Source of the DNA: Escherichia coli
GTDB lineage: Bacteria > Pseudomonadota > Gammaproteobacteria > Enterobacterales > Enterobacteriaceae
NCBI RefSeq assembly: GCF_048403405.1
Contig: NZ_CP183129.1
Length of the DNA stretch: 64,000 nt
Reading direction: 5' to 3' (one strand)
A model generated the notes under the pieces. It worked only from the letters and a program-made list of their open reading frames with translations, was not told the origin of the DNA and made no database searches. Of this stretch, positions 1 to 64,000 are shown in pieces (within the stretch, counting starts at the first letter, position 1; each line of letters opens with the position of its first letter). Made by a program: the position numbers and the translations under genes.

Positions 1-11643: not shown

Positions 11644-12354
11644 ATGGCAACCACTCATTTGGATGTTTGCGCCGTGGTTCCGGCGGCCGGATTTGGCCGT
11701 CGAATGCAAACGGAATGTCCTAAGCAATATCTCTCAATCGGTAATCAAACCATTCTTGAACACTCGGTGCATGCGCTGCTGGCGCATCCCCGGGTGAAAC
11801 ATGTCGTCATTGCCATAAGTCCTGGCGATAGCCGTTTTGCACAACTTCCTCTGGCGAATCATCCGCAAATCACCGTTGTAGATGGCGGTGATGAGCGTGC
11901 CGATTCCGTGCTGGCAGGTCTGAAAGCCGCTGGCGACGCGCAGTGGGTATTGGTGCATGACGCCGCTCGTCCTTGTCTGCATCAGGATGACCTCGCGCGA
12001 TTGTTGGCGTTGAGCGAAACCAGCCGCACGGGGGGGATCCTCGCCGCACCAGTGCGCGATACTATGAAACGTGCCGAACCGGGCAAAAATGCCATTGCTC
12101 ATACCGTTGATCGCAACGGCTTATGGCACGCGCTGACGCCGCAATTTTTCCCTCGTGAGCTGTTACATGACTGTCTGACGCGCGCTCTAAATGAAGGCGC
12201 GACTATTACCGACGAAGCCTCGGCGCTGGAATATTGCGGATTTCATCCGCAGTTGGTCGAAGGCCGCGCGGATAACATTAAAGTCACGCGCCCGGAAGAT
12301 TTGGCACTGGCCGAGTTTTACCTCACCCGAACCATCCATCAGGAGAATACATAA
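11644..12354 (+). CDS. ispD: 2-C-methyl-D-erythritol 4-phosphate cytidylyltransferase
   Basis: 236 aa ORF; ispD-ispF pair. Confidence 0.95.
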
Positions 12355-12833
12355 TGCGAATTGGACACGGTTTTGACGTACACGCCTTTGGCGGTGAAGG
12401 CCCAATTATCATTGGTGGCGTACGCATTCCTTACGAAAAAGGATTGCTGGCGCATTCTGATGGCGACGTGGCGCTCCATGCGTTGACCGATGCATTGCTT
12501 GGCGCGGCGGCGCTGGGGGATATCGGCAAGCTGTTCCCGGATACCGATCCGGCATTTAAAGGTGCCGACAGCCGCGAGCTGCTACGCGAAGCCTGGCGTC
12601 GTATTCAGGCGAAGGGTTATACCCTGGGCAACGTCGATGTCACTATCATCGCTCAGGCACCGAAGATGTTGCCGCACATTCCACAAATGCGCGTGTTTAT
12701 TGCCGAAGATCTCGGCTGCCATATGGATGATGTTAACGTGAAAGCCACTACTACGGAAAAACTGGGATTTACCGGACGTGGGGAAGGGATTGCCTGTGAA
12801 GCGGTGGCGCTACTCATTAAGGCAACAAAATGA
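12354..12833 (+). CDS. ispF: 2-C-methyl-D-erythritol 2,4-cyclodiphosphate synthase
   Basis: 159 aa ORF; start overlaps ispD stop. Confidence 0.95.
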
Positions 12834-13859
12834 TTGAGTTTGATAATCTCACTTACCTCCACGGTAAACCGCAAGGCACCGGGCTGCTGAAAGCCAATCC
12901 GGAAGACTTTGTGGTGGTGGAAGATTTGGGCTTTGAGCCTGATGGTGAAGGTGAGCATATTCTGGTTAGAATCCTCAAAAACGGCTGCAATACTCGTTTT
13001 GTGGCGGATGCACTGGCGAAATTCCTGAAAATTCATGCCCGTGAAGTCAGCTTCGCTGGGCAAAAAGACAAACATGCTGTTACGGAACAGTGGTTATGCG
13101 CTCGCGTGCCGGGCAAGGAAATGCCCGATCTGAGCGCCTTTCAACTGGAAGGCTGCCAGGTGCTGGAGTATGCGCGGCACAAGCGCAAGCTGCGTTTAGG
13201 CGCGCTGAAAGGTAACGCCTTTACCTTGGTACTACGCGAAGTGAGCAATCGCGATGACGTTGAACAACGTCTGATCGATATTTGCGTAAAAGGTGTACCG
13301 AACTACTTCGGTGCCCAACGTTTTGGGATTGGCGGTAGCAACTTGCAGGGCGCGCTGCGCTGGGCGCAAACCAATACTCCGGTGCGCGATCGCAATAAAC
13401 GGAGTTTTTGGTTGTCGGCAGCCCGCAGTGCGTTGTTTAATCAGATTGTTGCTGAGCGCCTCAAAAAAGCAGACGTTAATCAAGTTGTTGACGGCGATGC
13501 GCTACAATTAGCCGGACGTGGTAGCTGGTTTGTCGCAACCACCGAAGAACTGGCGGAATTACAGCGTCGCGTCAACGATAAAGAGCTAATGATAACCGCC
13601 GCATTGCCGGGCAGTGGCGAATGGGGAACTCAGCGTGAAGCGTTGGCATTCGAACAAGCAGCTGTCGCCGCAGAAACTGAATTACAAGCCTTACTGGTGC
13701 GCGAAAAAGTTGAAGCCGCGCGCAGAGCGATGCTGCTGTATCCGCAACAATTAAGCTGGAACTGGTGGGATGACGTCACCGTAGAAATCCGTTTCTGGCT
13801 TCCGGCGGGAAGTTTTGCAACCAGCGTTGTCAGGGAACTTATCAACACAACAGGTGATT

Positions 13860-13879
<20 letters not shown>
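12830..13879 (+). CDS. truD: tRNA pseudouridine(13) synthase
   Basis: 349 aa ORF following ispF. Confidence 0.9.
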
Positions 13880-15241
<1,362 letters not shown>

Positions 15242-15380
15242 AACGTGAGGAAATACCTGGATTTTTCCTGGTTATTTTGCCGCAGGTCAGCGTATCGTGA
15301 ACATCTTTTCCAGTGTTCAGTATGGTGCCTTGCACGGTAATTATGTCACTGGTTATTAACCAATTTTTCCTGGGGGATAA

Positions 15381-16520
15381 ATGAGCGCGGGAAGCCCAAA
15401 ATTCACCGTTCGCCGCATTGCGGCTTTGTCACTGGTTTCGCTATGGCTGGCAGGCTGTTCTGACACTTCAAATCCACCGGCACCGGTCAGCTCCGTTAAT
15501 GGCAATGCGCCTGCAAATACCAATTCTGGTATGTTGATTACGCCGCCGCCGAAAATGGGAACGACGTCTACAGCGCAGCAACCGCAAATTCAGCCGGTAC
15601 AGCAGCCACAAATTCAGGCTACTCAACAACCGCAAATCCAGCCAGTACAGCCAGTAGCTCAGCAGCCGGTACAGATGGAAAACGGACGCATCGTCTACAA
15701 CCGTCAGTATGGGAACATTCCGAAAGGCAGTTATAGCGGCAGTACCTATACCGTGAAAAAAGGCGACACACTTTTCTATATCGCCTGGATTACTGGCAAC
15801 GATTTCCGTGACCTTGCTCAGCGCAACAATATTCAGGCACCATACGCGCTGAACGTCGGTCAGACCTTACAGGTGGGTAATGCTTCCGGTACGCCAATCA
15901 CTGGCGGAAATGCCATTACCCAGGCCGACGCAGCAGAGCAAGGAGTTGTGATCAAGCCTGCACAAAATTCCACCGTTGCTGTTGCGTCGCAACCGACAAT
16001 TACGTATTCTGAGTCTTCGGGTGAACAGAGTGCTAACAAAATGTTGCCGAACAACAAGCCAACTGCGACCACGGTCACAGCGCCTGTAACGGTACCAACA
16101 GCAAGCACAACCGAGCCGACTGTCAGCAGTACATCAACCAGTACGCCTATCTCCACCTGGCGCTGGCCGACTGAGGGCAAAGTGATCGAAACCTTTGGCG
16201 CTTCTGAGGGGGGCAACAAGGGGATTGATATCGCAGGCAGCAAAGGACAGGCAATTATCGCGACCGCAGATGGCCGCGTTGTTTATGCCGGTAACGCGCT
16301 GCGCGGCTACGGTAATCTGATTATCATCAAACATAATGATGATTACCTGAGTGCCTACGCCCATAACGACACAATGCTGGTCCGGGAACAACAAGAAGTG
16401 AAGGCGGGGCAAAAAATAGCAACCATGGGTAGCACCGGAACCAGTTCAACACGCTTGCATTTTGAAATTCGTTACAAGGGGAAATCCGTAAACCCGCTGC
16501 GTTATTTGCCGCAGCGATAA
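15381..16520 (+). CDS. nlpD: Murein hydrolase activator lipoprotein NlpD (LysM + M23 peptidase-like)
   Basis: 379 aa ORF with lipobox LAGCS, proline/glutamine-rich repeats and a LysM segment; directly upstream of rpoS. Confidence 0.9.
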
Positions 16521-16582
16521 ATCGGCGGAACCAGGCTTTTGCTTGAATGTTCCGTCAAGGGATCACGGGTAGGAGCCACCTT

Positions 16583-17575
16583 ATGAGTCAGAATACGCTG
16601 AAAGTTCATGATTTAAATGAAGATGCGGAATTTGATGAGAACGGAGTTGAGGTTTTTGACGAAAAGGCCTTAGTAGAAGAGGAACCCAGTGATAACGATT
16701 TGGCCGAAGAGGAACTGTTATCGCAGGGAGCCACACAGCGTGTGCTGGACGCGACTCAGCTTTACCTTGGTGAGATTGGTTATTCACCACTGTTAACGGC
16801 CGAAGAAGAAGTTTATTTTGCGCGTCGCGCACTGCGTGGAGATGTTGCCTCCCGCCGCCGGATGATCGAGAGTAACTTGCGTCTGGTGGTAAAAATTGCC
16901 CGCCGTTATGGCAATCGTGGTCTGGCGTTGCTGGACCTGATCGAAGAGGGCAACCTGGGGCTGATCCGCGCGGTAGAGAAGTTTGACCCGGAACGTGGTT
17001 TCCGCTTCTCAACATACGCAACCTGGTGGATTCGCCAGACGATCGAACGGGCGATTATGAACCAAACCCGTACTATTCGTTTGCCTATTCACATCGTAAA
17101 GGAGCTGAACGTTTACCTGCGAACCGCACGCGAGTTGTCCCATAAACTGGACCACGAACCAAGTGCGGAAGAGATCGCAGAGCAACTGGATAAGCCAGTT
17201 GATGACGTCAGCCGTATGCTTCGTCTTAACGAGCGCATTACCTCGGTAGACACCCCGCTGGGTGGTGATTCCGAAAAAGCGTTGCTGGACATCCTGGCCG
17301 ATGAAAAAGAGAACGGTCCGGAAGATACCACGCAAGATGACGATATGAAGCAGAGCATCGTCAAATGGCTGTTCGAGCTGAACGCCAAACAGCGTGAAGT
17401 ACTGGCACGTCGATTCGGTTTGCTGGGGTACGAAGCGGCAACATTGGAAGATGTAGGTCGTGAAATTGGCCTCACCCGTGAACGTGTTCGCCAGATTCAG
17501 GTTGAAGGCCTGCGCCGTTTGCGCGAAATCCTGCAAACGCAGGGGCTGAATATCGAAGCGCTGTTCCGCGAGTAA
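16583..17575 (+). CDS. rpoS: RNA polymerase sigma factor RpoS (sigma-38)
   Basis: Track ORF 16547..17575 trimmed to ATG 16583 ([21 protein letters not shown]); 330 aa. Confidence 0.95.
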
Positions 17576-17590
17576 GTAAGCATCTGTCAG

Positions 17591-17629
17591 AAAGGCCAGT
17601 CTCAAGCGAGGCTGGCCTTTTTCTTTTGG
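17591..17629. terminator. Rho-independent terminator between convergent rpoS and the MarR-like gene
   Basis: AAAGGCCAG (17591-17599) pairs with CTGGCCTTT (17612-17620), followed by TTCTTTTGG; A-run before and T-run after allow either direction. Confidence 0.6.
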
Positions 17630-17694
17630 TTGGGGAGCCGGTGTGTTTGTGGGCTGGATAAGCCGCAATAGCGTCTCATCCGGCAATTTGCACC

Positions 17695-18102
17695 CTATGT
17701 GTTCATCATCTTGCGCACTAGCTGCATAAACAGCTCCTGCTCTTCTCCACTCAAACGCCCCAAAAATTCCTCATCCACGCTGTCACCTATCGGTATCGCC
17801 GCAGCAAGTATCTTTTCGCCTTCGGCAGTCAGCCAGACAAAGCGTCGCCGCTTGTCAGCGGCGTCATGTTCACGTCTGACTAAGCCACGATTTTCCATTC
17901 TTGCCAACATTTCTGCCAGCGTTGCTTTGGTGCTGACGGCTGCTTCCATCAGTGCCACCTGTTCGATACCAGGTTTATCAGCAATGGCGCGCATCACCGC
18001 GTACTGTGGTTTGGTCAGATCAGGTAACTCGTGCTGCCAGCGGGCCGTGTGTTGCTGAAAAAGCTGTCGTAACTGATGGAACGCTTTATTTCGTAACGCC
18101 AT
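17695..18102 (-). CDS. MarR/SlyA-family transcriptional regulator
   Basis: 135 aa ORF with winged-helix MarR-like sequence; divergent from the ubiX-like gene. Confidence 0.75.
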   Translation of the reverse strand: MALRNKAFHQLRQLFQQHTARWQHELPDLTKPQYAVMRAIADKPGIEQVALMEAAVSTKATLAEMLARMENRGLVRREHDAADKRRRFVWLTAEGEKILAAAIPIGDSVDEEFLGRLSGEEQELFMQLVRKMMNT

Positions 18103-18248
18103 GTAAACTCCGGGCTAATTCTCTGTCGCTATCATAGCGGTTTTTCAGTGACGAAGAAGATGTTGTTACTTTTCAATCCTTGCCGCTGTGGAAATGAAGG
18201 AGTATGTTAATAATAACGTTCGTATACGAACAATTAAGAGAGTAAGCA

Positions 18249-18842
18249 ATGAAACTGATCGTCGGGATGACAGGGGCTACCGGTGCGCCTCTTGGTGTGG
18301 CATTACTGCAAGCGCTGCGGGAGATGCCGAATGTCGAGACTCATCTGGTGATGTCGAAGTGGGCGAAAACCACTATTGAACTGGAAACGCCTTACAGCGC
18401 TCGCGATGTTGCCGCCCTCGCAGACTTCAGCCATAACCCGGCGGATCAGGCGGCGACTATCTCTTCCGGCTCCTTTCGTACCGACGGCATGATCGTTATT
18501 CCATGCAGTATGAAAACGCTCGCCGGTATCCGCGCTGGTTACGCCGATGGCCTGGTGGGGCGCGCGGCGGACGTCGTGCTCAAAGAAGGCCGCAAACTGG
18601 TGCTGGTGCCGCGTGAAATGCCGCTTAGCACAATCCATCTCGAAAATATGCTCGCACTTTCGCGCATGGGCGTGGCGATGGTGCCGCCGATGCCTGCCTT
18701 TTATAACCATCCCGAAACGGTAGATGACATTGTCCACCACGTGGTAGCCCGCGTGCTGGATCAATTTGGCCTCGAACATCCTCACGCCAGGCGCTGGCAA
18801 GGATTGCCGCAGGCCCGGAATTTTTCTCAGGAGAATGAATAA
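18249..18842 (+). CDS. ecdB: UbiX-like flavin prenyltransferase (decarboxylase partner)
   Basis: 197 aa ORF starting MKLIVGMTGATGAPLG (flavoprotein fold); stop overlaps the next start. Symbol is from memory of O157:H7 annotation. Confidence 0.8.
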   Translation: MKLIVGMTGATGAPLGVALLQALREMPNVETHLVMSKWAKTTIELETPYSARDVAALADFSHNPADQAATISSGSFRTDGMIVIPCSMKTLAGIRAGYADGLVGRAADVVLKEGRKLVLVPREMPLSTIHLENMLALSRMGVAMVPPMPAFYNHPETVDDIVHHVVARVLDQFGLEHPHARRWQGLPQARNFSQENE

Positions 18843-20269
18843 TGGCATTTGATGATTTACGCAGCTTTTTACAGGCGCTTGATGACCACGGCCAGTTACT
18901 GAAAATCAGCGAAGAGGTGAACGCGGAACCGGATCTGGCAGCCGCAGCCAACGCCACCGGGCGTATCGGCGACGGCGCGCCCGCGCTTTGGTTTGATAAT
19001 ATTCGCGGCTTTATCGATGCCCGCGTGGCAATGAACACCATCGGTTCCTGGCAGAACCACGCGATTTCCCTCGGCCTGCCGCCAAACACCCCGGTTAAAA
19101 AACAGATTGATGAGTTTATCCGCCGCTGGGATAACTTCCCCATTACCCCGGAGCGCCGCGCCAATCCAGCCTGGGCGCAGAACACCGTCGATGGCGACGA
19201 GATCAACCTGTTCGATATTCTGCCGCTGTTTCGTTTAAACGACGGTGATGGCGGTTTCTATCTCGATAAAGCGTGCGTGGTTTCCCGCGATCCGCTCGAC
19301 CCGGATAACTTCGGCAAGCAGAACGTCGGCATCTACCGCATGGAAGTGAAGGGCAAACGTAAGCTCGGCCTGCAACCGGTGCCGATGCACGATATCGCTC
19401 TGCATCTGCATAAAGCGGAAGAACGCGGTGAAGATCTGCCGATTGCCATCACCCTGGGTAACGATCCGAACATCACCCTGATGGGCGCCACGCCGCTGAA
19501 ATACGATCAGTCTGAGTACGAAATGGCGGGCGCGCTGCGCGAAAGCCCGTACCCGATCGCCACCGCCCCGCTGACCGGTTTTGATGTGCCGTGGGGCTCG
19601 GAAGTGATCCTCGAAGGGGTTATCGAAAGTCGTAAACGTGAGATTGAAGGGCCGTTCGGTGAGTTTACCGGCCACTACTCCGGCGGGCGTAACATGACCG
19701 TGGTGCGTATCGATAAAGTCTCTTACCGTACCAAACCGATTTTCGAATCGCTCTATCTTGGTATGCCGTGGACCGAAATCGACTACCTGATGGGGCCTGC
19801 CACCTGCGTGCCGCTGTATCAGCAACTGAAAGCCGAGTTCCCGGAAGTGCAGGCGGTAAACGCCATGTACACCCACGGCCTGTTGGCGATTATCTCCACC
19901 AAAAAACGCTACGGCGGCTTTGCCCGCGCGGTGGGCCTGCGTGCAATGACCACGCCGCACGGTCTGGGCTACGTGAAGATGGTGATTATGGTCGATGAAG
20001 ACGTTGATCCGTTCAACCTGCCGCAGGTGATGTGGGCGCTCTCCTCGAAAGTGAACCCGGCAGGCGACCTGGTGCAGTTGCCAAATATGTCCGTGCTGGA
20101 ACTCGACCCTGGCTCAAGCCCGGCGGGGATCACCGACAAGCTGATTATCGACGCCACCACGCCTGTCGCCCCGGACAACCGTGGTCACTACAGCCAGCCG
20201 GTGGTGGATTTACCGGAAACCAAAGCCTGGGCTGAAAAACTGACCGCTATGCTGGCCGCACGTAAATAA
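18842..20269 (+). CDS. ecdC: UbiD-family hydroxyarylic acid decarboxylase, large subunit
   Basis: 475 aa ORF of UbiD-like length, coupled to the ubiX-like gene. Confidence 0.8.
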   Translation: MAFDDLRSFLQALDDHGQLLKISEEVNAEPDLAAAANATGRIGDGAPALWFDNIRGFIDARVAMNTIGSWQNHAISLGLPPNTPVKKQIDEFIRRWDNFPITPERRANPAWAQNTVDGDEINLFDILPLFRLNDGDGGFYLDKACVVSRDPLDPDNFGKQNVGIYRMEVKGKRKLGLQPVPMHDIALHLHKAEERGEDLPIAITLGNDPNITLMGATPLKYDQSEYEMAGALRESPYPIATAPLTGFDVPWGSEVILEGVIESRKREIEGPFGEFTGHYSGGRNMTVVRIDKVSYRTKPIFESLYLGMPWTEIDYLMGPATCVPLYQQLKAEFPEVQAVNAMYTHGLLAIISTKKRYGGFARAVGLRAMTTPHGLGYVKMVIMVDEDVDPFNLPQVMWALSSKVNPAGDLVQLPNMSVLELDPGSSPAGITDKLIIDATTPVAPDNRGHYSQPVVDLPETKAWAEKLTAMLAARK

Positions 20270-20279
20270 GGAGAACAAG

Positions 20280-20516
20280 ATGATTTGTCCACGTTGTGCT
20301 GATGAACAGATTGAAGTGATGGCGAAATCGCCGGTAAAAGATGTCTGGACAGTCTATCAGTGCCAGCATTGCCTCTATACCTGGCGCGATACCGAACCGC
20401 TTCGCCGCACCAGCCGCGAACATTACCCGGAAGCGTTTCGTATGACGCAGAAAGACATTGATGACGCGCCAATGGTGCCGAGCATTCCGCCGCTGCTGGC
20501 GGAAGGTAAGCGCTAA
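20280..20516 (+). CDS. ecdD: Decarboxylase small subunit (EcdD/VdcD-like) with zinc-ribbon-like cysteines
   Basis: 78 aa ORF with CPRC...CQHC cysteine pairs, immediately after the UbiD-like gene. Confidence 0.65.
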   Translation: MICPRCADEQIEVMAKSPVKDVWTVYQCQHCLYTWRDTEPLRRTSREHYPEAFRMTQKDIDDAPMVPSIPPLLAEGKR

Positions 20517-20550
20517 ATAAAAGGTCCGATGCCCATCGGACCTTTTTATT
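20517..20550. terminator. Bidirectional rho-independent terminator between ecdD and ygbN
   Basis: GGTCCGATG / CATCGGACC stem flanked by an A-run upstream and TTTTTATT downstream. Confidence 0.65.
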
Positions 20551-20554
20551 AAGG

Positions 20555-21919
20555 TCAAATTACCGCCCATACGCACCAGGTAATTAAGAATCCGGTAAAA
20601 CCGAGAATGGTCGTTAACACTGTCCAGGTTTTCAGACCGTCTGCTACCGACAACCCCAGATATTTGGTCACAATCCAGAACCCTGAGTCATTAATATGTG
20701 ACGCGCCAAGCCCACCAAAGCAGGCTGCCAGCGTCACCAATACGCACTGAATCGGATTCAATCCCATCACCGCTTCTGAGAGTAACCCGCCGGTTGTCAG
20801 GATTGCTACGGTTGCTGACCCCTGCGATGCACGCAGCGCCAGTGAAATAATAAATGCGGCTGGTAACAGAGGCAGGTCAATCATTTGTAGCATGTTGGCA
20901 AGGGCTTTGCCGACGCCCGATTCCACCAGCACTTTGCCAAATACCCCTCCAGCACCAGTAACCAAAATCACTACCGCCGCGGTGGGAAGGGCTGAGCCCA
21001 TAATGTCGCTGGTGTGTTGTAAGCTCCAGCCGCGACGTAAAGCCAATAACCAGAATGCCAGCACCAGCGCAATCATTAGAGCTACCATTGGTGAGCCGAT
21101 CAGCTGTAGCGTACCAAGCAGGGGATGCGAAGGCGGCATCAGTGTTGCGGAAACCGTACCCGCCATGATAATCGCGATAGGAATAACAATTAGCGAGGTG
21201 ACCAGCGCGACGCCCGGTGGATTTATTTTATCGCTTAATTTTGTCGCGCCTTCCTCACTGGCCGGAGCCAGTTGCATCTGTTCCAGTACTTCCACCGACA
21301 TCGCATATTGGCACTTATTGATTATTTTCGCTGCAAAGTAGCCAACAATCCCTACGGGAATAGAAATCGCAATACCGATGATGGTTAGCCAGCCGATGTC
21401 TGCGTGGAGTAACCCCGCTGCGGCGACAGGGCCTGGATGCGGCGGTACCGCCACATGAACAGTTAGCATGATTCCAGCGACAGGCAGGCCAAATTTGAGT
21501 GGCGATATTTTGGCAACCTTGGCAAAACCGTAAATGATTGGCGCAAGAATAATAAAGCCGACATCAAAGAAGACGGGAATACCGAGGAAGAACGCTGCCA
21601 GAGTCAGCGCAGCGATAGTTCGTTTGTCACCTAACTTGCGACTGAAATAATTAGCCAGTGACTCTGCACCACCAGAGTGTTCGATCATACGCCCCAGCAT
21701 AGCGCCCAGACCAATAATAATAGTGACGGAACCAAGCACACCGCCCATCCCGGCGATCATCACTTTACCCACTTCGCCCGCCGGTATACCCGCCGCAAGT
21801 GCGACTAACAGGCTGACGAGGAGCAGAGCAACGAATGGTTGTACCTTTGCCTTGATGACCAGCAGCAACAGCATGATTACGCCAGTTAACGCAATGCATA
21901 ACAATGTAATTGTGGACAT
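20555..21919 (-). CDS. ygbN: GntP-family permease
   Basis: 454 aa polytopic membrane ORF; position next to ygbM as in K-12. Confidence 0.85.
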   Translation of the reverse strand: MSTITLLCIALTGVIMLLLLVIKAKVQPFVALLLVSLLVALAAGIPAGEVGKVMIAGMGGVLGSVTIIIGLGAMLGRMIEHSGGAESLANYFSRKLGDKRTIAALTLAAFFLGIPVFFDVGFIILAPIIYGFAKVAKISPLKFGLPVAGIMLTVHVAVPPHPGPVAAAGLLHADIGWLTIIGIAISIPVGIVGYFAAKIINKCQYAMSVEVLEQMQLAPASEEGATKLSDKINPPGVALVTSLIVIPIAIIMAGTVSATLMPPSHPLLGTLQLIGSPMVALMIALVLAFWLLALRRGWSLQHTSDIMGSALPTAAVVILVTGAGGVFGKVLVESGVGKALANMLQMIDLPLLPAAFIISLALRASQGSATVAILTTGGLLSEAVMGLNPIQCVLVTLAACFGGLGASHINDSGFWIVTKYLGLSVADGLKTWTVLTTILGFTGFLITWCVWAVI

Positions 21920-22007
21920 GGGAAACCCTGTCTGAAAGTTATAGTTAACCTACCCCATCCGTAGATGGGGGGATGTATGGGTACGTTGTAATTAGGGATT
22001 TAACGAA

Positions 22008-22784
22008 TTAGCGCCAGGCGTCAAACCAGCCCAGCCCTTCTTCGGTGAGGCCACGAGGTTTATATTCACAACCGATCCAGCCCTGATATCCCACCTCATC
22101 GAACAGGCGGAACAGCCACGGATAGTTGATTTCTCCATCGTCCGGTTCATGTCGATCAGGTAGTCCGGCAATTTGTACGTGCGCATATTTCCCGGCGTAG
22201 TCGCGGATTAAATGCGTCAGGTTGCCATCTACTTTTTGCGCATGAAAAGTATCTAGTTGAATAAACACGTTATCTCGCGCAACTTCTTCAACAATAGCCA
22301 GTGCCTGATACTGGCTGGAGAAGAGATAATGAGGCTTAACGCCGGGGCTGAGTGCTTCAACTAATATTCGCTTGCCGTGTGGCGCAAAGCGGTCGGCAGC
22401 GTAGCGGAGATTATCGATAAATACTGCCCTGTACCGTTCAGCATCTTCGCCAGCGGGCACGACGCCTGCCATCACATGGACTTGTTCACAATTGAGCGCC
22501 AATGCATATTCCAGTGCCAGGTCGATGTCTGCGTGTGCTTCGTGCTCACGTCCGGGAAGGGCGGATAATCCCCATTCCCCCGCATTAATATCTCCGGGAG
22601 CGGTATTGAACAGCGCCAGTGTCAGATGGTTTTGCTCCAGTTGCTTTTGGATTTGCAGGGTGGAGTAGTCATAGGGAAACAGAAATTCCACAGCATCGAA
22701 CCCGGCTTTTCGCGCTGCGGCGAAGCGTTCAATAAAAGGCACTTCGGTGAACATCATGGATAAATTAGCTGCAAAACGAGGCAT
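22008..22784 (-). CDS. ygbM: Hydroxypyruvate isomerase-family protein (2-oxo-tetronate isomerase)
   Basis: 258 aa ORF in the ygbJ-N operon. Confidence 0.8.
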
Positions 22785-22788
22785 TGCA

Positions 22789-23427
22789 TTAACTCCTTAA
22801 TTCCGCAATTTCACCTGCGGTCAGATAACGGATCGGGCGGTCACCGAGAATAAAAATCAGCTTTGCCGTTTCCTCCAGCTCTTCCATATTGTTGGCGGCT
22901 TCTTGCAGGCTTTCACCGCAAACCACTGGGCCATGATTTGCCAGTAAAAAAGCCTGATTGTCTGCTGCCAGTTCCGCCAGATCCTGTGCGATGCGTTTAT
23001 CGCCCGGTCGGTAATAAGGCACCAGCGGGACATTTCCCATCCGCATCACCACGTATGGTGTGAACGGACGAATAACGTTGCTGCTGTCCAGCCCTTGCAG
23101 GCAGGAAAGCGCCGTCGACCATGTGCTGTGCAAATGCACCACCGCTTTACAGCGCGGATTGTTGCGATACAGCGCCAGATGAAAGAGCACCTCTTTCGAG
23201 GGTTTGTCACCACTTAACCATTCGCCATCCGCGGCGACTTTGGAAAGCCGCTGCGGATCGAGATTGCCCAGGCATGAACCTGTCGGTGTCGCCAGTAAAT
23301 TCCCGTCAGGTAAAAGCAGCGACAAATTGCCAGCCGAACCGGTTGCATAGCCGCGCTGAAAGAATGAACTGGCAATCCGCGTCATCTCCTCTCGCAAAGA
23401 CTGCTCTACTTTTGCGAAATCGCTCAT
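22789..23427 (-). CDS. ygbL: Class II aldolase/adducin-family protein (3-oxo-tetronate 4-phosphate decarboxylase)
   Basis: 212 aa ORF in the ygbJ-N operon. Confidence 0.8.
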
Positions 23428-24686
23428 GATAAAAACTCTCTTTGGGCTCGTGAAAAAAAGGCTTCATCACCGAAGTTGCCAGATTTAAGGGCGAGTGAGA
23501 CAGGTTTATCCAGTGCGTTTACCCACGGCACGCCGGGAGAAATGGTTGGGCCAATATGAAACCCTTTTATTCCCAGGCTCTGTGTGACTACGCCGGAGGT
23601 CTCACCGCCTGCGACAATAAAGCGTGTCACGCCTTCCGCTGCTAACCGCGCCGCTAGTTGAGAAAACAGTGTTTCTACTGCCTGACTGGCTTTATGTGCA
23701 CCGTATTGCTGTTGAATTGCTGCCAATGCGTCAGTGCTGGCAGTGGCAAAAACCAGTGGAGCAAGTACACTTTCCTGGCCCAGAACCCACTCTGCCAGTT
23801 CGTGTGCATAAGCGGCCAGAGTTTCAATTGAGAGGCAGCGTGCCACATCAACTTCACGGGCTGGTGCAATTTGACGGTAATGTGCTACCTGGCAGTTGGT
23901 CATTTGAGAGCATGAACCGGAGAGCACTACGCCGCGCCCAGCGAGCGGATGCCCTGCTTTGCGAGCCTGGTTACCGTTTTCTTGCGCCCACTGCCGGGCA
24001 AGGCCAATCGCCAGACCAGAACCGCCCGTTACCAGTGGGGTATCGCGCAAGGCTTCTCCCTGAATTTCCAGATGGTGTTCGGTCAGCGCATCAAGCACCG
24101 CGTAGCGGTAGCCCTCTTGCTGTAAGCGAGCCAGCTCTTGACGAACGGCATCCACACCTTGTTCGAAAACATGTGCCGAAACGACGCCGCAGCGCCCTGT
24201 GGATTGCGCTTCAACCAGACGGGGAAGATAGCTGTCGGTCATGGGATTTACCGGGTGATGGCGCATCCCGGATTCGGCCAGCAGTTGATTCATTACGAAC
24301 AAATACCCCTGATAAACCGTACGTCCGTTGACCGGCAGGGCCGGAGAGAAGACCGTAAACGGCGTGTCGAGAGCATCCATTAATGCATCGGTAACCGGGC
24401 CGATATTACCTTTCGCCGAACTGTCGAAAGTAGAGCAGTATTTGAAATAGATCTGTTTGCAACCTTGCTGTTGCAACCAGCTCAGTGCCGCCAGCGATTG
24501 CTGTGTGGCTTCAACCACCGGACAGGAACGCGTTTTCAGGCTGATCACCAGTGCGTCGATTGCTTCCGGCATTTTACCTGTTGGAACACCGTTAATTTGT
24601 ACCGTTGGTAGACCGTTTTCCACCAGAAAACTGGCGATATCCGTCGCGCCGGTAAAATCATCGGCGATAACGCCAATCTTGATCAT
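23424..24686 (-). CDS. ygbK: Four-carbon acid sugar kinase (3-oxo-tetronate kinase)
   Basis: 420 aa ORF; overlaps neighbours by 4 nt at both ends. Confidence 0.8.
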   Translation of the reverse strand: MIKIGVIADDFTGATDIASFLVENGLPTVQINGVPTGKMPEAIDALVISLKTRSCPVVEATQQSLAALSWLQQQGCKQIYFKYCSTFDSSAKGNIGPVTDALMDALDTPFTVFSPALPVNGRTVYQGYLFVMNQLLAESGMRHHPVNPMTDSYLPRLVEAQSTGRCGVVSAHVFEQGVDAVRQELARLQQEGYRYAVLDALTEHHLEIQGEALRDTPLVTGGSGLAIGLARQWAQENGNQARKAGHPLAGRGVVLSGSCSQMTNCQVAHYRQIAPAREVDVARCLSIETLAAYAHELAEWVLGQESVLAPLVFATASTDALAAIQQQYGAHKASQAVETLFSQLAARLAAEGVTRFIVAGGETSGVVTQSLGIKGFHIGPTISPGVPWVNALDKPVSLALKSGNFGDEAFFSRAQREFLS

Positions 24687-25591
24687 GATTTCGCTCCCGG
24701 TAGAGTGATGCCAGAGAAAATCTTGATAACTGCGCTATCGTCTTCTTTCCCGTAACCCGCGTTACTGGCGCTGGTGAACATATTCAATGCTGTTGAGGCC
24801 AATGGCAGCGGGAAGTGCAGGGCTTTGGCTGTATCGGCAACCAGACCAAGATCCTTAACAAAAATATCGACGGCTGAATGCGGGGTGTAATCGCCATCCA
24901 CCACATGACGCATCCGGTTTTCGAACATCCAGGAATTTCCGGCGGCATTGGTCACGACGTCATACATCACATCCAGCGGGATCCCCGCACGGGCTGCAAG
25001 TGCCATCGCTTCGGCTCCGGCAGCAATATGTACGCCCGCTAACAACTGGTGAATAATTTTTACGGTCGAACCTAGTCCCGGTTCTGCACCTATGCGATAA
25101 ACTTTTCCGGCAACGGCTTCCAGCACGGGTGCCAGTCGTTCAAAGGCAATATCGCTACCGGAGGCCATGACAGTCATTTCACCGTTAGCGGCTTTTACTG
25201 CACCACCAGAAACTGGCGCATCCAGCATTTCCAGATCGAATCCAGCCAGAGCGGTAGCAATTTCTTGCGCATCAGCACTAGCGATAGTGGAAGAAACCAT
25301 TACTGCCGTACCGGGTTTCAGATGTTGTGCAACGCCTGTTTCACCAAACAGCACCTGTTTAACCTGGGCCGCATTGACCACCAGCACCAGCAGAGCGTCC
25401 AGTTTTTCGGCAAACGTCGCGGCGTTATCAGAAACCCCGCAAGCACCTGCCTCTTTCAACGTAGCGCAGGCATTGCTGTTCAGGTCTGCGCCCCAGGTAG
25501 AAAGACCTGCGCGGACACATGACAGTGCTGCTCCCATTCCCATTGACCCTAAGCCAACGATACCGACATGAAACTCAGATCCCGTTTTCAT
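24683..25591 (-). CDS. ygbJ: NAD-dependent dehydrogenase, 3-hydroxyisobutyrate dehydrogenase family (L-threonate dehydrogenase)
   Basis: 302 aa ORF with N-terminal Rossmann motif GIVGLGSMG. Confidence 0.8.
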   Translation of the reverse strand: MKTGSEFHVGIVGLGSMGMGAALSCVRAGLSTWGADLNSNACATLKEAGACGVSDNAATFAEKLDALLVLVVNAAQVKQVLFGETGVAQHLKPGTAVMVSSTIASADAQEIATALAGFDLEMLDAPVSGGAVKAANGEMTVMASGSDIAFERLAPVLEAVAGKVYRIGAEPGLGSTVKIIHQLLAGVHIAAGAEAMALAARAGIPLDVMYDVVTNAAGNSWMFENRMRHVVDGDYTPHSAVDIFVKDLGLVADTAKALHFPLPLASTALNMFTSASNAGYGKEDDSAVIKIFSGITLPGAKS

Positions 25592-25756
25592 CTGCTCTCC
25601 TTGTTAATTTAAGTGATGTTTTGTTTGATATTGTGAATATAGGCGCTGGAAGATAACGATATGGTGAGCTGATTCACAAAAATTAACATTGTGTGTTATT
25701 TTATGTGAACTAAGCGTTAGTTGCGCCGCGCACGTTTCGCAGGCAAATAGCGTAGA

Positions 25757-26554
25757 ATGTCAGCAGGACAAAGGAAGGAGCAAAAGTTGATACCCGTAGA
25801 GCGTCGCCAAATCATCCTTGAGATGGTAGCTGAAAAAGGCATTGTCAGTATTGCTGAACTAACGGACAGAATGAATGTGTCACATATGACCATTCGTCGG
25901 GATTTACAAAAACTGGAGCAGCAGGGAGCCGTTGTGCTGGTGTCCGGAGGCGTCCAGTCTCCGGGACGCGTGGCGCATGAACCTTCTCATCAGGTAAAAA
26001 CTGCGCTGGCAATGACGCAAAAAGCGGCTATTGGCAAGCTGGCGGCAAGTCTTGTTCAGCCGGGAAGTTGTATCTATCTGGATGCGGGAACGACCACGCT
26101 AGCGATAGCACAGCATCTGATTCACATGGAGTCACTGACTGTGGTCACAAACGATTTCGTTATTGCGGACTACTTGCTCGACAACAGTAATTGCACAATT
26201 ATTCACACTGGCGGTGCAGTGTGTCGGGAAAACCGTTCCTGTGTCGGGGAAGCCGCTGCGACCATGCTGCGCAGCCTGATGATTGATCAGGCTTTTATTT
26301 CTGCATCGTCATGGAGTGTGCGGGGGATTTCTACGCCAGCGGAAGATAAAGTCACGGTGAAACGGGCGATTGCCAGTGCCAGCCGCCAGCGAGTTTTGGT
26401 CTGTGATGCGACGAAATATGGTCAGGTGGCGACATGGCTGGCGTTACCATTAAGCGAGTTTGATCAGATTATTACAGACGACGGTTTGCCGGAGAGTGCC
26501 AGTCGCGCGCTGGCGAAGCAGGATCTCTCTTTGCTGGTAGCGAAAAATGAATAA
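25757..26554 (+). CDS. ygbI: DeoR-family transcriptional regulator
   Basis: 265 aa from ATG 25757; an in-frame TTG at 25787 preceded by AGGAAGGAG is an alternative start. Divergent from ygbJ. Confidence 0.8.
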   Translation: MSAGQRKEQKLIPVERRQIILEMVAEKGIVSIAELTDRMNVSHMTIRRDLQKLEQQGAVVLVSGGVQSPGRVAHEPSHQVKTALAMTQKAAIGKLAASLVQPGSCIYLDAGTTTLAIAQHLIHMESLTVVTNDFVIADYLLDNSNCTIIHTGGAVCRENRSCVGEAAATMLRSLMIDQAFISASSWSVRGISTPAEDKVTVKRAIASASRQRVLVCDATKYGQVATWLALPLSEFDQIITDDGLPESASRALAKQDLSLLVAKNE

Positions 26555-26577
26555 TGGCCTGCAATAACACCGGGTTA

Positions 26578-26603
26578 CTCATGCTTCACAGAAGAAGCAT
26601 GAG
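26578..26603 (+). terminator. Hairpin downstream of ygbI (possible terminator)
   Basis: CTCATGCTTC / GAAGCATGAG 10-bp stem with 6-nt loop, then T-rich ACTACTTTATTTTA. Confidence 0.4.
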
Positions 26604-26604
26604 A

Positions 26605-27261
26605 CTACTTTATTTTATAAAATGACAGCCGCCCGCTTTTCGGCGATCCGGTATCAATATAAATCTGGTTTGCGAGCGTCTGAATGTTATCAAACATCAT
26701 ATGTCCAAATATAAAATAATCAGCGCCGTTTATTTGTTGTAACTCGCCATTAAGCGATTTCTGCACACGATCAACAGGCCAGAGTAGTTCTCTCTCCGCT
26801 ATTTCTTTGCCAAAGAGATATTCATTCCCCGGATAATCTGCATGTGCGATGACATATTTTATTATGTCGTTAGTGATTTCAATAATATGTGGAAGGCGAT
26901 GAAATTTCAGCAACAGATTTATTGCTTCTTGTTGTTCCGTCTCATTTAATTCAAAGAACCAGTCGCCGCCGCTGGCAAGCCACATATTTCCATCGCCAGT
27001 TTCGAATGCATCAAGCGCCATCGCTTCATGGTTGCCTTTAACCGATGTAAACCAGGGCTGGTTTAACAGGCGTAGTACGTTAAGACTCTCCGGCCCACGA
27101 TCAATATTATCGCCGACAGAAATAAGTAAGTCGGTTTCAGGGAAAAAAGAGAGTTGATGTAAGCGGGATTGTAATAATTGATAGTCACCATGAATATCAC
27201 CAACGGCCCATATATAACGATAGTGATGGGCATTAATTTTTTGATAGCGTGTAGATGGCAT
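26605..27261 (-). CDS. pphB: Serine/threonine protein phosphatase 2
   Basis: 218 aa ORF with metallophosphatase motifs (GDIHGD, GDNIDRG, GNHE). Confidence 0.9.
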   Translation of the reverse strand: MPSTRYQKINAHHYRYIWAVGDIHGDYQLLQSRLHQLSFFPETDLLISVGDNIDRGPESLNVLRLLNQPWFTSVKGNHEAMALDAFETGDGNMWLASGGDWFFELNETEQQEAINLLLKFHRLPHIIEITNDIIKYVIAHADYPGNEYLFGKEIAERELLWPVDRVQKSLNGELQQINGADYFIFGHMMFDNIQTLANQIYIDTGSPKSGRLSFYKIK

Positions 27262-27366
27262 GGTTTTACCCTGTAAAATAAGATTTCCTATTATACAGGG
27301 TGTTTTTATTTGATTCGTCAGTTGTCGTTAATATTCCCGATAGCAAAAGACTATCGGGAATTGTTA

Positions 27367-29928
27367 TTACACCAGACTCTTCAAGCGATAAATCCACTCC
27401 AGCGCCTGACGCGGAGTCAGTGAATCCGGGTCGAGGTTTTCCAGTGCCTCGACCGCAGGCGAAGTTTCTTCTGGTACGGACAGCAAAGACATCTGCGTGC
27501 CATCTACCTGCGTCGCGGCGGCATTCGGCGAAATGCTCTCCAGCTCACGCAGTTTCTGCCGCGCGCGTTTGATCACCTCTTTTGGCACGCCCGCAAGGGC
27601 TGCAACCGCCAGGCCGTAGCTTTTGCTCGCCGCGCCATCCTGCACGCTGTGCATAAAGGCAATGGTGTCGCCGTGCTCCAGTGCATCGAGATGCACGTTG
27701 GCGACGCCTTCCATTTTCTCCGGTAACTGGGTCAGCTCGAAATAGTGGGTGGCAAACAACGTCAACGCTTTAATCTTATTCGCCAGATTTTCCGCGCACG
27801 CCCACGCCAGCGACAGACCATCGTAAGTGGACGTCCCGCGCCCAATCTCATCCATCAGTACCAGACTGTACTCGGTGGCGTTATGTAAAATATTGGCGGT
27901 TTCGGTCATTTCCACCATAAAGGTTGAACGCCCGGATGCCAGATCATCCGCTGCCCCTACGCGGGTAAAGATGCGATCGATAGGTCCAATCTCGACTTTT
28001 TGTGCCGGTACATAGCTGCCGATGTAGGCCATCAGCGCAATCAGTGCGGTCTGGCGCATATAGGTACTTTTACCGCCCATATTCGGACCGGTAATGATCA
28101 ACATGCGACGCTGCGGCGACAGGTTCAGCGGGTTGGCGATAAACGGCTCATTCAGCACCTGTTCAACCACCGGATGGCGGCCTTCGGTGATGCGAATACC
28201 CGGTTTATCAATAAAGGTCGGGCAGGTGTAGTTCAGGGTATAGGCCCGTTCCGCCAGGTTCACCAGCACGTCGAGTTCCGCCAGTGCGCTCGCGCTCTGT
28301 TGCAACGCTTCCAGATGCGGCAACAGCAGGTCGAACAGCTCTTCATAAAGCTGTTTTTCCAGTGCCAGTGCTTTGCCTTTTGAAGTGAGAACTTTGTCTT
28401 CGTACTCTTTTAGCTCTGGAATAATGTAGCGCTCGGCGTTTTTCAGCGTCTGGCGACGCATGTAATTGATGGGTGCCAGATGGCTTTGTCCACGGCTGAT
28501 CTGAATGTAATAACCATGAACCGCGTTAAAGCCGACTTTCAGGGTGTCCAGGCCAGTACGTTCACGCTCGCGGACTTCCAGACGCTCCAGATAATCGGTC
28601 GCGCCGTCAGCCAGCGCGCGCCACTCATCCAGCTCTTCGTTATAGCCCGGTGCGATAACACCACCGTCGCGTACCAGCACCGGCGGTGTGTCGATGATTG
28701 CTCGCTCCAGCAGATCGCGCAGCTCGGCAAACTCGCCCATTTTTTCACGCAGCGCCTGTACCGGAGCGCTATCGACATTTTCTAACTGCGCGCGCAGCTC
28801 CGGCAGTTGCTGGAAAGCGTGACGCATACGGGCCAGATCGCGTGGGCGAGCAGTTCGTAAAGCCAGACGCGCCAGAATACGTTCCAGGTCGCCGACCTGA
28901 CGCAGTACCGGCTGCAGCTCGGCGGTGAAATCCTGCAATGCGCCAATAGTTTGCTGGCGCTCAAGCAAGACGCGGGTATCGCGCACTGGCATATGCAGCC
29001 AGCGTTTCAGCATACGGCTGCCCATCGGCGTGACGGTGCAGTCGAGCACAGAAGCCAGCGTATTTTCCGCACCGCCCGCCAGGTTCTGGGTAATTTCCAG
29101 GTTACGACGCGTCGCGGCATCCATAATGATGCTGTCCTGCTCACGTTCCATGGTGATAGAACGAATATGCGGCAGGGTCGTGCGTTGAGTATCTTTCGCA
29201 TACTGCAACAGACAACCGGCAGCACAAAGTCCGCGCGGCGCGTTCTCGACGCCAAAACCGACCAGATCGCGGGTGCCAAATTGCAGATTCAACTGCTGGC
29301 GCGCGGTGTCGATTTCAAACTCCCACAGCGGGCGACGGCGCAGTCCGCGACGACCTTCAATCAGCGACATCTCGGCGAAATTTTCTGCATACAACAGCTC
29401 TGCCGGATTAGTGCGTTGCAGCTCTGCCGCCATCGTTTCGCGGTCAGCCGGTTCGCTCAGGCGAAAACGACCGGAACTGATATCCAGCGTCGCGTAGCCG
29501 AAACCTTTGCTGTCCTGCCAGATAGCCGCCAGCAGGTTATCCTGACGCTCCTGCAACAGCGCTTCATCGCTGATGGTGCCCGGCGTAACGATACGCACAA
29601 CTTTGCGCTCAACCGGACCTTTGCTGGTCGCCGGATCGCCAATTTGTTCGCAGATGGCAACGGACTCGCCCTGATTCACCAGTTTGGCGAGGTAGTTTTC
29701 CACCGCATGGTAGGGGATCCCCGCCATCGGGATCGGCTCTCCCGCCGAAGCACCGCGTTTGGTCAGTGAAATATCCAGCAGTTGCGACGCGCGTTTTGCG
29801 TCGTCATAAAACAGTTCATAAAAATCACCCATCCGGTAAAACAGCAGGATCTCGGGATGCTGGGCTTTCAGCTTGAGATATTGCTGCATCATGGGCGTAT
29901 GGGCATCGAAATTTTCTATTGCACTCAT
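27367..29928 (-). CDS. mutS: DNA mismatch repair protein MutS
   Basis: 853 aa ORF starting [18 protein letters not shown] with Walker [10 protein letters not shown]. Confidence 0.97.
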
Positions 29929-30214
29929 GGGGTTATGTCCGGTTCCCTGATATTAAATGGGGTGTGATGGTTTTTATTTTCGTTGTAATCACATAAGGCG
30001 CACATGATACCGGAGTTAATCATTTCAGGGGAAGAAGCGAACGGCGAGTTCTTGATGCTGGTTCCGGGAAAGATGCTGTTTTGCAGCTTTTGCGTGATGC
30101 TTATGAAGCAAGTACGCAAAATTGTATCGGTTGGCTAACCCTTCTTCTTTAGAGTCATAGTGCCCTTTAAGATTAAGTTGTAATATAAATGCATCTTAAT
30201 GAGATGGAGGCAGC

Positions 30215-30559
30215 ATGTCCGGCAAGCGTATCTCTCGTGAAAAACTGACGATTAAAAAAATGATCGATCTTTATCAAGCGAAATGCCCGCAGGCGTCAGC
30301 GGAGCCGGAGCATTATGAGGCGTTGTTTACTTACGCGCAAAAGCGGCTGGATAAATGTGTGTTCGGCGAAGAGAAACCAGCCTGTAAGCAGTGTCCGGTG
30401 CACTGTTACCAGCCTGCAAAGCGTGAAGAGATGAAACAGATTATGCGTTGGGCTGGGCCGCGAATGCTGTGGCGTCATCCGATCTTAACCGTGCGTCATC
30501 TCATCGATGACAAGCGTCCGGTGCCGGAGTTGCCAGAAAAATATCGTCCAAAGAAATAA
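30215..30559 (+). CDS. ygbA: Uncharacterized protein YgbA
   Basis: 114 aa cysteine-containing ORF with GGAGG RBS, divergent from mutS as in K-12. Confidence 0.7.
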   Translation: MSGKRISREKLTIKKMIDLYQAKCPQASAEPEHYEALFTYAQKRLDKCVFGEEKPACKQCPVHCYQPAKREEMKQIMRWAGPRMLWRHPILTVRHLIDDKRPVPELPEKYRPKK

Positions 30560-30563
30560 ATCT

Positions 30564-30586
30564 GCCGGAGAGCCATACTCTCCGGC
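30564..30586. terminator. Hairpin between convergent ygbA and the molbindin gene
   Basis: GCCGGAGAG / CTCTCCGGC stem with A/T-rich flanks on both sides. Confidence 0.45.
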
Positions 30587-30597
30587 AAATAAGGCGC

Positions 30598-31026
30598 TTA
30601 CGCTTTGGTGGCAATCAGGATGGCTGATGCTTTGATCAATGCAATAACGCGCGAGCCAGTGGTGAGTTTCATTTCATCCTGACTTTCATTTGTTACCACT
30701 GCCACAATTTCAAAACCCGCATCCGTTTTGATATGGACAGTGGCGTTCACTGCGCCTTCGGTGATTGTCGACACGCTGCCAGCAAACTGGTTGCGAGCAG
30801 AGAATTTCAGTCCACAGTCTTCCGTTGCCAGCGTTACCCACGGGGCTTTAATCAGGGCAATCGCTTCTTTCCCTTTCGCCAGACCCAGCGCTTGCTGGCT
30901 GCTGTGAGTCACAATTGCCACCAGCTTTGCACCACCTGCCAGCGTCAGTTCTACTTCATCATTCACAGCGCCCATTGCTACTGCGCTAACTGTTCCGGTT
31001 AATTGATTTCTTGCTGAAACTGCCAT
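30598..31026 (-). CDS. Molybdopterin/molybdate-binding protein with two TOBE (Mop) domains
   Basis: Track ORF trimmed to ATG at 31026, which has AGGAGG 4 nt upstream; 142 aa with two repeated ~70-aa halves (SARNQLTGTVS / SARNQFAGSVS). Confidence 0.75.
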   Translation of the reverse strand: MAVSARNQLTGTVSAVAMGAVNDEVELTLAGGAKLVAIVTHSSQQALGLAKGKEAIALIKAPWVTLATEDCGLKFSARNQFAGSVSTITEGAVNATVHIKTDAGFEIVAVVTNESQDEMKLTTGSRVIALIKASAILIATKA

Positions 31027-31070
31027 ACTGCCTCCTTTCATTGAATGTTGATCGAGTATAACCACATCTG

Positions 31071-33149
31071 TTAAATCAATGCCGATTTATCAATTCCCAG
31101 TCGCTTCATCCGTGACAGCAGAGTCGTGCGTTTCAGCCCCAGACGTTGCGCAGCGCCTTTAGGCCCGGCAACCACGCCGTTAGTTTCTTTCAGCACGCGA
31201 ACAATCAACTGATATTCATCTTCGCCCTCCTGGGCGACAACCGTTGCGGCAGGCGGCGTTTCAGGCTCCGGTAAAGCAATATCTGGCAATGACAGCTGCA
31301 GCACGTTGCCGCGTGTTAGCAATACCGCGCGCTCGATGACGTTTTCCAGCTCACGCACGTTGCCCGGCCATTCCATGTTGCTCAGGATGCGCAGCGTCTC
31401 GGCAGGAATGCTGTCGATATTGCGCCCCAGACGACGGGCAATTTTGAAGGTAAAGGCTTTCGCCAGCAGCGGAATATCTTCCGGACGCTCGCGTAGTGGC
31501 GGCAGGTGGATCGGGAATACATTCAGGCGGTAATAGAGATCGCTACGGAACTCACGGTCGGCGACCATTTTTTTCAGATCGCGGTTAGTCGCGGCAATTA
31601 AACGCACGTCCGTCTGAATGATTTTGTTGCTGCCGAGACGTTCAAACTCCTGTTCCTGTAATACACGCAGCAACTTCGGCTGTAACTCCAGTGGCATATC
31701 GCCCACTTCGTCGAGGAACAGGGAGCTTTTATCCGCCAGTTCAAAACGACCAATGCGCTGGGCGCTGGCACCGGTAAAAGCCCCACGCTCATGACCAAAC
31801 AGATCGCTCTCCAGCAATCCGGCAGGCATCGCCGCGCAGTTCATTTTTACCATGCGGCGATTATTACGCCCACTGAGATTATGGATCGCGCGGGCAATCA
31901 GCTCTTTACCCGTGCCAGTTTCACCGAGGATCAGCACGGTACTGTCACTTTGCGCCACCATTTCAACTTGTTTAAGCACGCTGTACATGGCTTCGCTGCG
32001 GCCAATAATCTCGCCAAATTCACTATCAACATTGTTGAGCTGCTCGGTCAGGGCGAGGTTTTCATCAACCAGCCGTTCTTTCAGACGATGGATTTCCTGA
32101 TAGGCGAGGGCGTTATCGACAGCGATTGCCACACGTTCGGCAATCTGGCGCAGTAAATTCAGATTGGTAGTGGTAAACACTTTCTCTTCGCATTGCGCCA
32201 GTTTCAGCACGCCCAGCATGGTGTCGCCAGACATCAGCGGTAACAGGCACAAGGTTTGAATCTGGTTGCCCCAGGTGTCGAACAACATGCGTTCATAGGG
32301 GGCTAAATCGTCCCGCTCGTGGAGATTAATCAGCAGCATCTCTTTGCTTTTGAACACGCGTTCGGTGAGGGTTCCGGCTTCATCGACTTCGCTCTGTTCG
32401 TGGGCGGGATGCTGTTTATCAAGATAGTGAGTGGAGTAGATGTTGAGTTTGTTTTTACGGTGGCTGCGTAAGACGATGCTGATATCGTCAATGTCGAAGT
32501 AGTAATGGATTTCTTTGGCGACTTCGCTGACCAGTTCGTCCATATCCAGGCGGGAAAGCACCGCGTTGGTAATGGCAACCAGGATGCGGAAGTTATCGCG
32601 CTCCCGGCATAACAACTCATAGTCGACATTGTTAACGACGCGGCTCTGGATTTGTTCGGTGACGACAGAAACGATCTGCGTAAATGTTTGCAGACGATTG
32701 AACTCTTTTTCGCTCCAGGGGCGATCGTCATAACGAATAAATTCACAGCCACCAAAAATATGCCCTTCCGCCGCCAGTGGCATCAGGCAATAGTGACCAA
32801 ATTTGGGGTATAGCCCACCTGCGGCCAGCTGCGGCCAGGTTTCACAAAATTCTTCGTAACTGCAATGCAGCGTATCAGGGCGCGACAAAATGCTGCGTAC
32901 CGGACCGTGTGCCAGAACAGTTTCGTCTTCATATTTAATGGGGGGGTCTTTTTCACGCGATGCGTAATAAGACGCACGTTGAGTCTGCGCTTGCCACAAC
33001 ACAATAGCCGCGTTGTCGGCGAGCGCAGAACGCTTTACCAGTTGCGAAAGAGCCTCACACAGCGAGGCCAGATCGGGCTGCTGCAATAGTGTCCGAGTGA
33101 TGTCGAACAACCCTTGTTGTCCGAGATCACTCATCGGTGTATATGACAT
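31071..33149 (-). CDS. fhlA: Formate hydrogenlyase transcriptional activator (sigma-54 enhancer-binding protein)
   Basis: Track ORF trimmed to ATG at 33149 (MSYTPMSDLGQQGLFDITR); 692 aa; AAA+ motif GETGTGKE and C-terminal HTH. Confidence 0.95.
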   Translation of the reverse strand: MSYTPMSDLGQQGLFDITRTLLQQPDLASLCEALSQLVKRSALADNAAIVLWQAQTQRASYYASREKDPPIKYEDETVLAHGPVRSILSRPDTLHCSYEEFCETWPQLAAGGLYPKFGHYCLMPLAAEGHIFGGCEFIRYDDRPWSEKEFNRLQTFTQIVSVVTEQIQSRVVNNVDYELLCRERDNFRILVAITNAVLSRLDMDELVSEVAKEIHYYFDIDDISIVLRSHRKNKLNIYSTHYLDKQHPAHEQSEVDEAGTLTERVFKSKEMLLINLHERDDLAPYERMLFDTWGNQIQTLCLLPLMSGDTMLGVLKLAQCEEKVFTTTNLNLLRQIAERVAIAVDNALAYQEIHRLKERLVDENLALTEQLNNVDSEFGEIIGRSEAMYSVLKQVEMVAQSDSTVLILGETGTGKELIARAIHNLSGRNNRRMVKMNCAAMPAGLLESDLFGHERGAFTGASAQRIGRFELADKSSLFLDEVGDMPLELQPKLLRVLQEQEFERLGSNKIIQTDVRLIAATNRDLKKMVADREFRSDLYYRLNVFPIHLPPLRERPEDIPLLAKAFTFKIARRLGRNIDSIPAETLRILSNMEWPGNVRELENVIERAVLLTRGNVLQLSLPDIALPEPETPPAATVVAQEGEDEYQLIVRVLKETNGVVAGPKGAAQRLGLKRTTLLSRMKRLGIDKSALI

Positions 33150-33222
33150 TTTGTTCTTCCAGGAAAGCACCGCAAAGCGGTGCAAAAGGTCATTGACTAA
33201 CTATAGGAGATTTAGAATTTTA

Positions 33223-34233
33223 TTAGCATATACGCGGAAGCGGTTCGGCGTGTGGTAAATCGAGGGTTCGTTTCACGCCATACAGACCGGCAAGACGAAC
33301 ACCTTTACGTTCCACCACTTCACCAATCAGCGCCGCGTCTTTCCCCAGTGGATGGGAATGTAACGCTGCCAAAACTTGCTCTGCCGCGTTGCGTTCAACG
33401 GCGATCACCAGTTTGCCTTCGTTGGCAAAGTTAAGGGCGTCCAGTCCCAGCAGTTCGCAAACGCCGCGCACAGCAGGTTTAACCGGCAGTGCCGCTTCTG
33501 AAATTTCAATACCGCAACCGCAGGCTGCCGCGAACTCATGAACTACCGCGTTTACACCACCACGGGTGGCATCACGCAGCGCTTTCACGCCGGGAATGTC
33601 ACGCAGCGTCTGAATAAGCGGCGTTAGTACCGCGCAGTCGCTGACCAGTTCGCCGTCCAGCCCCAGTTGCTCACGCAGGTTAAGGATAGTCGCCCCGTGG
33701 TCGCCGAGCGTGCCGCTAACCAGTAATACATCGCCTGCGGTTAGCGTCTGTGCGCCCCAGTGAATATTCGCCGGAATTGCGCCCATGCCAGCGGTGTTGA
33801 TAAACAGTTTATCTGCCGCGCCGCGCTGCACCACTTTAGTATCGCCAGTGACGATGGCAATGCCTGCCGCGCGGGCGGTTTCTGCCATGCTGGTCACTAC
33901 GGCTTTCAGTGTCTCCATCGGCAATCCTTCTTCGAGGATAAAGCCACAGGAGAGATAGCGCGGAATAGCGCCACTGACCGCAACGTCATTCGCGGTTCCG
34001 CAAATCGCCAGCTTGCCGATATTACCGCCAGGAAAGAACAGCGGGTCAATGACGTAACTGTCGGTGGAGAACGCCAGACGGTCGCCTTCCGCTACCAGCT
34101 GCGCCAGATCAAGACGTGCCTGATCTTCCTGCTCTGCCAGCCACGGGTTGGCAAAGGCTTCCATAAACAGGCTGTTGATTAATTGCTGCATCGCCTGGCC
34201 GCCGCTACCGTGGGCGAGTTGGATATTATTCAC
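33223..34233 (-). CDS. hypE: Hydrogenase maturation protein HypE
   Basis: 336 aa ORF; last gene of hypABCDE. Confidence 0.95.
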   Translation of the reverse strand: MNNIQLAHGSGGQAMQQLINSLFMEAFANPWLAEQEDQARLDLAQLVAEGDRLAFSTDSYVIDPLFFPGGNIGKLAICGTANDVAVSGAIPRYLSCGFILEEGLPMETLKAVVTSMAETARAAGIAIVTGDTKVVQRGAADKLFINTAGMGAIPANIHWGAQTLTAGDVLLVSGTLGDHGATILNLREQLGLDGELVSDCAVLTPLIQTLRDIPGVKALRDATRGGVNAVVHEFAAACGCGIEISEAALPVKPAVRGVCELLGLDALNFANEGKLVIAVERNAAEQVLAALHSHPLGKDAALIGEVVERKGVRLAGLYGVKRTLDLPHAEPLPRIC

Positions 34234-35351
34234 GCTTCACTCTCCTGCTGACGATACTGATACCACGCGGCGCACGCTCCTTCGGAGGAAACCATCAGCG
34301 CACCAAACGCGGTTTGAGGATTACAGGTGTTACCAAACAGCGGGCATTGATGCGGCTTACATTTGCCCGTTAATACTTCGCCACAACGCGCGCGCGGGTC
34401 ATCGCAGACCTGCTGCGGTGCCGGGCGGAAATGTGCTTCGGCATCGAATCGCTGATAATCCGGCGTCAGGTGCACCCCGGAAGATTCAATCACGCCTAAG
34501 CCGCGCCATTCGCTGTCGCCGTTGACACAGAACACATCGGCAATTGCCTGTTGCGCCAGCAGGTTACCGGCATCCGGCACTACCCGGCGATACTGATTCT
34601 CTACCTTGCTGTGGGCCGCTATTTTCTGCTCCACTAGCATGACCACGCCTTGCAGTAGATCAAGCGGTTCGAAACCAGCCACCACCAGCGGACGATGAAA
34701 ATCGCTGGCGATAAAATTATAGGCATCAGTGCCGATCACCATACTGACGTGGCCCGGCGCGAGGAACGCGTCGATACCGTTATCCGGCTGTTCCAGCAAA
34801 CTGCGCAGTGTTGGGATGAGCGTAATGTGCTGGCAGAAGAAGTAAAAATTCTGCACATCGCGGGCTTTTGCCTGTTGCAGAGTGATGGCGGTGGTCGGCA
34901 TGGTGGTTTCAAAACCTAAGCCGAAGAACACCACTTTGCGGGTTGGATTCTCCTGCGCCAGTTTCAACGCATCCATCGGCGAGTAAACGATGCGCACATC
35001 GGCACCGCGTGCCTTTGCCTGTAACAGCGAACCCTGTTTCCCTGGTACGCGCATGGCGTCGCCAAAGGTACAGAAGATGACTTCCGGATGGCTGGCAATC
35101 TCCACGCAGGTGTCGATTCTACCCATCGGCAGTACACACACCGGGCAACCGGGACCGTGGATAAACTCAACGTTTTCCGGTAGCAACTGGTCGAGGCCGA
35201 ATTTAAAAATGGCGTGGGTATGACCGCCACACACTTCCATAATCCGCAGAGGGCGTTCGGCGGTGTAAGAGAGATGTGAAGCACGTTCGCGCAGATGCTC
35301 AATTAACTGCATCACCTGTTCCGGCGCGCGATATTCATCAACAAAACGCAT
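34230..35351 (-). CDS. hypD: Hydrogenase maturation protein HypD
   Basis: 373 aa ORF with conserved cysteine motifs. Confidence 0.95.
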   Translation of the reverse strand: MRFVDEYRAPEQVMQLIEHLRERASHLSYTAERPLRIMEVCGGHTHAIFKFGLDQLLPENVEFIHGPGCPVCVLPMGRIDTCVEIASHPEVIFCTFGDAMRVPGKQGSLLQAKARGADVRIVYSPMDALKLAQENPTRKVVFFGLGFETTMPTTAITLQQAKARDVQNFYFFCQHITLIPTLRSLLEQPDNGIDAFLAPGHVSMVIGTDAYNFIASDFHRPLVVAGFEPLDLLQGVVMLVEQKIAAHSKVENQYRRVVPDAGNLLAQQAIADVFCVNGDSEWRGLGVIESSGVHLTPDYQRFDAEAHFRPAPQQVCDDPRARCGEVLTGKCKPHQCPLFGNTCNPQTAFGALMVSSEGACAAWYQYRQQESEA

Positions 35352-35623
35352 TATTTTTCCTCGCCATACAACAGCGCGCCGACATCTGGCTCAACGTCAA
35401 ACATGTTTTGTAAGGCGTCGAGAGTGTCGCGTGCTTCGGCTTCATTAATTACGCTCATGGCAAAGCCAACGTGAACCAGTACCCACTGGCCCACGCGTGG
35501 CTGACCGTTTTCATCGCAGCTGCCGACTAACGTTAAATCGACGTCGCGCTGAATGCCGCAGACGTCGACTTTCGCCTGGTTGCCGTCAATGGTGCGGATC
35601 TGGCCGGGAACGCCTATGCACAT
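35351..35623 (-). CDS. hypC: Hydrogenase maturation chaperone HypC
   Basis: Track ORF trimmed to ATG at 35623 (MCIGVPGQI); 90 aa. Confidence 0.9.
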
Positions 35624-36486
35624 CGCTGTGTCTCCAGCCAGTTCAGCCACTGGTCCATCCCTTCGCCGCTGGTGGCGGAAATAAGGATGATTTCAATTTC
35701 TGGATTGACTTCGCGGGCGCAGGCGATGCACTTCTCAACGTCAAAGTTGAGATACGGCAGCAGGTCAACTTTGTTGAGCAGCATCAGCGAGGCGGCGGCA
35801 AACATATGGGGATATTTCAGCGGTTTGTCTTCACCTTCGGTAACGGAAAGCACCGCCACTTTGTGTTTTTCACCGAGATCGAAGCTCGCCGGGCATACAA
35901 GGTTGCCAACGTTTTCGATAAACAGAATACCGTTATCGTCCAGTGGCAGGCGCGGCGCGGCGTCGGCAATCATCTGTGCGTCAAGATGGCAGCCTTTACC
36001 GGTGTTCACCTGAATCGCTGGTGTGCCGGTAGCGCGAATGCGTGCGGCATCGTTCACGGTTTGCTGGTCGCCTTCAATAACCGCGCACGGAACGCTGTCT
36101 TTCAGGCGCATTAAGGTTTCCGTCAGCAGGGTGGTTTTACCGGAACCAGGGCTGGAAACCAGGTTGAGCACCAGTTGCTTGCGGGCAGCAAAGCGCGCGC
36201 GGTTGCGTTCAGCCAGACGGTTGTTTTTGTCCAGCACGTCAATTTCAACTTCCAGCATCCGGCGCTGGCTCATGCCCGGCGCGTGAGTGCCCGCTTCGCC
36301 ATGACCGTAATGCAGGTCGCCTTCTTCAGTCTGGCTGGGGGTAAATTCAGGCGTTTTAATGCCGGTGATTTTCATCTTCGGGCGTGCCGCCGGGGCAAAT
36401 GGCGCGCTACGAAACGCGGAATGAGGGTTATGTTCATCACCCTCGATATACAGGTTGCCTTCACCGCAACCGCATGTTGTACACAT
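35614..36486 (-). CDS. hypB: Hydrogenase nickel-incorporation GTPase HypB
   Basis: 290 aa ORF with N-terminal CxxCGC metal site, histidine-rich stretch and GTPase motifs. Confidence 0.95.
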
Positions 36487-36489
36487 CGC

Positions 36490-36840
36490 TCACTCCTGGT
36501 CTATTTCTATCCGCCGAATCTGTAAACCGTCGTCTGCCACAATCTGTAGCATGTCACCATGACACTGTGGACAGCGGCGGACGCGCTGGGTCAGTAGCGT
36601 CACATACTGTTGGCATGTTTCACACCAGCATTCGGCCTCTTGTTCTTCGAGGTGCAGTTTACAACCTTCCGCCACGCTGCCGCGGCAAACCAGATCAAAA
36701 CAAAAGGCAAGAGAGCTGGTTTCGACACAAGAAAATGCGCCAATTTTGAGCCAGACCCCAGTTACGCGTTTTGCGCCGTGTTTTGCGGCCTGCTGTTCGA
36801 TCAATTCCAGTGCCCGTTGGCAGAGGGTTATTTCGTGCAT
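36490..36840 (-). CDS. hypA: Hydrogenase nickel-incorporation protein HypA
   Basis: Track ORF trimmed to ATG at 36840 (MHEITLCQRALE), which has GGAGG upstream; 116 aa. Confidence 0.9.
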   Translation of the reverse strand: MHEITLCQRALELIEQQAAKHGAKRVTGVWLKIGAFSCVETSSLAFCFDLVCRGSVAEGCKLHLEEQEAECWCETCQQYVTLLTQRVRRCPQCHGDMLQIVADDGLQIRRIEIDQE

Positions 36841-36870
36841 ATCGCCTCCCATTAACTATTGCCAGCTACA

Positions 36871-36886
36871 AGCAATAATTGTGCCA
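36871..36886 (-). promoter_or_regulatory. Sigma-54 promoter (-24/-12) for the hyp operon
   Basis: Minus strand reads TGGCACAATTATTGCT, a perfect TGGCAC-N5-TTGC match, about 30 bp upstream of hypA. Confidence 0.55.
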
Positions 36887-36999
36887 GTGTTGATTATCCC
36901 TGCAGTGAATAATGTCGATGATGTCGAAATGACACGTCGACACGGCGACGAAATTCATCTTTAGCTTAAAAATCGCTTTAATAACAATGAATTAAAAGT

Positions 37000-37015
37000 T
37001 GGCACAGAAAATGCT
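37000..37015 (+). promoter_or_regulatory. Sigma-54 promoter (-24/-12) for the hyc operon
   Basis: TGGCACAGAAAATGCT, near-consensus TGGCAC-N5-TTGC, 37 bp upstream of hycA ATG. Confidence 0.5.
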
Positions 37016-37051
37016 TAAAGCTGGCATCTCTGTTAAACGGGTAACCTGACA

Positions 37052-37513
37052 ATGACTATTTGGGAAATAAGCGAGAAAGCCGATTACATCGCACAGCGGC
37101 ATCGTCGCCTACAGGACCAGTGGCACATCTACTGCAATTCGCTGGTTCAGGGGATCACGTTATCGAAAGCGCGCCTGCATCACGCCATGAGCTGCGCGCC
37201 GGACAAAGAACTCTGTTTCGTCCTTTTTGAACATTTTCGTATTTACGTCACCCTGGCGGATGGCTTTAACAGCCACACCATCGAGTATTACGTCGAAACA
37301 AAAGATGGTGAAGACAAACAGCGGATTGCGCAGGCGCAACTGAGCATTGACGGCATGATTGATGGCAAGGTCAACATCCGCGATCGCGAACAGGTTCTGG
37401 AACACTATCTCGAAAAAATCGCTGGCGTTTACGACAGCTTATACACCGCCATTGAAAACAATGTGCCGGTGAATTTAAGCCAACTGGTAAAGGGACAAAG
37501 CCCGGCAGCATGA
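37052..37513 (+). CDS. hycA: Formate hydrogenlyase regulatory protein HycA
   Basis: 153 aa ORF, first gene of the hyc operon. Confidence 0.9.
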   Translation: MTIWEISEKADYIAQRHRRLQDQWHIYCNSLVQGITLSKARLHHAMSCAPDKELCFVLFEHFRIYVTLADGFNSHTIEYYVETKDGEDKQRIAQAQLSIDGMIDGKVNIRDREQVLEHYLEKIAGVYDSLYTAIENNVPVNLSQLVKGQSPAA

Positions 37514-37637
37514 GCTGAGGCTTTGCCCGTTTTGCAGGCGTTACGCCTGTTTGGGGATGGGCGTGTCGATGAGTGTCGAAAATGACATTTCATCGGCATG
37601 TTTTCGTCAAAAATGACAATCACCTGAGGAATGCCTG

Positions 37638-38249
37638 GTGAATCGTTTTGTAATTGCTGACTCCACGCTCTGTATCGGCTGCCACACCTGTGAGGCCGCC
37701 TGTTCAGAGACGCATCGCCAGCACGGCCTGCAATCAATGCCGCGCCTGCGAGTGATGCTCAATGAAAAAGAATCTGCGCCGCAGCTCTGTCACCACTGTG
37801 AAGATGCGCCCTGTGCGGTGGTTTGCCCGGTTAACGCCATCACCCGCGTTGATGGGGCCGTGCAGTTGAATGAAAGTCTGTGCGTAAGCTGCAAACTGTG
37901 CGGCATCGCCTGCCCATTTGGCGCAATTGAATTTTCCGGCAGCCGTCCGCTGGATATTCCGGCAAACGCCAATACCCCGAAAGCGCCACCGGCACCGCCT
38001 GCTCCGGCGCGTGTCAGCACATTGCTTGACTGGGTGCCAGGTATTCGCGCGATCGCCGTCAAATGTGACCTTTGCAGTTTTGATGAACAAGGTCCGGCCT
38101 GCGTGCGGATGTGCCCGACTAAAGCCCTGCATCTGGTGGATAACACCGATATCGCCCGCGTTAGCAAACGTAAGCGTGAGCTGACCTTTAACACGGACTT
38201 TGGCGATCTCACCTTGTTTCAGCAGGCTCAAAGTGGAGAGGCTAAATGA
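37638..38249 (+). CDS. hycB: Formate hydrogenlyase subunit 2 (4Fe-4S ferredoxin-like)
   Basis: 203 aa ORF with multiple CxxCxxCxxxCP motifs; GTG start with GAGGA RBS. Confidence 0.95.
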   Translation: MNRFVIADSTLCIGCHTCEAACSETHRQHGLQSMPRLRVMLNEKESAPQLCHHCEDAPCAVVCPVNAITRVDGAVQLNESLCVSCKLCGIACPFGAIEFSGSRPLDIPANANTPKAPPAPPAPARVSTLLDWVPGIRAIAVKCDLCSFDEQGPACVRMCPTKALHLVDNTDIARVSKRKRELTFNTDFGDLTLFQQAQSGEAK

Positions 38250-40072
38250 GCGCAATTTCCCTGATCAATAGCGGCGTGGCGTGGTTTGTCGCCGCCGCTG
38301 TTCTGGCATTTCTCTTTTCTTTTCAAAAGGCGCTAAGCGGCTGGATAGCCGGAATTGGCGGCGCGGTGGGTAGTCTGTATACGGCAGCCGCGGGCTTCAC
38401 TGTACTGACTGGCGCGGTTGGCGTGAGCGGTGCGCTGTCGCTGGTAAGCTACGATGTGCAAATCTCTCCGCTTAACGCGATTTGGCTGATTACGCTCGGT
38501 CTGTGCGGTCTGTTTGTCAGCCTCTATAACATTGACTGGCATCGCCACGCGCAGGTGAAGTGCAACGGCTTGCAGATCAATATGTTGATGGCTGCCGCCG
38601 TCTGCGCCGTCATTGCCAGCAACCTCGGCATGTTCGTGGTAATGGCCGAAATCATGGCCCTGTGCGCGGTGTTCCTTACCAGCAACAGCAAAGAGGGCAA
38701 AGTGTGGTTTGCGCTGGGGCGTCTTGGCACTCTGCTGCTGGCGATTGCCTGTTGGCTGCTGTGGCAGCGTTACGGCACGCTGGATCTGCGCCTGCTGGAT
38801 ATGCGTATGCAACAGCTGCCGCTCGGTTCCGATATCTGGCTGCTCGGTGTGATTGGTTTTGGCCTGCTGGCCGGGATTATTCCGCTGCACGGCTGGGTGC
38901 CGCAGGCACATGCTAACGCCTCTGCGCCAGCTGCCGCGTTGTTTTCTACGGTAGTCATGAAAATTGGCCTGCTGGGCATTTTAACCCTGTCGCTGCTGGG
39001 CGGTAATGCACCGCTGTGGTGGGGGATCGCGCTGCTGGTGCTCGGCATGATCACCGCGTTCGTCGGCGGTCTGTATGCGCTGATGGAGCACAACATCCAG
39101 CGCCTGCTGGCTTACCACACCCTGGAGAATATCGGCATCATTCTGCTGGGGCTGGGCGCTGGCGTAACGGGTATCGCGCTCGAACAACCGGCGCTGATTG
39201 CCCTTGGTCTGGTCGGTGGTCTGTACCATCTGCTTAACCATAGCCTGTTCAAAAGCGTACTGTTCCTCGGGGCGGGGAGCGTCTGGTTCCGTACCGGGCA
39301 TCGCGATATCGAAAAACTTGGCGGTATTGGCAAGAAAATGCCGGTTATCTCCATCGCCATGTTAGTCGGGCTGATGGCAATGGCTGCGCTGCCGCCGCTG
39401 AACGGGTTTGCCGGGGAATGGGTTATCTATCAATCCTTCTTCAAACTGAGCAATAGTGGCGCGTTTGTTGCCCGTCTGCTGGGGCCGCTGCTCGCTGTGG
39501 GGCTGGCAATTACCGGTGCGCTGGCGGTGATGTGTATGGCGAAAGTCTATGGCGTCACGTTCCTCGGCGCGCCGCGTACCAAAGAAGCCGAAAACGCCAC
39601 CTGTGCGCCGCTCCTGATGAGCGTAAGCGTGGTGGCACTGGCGATTTGCTGCGTCATTGGCGGTGTTGCTGCGCCGTGGCTGCTGCCGATGCTCTCTGCT
39701 GCTGTACCTCTGCCGCTGGAGCCTGCTAACACCACCGTTTCTCAACCCATGATCACGTTGCTGCTGATTGCCTGCCCGCTGCTGCCATTCATCATTATGG
39801 CGATTTGCAAAGGCGATCGTTTGCCGTCGCGTTCCCGCGGCGCGGCCTGGGTGTGCGGCTACGACCATGAAAAATCAATGGTGATTACTGCTCACGGTTT
39901 TGCCATGCCGGTGAAACAGGCGTTTGCGCCGGTGCTGAAACTGCGCAAATGGCTGAATCCGGTGTCGCTGGTACCGGGCTGGCAGTGTGAGGGGAGTGCG
40001 TTGCTGTTCCGCCGGATGGCGCTGGTTGAACTGGCGGTACTGGTGGTGATTATTGTTTCACGAGGAGCCTGA
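38246..40072 (+). CDS. hycC: Formate hydrogenlyase membrane subunit 3
   Basis: 608 aa polytopic membrane ORF (antiporter-like). Confidence 0.95.
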   Translation: MSAISLINSGVAWFVAAAVLAFLFSFQKALSGWIAGIGGAVGSLYTAAAGFTVLTGAVGVSGALSLVSYDVQISPLNAIWLITLGLCGLFVSLYNIDWHRHAQVKCNGLQINMLMAAAVCAVIASNLGMFVVMAEIMALCAVFLTSNSKEGKVWFALGRLGTLLLAIACWLLWQRYGTLDLRLLDMRMQQLPLGSDIWLLGVIGFGLLAGIIPLHGWVPQAHANASAPAAALFSTVVMKIGLLGILTLSLLGGNAPLWWGIALLVLGMITAFVGGLYALMEHNIQRLLAYHTLENIGIILLGLGAGVTGIALEQPALIALGLVGGLYHLLNHSLFKSVLFLGAGSVWFRTGHRDIEKLGGIGKKMPVISIAMLVGLMAMAALPPLNGFAGEWVIYQSFFKLSNSGAFVARLLGPLLAVGLAITGALAVMCMAKVYGVTFLGAPRTKEAENATCAPLLMSVSVVALAICCVIGGVAAPWLLPMLSAAVPLPLEPANTTVSQPMITLLLIACPLLPFIIMAICKGDRLPSRSRGAAWVCGYDHEKSMVITAHGFAMPVKQAFAPVLKLRKWLNPVSLVPGWQCEGSALLFRRMALVELAVLVVIIVSRGA

Positions 40073-40074
40073 GA

Positions 40075-40998
40075 ATGAGTGTTTTATATCCGTTAATTCA
40101 GGCGCTGGTGTTATTTGCCGTTGCGCCGCTGCTCTCCGGTATAACCCGCGTGGCGCGCGCCCGCTTGCATAACCGTCGCGGGCCGGGCGTGTTGCAGGAG
40201 TATCGCGACATTATCAAACTGCTGGGCCGCCAGAGTGTTGGCCCGGATGCCTCCGGCTGGGTGTTCCGCCTGACGCCGTATGTGATGGTGGGCGTCATGC
40301 TGACTATCGCTACTGCGCTGCCGGTGGTGACCGTTGGTTCTCCGCTGCCGCAGCTGGGCGATTTGATCACCTTGCTGTATCTCTTTGCCATCGCGCGTTT
40401 CTTCTTTGCCATTTCTGGTCTGGATACCGGTAACCCGTTTACCGCTATCGGCGCGAGCCGTGAAGCGATGCTTGGCGTGCTGGTCGAACCGATGCTGCTG
40501 CTTGGTCTGTGGGTTGCGGCGCAGGTTGCCAGTTCCACCAACATCAGCAACATCACCGACACCGTTTATCACTGGCCGCTGAGCCAGAGCATCCCGCTGG
40601 TGCTGGCGCTTTGTGCCTGTGCGTTCGCCACTTTTATCGAAATGGGCAAACTGCCGTTCGACCTGGCGGAAGCCGAGCAGGAGTTGCAGGAAGGGCCGCT
40701 CTCTGAATACAGCGGTAGCGGCTTTGGCGTCATGAAATGGGGTATCAGCCTGAAACAGCTGGTGGTGTTGCAGATGTTCGTCGGGGTGTTTATTCCGTGG
40801 GGACAAATGGAAACCTTCACCGTCGGTGGGCTGCTGCTGGCGCTGGTGATTGCCATCGTCAAACTGGTGGTTGGCGTCCTGGTTATCGCGCTGTTCGAAA
40901 ACAGCATGGCCCGTCTGCGTCTTGATATTACTCCGCGCATTACCTGGGCTGGGTTTGGCTTTGCATTTTTAGCGTTCGTCTCCTTGCTGGCGGCGTGA
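40075..40998 (+). CDS. hycD: Formate hydrogenlyase membrane subunit 4
   Basis: 307 aa membrane ORF. Confidence 0.95.
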   Translation: MSVLYPLIQALVLFAVAPLLSGITRVARARLHNRRGPGVLQEYRDIIKLLGRQSVGPDASGWVFRLTPYVMVGVMLTIATALPVVTVGSPLPQLGDLITLLYLFAIARFFFAISGLDTGNPFTAIGASREAMLGVLVEPMLLLGLWVAAQVASSTNISNITDTVYHWPLSQSIPLVLALCACAFATFIEMGKLPFDLAEAEQELQEGPLSEYSGSGFGVMKWGISLKQLVVLQMFVGVFIPWGQMETFTVGGLLLALVIAIVKLVVGVLVIALFENSMARLRLDITPRITWAGFGFAFLAFVSLLAA

Positions 40999-41015
40999 TT
41001 AAAGAGAGTTTGAGC

Positions 41016-42725
41016 ATGTCTGAAGAAAAATTAGGTCAACATTATCTCGCCGCGCTGAATGAGGCATTTCCCGGCGTCGTGCTGGACCACGCCTGGCAGA
41101 CCAAAGATCAGCTGACTGTCACCGTAAAGGTGAACTACCTGCCGGAAGTGGTGGAGTTTCTTTACTACAAACAGGGTGGCTGGCTGTCGGTGCTGTTTGG
41201 CAACGACGAACGCAAACTGAATGGTCATTACGCCGTTTACTACGTGCTGTCGATGGAGAAGGGCACTAAGTGTTGGATTACGGTTCGCGTCGAAGTTGAC
41301 GCCAACAAACCGGAGTATCCGTCCGTGACGCCGCGCGTTCCGGCGGCGGTGTGGGGCGAGCGCGAAGTGCGCGATATGTACGGTTTGATTCCGGTTGGTC
41401 TGCCGGATGAACGTCGTCTGGTGCTGCCGGATGACTGGCCGGATGAACTTTATCCGCTGCGTAAAGACAGCATGGATTATCGTCAACGTCCGGCACCGAC
41501 TACCGATGCTGAAACCTACGAGTTCATCAACGAACTGGGCGACAAGAAAAACAACGTCGTGCCGATTGGTCCGCTGCACGTCACTTCCGACGAACCGGGT
41601 CACTTCCGTCTGTTCGTCGATGGCGAAAACATTATCGACGCCGACTACCGCCTGTTCTATGTCCATCGCGGCATGGAAAAACTGGCGGAAACCCGCATGG
41701 GTTACAACGAAGTGACCTTCCTCTCTGACCGTGTGTGCGGGATCTGCGGCTTTGCTCACAGCACCGCCTACACCACGTCGGTGGAAAACGCGATGGGTAT
41801 TCAGGTGCCAGAACGTGCGCAGATGATCCGCGCCATTCTGCTGGAGGTAGAACGCCTGCACTCGCATCTGCTCAACCTCGGCCTCGCCTGTCACTTTACC
41901 GGCTTCGACTCCGGCTTTATGCAGTTCTTCCGCGTGCGTGAAACCTCCATGAAAATGGCAGAGATCCTTACCGGTGCACGTAAAACCTACGGCCTGAACC
42001 TGATCGGCGGGATTCGTCGCGATCTGCTGAAAGATGACATGATCCAGACCCGTCAACTGGCACAGCAGATGCGTCGTGAAGTGCAGGAGCTGGTGGATGT
42101 GCTGCTGAGCACACCGAACATGGAACAGCGCACCGTCGGCATTGGTCGTCTGGATCCGGAAATCGCTCGCGACTTCAGTAACGTTGGCCCGATGGTCCGT
42201 GCCAGCGGTCACGCCCGTGATACCCGTGCCGATCACCCGTTTGTTGGTTATGGCCTGCTGCCAATGGAAGTCCACAGCGAGCAGGGCTGCGACGTTATTT
42301 CCCGTCTGAAAGTGCGTATCAACGAAGTCTATACCGCGCTGAATATGATCGATTACGGTCTGGATAACTTGCCGGGCGGCCCGCTGATGGTGGAAGGCTT
42401 TACCTACATTCCGCACCGTTTCGCGCTGGGCTTTGCCGAAGCGCCGCGCGGCGACGATATCCACTGGAGCATGACCGGCGACAACCAGAAGCTGTACCGC
42501 TGGCGCTGCCGTGCGGCGACCTACGCGAACTGGCCGACCCTGCGCTACATGCTGCGCGGCAACACCGTTTCCGATGCGCCGCTGATTATCGGTAGCCTGG
42601 ACCCTTGCTACTCCTGTACCGACCGCATGACCGTGGTCGATGTGCGTAAGAAAAAGAGCAAAGTGGTGCCGTACAAAGAACTCGAGCGCTACAGCATTGA
42701 GCGTAAAAACTCGCCGCTGAAATAA
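41016..42725 (+). CDS. hycE: Hydrogenase 3 large subunit
   Basis: Track ORF starts at GTG 40995; ATG 41016 gives MSEEKLGQHYLAALNEAF; 569 aa. Confidence 0.95.
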   Translation: MSEEKLGQHYLAALNEAFPGVVLDHAWQTKDQLTVTVKVNYLPEVVEFLYYKQGGWLSVLFGNDERKLNGHYAVYYVLSMEKGTKCWITVRVEVDANKPEYPSVTPRVPAAVWGEREVRDMYGLIPVGLPDERRLVLPDDWPDELYPLRKDSMDYRQRPAPTTDAETYEFINELGDKKNNVVPIGPLHVTSDEPGHFRLFVDGENIIDADYRLFYVHRGMEKLAETRMGYNEVTFLSDRVCGICGFAHSTAYTTSVENAMGIQVPERAQMIRAILLEVERLHSHLLNLGLACHFTGFDSGFMQFFRVRETSMKMAEILTGARKTYGLNLIGGIRRDLLKDDMIQTRQLAQQMRREVQELVDVLLSTPNMEQRTVGIGRLDPEIARDFSNVGPMVRASGHARDTRADHPFVGYGLLPMEVHSEQGCDVISRLKVRINEVYTALNMIDYGLDNLPGGPLMVEGFTYIPHRFALGFAEAPRGDDIHWSMTGDNQKLYRWRCRAATYANWPTLRYMLRGNTVSDAPLIIGSLDPCYSCTDRMTVVDVRKKKSKVVPYKELERYSIERKNSPLK

Positions 42726-42734
42726 GGAATCGCC

Positions 42735-43277
42735 ATGTTTACCTTTATCAAAAAAGTCATCAAAACCGGCACGGCGACCTCGTCTTATCCGCTGGAGCCG
42801 ATTGCGGTTGATAAAAACTTCCGTGGTAAGCCAGAGCAGAACCCGCAGCAGTGCATCGGCTGCGCGGCCTGCGTCAATGCCTGCCCGTCAAACGCCTTAA
42901 CGGTTGAAACCGACCTCGCCACAGGAGAGCTTGCCTGGGAGTTTAATCTCGGGCGCTGCATCTTCTGTGGACGCTGCGAAGAAGTTTGCCCGACGGCGGC
43001 GATCAAACTGTCGCAAGAGTACGAACTGGCGGTGTGGAAGAAAGAAGACTTCCTGCAACAGTCCCGTTTCGCGCTGTGCAACTGCCGCGTCTGCAATCGT
43101 CCTTTCGCCGTCCAGAAAGAGATCGACTACGCCATTGCGCTGCTTAAGCACAATGGTGACAGCCGCGCGGAAAACCACCGCGAAAGCTTTGAGACTTGCC
43201 CGGAATGTAAGCGCCAGAAATGCCTGGTGCCGTCCGACCGTATTGAACTGACTCGCCATATGAAAGAGGCCATCTGA
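42735..43277 (+). CDS. hycF: Formate hydrogenlyase subunit 6 (iron-sulfur)
   Basis: 180 aa ORF with two 4Fe-4S cysteine clusters. Confidence 0.95.
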
Positions 43278-44044
43278 TGAGCAATTTATTAGGCCCCCGT
43301 GACGCCAACGGCATTCCGGTCCCGATGACGGTGGATGAATCCATCGCCAGCATGAAGGCGTCGTTACTGAAAAAAATCAAACGTTCTGCCTACGTTTACC
43401 GCGTGGACTGCGGCGGCTGCAACGGCTGCGAAATCGAAATTTTCGCCACGCTTTCGCCGCTGTTTGATGCAGAACGCTTCGGCATTAAAGTCGTTCCTTC
43501 ACCGCGTCATGCGGATATTTTACTGTTTACCGGCGCGGTCACCCGTGCAATGCGATCCCCTGCGCTGCGTGCGTGGCAGTCCGCGCCGGACCCGAAAATT
43601 TGTATCTCCTACGGTGCCTGCGGTAACAGCGGCGGGATCTTCCACGATCTCTACTGCGTGTGGGGCGGTACGGATAAAATCGTCCCGGTGGATGTTTATA
43701 TCCCTGGCTGCCCGCCAACGCCTGCCGCCACGCTGTACGGCTTTGCAATGGCGCTCGGCCTGCTGGAGCAGAAAATTCACGCCCGTGGGCCGGGTGAGCA
43801 GGATGAACAACCGGCGGAGATCCTGCATGGCGATATGGTGCAGCCGCTGCGCGTGAAAGTGGATCGCGAAGCTCGCCGCCTGGCGGGTTACCGTTACGGT
43901 CGCCAGATTGCCGATGACTTCCTGACACAGTTAGGGCAGGGCGAAGAGCAGGTTGCACGCTGGCTGGAAGCGGAAAACGATCCGCGTCTGAACGAGATTG
44001 TCAGCCATCTGAATCATGTTGTTGAAGAGGCGCGTATCCGATGA
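43277..44044 (+). CDS. hycG: Hydrogenase 3 small subunit
   Basis: 255 aa ORF following hycF. Confidence 0.95.
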
Positions 44045-44451
44045 GTGAAAAGGTGGTGTTCAGTCAACTGAGCCGTAAATTTATTGATGAGAACGATGCC
44101 ACGCCCGCCGAGGCGCAGCAGGTGGTCTATTACAGCCTGGCGATTGGTCACCACCTTGGGGTTATCGATTGCCTGGAAGCGGCGCTCACCTGTCCGTGGG
44201 ATGAATATCTGGCATGGATTGCCACTCTGGAGGCGGGCAGCGAAGCCCGCCGCAAAATGGAAGGCGTGCCGAAATATGGTGAGATCGTCATCGACATTAA
44301 CCATGTGCCGATGCTGGCCAACGCATTCGATAAAGCCCGGGCTGCGCAAACTTCGCAGCAGAAAGAATGGAGTACAATGCTGTTAAGTATGCTGCATGAT
44401 ATTCATCAGGAAAACGCCATCTATTTGATGGTGAGGAGATTGCGTGACTGA
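44041..44451 (+). CDS. hycH: Formate hydrogenlyase maturation protein HycH
   Basis: 136 aa ORF in the conserved position. Confidence 0.9.
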
Positions 44452-44914
44452 CGTTTTACTCTGTGTTGGCAATAGCATGATGGGCGATGATGGCGCAGGT
44501 CCGCTGCTGGCGGAAAAGTGTGCCGCCGCGCCGAAAGGTAACTGGGTGGTGATTGACGGCGGTAGCGCACCGGAAAACGACATCGTCGCTATTCGCGAAC
44601 TGCGCCCGACACGACTGTTGATTGTCGACGCCACGGATATGGGGCTAAACCCCGGCGAGATCCGCATCATCGATCCGGATGATATCGCCGAGATGTTTAT
44701 GATGACTACCCATAACATGCCGTTGAACTACCTTATCGACCAGTTGAAAGAAGACATTGGCGAAGTGATTTTCCTCGGCATCCAGCCGGATATCGTCGGC
44801 TTTTACTACCCGATGACCCAGCCGATTAAAGACGCCGTAGAAACCGTTTATCAACGACTGGAAGGCTGGGAACGGAATGGCGGATTCGCGCAGTTAGCGG
44901 TGGAAGAAGAGTAG
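44444..44914 (+). CDS. hycI: Hydrogenase 3 maturation protease HycI
   Basis: 156 aa ORF, last gene of hyc. Confidence 0.9.
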   Translation: MTDVLLCVGNSMMGDDGAGPLLAEKCAAAPKGNWVVIDGGSAPENDIVAIRELRPTRLLIVDATDMGLNPGEIRIIDPDDIAEMFMMTTHNMPLNYLIDQLKEDIGEVIFLGIQPDIVGFYYPMTQPIKDAVETVYQRLEGWERNGGFAQLAVEEE

Positions 44915-44970
44915 TTCGTAGACAAACATGTTCACGTTTTGGAATTTGGACGTGCAATTGTGACGTGTAG

Positions 44971-44999
44971 ACGGGTGTTTACATATTGTGAACACCCGT
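44971..44999. promoter_or_regulatory. Imperfect 29-bp palindrome upstream of the higB-like gene (candidate operator)
   Basis: ACGGGTGTTTACA-TAT-TGTGAACACCCGT, one mismatch between arms, 82 bp upstream of the toxin ATG. Confidence 0.35.
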
Positions 45000-45080
45000 G
45001 TGATCAACTACTATAGAAAAATAAATCCGAAGGAATGGTAGTCCAGGTTTAGTCATTCAGGCGCTAATAAGGAAGTTAAA

Positions 45081-45392
45081 ATGCACATCATTTCGAAAGC
45101 GCCATTTGAAGAGTGTGCGCGCAAATATCCTAACGACGCTCTGGCTCTACACTCATTGTATCGGGTTATTAAGGAAACGGATTTTTCTACACCAGAAGAA
45201 ATGCGAACGGCGTTTCCTAACCTCGACAATTTTAAATATCGCAACAAATGGTACGTTCTGGATGTCGGCGGGAACAATCTTAGGGTTATTGCCTACATAA
45301 ACTTTGTTAATAAGCGGTTCTTTGTGAAGCACATAACGAATCACGCAGAGTATGACAAACTGACACGTTACTACAGAGAGAACAAAGAATGA
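45081..45392 (+). CDS. HigB-like type II toxin (RelE/ParE superfamily)
   Basis: 103 aa ORF; resembles remembered HigB (FPNLDNFKY...VLDVGGNNLRVIA); AAGGAAG RBS; stop overlaps antitoxin start (ATGA). Confidence 0.8.
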   Translation: MHIISKAPFEECARKYPNDALALHSLYRVIKETDFSTPEEMRTAFPNLDNFKYRNKWYVLDVGGNNLRVIAYINFVNKRFFVKHITNHAEYDKLTRYYRENKE

Positions 45393-45808
45393 CTGCTAAT
45401 GCTGCACGCGCTGTTAAAGCAACAAGAGAACTGGTCAATGCAGTCCCCTTTCTGGGAGGCAGTGACTCAGAAGATGATTATCGTGAAGCACTGGAACTGG
45501 TCGAATATTTGATTGAAGAAGATGACACCAATCCACTTATCGACTTTCTGGCGAGCCGCATTGCAGAATATGAAAACAACAACGAAAAGTTTGCAGAGTT
45601 CGACAAAGCCGTTGCAGCAATGCCGGTTGGCGTGGCGTTACTTCGTACGCTGATTGATCAACATAATTTGACCTATGCGGATTTGAAGAACGAAATCGGC
45701 TCTAAATCTCTGGTCAGTCAGATTTTGTCTGGGCAACGATCCCTGACGATATCCCATATTAAGGCACTTTCAGCCCGATTTGGCGTTAAGCCGGAATGGT
45801 TTCTTTGA
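45389..45808 (+). CDS. HigA-like antitoxin (HTH)
   Basis: 139 aa ORF coupled to the toxin; C-terminal HTH-like segment (IGSKSLVSQILSGQRSLTISHIKALSARFGV). Confidence 0.8.
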   Translation: MTANAARAVKATRELVNAVPFLGGSDSEDDYREALELVEYLIEEDDTNPLIDFLASRIAEYENNNEKFAEFDKAVAAMPVGVALLRTLIDQHNLTYADLKNEIGSKSLVSQILSGQRSLTISHIKALSARFGVKPEWFL

Positions 45809-45886
45809 TTTTGACTGATGCCAAACCCAAGATTGCCCGATGCGCAACGCTTATCGGGCTTTCCTGGTTCGTGCGACGGTAGTTAC

Positions 45887-48777
<2,891 letters not shown>

Positions 48778-49036
48778 CGGATTTTATCCTGTTATCAGTA
48801 GGGTAGATGTAGTTGTTATCAGTCGACGTGACGGAAAAATGCCGATGCTGAAACGGAATTAGGAAACCGGTTTCACAAAATCATGAATAGTTGTCACTAA
48901 ATAAGCAAGAGAGTTAATTGTTCATTTTTTATATTTGTGAAACCGGTCACCTGAATATTTTTCCCGCCGATTGCGCAAGGACAATCGGCAAACGGTGCAG
49001 TACACTGCGTTGATTGCGTGTAAAGGGATGAAAATG

Positions 49037-50047
49037 ATGACGACGATGCTGGAAGTGGCGAAGCGCGCCGGGGTTTCAAAAGCGACCGTTTCCCGCGTGC
49101 TTTCAGGTAATGGCTACGTCAGCCAGGAGACTAAAGATCGCGTGTTTCAGGCGGTAGAAGAGAGCGGTTACCGCCCAAACTTGCTGGCGCGCAATCTGTC
49201 GGCGAAGAGTACTCAGACGCTGGGGCTGGTCGTGACCAACACGCTTTACCACGGCATTTATTTTAGTGAATTACTCTTTCATGCCGCGCGAATGGCGGAA
49301 GAGAAAGGGCGACAGTTGCTATTGGCAGATGGTAAACACAGCGCCGAAGAAGAGCGCCAGGCGATTCAGTATCTGCTGGATTTGCGCTGCGACGCCATTA
49401 TGATTTACCCGCGTTTTTTAAGCGTGGATGAGATTGATGACATCATTGACGCACACAGTCAGCCGATAATGGTGCTTAATCGCCGCCTGCGCAAAAACAG
49501 CAGCCATAGCGTCTGGTGCGATCATAAACAGACCAGCTTTAACGCCGTGGCAGAGTTGATAAACGCCGGACATCAGGAGATTGCTTTCCTTACCGGCTCG
49601 ATGGATTCTCCCACCAGCATTGAACGTCTTGCCGGGTATAAAGACGCGCTGGCGCAGCATAGTATTGCGCTCAATGAAAAACTTATCGCTAACGGTAAAT
49701 GGACGCCCGCCAGCGGGGCCGAAGGGGTAGAAACGTTGCTCGAACGTGGGGCTAAATTTAGCGCGTTAGTTGCCAGTAACGACGATATGGCGATAGGTGC
49801 GATGAAAGCGTTACACGAGCGCGGCGTAGCGGTGCCAGAGCAGGTGTCAGTTATCGGATTCGATGATATCGCCATTGCCCCCTATATCGTTCCGGCGCTC
49901 TCCAGCGTAAAAATTCCGGTGACTGAGATGATTCAGGAAATTATTGGACGGCTGATTTTTATGCTCGATGGTGGGGATTTCTCACCGCCGAAAACCTTCA
50001 GCGGAAAACTGATCCGCCGCGGCTCCCTCATTGCTCTTTCGCAATAA
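49037..50047 (+). CDS. ascG: LacI-family repressor of the asc operon
   Basis: Track ORF starts at TTG 48971; ATG 49037 gives MTTMLEVAKRAGVSKATVSRVL; 336 aa; divergent from ascF. Confidence 0.85.
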   Translation: MTTMLEVAKRAGVSKATVSRVLSGNGYVSQETKDRVFQAVEESGYRPNLLARNLSAKSTQTLGLVVTNTLYHGIYFSELLFHAARMAEEKGRQLLLADGKHSAEEERQAIQYLLDLRCDAIMIYPRFLSVDEIDDIIDAHSQPIMVLNRRLRKNSSHSVWCDHKQTSFNAVAELINAGHQEIAFLTGSMDSPTSIERLAGYKDALAQHSIALNEKLIANGKWTPASGAEGVETLLERGAKFSALVASNDDMAIGAMKALHERGVAVPEQVSVIGFDDIAIAPYIVPALSSVKIPVTEMIQEIIGRLIFMLDGGDFSPPKTFSGKLIRRGSLIALSQ

Positions 50048-50060
50048 ACATTGTCATCAC

Positions 50061-50095
50061 ATGTCATCGTCACTAGTGTCGATGACATCGTTTTT
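50061..50095 (+). terminator. Rho-independent terminator after ascG
   Basis: ATGTCATCG / CGATGACAT stem followed by CGTTTTT, 14 nt after the ascG stop. Confidence 0.55.
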
Positions 50096-50195
50096 CCTGC
50101 ATTACAGAATTTAATTTCTTTAAATAACAGTAAATTAAAAACTGGCATGATTTGTGAATGTATCGGCGCATTAACTGTCATTGCTGGAGAATTTG

Positions 50196-50723
50196 ATGAA
50201 CCGTTTCATCATTGCTGACGCGAGTAAATGTATTGGTTGCCGTACCTGTGAAGTGGCGTGCGTGGTTTCTCATCAGGAGAATCAGGACTGTGCATCGCTG
50301 ACCCCGGAAACTTTTTTACCGCGAATCCATGTCATTAAAGGTGTGAACATTTCTACGGCAACAGTCTGCCGTCAGTGTGAAGATGCACCGTGCGCTAACG
50401 TCTGCCCAAATGGTGCTATCAGCCGTGATAAAGGGTTTGTTCATGTGATGCAGGAACGTTGCATTGGTTGCAAAACCTGCGTTGTGGCTTGCCCGTATGG
50501 CGCGATGGAAGTGGTGGTACGTCCGGTGATTCGCAACAGCGGCGCAGGGCTGAATGTACGGGCTGACAAAGCCGAAGCCAATAAATGCGACCTCTGTAAC
50601 CATCGTGAAGACGGCCCGGCGTGTATGGCGGCTTGCCCGACCCATGCGCTGATTTGTGTCGATCGTAATAAACTTGAACAACTGAGCGCAGAAAAACGCC
50701 GCCGTACGGCGCTGATGTTCTAA
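50196..50723 (+). CDS. hydN: Ferredoxin-like electron transport protein HydN
   Basis: Track ORF starts at TTG 50181; ATG 50196 with GGAGA RBS; 175 aa with four 4Fe-4S motifs. Confidence 0.9.
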
Positions 50724-50875
50724 AAATCTTACAGAACTGTTCTGGCATCAAAGGAATTCCCGGAAATATTCGTAGAATACGGAGCGGGCGGTATCGCCGA
50801 CCTGTGATTGCCGGATACGACGCTGTCGTGTCCGGCAGGGCGGGTTACGCAATTCATGATGGCGGGAATAACTCA

Positions 50876-53116
50876 ATGGCAAAAAACACATCTTGCGGTG
50901 TCCAACTGCGTATTCGTGGCAAAGTGCAGGGCGTCGGTTTTCGTCCGTTTGTCTGGCAGCTGGCACAGCAATTAAATCTTCACGGCGATGTCTGTAATGA
51001 CGGCGATGGCGTAGAAGTCCGGCTGCTGGAAGACCCGGAAACGTTTCTTGTGCAGTTGCATCAGCACTGCCCGCCGCTGGCGCGTATTGATAGCGTCGAG
51101 CGTGAGCCGTTTATCTGGTCACAACTGCCCACCGAGTTCACTATACGCCAGAGCACAGGCGGCACCATGAATACGCAAATTGTTCCCGATGCCGCTACTT
51201 GCCCTGCCTGTCTTGCCGAAATGAATACCCCAGGCGAGCGGCGTTATCGTTATCCGTTTATCAACTGTACTCACTGTGGCCCGCGTTTCACCATTATTCG
51301 CGCCATGCCTTACGACCGCCCGTTTACCGTGATGGCGGCGTTTCCGTTGTGTCCGGCTTGTGACAAAGAGTACCGCGACCCGCTCGATCGTCGCTTCCAC
51401 GCCCAGCCGGTGGCCTGCCCGGAGTGTGGCCCACATCTTGAATGGGTAAGTCATGGTGAACATGCGGAACAAGAGGCGGCATTACAGGCAGCTATCGCAC
51501 AGTTAAAAATGGGCAACATTGTCGCCATCAAAGGGATTGGCGGATTTCATCTTGCCTGCGATGCACGTAACAGTAACGCGGTGGCGACACTGCGGGCGCG
51601 CAAACATCGCCCGGCGAAACCGCTGGCGGTCATGTTGCCAGTGGCAGAAGGTTTACCAGACGCTGCGCGCCAGTTGCTCACCACACCCGCCGCGCCGATT
51701 GTGCTGGTGGATAAAAAATACGTTCCTGAGCTTTGTGATGATATCGCCCCTGGCCTTAACGAAGTTGGGGTGATGTTGCCTGCGAATCCGCTTCAGCATT
51801 TGCTGTTACAGGAACTGCAATGTCCGCTGGTGATGACCTCCGGCAACCTGAGCGGTAAACCACCGGCTATCAGCAACGAACAGGCGCTGGCGGATTTGCA
51901 GGGCATTGCCGACGGATTCTTGCTACATAACCGCGACATCGTGCAGCGGATGGATGATTCGGTGGTGCGCGAAAGCGGCGAAATGCTGCGCCGTTCGCGG
52001 GGGTATGTGCCGGATGCGCTGGCTTTGCCTCCGGGCTTTAAAAATGTTCCGCCTGTGCTGTGTCTCGGCGCGGATCTGAAAAACACCTTCTGCCTGGTGC
52101 GCGGTGAACAAGCGGTGTTGAGTCAGCATCTGGGCGATTTAAGTGACGATGGCATCCAGATGCAGTGGCGCGAAGCGTTACGCCTGATGCAAAACATCTA
52201 CGATTTCACTCCGCAATACGTTGTGCATGACGCGCATCCGGGCTATGTCTCCAGCCAGTGGGCACGCGAAATGAATCTGCCGACGCAAACGGTGCTGCAT
52301 CATCATGCTCATGCGGCGGCGAGTCTGGCAGAGCATCAGTGGCCGCTGGATGGCGGTGATGTCATTGCGTTGACGCTCGACGGTATCGGTATGGGGGAGA
52401 ACGGCGCTTTGTGGGGCGGCGAATGCCTGCGGGTGAACTATCGCGAATGTGAGCACCTGGGCGGCTTGCCTGCGGTGGCGCTTCCGGGGGGCGATTTGGC
52501 TGCAAAGCAGCCGTGGCGTAACCTGCTGGCGCAGTGCCTGCGCTTTGTGCCGGAGTGGCAGAATTACCCTGAAACGACAAGTGTGCAACAGCAAAACTGG
52601 AGCGTGCTGGCGCGGGCCATTGAGCGTGGAATTAACGCGCCGCTGGCGTCATCGTGTGGGCGTTTGTTCGATGCTGTGGCGGCGGCACTGGGCTGTGCGC
52701 CAGCCACGTTAAGTTATGAAGGTGAAGCGGCTTGTGCTCTGGAGGCGCTCGCAGCTTCGTGCGACGGAGTGACGCATCCGGTGACGATGCCGCTGGTGGA
52801 CAATCAACTGGATCTCGCCACTTTCTGGCAGCAGTGGCTGAACTGGCAGGCACCGGTTAATCAACGCGCGTGGGCGTTTCATGATGCGCTGGCGCAGGGT
52901 TTTGCCGCGTTGATGCGTGAGCAGGCCACGATGCGCGGTATCACTACGCTGGTATTTAGCGGTGGGGTTATTCATAACCGATTGCTGCGTACACGCCTGG
53001 CGCATTATCTCGCTGATTTCACATTGCTCTTTCCACAGAGTTTACCGGCGGGTGATGGCGGCTTGTCTCTGGGGCAGGGGGTTATTGCTGCGGCGCGCAT
53101 CCTGCATACTGCATAG
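50876..53116 (+). CDS. hypF: Carbamoyltransferase HypF (hydrogenase maturation)
   Basis: Track ORF trimmed to ATG 50876 ([25 protein letters not shown], acylphosphatase-like start); zinc-finger CxxC pairs. Confidence 0.9.
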
Positions 53117-53193
53117 TGGCGGATGTGGCGTAACTAAGCGTAAATAGAGCGCGGACAGTCCCCTCGCCCTTTGGGCGAGGGAGAAAAACATGC

Positions 53194-54327
53194 CTATACC
53201 GGCAACGTTTTCAACAATCCAAACGCCTCTTTCATCCGATCCTCACTGACCACAAAGGCGCGAAGCTGGTCAGCATCATCAACACCGCGCGCCACCATTC
53301 CCTGGTGTTCGGTATTAATTTGCCAGCGTAAATCCTGACGCTGGGTTTCGCCTGCCAGATGCAGCGGTAATTCCGGCGTTTTGATTTTCACCAGCATCGC
53401 CGGGAGTTTCAGCGGCGTGTTATTGCCGAGAAGATTTTTTGCCAGCACCATCGCGCTAAGTTGAATCGGCTGGAGGAACGGCAATACCTGACCGTTAATT
53501 TCCGCGCAATCGCCCAGCGCATAAATATCGGCATTACTGGTTTGCAGATAACTATCGACGCAAACGCCGCGATTAATCGTCAGCCCGGCGCGTCGTGCCA
53601 GGGCGGTTTCCGGGCGCAGCCCGGTGGCGGCAATTACCGCATCCACTTCGATGCTGCGCTGGCGGTCCAGCGTTGCCTGAATGCCAGAATCCGCTTTTTC
53701 CAGCCCCTGCAACTGAGATTTTAACAGCAGATGAACGCCCATCTCCGTCAACCGATGCTGTAAGCGGCTGCTTACTTCCGGTGGCATTAACGACGCCAGA
53801 ATACTGGCAGCGTTGTCGATTAGCGTGACCGCTTTGCCTGCACGACAAAAATCCATCGCCAGTTCGCTACCAATCAAACCACCGCCGACAATCAACACGC
53901 GTCGGGCATCCCGCAGTTGCGTTTCACAGGCGCGATACTCTTGCTGACTATTTAACGTCAGCATTAACTCACGTCCGGGCACTGGCGGGACAAAGGCGCT
54001 GGCACCGGTTGCCAGCACTAACTTGTCGTATTGCCACTGATTATTCTGACTTTTCACCACATGGGCTTCGGCATCGATATCCGTCACCCAGGTTTGCGGA
54101 AACAGGCGCAGATTAAACTGCTCGGCAAATTCACCCGCTGTCTGGCGGGTAAGGTCATCGGCACGTTGCCCCTGGCTGATAACATGGCTGAGATCCGGTT
54201 TGTTGTACTCATCCATGCTGTCGGCGGCAATCAGGGTTAATGAAATACAGGCGTCCTGTTTGCGAATATTTTTCACCAGTTGGCGGGCGGCGAAGCCCGA
54301 ACCAATGATCACAATGCCGTTGCTCAT
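53194..54327 (-). CDS. norW: NADH:flavorubredoxin reductase
   Basis: 377 aa ORF with FAD-binding GSGFAARQ N-terminus; overlaps norV by 4 nt. Confidence 0.9.
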
Positions 54328-55763
54328 TTTGCCTCCGATGCCAGTTCGTCAAAGACGTCTTTGCCAAGGGAGCATTCCGGGCACAGGAAGTTATCCGGGA
54401 CTTCACTCCACGGCGTTCCTGGCGCAACGTCCTGCATTGGCTCGCCTTTTGCCGGATCGTAAATCCACTGGCAGACGCTGCACTGCATCCGTGGGCCGAG
54501 GTCAGCCGTCGTGTTGGCAGAGGTTTCTTCTTTAACCACCGTATTCACCGTGCTCTGCGGCAGCGGCGCGAGCGCCCACTGACGGGCGATTTCGCGACCG
54601 TGTTCACGACATAACTCCAGAGCGTCCTGGTCCGGTCGCCATTTGGCTTTCAGGCTAAGCGACATTTCGAAACCCGCATCCTGCAGGCGCGTGGAAAGAC
54701 GATCCACCGCACCGCCGCTCCAGCCGTGAGAGCCGAAAGCACTGGCGCGTTTGTTACGAAAGCGTAAACCAGTCATCTCCTCCACCAGCCCGGCGATTTT
54801 TGGCATCATCACGTTATTCATCGTCGAAGTGCCGACCAGCACGCCTTTTGAGCGGAAGACATTGGTCAGGATTTCGTTTTTATCGCTTCGGGCGACGTTG
54901 AAAATTTTTACCGCCACGCGTGGGTCGGTTTCCGCAATACCCTGGGCGATAGCGTCAGCCATCATGCGGGTGTTATTCGACATGGTGTCGTAGAAAATGG
55001 TGATTCTGTCTTCCTGATAATCCGCCGCCCATTTCAGGTACAGCTCGACAATTTGCGTCGGGTTATCGCGCCATACCACGCCGTGAGAGGTCGCTATCAT
55101 ATCGACTGGCAAGTTAAAGCCCAGGATCTCGGTAATTTTCGGCGTTACCAGGCGGCTGAACGGCGTCAGGATATTGGCGTAGTAACGCTGGCACTGCTCG
55201 AAAAGCTCAGTCTGATCCACTTCATCGTTGAAAAGATGCTCGTCGCAGTAGTGCTGACCGAAAGCATCGTTACTGAACAGCACCGCGTCGCCTGTCAGGT
55301 AAGTCATCATGCTGTCCGGCCAGTGCAGCATTGGTGTTTCGACAAAAATGAGCTGTTTGCCGTTGCCGATATCCAGCATGTCGCCAGTTTTCACCACATT
55401 AAAATTCCACTCCGGATGATGGTGATGACCATTTATCGAGTCGATAGCGTTGGCAGTACAGTAGATCGGCGTATCGGGAATTTGTGCCATCAGTTCGGTC
55501 AGCGCCCCGGCGTGGTCCTCTTCTGCATGGTTAATCACGATGTAATCGATATCCGCCAGATCGATTTCATTACGCAGGTTCTGCACAAATTCGCGGCTGA
55601 ATTTATGGTCAACGGTGTCGATCAGCACGTTTTTTTCTTCGCGGATGAGGTAGCTGTTGTAGCTGCTGCCGCGCAGCGTTTTATATTCTGTGCCGTGAAA
55701 ATCACGCACTTCCCAGTCACGTTGACCAACCCAATGAATGTTATTTTTCACCACAATAGACAT
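54324..55763 (-). CDS. norV: Anaerobic nitric oxide reductase flavorubredoxin
   Basis: 479 aa ORF with C-terminal rubredoxin CxxC motifs. Confidence 0.95.
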
Positions 55764-55810
55764 AGCAACCTCAATTTATTCAGCGTGTTCTAAAAAGATG
55801 TCTTGCTAAT

Positions 55811-55826
55811 TGCAGATTGCGTGCCA
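55811..55826 (-). promoter_or_regulatory. Sigma-54 promoter (-24/-12) of norVW
   Basis: Minus strand reads TGGCACGCAATCTGCA, about 48 bp upstream of the norV start. Confidence 0.6.
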
Positions 55827-55881
55827 GTTTTTTATCTGATTGTTTTTACTCTATAAATAAAATTGTGCTCATTAATGAGTA

Positions 55882-55937
55882 GTCAAAATGACTATTAATC
55901 AAATGGTCGATATGACAATATCTATAGTCAAATTGAC
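55882..55937. promoter_or_regulatory. Three NorR-type enhancer sites (GTCA-N3-TGAC)
   Basis: GTCAAAATGAC (55882-55892), GTCGATATGAC (55906-55916), GTCAAATTGAC (55927-55937) between divergent norV and norR. Confidence 0.6.
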
Positions 55938-55949
55938 AGTGAGGCAAAG

Positions 55950-57464
55950 ATGAGTTTTTCCGTTGATGTGCTGGCGAATATCGCCATCGAATTGCAGCGT
56001 GGGATTGGTCATCAGGATCGTTTTCAGCGCCTGATCACCACGCTGCGTCAGGTGCTGGAGTGCGATGCGTCTGCATTGCTGCGTTACGACTCGCGGCAGT
56101 TTATTCCGCTTGCCATCGACGGGCTGGCAAAGGATGTACTCGGTAGACGCTTTGCGCTGGAAGGGCATCCACGGCTGGAAGCGATTGCCCGCGCCGGGGA
56201 CGTGGTGCGCTTTCCCGCAGACAGCGAATTGCCCGATCCCTATGACGGTTTGATTCTCGGGCAGGAGAGTCTGAAGGTTCACGCCTGCGTTGGTCTGCCA
56301 TTGTTTGCCGGGCAAAACCTGATCGGCGCATTGACGCTCGACGGGATGCAGCCCGATCAGTTCGATGTTTTCAGCGACGAAGAGTTACGGCTGATTGCCG
56401 CGCTGGCGGCGGGAGCGTTAAGCAATGCGTTGCTGATTGAGCAACTGGAAAGCCAGAATATGCTGCCGGGCGATGCCGCGCCGTTTGAAGCGGTGAAACA
56501 GACGCAGATGATTGGCTTGTCGCCAGGCATGACGCAATTGAAAAAAGAGATTGAGATTGTGGCGGCGTCCGATCTCAACGTCTTAATCAGCGGTGAGACG
56601 GGAACCGGTAAGGAGCTGGTGGCGAAAGCGATTCATGAAGCCTCGCCACGGGCGGTGAATCCGCTGGTCTATCTCAACTGTGCCGCACTGCCGGAAAGTG
56701 TGGCGGAAAGTGAACTGTTCGGGCATGTGAAAGGGGCGTTTACTGGTGCTATCAGTAACCGCAGCGGGAAGTTTGAAATGGCGGATAACGGCACACTGTT
56801 TCTCGATGAGATCGGCGAGTTGTCGTTGGCATTGCAGGCCAAGTTGCTGCGAGTGTTGCAGTATGGCGATATTCAGCGTGTTGGCGATGACCGCAGTTTG
56901 CGGGTCGATGTGCGCGTGCTGGCGGCGACTAACCGCGACTTACGCGAAGAGGTACTGGCAGGGCGATTCCGCGCTGACTTGTTCCACCGCCTGAGCGTGT
57001 TTCCACTTTCGGTGCCGCCGCTGCGTGAGCGGGGCGATGATGTCATTCTGCTGGCGGGGTATTTCTGCGAGCAGTGTCGTTTGCGGCTGGGGCTCTCCCG
57101 CGTGGTATTAAGTGCCGGGGCGCGAAATTTACTGCAACACTACAGTTTTCCGGGAAACGTGCGCGAACTGGAACATGCTATTCATCGGGCGGTAGTACTG
57201 TCGAGAGCCACTCGCAGCGGCGATGAAGTGATTCTTGAGGCGCAACATTTTGCTTTTCCTGAGGTGACGTTGCCGCCGCCAGAAGCGGCGGCGGTGCCCG
57301 TTGTTAAGCAAAACCTGCGTGAAGCGACAGAAGCGTTCCAGCGTGAAACTATTCGTCAGGCACTGGCACAAAATCATCACAACTGGGCTGCCTGTGCGCG
57401 GATGCTGGAAACCGACGTCGCCAACCTGCATCGGCTGGCGAAACGTCTGGGATTGAAGGATTAA
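55950..57464 (+). CDS. norR: Anaerobic nitric oxide reductase transcription regulator (sigma-54 enhancer-binding protein)
   Basis: 504 aa ORF with AAA+ GETGTGKE motif; divergent from norVW. Confidence 0.95.
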
Positions 57465-58426
57465 ATAATCCCGGCCTGATAGAAATCCTGCAGGTTAATT
57501 GCGCCGGTGAGTTTGCCGTTTTCATCTACCACCGGTGCGGCAGTGATTTTGCGCTTCATCAGGATCTCTTTGGCGTCGATGGCACGGCTTTGCGCCTGTA
57601 ATGTGGTGCCGCCTGTCGTCATCGCTTCATTAACTGGCGTGGTGAGTGCGCCGCCGCCAACCAGCCAGCGACGTAAATCGCCGTCGGTAAAGACGCCTTG
57701 TACCTGTTGTTGAGCGTCACATACCGCCACCAGCCCCAGACCAGTGCGGCTGAGTTCCAGCATCGCATCCATCACGCTGGCGGTTAACGCTACCTGCGGG
57801 ATAGCGTCATCACGGCGCATCAGATGATGCACTTTATTCAGCAAGCGAGCACCCAATGCTCCAGCAGGGTGGGAGCGGGCAAAATCTTCTTCATTAAATC
57901 CGCGCGCCTGCATGACCGCCATCGCCAGCGCGTCACCCATCATCAGGGTATTGACGGTGCTGGAGGTCGGCGCAAGGTGCATCGGACAGGCTTCGCGTTC
58001 TACGGAGATATCCAGCACCGCTTTCGCCGCCAGGCCCAGCGGTGACGTCGGTTTGCCGGTCATCGCCAGCAGTGCGATAGATTTATCTTCCAGACGCGGA
58101 ATAATCAGATCCAGTTCCTTCGCGCCACCGGAGTAAGAGATAAACAGCATCACATCGCGGCTTTCGATCATCCCCAGATCGCCGTGCAGTGCCTCTGCCG
58201 GATGGACAAAAAAAGCCGGTGTGCCGGTACTGGCAAGCGTTGCGGCGATTTTCTTACCAATGTGGCCCGATTTGCCAATTCCCGAAACCACCACTTTGCC
58301 TTCGCAGTGCAGGATGATATTGGCGGCGCGAACAAAATCATCGCCCAGACGTTCCGGTAAACGGCTTGCTTCCTGCAACTCCAGCATTAACGTCTGACGT
58401 CCCGCGTTCAGTAGTGCTTCACTCAT
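57461..58426 (-). CDS. gutQ: Arabinose 5-phosphate isomerase
   Basis: 321 aa ORF with SIS and CBS-like regions; end of the srl/gut operon. Confidence 0.9.

Positions 58427-64000: not shown

Follow-up and report, generated by a model that had tools for sequence, protein, structure and literature searches.

Two overlapping genes, designated higB and higA, occupy the spacer between hycI and ascB in the 64,000-nucleotide stretch of Escherichia coli DNA analyzed here (hereafter, the window). A sequence-only reading of this DNA had proposed two open reading frames with overlapping stop and start codons at 45081–45808, and both genes were located there, with the toxin gene first and the higB stop codon and the higA start codon overlapping in the tetranucleotide ATGA. 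The locus contains the following features:

44444–44914, plus strand: hycI, the last gene of the formate hydrogenlyase operon and the left flank (from the open reading frame list and the RefSeq annotation of an identical locus)
44918–45080, plus strand: leader and promoter region of the window-type higBA allele, 163 bp, starting 3 nt past the hycI stop codon and lacking orf251, a gene present in other alleles
44930–44946, no strand assigned: O1', a degenerate upstream operator copy, GTTCACGTTTTGGAATT, within an imperfect direct duplication of about 27 nt (44918–44944 versus 44964–44991)
44977–44993, no strand assigned: O1, predicted HigA operator, a 7-3-7 palindrome (GTTTACA-TAT-TGTGAAC) that overlaps the predicted −35 element
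44986–45014, plus strand: predicted σ70 promoter, deduced from the sequence, with TTGTGA (44986–44991), a 17-nt spacer, and TACTAT (45009–45014)
45070–45075, plus strand: Shine-Dalgarno sequence of higB, AGGAAG, 5 nt upstream of the ATG
45081–45392, plus strand: higB, ATG start, encoding a 103-aa toxin of the HigB_toxin (PF09907) family
45389–45808, plus strand: higA, encoding a 139-aa antitoxin and repressor with an N-terminal dimerization and toxin-binding domain and a C-terminal HTH_3 domain
45815–45818, no strand assigned: CTGA, microhomology on the right-hand side, where the K-12 and O157 deletion scars (see below) rejoin the DNA downstream of higA
45835–45859, no strand assigned: REP palindrome, GCCCGATGCGCAACGCTTATCGGGC, common to the window and K-12
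45887–47311, minus strand: ascB, encoding 6-phospho-beta-glucosidase, the convergent right flank (from the open reading frame list and RefSeq annotation)

The hycI gene is oriented in the same direction as higBA. The hycI–ascB spacer is 975 bp long in the window, as compared to 161 bp in K-12 MG1655, where hycI and ascB are adjacent and both higB and higA are absent, as the sequence-only reading had stated. RefSeq annotates identical proteins (WP_000547555.1 and WP_000126294.1) at the same place in a genome of 100% identity, naming them “type II toxin-antitoxin system HigB family toxin” and “helix-turn-helix domain-containing protein”, respectively; the module is already recognized by automatic annotation. 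A second REP element is found at the hycI–ascB locus in K-12 and in allele L003, and some strains carry IS621 here. A search of Rfam with positions 44400–46400 yielded no RNA family at E ≤ 1. The hycI–higB interval yielded no terminator, and transcripts reading through from the hyc operon may therefore add to higBA expression.

Folds were assigned through full-length sequence homology to solved structures. HigB presented a match to Pfam HigB_toxin (PF09907; E = 4.6e-23, model positions 4–73 of 74) and aligned over its full length with the solved E. coli K-12 HigB (5IFG_A; E = 7e-22, residues 1–100); HigA matched HTH_3 (E = 8e-9, residues 85–138) and the solved HigA chain 5IFG_B (E = 2.5e-35, residues 9–138). 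The assignment of a HigB/HigA-like pair with the toxin first, as made from sequence inspection, is thus borne out, at a level well past chance, and the HMM search of both proteins, suggested as a check of that assignment, matched PF09907 and HTH_3. In an NCBIfam search the toxin was left without a family and the antitoxin presented one weak, spurious match, and in PHROGs the toxin matched only a family of unknown function and the antitoxin matched generic repressors. Literature searches by protein accession and with higBA plus hycI found no paper on this pair, which is a second, uncharacterized HigBA-family module of E. coli in a family that is itself known.

The two proteins are most similar to a Salmonella system. 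Identity of window HigB is 58% to Salmonella SehA (L028), as compared to 39% to K-12 HigB; for window HigA, it is 46% to K-12 HigA and 45% to SehB. Toxicity of SehA has been shown to be abolished by alanine substitutions at Y53, D61, H88, Y91, K93, T95, Y97, and Y98 (PMC12817084), and in our alignment all eight of these eight residues are identical in window HigB, as compared to four of the eight in K-12 HigB, which presents N61, F93, V97, and H98 instead; at positions 61, 93, 97, and 98, window HigB follows SehA and not K-12 HigB. Dimerization and DNA binding of SehB need Y32, L42, L52, I60, S107, L121, L129, and F140 (PMC7160566), and these eight residues correspond to identical residues in window HigA (Y31, L41, L50, I58, S105, L119, L127, and F138, mapped by hand from a BLASTP alignment). 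Judged by these alignments, the closest characterized relative of the pair is Salmonella SehAB, not K-12 HigBA. With moderate confidence, we interpret higBA as a type II toxin-antitoxin operon, intact and chromosomal, that falls within the HigB_toxin (PF09907)/HigA family and belongs to the SehAB subfamily.

The region upstream of higB is specific to a minority of alleles, with the window-type leader segment being present in 343 of the 5426 complete E. coli genomes surveyed. Outside the operator and the ribosome binding site, this leader is about 55% similar to the leader of alleles that carry orf251, and blastn comparison of the window-type upstream segment with orthologous loci and plasmids identified no source for it beyond the operator; the AGGAAG Shine-Dalgarno sequence is kept in other E. 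coli alleles. The O1 palindrome, which is extended to 13-nt arms in the window allele (44971–44999), is invariant in the form GTTYACA-TAT-TGTRAAC over 12 orthologous loci from eight genera in which the flanking DNA cannot be aligned, and this consensus has a single match in the 64-kb window, as compared to 0.15 expected. We infer that HigA would bind O1. A scan for consensus promoters did not call the predicted higBA promoter, which at 8/12 was just under the threshold; orthologues present TTGTAA-N17-TATAGT at the aligned position. A further palindrome, O2, is located at the transcription start in the other genera and is absent from the window; the window allele consequently carries one intact operator, as compared to two in the orthologues, K-12 higBA, and sehAB, and its regulation may therefore differ from that of its two-operator relatives. 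The half-sites are GTTGCCA in K-12 higBA, GTTTTCA in sehAB, and GTTTACA in the window; the differing central dinucleotides suggest that the paralogues may be insulated from each other at the DNA level. Folding of the leader RNA turned the O1 palindrome into a 13-bp hairpin, with an overall z-score of −1.95, and a scan for promoters and terminators returned two terminator-like matches, which is within chance expectation. With this z-score and no U-tract after the hairpin, no terminator or attenuator is claimed for the hycI–higB interval.

The distribution of the module was determined in the same 5426 complete E. coli genomes, with presence defined as coverage of at least 80%. By this threshold, higA was present in 2508 genomes and higB in 1091; both genes (at least 80% of the 728-bp pair) were found in 1091 genomes, higA only in 1417, neither gene in 2918, and higB only in none. 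The module was single-copy and chromosomal in every E. coli carrier, and the coding regions were at least 95% identical in nearly all carrier genomes. Among the examples seen, carriers of the pair (about 20% of genomes) include Nissle 1917, strains of O121, O111, and O145, and the window lineage, and the genomes with an orphan higA (26%) include an ST131 strain and an APEC O2:K1 strain. Loss of higB occurred through at least two independent deletions, both of which spared higA and its ribosome binding site. One deletion starts within orf251 and ends 33 nt short of the higB stop codon (L004 and the ST131 allele L006), and the other (type II; L026, L027, and L009) extends between two CACGTT sequences, one in an O1'-like sequence and one about 40 nt short of the stop codon; the left end of the type II deletion appears to be a site homologous to O1'.

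Alleles of the locus also differ in what surrounds the pair. The fullest state is hycI–orf251–higB–higA, where orf251 encodes a hypothetical protein of 247–251 aa with a signal-peptide-like N terminus. In L003 this arrangement is followed by REP elements and ascB; in L007, which is identical to Nissle 1917, higA is followed by a gene encoding a 142-aa hypothetical protein and by hydN, and these B2 strains are without the asc operon here. Neither orf251 nor the 142-aa B2-specific protein had a match in PHROGs. The short K-12 spacer retains parts of the full arrangement. Its nucleotides 1–30 match the hycI–orf251 intergenic region and the start of orf251, with a 15-nt gap, its nucleotides 24–55 are identical to the final 32 nt of the L026 allele's orf251 region (32/32), and the two pieces of orf251 join at a GGGATGT microhomology; past CTGA, the spacer continues with the DNA found just downstream of higA. 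Both junctions are the same in the O157 spacer. Since the K-12 spacer holds the start and the end of orf251 fused to each other, the K-12 and O157 sites are, as far as their junctions tell, deletion scars of a longer hycI–orf251–higB–higA arrangement. The window allele, having lost orf251, is a deletion derivative too. This argument about the ancestral state uses a handful of sequenced alleles together with the genome counts, not a phylogeny.

The earlier reading of the sequence had described a strain-variable insertion of about 0.9 kb. The locus is indeed variable and the difference in length is about 0.8–0.9 kb; the direction of change did not hold, as the K-12 site is a scar, and alignment of the junctions with K-12 and other E. 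coli, a check proposed with that reading, defined them (GGGATGT and CTGA) and yielded no empty target site. A recent insertion of a mobile toxin-antitoxin cassette of about 0.9 kb into an ancestrally empty, K-12-like hycI–ascB spacer could be argued from the absence of the module in K-12, from the short CTGA repeats that flank the higBA segment and can be read as a target duplication, from the lack of a match in the representative genomes of other Escherichia species, and from related modules that occur in unrelated contexts (other genera and >500 plasmids) with homology confined to the two open reading frames. However, the fused orf251 start and end stand in the right order in the K-12 and O157 spacers, and synonymous differences of 3–15% between lineages in higA speak of long residence rather than recent spread. 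The module, moreover, occupies no other locus in E. coli and is absent from E. coli plasmids, is found in strains with and in strains without the neighboring asc operon, and has no transposase, integrase, or terminal inverted repeats in the higBA segment. We consider a recent insertion improbable, and for the comparison with K-12 it is largely refuted; methodologically, the lack of a module in K-12 does not count as evidence of insertion. The contig search of representative genomes of other Escherichia species found no match, and the acquisition within E. coli can thus not be dated; two matches of 99% in the genome contig scan come from mis-binned MAG contigs. Most likely, the module has long resided at a single locus, in the hycI–ascB/hydN region, where it has been inherited vertically and is decaying.

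Outside E. coli, orthologous pairs with 73–80% amino acid identity in both proteins and the same overlap were found in Leclercia, Mangrovibacter, Kluyvera, Phytobacter, Yokenella, Pluralibacter, and a Citrobacter sp.; none of these pairs adjoins hyc, asc, or orf251. Toxin loss was also seen in Kluyvera georgiana and Serratia sp. DD3. Relatives 60–80% identical to the toxin are carried by >500 plasmids, mostly from Klebsiella and also from Leclercia, Enterobacter, and Serratia, with nucleotide homology limited to the two open reading frames, and one Cronobacter phage or phage-plasmid record (JK004) contains a toxin with 77% identity. The unrelated surroundings of the module in other genera and on plasmids make an ancient acquisition plausible, and over long timescales the subfamily is horizontally mobile.

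Substitution patterns were compared among alleles and genera. Across genera, pN values were 0.12–0.16 with synonymous sites being saturated, and among E. coli alleles higA presented pN of 0–0.006 versus pS of 0.03–0.15. Among orphan higA alleles with a common deletion junction, 11 synonymous and one nonsynonymous change separate L004 from L006, and eight synonymous and no nonsynonymous changes separate L026 from L027, i.e., 19 synonymous and one nonsynonymous over both pairs; as these differences are mostly synonymous, they point to purifying selection on the orphan antitoxin gene. By these measures, both genes are under strong purifying selection, orphan higA included; recombination with paired alleles could contribute to the pattern seen in the orphan alleles.

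These data bear on whether the window allele is a decaying remnant with an attenuated or inactive toxin that persists by drift only. Decay is species-wide at this locus (loss of orf251, of the toxin, and of the complete module), the second operator has been lost in the window allele, and HigB of L003 differs from window HigB at five N-terminal residues with a dN/dS of 0.41, all of which would fit such a remnant. Between the window and L007, however, higB presents no nonsynonymous change at a pS of 0.077, i.e., the protein is identical in alleles that are 7.7% apart at synonymous sites, all eight of the functionally tested SehA residues are intact, and no toxin-only genome was found beside the 1091 carriers, which is what an active toxin predicts. 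A remnant kept by drift is therefore very unlikely.

Taking the pair as a functional toxin-antitoxin operon of the SehAB subfamily, its regulation would follow that of its homologues. Transcription of higB and higA would be driven by the σ70 promoter that overlaps O1 (44977–44993), and the ATGA overlap would couple their translation. HigA would dimerize through its N-terminal domain and bind and neutralize HigB, and its C-terminal HTH domain would repress the promoter from O1, both as in the homologues. Experimental work on K-12 HigA has shown that it represses its own promoter and that induction needs Lon (PMC2814082). Depletion of window HigA, as with the Lon-dependent decay of K-12 HigA, would release free HigB, which would reduce the capacity for translation and slow growth. 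Toxicity, neutralization, DNA binding, and the molecular target of the window pair are all predictions by homology.

Two different targets have been reported for the nearest characterized toxins. Cleavage by K-12 HigB, the only other characterized relative in PF09907, is restricted in vivo to translated mRNA (PMC2814082). In a 2026 study, SehA was found to have no RNase activity of its own, to bind the double-stranded RNA-binding domain (dsRBD) of RNase III, and to block processing of the rRNA leader and assembly of ribosomes (PMC12817084). Since SehA is the nearest characterized relative, we favor inhibition of RNase III by window HigB over cleavage of mRNA in the ribosome's A site, although with only middling confidence; support for the RNase III mechanism consists of one recent study of a 58%-identical protein. 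It is also a genuine possibility, if short of probable, that operon and regulation are as described above and that the toxin acts as K-12 HigB (YgjN) does, cleaving mRNA in the ribosomal A site between codon bases 2 and 3. The PF09907 family is described in terms of ribosome-dependent mRNA degradation (PMC11980606), homology to 5IFG_A extends over the full length, the in vivo activity of K-12 HigB is itself of this kind, and R68, H88, and Y91, candidate catalytic residues by analogy with other RelE-type toxins, are invariant in window HigB, SehA, and K-12 HigB. Identity to K-12 HigB is nevertheless 39%, as compared to 58% for SehA, the window toxin sides with SehA at the SehA-critical positions 61, 93, 97, and 98, and SehA, the nearer relative, is reported to be without mRNase activity.

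It is possible, although rather doubtful at this stage, that about 20% of E. coli carry a SehA-type toxin that stops growth through inhibition of RNase III and not through mRNA cleavage, and that another 26% have kept the orphan antitoxin as a regulator or as immunity to plasmid higBA. If so, orphan HigA would be a stand-alone regulator or would protect against post-segregational killing by plasmid-borne higBA modules, such as those 60–80% identical to the pair that are common on Klebsiella, Enterobacter, and Leclercia plasmids. The absence of any toxin-only genome, the repeated loss of the toxin, and an orphan antitoxin that is kept by purifying selection make the locus a clean natural experiment, and the pattern of decay bears on how chromosomal toxin-antitoxin systems are lost and on whether orphan antitoxins gain a function. 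As the pair keeps every tested SehA and SehB residue, it also offers a test of whether inhibition of RNase III is a trait of the subfamily, in a species in which rnc genetics are easy. Being absent from K-12, the pair has not been covered by experimental work on toxin-antitoxin systems of E. coli.

Among known systems, PD-lambda-2 (Vassallo et al. 2022) was brought up by PADLOC, in which the pair matched PD-Lambda-2_A (PDLC03979; E = 1.2e-15) and PD-Lambda-2_B (E = 2.4e-14). The likeness is that PD-lambda-2 also has a HigB-like first gene and a second gene that starts HigA-like, and it raises the question of whether the pair is mainly an abortive-infection system against phage, with which a toxin-antitoxin role would be compatible. 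PD-lambda-2 protects against lambda-vir (PMC9519451), and the 77%-identical toxin in the Cronobacter JK004 record would fit such a role as well. However, HigA matches only positions 9–115 of the 402-position PD-Lambda-2_B model and is without the peptidase domain of the second component, which in PD-lambda-2 is the toxic one. Defense by PD-lambda-2 requires a third, P4 antitoxin-like component (PMC9519451), and no further open reading frame follows higA, where a REP element and the convergent ascB are found instead; nor is the locus a defense island. Membership in PD-lambda-2 was rejected for lack of the peptidase domain and the third gene, and a mainly anti-phage role is unlikely; the PADLOC matches stem from common descent of the toxin and the HTH domain.

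Compared to K-12 HigB/HigA (YgjN/YgjM; PDB 5IFG, 6KML, and 5YCL), the window pair has the same Pfam family, gene order, protein lengths, and ATGA overlap, and both HigA proteins combine an N-terminal dimerization and toxin-binding domain with a C-terminal HTH domain. The operator geometry is also the same, whereas the half-site (GTTGCCA in K-12) and the locus (fadH–rlmG in K-12) differ. K-12 higBA also decays toxin-first, being complete in 2825 genomes, with others keeping higA beside a 5'-truncated higB. Plasmid and chromosomal orthologues outside E. coli share the O1 operator with the E. coli module; however, they have two perfect operators flanking the −10 element and a short leader, whereas a single operator and a leader longer by about 40 nt are found in the E. 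coli copies. SehA/SehB of Salmonella enterica (STM4031/STM4030) forms, like the window pair, a toxin-first overlapping operon, with SehB being slightly longer than window HigA, and its promoter contains 7-3-7 palindromes of the form GTTnnCA-N3-TGnnAAC as does that of the window. The sehAB operator is present in two copies with GTTTTCA half-sites, as compared to one intact copy with GTTTACA/TGTGAAC in the window, and sehAB is located between an alpha/beta hydrolase gene and yiiD, near fdhE, whereas the window pair is found between hycI and ascB.

The genes and repeats bordering the higBA pair vary among E. coli strains on both sides, and on the right flank this variation extends to a whole operon. 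The segments that were compared are as follows.
Window, 45809 onward, equivalent to L006:2916-3873, L007:4703-5608 and L008 (B2 alleles of the locus): right flank
L027:2199-3179 (allele with higB deleted): IS621, an IS110-family element inserted between higA and ascB, also present in hits H10 and H13
L003:1558-2301, L007:3058-3813 and L026:712-1467 (E. coli alleles): orf247/251, missing from the window, where its expected position is ~44915

The B2 strains KE48 and GPEC102 and an ST131 strain, also B2, lack the entire ascGFB operon at the higA locus; therefore, the asc operon, which neighbors the toxin-antitoxin pair, is a presence/absence polymorphism in its own right. In the three B2 alleles, higA is followed by an opposite-strand gene encoding a hypothetical protein (142-145 aa) and then by hydN-hypF; KE48 is identical to Nissle 1917 across the stretch used as query, which covers orf251 and the leader. 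Where ascB is present, the higA-ascB spacer contains REP sequences and, in some strains, is occupied by IS621. REP copies vary when the window (45835-45859) is compared with loci L001 and L003, with one copy in the window and O157 and two, forming a BIME-like pair, in K-12 and L003.

The product of orf247/251 is a hypothetical protein whose N terminus (MCAFLLSLVLPAQA) resembles a signal peptide, and it had no match in PHROG. DNA identity between its E. coli alleles is only 85-100%; the gene is intact in 1462 genomes, while roughly 840 retain only an N-terminal fragment of 61 aa.

Two MAG contigs, L009 (JAIJJM010000690.1, "Collinsella sp."; hycI-orf251-higA-ascB) and L020 (DXKH01000019.1, "Citrobacter sp."; higA-ascB-ascF), encode proteins 89-99% identical to those of this locus in E. 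coli and look like mis-binned E. coli DNA. The sole "plasmid" match above 95% identity in the PLSDB plasmid collection, NZ_CP134663.1 (H196 and H226), is a 4.9-Mb E. coli record and is evidently a chromosome. The 2013 PLoS Pathogens paper first describing sehAB is flagged as retracted and was not relied on here.

Operators of three paralogous HigA-type repressors were compared.
Window, 44977-44993: predicted operator of the window HigA
L025:1690-1730, minus strand: operator at the K-12 higBA locus
L028:2425-2480: operator at the Salmonella sehAB locus

All three share a 7-3-7 palindrome geometry, GTTnnCA-N3-TGnnAAC, and the central dinucleotide is TA for the window HigA family, GC for K-12 HigA, and TT for SehB, which may represent a simple specificity code.

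The canonical K-12 higBA locus (L025:929-1656, fadH-rlmG) also seems to decay within E. coli by losing the toxin gene first. Of 5426 genomes, 2825 have the complete locus, 1049 have no match, and some carry a 5'-truncated higB adjoining higA (match to query 238-728). In other genera, higB is wholly or mostly lost and higA kept at orthologous loci of Kluyvera georgiana (L014), Phytobacter diazotrophicus (L023), and Serratia sp. DD3 (L015), the last retaining only the final 25 codons of higB; these loci resemble the orphan pattern observed in E. coli.

What the first reader, a model, noticed from the sequence alone, without database searches (positions are those of the whole stretch)
55811..55937. 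norV sigma-54 promoter with three upstream GTCA-N3-TGAC sites
Three evenly spaced 11-bp inverted repeats abut the norR start, and a sigma-54 element lies about 50 bp upstream of norV. The architecture matches the known NorR-activated norVW promoter and is well conserved here.
Basis: partly seen in the sequence, partly recalled or inferred. Interest (0 to 1): 0.15.

Follow-up and report, generated by a model that had tools for sequence, protein, structure and literature searches.

The report
Known E. coli norVW nitric-oxide promoter
This is the ordinary, already well-studied control region that lets E. coli switch on its nitric-oxide-detoxifying norVW genes, and here it is almost identical to the laboratory K-12 version.

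Summary
The window is E. coli. Its 186-bp norR-norV intergenic region (55764-55949) holds a sigma-54 -24/-12 element, TGGCACGCAATCTGCA, on the minus strand at 55826->55811. It also holds three 11-bp inverted repeats, at 55882-55892, 55906-55916 and 55927-55937.

Two small corrections are needed:
- The middle repeat is GTCGATATGAC, not GTCA-N3-TGAC. K-12 has the same base, and the published core is GT-N7-AC.
- The spacing is 24 and 21 bp, not strictly even.

The region matches the published, footprinted 66-bp K-12 enhancer fragment at 65 of 66 bases. The sigma-54 motif is identical to the one found by ChIP-seq. NorR, NorV and NorW are intact.

The triple array occurs once in the 64 kb and never arose in shuffled sequence. 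It keeps 21/24-bp (or 20/24-bp) spacing in 79 of 80 upstream regions examined, 78 of 79 of them from other species' genomes. It is present in 5425 of 5426 complete E. coli genomes.

Mechanism, shown in K-12 and inferred here: NorR assembles on the three sites, senses NO, and uses ATP to open the sigma-54 promoter.

Verdict: already known, low interest. Side notes include a non-conserved fourth palindrome inside norV, one isolate with a 45-bp enhancer deletion, and non-GC -12 elements in many genera.

The parts
53194..54327 (-). norW, NADH:flavorubredoxin reductase (377 aa, intact). Second gene of the regulated operon.
   Evidence: ORF list. NCBIfam NF003437 scores 681 bits against a cut-off of 392. 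Nine substitutions relative to K-12.
54324..55763 (-). norV, flavorubredoxin NO reductase (479 aa, intact). First gene transcribed from the promoter.
   Evidence: ORF list. NCBIfam NF003954 scores 1044 bits against a cut-off of 711. Four substitutions relative to K-12.
55769..55772 (-). Shine-Dalgarno GAGG, 5 nt upstream of the norV ATG.
   Evidence: Read directly from the sequence. The GAGG block is conserved across species.
55800..55800 (-). Predicted norV transcription start, giving a 37-nt leader. This is an inference.
   Evidence: Counted from the -12 C at 55812. It agrees with the 37-nt distance listed for norV in the sigma-54 ChIP-seq table (PMC4591121). It was not mapped here.
55811..55826 (-). 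Sigma-54 -24/-12 promoter element TGGCACGCAATCTGCA. GG is at 55825-55824 and GC at 55813-55812.
   Evidence: Identical to K-12 and to the ChIP-seq motif. Invariant in 8 diverse E. coli. TGGCA is at least 95% conserved across the 80 distinct upstream sequences aligned.
55827..55881 (.). AT-rich spacer between the promoter and the enhancer. In K-12, IHF binds between the norV start site and the NorR sites.
   Evidence: PMC2831303 reports the IHF binding. The whole intergenic region is 32% GC against 53% for the window. No match to the IHF consensus with one mismatch or fewer falls here. The best candidate is AATCAGATAAAAA on the minus strand (55829-55841) with 2 mismatches. This spacer holds most of the E. 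coli polymorphism.
55882..55892 (.). NorR enhancer site 1 (promoter-proximal), GTCAAAATGAC, centred at -87 from the predicted start.
   Evidence: Site 1 was assigned by aligning the published 21-bp site-1 oligo by eye to window 55876-55896, where it differs only at 55896. An exact search for that oligo found nothing, and the 66-bp NorR123 comparison over the same stretch shows that single difference. The oligo sequence is from PMC2831303.
55906..55916 (.). NorR enhancer site 2, GTCGATATGAC, centred at -111. It has one mismatch to the perfect palindrome, as in K-12.
   Evidence: Listed in the Rodionov table as TATTGTCAtATcGACcATt.
55927..55937 (.). NorR enhancer site 3 (norR-proximal), GTCAAATTGAC, centred at -132, ending 12 bp before the norR ATG.
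   Evidence: Listed in the Rodionov table as cAcTGTCAATTTGACtATA.
55950..57464 (+). norR, the NO-sensing sigma-54 enhancer-binding protein (504 aa, intact). It is transcribed divergently from norVW.
   Evidence: NCBIfam NF003451 scores 824 bits against a cut-off of 476, covering residues 2-503. Pfam finds GAF, Sigma54_activat and AAA lid domains. Walker A GETGTGK is at residue 215 and GAFTGA at 262. Residues R75, D96, D99, C113 and D131 are present.

Best explanation
This is the canonical NorR-dependent, sigma-54 promoter and enhancer of the E. coli norVW operon.

How it works, as established in K-12:
1. Sigma-54 RNA polymerase sits in a closed complex on TGGCAC-N5-CTGCA, 48-63 bp upstream of norV.
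2. NorR, encoded divergently next door, binds the three GT-N7-AC inverted repeats centred about 87, 111 and 132 bp upstream of the start site.
3. The three sites together scaffold assembly of a higher-order NorR ring, probably a hexamer, and switch on its ATPase.
4. IHF binds the AT-rich spacer. Bending there is thought to bring the ring to the polymerase.
5. Without NO, the GAF domain holds the AAA+ domain inactive. NO binding to the GAF-domain iron centre relieves this.
6. ATP hydrolysis then opens the promoter, and norVW (flavorubredoxin and its NADH reductase) is transcribed to reduce NO.

Site 3 ends only 12 bp before the norR ATG, so norR transcription must start within or pass through the enhancer. 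The same sites therefore also act on norR expression.

Shown here: the sequence elements, their statistical significance, their near-identity to K-12, their conservation, and the integrity of the three genes.

Inferred from K-12 experiments: NorR and IHF binding, NO dependence, and the transcription start site.
For: Identity of the locus:
- The window is E. coli. It is 100% identical to strain C4 and 99.0% to K-12 C600 over 55700-56000, with norV and norR annotated under the match.

Identity to the studied K-12 region:
- 213 of 216 bases match K-12, and all sites and the sigma-54 element are unchanged.
- 65 of 66 bases match the published NorR123 enhancer fragment (sequence from PMC2831303).
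- PMC2831303 reports three sites with core GT-N7-AC. Mutating any one abolishes norV-lacZ induction. IHF binds between the start site and the sites. The DNA stimulates ATPase activity and ring formation.
- The sigma-54 ChIP-seq motif upstream of norV is identical (PMC4591121).
- The comparative table lists the same three E. coli sites and the same promoter (PMC1274295).
- Genomic SELEX found the norR/norVW spacer to be NorR's only target (PMC8249747).

Statistics:
- GTCA-N3-TGAC has 5 matches against 0.72 expected.
- This is the only triple array in 64 kb. GTC-N5-GAC triples arose in 0 of 200 shuffles.

Conservation:
- 79 of 80 upstream regions (the window plus 79 loci from other species' genomes) keep three GT-N7-AC sites at 21/24-bp (76) or 20/24-bp (3) spacing.
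- The GTC/GAC half-sites and TGGCA are the most conserved columns in the alignment.
- The region is present in 5425 of 5426 complete E. coli genomes.
- In a sample of 8 alleles, polymorphism avoids the sites and the promoter.

Proteins:
- NorR, NorV and NorW are equivalog hits and intact. NorR keeps its Walker A and GAFTGA motifs.
Against: Nothing contradicts this reading. There are some limits:
- No binding or expression experiment exists for this exact allele. It carries three SNPs relative to K-12 in non-site positions: 55865 and 55869 in the IHF spacer, and 55896 flanking site 1.
- The IHF site cannot be placed by the consensus WATCAR-N4-TTR with one mismatch or fewer.
- No sigma-70 promoter for norR was found by the simple scan.
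- The original footprinting paper (Tucker 2004) and the Hutchings 2002 paper were not available to read.
Confidence: 0.97

Rival explanations
1. The three inverted repeats act mainly as operators for norR autoregulation. NorR bound there would block or modulate the divergent norR promoter, and enhancer function would be secondary.
For: Site 3 ends 12 bp before the norR ATG and site 1 ends 57 bp before it. The norR promoter and leader must therefore overlap the sites. PMC8249747 states that NorR regulates both norR and norVW. PMC1274295 proposes negative autoregulation through NorR sites for norR2 in Vibrio.
Against: Mutating any one site abolishes norV activation in K-12 (PMC2831303), so enhancer function is demonstrated. 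The fixed 65-66 bp distance from site 1 to the -24 element in the 36 loci where the element was located points to constraint from the norV promoter. The two roles are compatible, so this adds to the main explanation and does not replace it. No norR sigma-70 promoter was located.
Confidence: 0.3
2. The palindromes and the sigma-54-like motif are chance matches in an AT-rich intergenic region and have no regulatory role.
For: The intergenic region is only 32% GC. Loose GT-N7-AC triples arise in 34 of 200 shuffled windows.
Against: Stricter GTC-N5-GAC triples arose in 0 of 200 shuffles. Spacing and half-sites are conserved in 79 of 80 upstream regions while the surrounding spacer diverges. The region is identical to experimentally characterised K-12 DNA.
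Confidence: 0.01
3. A different regulator, such as FNR or NsrR, acts through these repeats instead of NorR.
For: norV responds to anaerobiosis and nitrite. NsrR sites precede norVW in Photobacterium (PMC1274295 supplement).
Against: The best FNR-box match in the intergenic region has 3 of 10 mismatches. The repeats fit the NorR core, not the NsrR motif gATGyAT-N5-ATrCATc. Methylation protection shows NorR binding at these exact sequences in K-12. Genomic SELEX puts NorR at this spacer.
Confidence: 0.02

Closest known systems
E. coli K-12 norVW promoter (norVp) with NorR enhancer sites 1-3 (Tucker et al. 2004; Tucker et al. 2010, PMC2831303)
   Same: Same organism, genes and order. The sigma-54 element is identical and all three NorR sites are identical. 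65 of 66 bases match across the enhancer and 213 of 216 across the intergenic region and its flanks.
   Different: Three single-base differences lie outside the sites: 55865 G/A and 55869 T/C in the IHF spacer, and 55896 T/C next to site 1. This exact 150-bp allele is a minority one; only 163 of 5426 records are at least 99% identical.
Salmonella, Citrobacter and Kluyvera norR-norVW intergenic regions
   Same: Three GT-N7-AC sites at 21/24-bp spacing, the same distance to TGGCAC-N5-CTGCA, and divergent norR.
   Different: The central bases of the sites and the spacer sequences differ. Site 2 is usually a perfect GTCATATTGAC, whereas E. coli has GTCATATCGAC.
Ralstonia eutropha norAB, and Pseudomonas and Vibrio hmp, NorR-dependent promoters
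   Same: Tandem GT-N7-AC NorR sites upstream of a sigma-54 promoter that controls an NO-detoxifying gene (PMC1274295; PMC2831303).
   Different: The target genes differ (norB/norA, hmp, hcp), as do the number and spacing of sites in some species. These were not examined here.
Other sigma-54 enhancers, such as the NtrC sites at glnAp2 (from general knowledge)
   Same: Upstream activator sites about 100 bp from a -24/-12 promoter, oligomerisation of an AAA+ activator on DNA, and DNA looping.
   Different: According to PMC2831303, the strict need for three sites is unique to norVW. The signal is NO sensed by a GAF-domain iron centre, not phosphorylation.

Membership tests
NorR-dependent sigma-54 norVW promoter/enhancer (E. 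coli type) | Sigma-54 -24/-12 element (TGGCAC-N5-TTGCW-like) correctly oriented upstream of norV | tested here: met
   TGGCACGCAATCTGCA on the minus strand at 55826->55811, 48-63 bp upstream of the norV ATG. Identical to the K-12 ChIP-seq motif.
NorR-dependent sigma-54 norVW promoter/enhancer (E. coli type) | Three tandem inverted repeats with core GT-N7-AC upstream of the promoter | tested here: met
   Sites at 55882, 55906 and 55927. They are the only three in the intergenic region and form the only such array in 64 kb.
NorR-dependent sigma-54 norVW promoter/enhancer (E. coli type) | Sequence correspondence to the experimentally bound K-12 fragment | tested here: met
   65 of 66 bases match the NorR123 fragment. 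213 of 216 match K-12 C600.
NorR-dependent sigma-54 norVW promoter/enhancer (E. coli type) | Adjacent divergent norR encoding a GAF-AAA+-HTH enhancer-binding protein with an intact GAFTGA motif | tested here: met
   NF003451 scores 824 bits over residues 2-503. GAF and Sigma54_activat domains are found. GAFTGA is at residue 262 and Walker A at 215. The Pfam HTH_8 domain was not listed at E<=0.001, but the equivalog model covers the C-terminus.
NorR-dependent sigma-54 norVW promoter/enhancer (E. coli type) | Intact norV-norW operon downstream | tested here: met
   479-aa NorV and 377-aa NorW, both full-length equivalog hits.
NorR-dependent sigma-54 norVW promoter/enhancer (E. coli type) | IHF site between promoter and enhancer | tested here: inconclusive
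   No IHF-consensus match with one mismatch or fewer in 55827-55881. The region differs from K-12, where IHF binding is reported, at two bases. Among the 36 loci where the spacer could be delimited, 33 had a match with 0 or 1 mismatch.
NorR-dependent sigma-54 norVW promoter/enhancer (E. coli type) | NorR binding, and NO-, RpoN- and ATP-dependent activation | not testable with these tools
   Known for K-12 (PMC2831303, PMC2941729). Inferred here from sequence identity.

The most novel reading that the evidence does not exclude
The fourth perfect GTCA-N3-TGAC palindrome, 55716-55726 inside norV codons 13-16 and about 80 bp downstream of the start site, could be an auxiliary NorR contact in E. 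coli lineages. It might help wrap DNA around the NorR ring or modulate elongation. The evidence makes this unlikely. The palindrome depends on a synonymous GGT codon found in only 23 of 80 sequences. It is also cut in half by the end of the 266-bp fragment that suffices for ring assembly in vitro.
Probability: 0.03. Interest if true: 0.3.

Novelty: already known. Interest (0 to 1): 0.05.

Why it matters
It matters little for discovery. The result confirms that this window carries a complete norR-norVW NO-detoxification module that is presumably functional, with the textbook three-site enhancer. The by-products are small leads for specialists. They include a natural single-site enhancer deletion in one clinical isolate, and non-GC -12 elements in over half of the enterobacterial norV promoters examined.

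Tried and rejected
- I tried to read the original footprinting paper (Tucker 2004, PMC516610) and Hutchings 2002 (PMC135257). Neither is held. IHF site coordinates, the mapped start site and norR autoregulation therefore rest on secondary statements.
- IHF consensus scan: no match with one mismatch or fewer between the promoter and site 1. The IHF site could not be placed.
- Sigma-70 scan for a norR promoter: one weak match, wrongly oriented, at chance level.
- Rfam scan of the whole window: no RNA family hit.
- FNR box search in the intergenic region: best match has 3 mismatches. Rejected.
- Fourth palindrome in norV (55716-55726) as a conserved NorR site: rejected. The GT half depends on a Gly13 GGT codon present in 23 of 80 sequences, with GGC in 39. 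The K-12 266-bp fragment starts at 55720, inside the palindrome.
- My first sigma-54 pattern (GG-N10-GC) missed 43 of the 79 loci scanned. The cause was real -12 variation, not loss of the promoter.

Full report
**Observation**

The window around the finding holds norW (53194-54327, minus strand), norV (54324-55763, minus strand) and norR (55950-57464, plus strand). A 186-bp intergenic region lies between them at 55764-55949. All three proteins are full-length and score as NCBIfam equivalogs far above the curated cut-offs: NorR 824 bits against 476, NorV 1044 against 711, NorW 681 against 392.

The sigma-54 element TGGCACGCAATCTGCA lies on the norV strand at 55826->55811. That is 48-63 bp upstream of the norV ATG. 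TGGCAC-N5-YTGCW matches three times in 64 kb against 0.31 expected.

The three inverted repeats are:
- Site 1: 55882-55892, GTCAAAATGAC.
- Site 2: 55906-55916, GTCGATATGAC.
- Site 3: 55927-55937, GTCAAATTGAC.

Two details need correcting. Only two of the sites fit GTCA-N3-TGAC exactly, because site 2 reads GTCG. The spacing is 24 and 21 bp, not strictly even. Site 3 ends 12 bp before the norR ATG.

**More than chance?**

- The three sites are the only GT-N7-AC matches in the intergenic region.
- They form the only triple array with 19-26 bp spacing in the 64-kb window.
- Triples of the stricter GTC-N5-GAC form arose in 0 of 200 locally shuffled windows. The loose GT-N7-AC form gave at least one triple in 34 of 200.
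- An independent repeat finder picked up the site 1 / site 3 repeat as a 24-nt direct repeat 45 bp apart. It also found the palindromic arms.

**Identity with the known system**

The window is E. coli. The 301-bp stretch 55700-56000 is 100% identical to strain C4 and 99.0% to K-12 C600. It is found in 5425 of 5426 complete E. coli genomes, always under norV and norR annotations.

The alignment with K-12 shows three differences in 216 bases, at 55865, 55869 and 55896. None lies in a NorR site or the sigma-54 element.

The 66-bp 'NorR123' oligonucleotide of Tucker et al. (PMC2831303) is described there as the minimum DNA containing the three footprinted sites. It matches window 55877-55942 at 65 of 66 bases. 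The single difference, at 55896, lies in the spacer next to site 1. The paper's 21-bp 'site 1' oligo identifies the promoter-proximal repeat as site 1.

Other published data agree:
- The sigma-54 ChIP-seq study lists CTGGCACGCAATCTGCA upstream of norV, 37 nt from the gene (PMC4591121). This is identical to the window and consistent with a start near 55800.
- The comparative-genomics table lists the same three E. coli sites and the same promoter (PMC1274295).
- Genomic SELEX found the norR/norVW spacer to be the only NorR target in K-12 (PMC8249747).

**Conservation**

A scan of one genome per species with NorV returned 80 loci, mostly from other Enterobacteriaceae.

- 79 of the 80 upstream regions long enough to test (the window plus 79 of those loci) carry three GT-N7-AC sites. 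Start-to-start spacing is 21/24 bp in 76 and 20/24 bp in 3.
- In the alignment, the GTC/GAC half-sites, the TGGCA of the -24 element and the TG of the -12 element are the best-conserved columns. The spacers diverge.
- Where the -24 element was located, it starts 65-66 bp after site 1.
- Across eight diverse E. coli alleles, variation falls at 55808, 55827, 55838, 55843-55869, 55896 and 55901. None falls in the sites or the 16-nt promoter element.

**Mechanism**

The following is established for K-12 in PMC2831303 and PMC2941729 and inferred here from near-identity.

1. NorR binds the three sites. Mutating any one abolishes norV induction in vivo.
2. Enhancer DNA stimulates NorR ATPase and stabilises a ring-shaped higher-order oligomer.
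3. IHF binds between the start site and the enhancer.
4. The GAF domain represses the AAA+ domain until NO is sensed.
5. ATP hydrolysis then converts the closed sigma-54 polymerase complex to an open one.

The NorR encoded here differs from K-12 at seven positions. It keeps Walker A (GETGTGK, residue 215) and GAFTGA (residue 262). It also keeps residues R75, D96, D99, C113 and D131, which I recall from the literature as candidate iron ligands.

norR starts 12 bp after site 3, so its own transcription must run through the enhancer. This is compatible with the reported regulation of norR by NorR. I could not locate a norR promoter.

**Rivals**

- Chance is excluded by the shuffles and by conservation.
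- A different regulator is not supported. There is no FNR box, and the motif differs from that of NsrR.
- A role in norR autoregulation is plausible, but it adds to enhancer function and does not replace it.

**What could not be settled**

- The IHF site cannot be placed by consensus.
- The start site and NorR binding were not measured for this allele.
- The primary footprinting paper was not available.

**Verdict**

This is an already known, textbook regulatory region carried in a minority but functionally unremarkable E. coli allele. Interest is low.

**Seen in passing**

- A fourth perfect palindrome lies inside norV. It is not conserved (Gly13 is GGT in 23 of 80 sequences).
- One clinical isolate (AF3) has a 45-bp deletion between the site 1 and site 3 repeats, leaving a single site.
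- In 44 of 80 distinct upstream sequences the -12 dinucleotide of the norV promoter is GA or GT instead of GC.
- A sigma-54-like motif lies inside hycA at 37121-37136.

Noticed in passing
window 55716-55726 (inside norV, codons 13-16): A fourth perfect GTCA-N3-TGAC palindrome (GTCACGTTGAC) lies about 80 bp downstream of the predicted norV start. It depends on a synonymous Gly13 GGT codon found in only 23 of 80 sequences examined. It is also truncated in the K-12 266-bp fragment that suffices for NorR ring assembly. It is probably a by-product of the conserved GQRD coding sequence.
   Followed up: yes
L084 (E. coli isolate AF3, NZ_OZ547117.1), locus 2465-2605; corresponds to window 55889-55933: This isolate has a 45-bp deletion in the norR-norV intergenic region. 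It fuses NorR site 1 to site 3 (GTCAAAA|TGAC) and removes site 2, leaving one site. The deletion is consistent with recombination or slippage between the 45-bp-spaced direct repeats. It is the only one of 5425 genomes with less than 80% coverage of the region. From K-12 site mutants it should be non-inducible. An assembly error has not been excluded.
   Followed up: partly
Loci L009-L082, about 45-65 bp upstream of norV: In 44 of 80 distinct upstream sequences, including Klebsiella, Enterobacter, Raoultella and Kosakonia, the norV promoter reads TGGCAC-N5-TTGAT or TTGTA. The -12 dinucleotide is GA (36) or GT (8) instead of GC, while the -24 TGGCA is invariant. The window, two loci carrying an E. 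coli-identical norV (L003, L004), Citrobacter, Salmonella and Kluyvera carry the canonical CTGC.
   Followed up: partly
window 37121-37136 (+) and 36871-36886 (-): There are two further TGGCAC-N5-YTGCW matches. The one at 36871-36886 (minus strand), TGGCACAATTATTGCT, is the known hypA sigma-54 promoter and matches the ChIP-seq motif. The one at 37121-37136 (plus strand), TGGCACATCTACTGCA, lies in the sense direction about 70 bp inside hycA (37052-37513). It was not found in the main text of the ChIP-seq paper.
   Followed up: partly
window 55843-55869, plus 55896 and 55901: E. coli polymorphism in the intergenic region concentrates in the AT-rich spacer between the promoter and site 1, the region where IHF binds in K-12. 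The window's exact 150-bp allele is rare: 163 of 5426 records are at least 99% identical, and most are 95-99%. Whether the alleles differ in output is unknown.
   Followed up: partly
L087 (E. coli O157:H7 strain 86-24): In this strain norV is annotated as only 1236 nt and carries no gene name. That is consistent with the norV deletion I recall for some O157:H7 lineages. The window's norV is the intact 1440-nt form.
   Followed up: no
L082 (Xenorhabdus japonica), L064 and L004: L082 shows only two GT-N7-AC sites at the expected positions; the third is degenerate or shifted. L064 is labelled Chryseobacterium but carries an enterobacterial norV (91% identity). L004 is a contig of a 'Citrobacter' MAG with a norV 100% identical to E. 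coli. The last two are probably contamination or binning errors.
   Followed up: no
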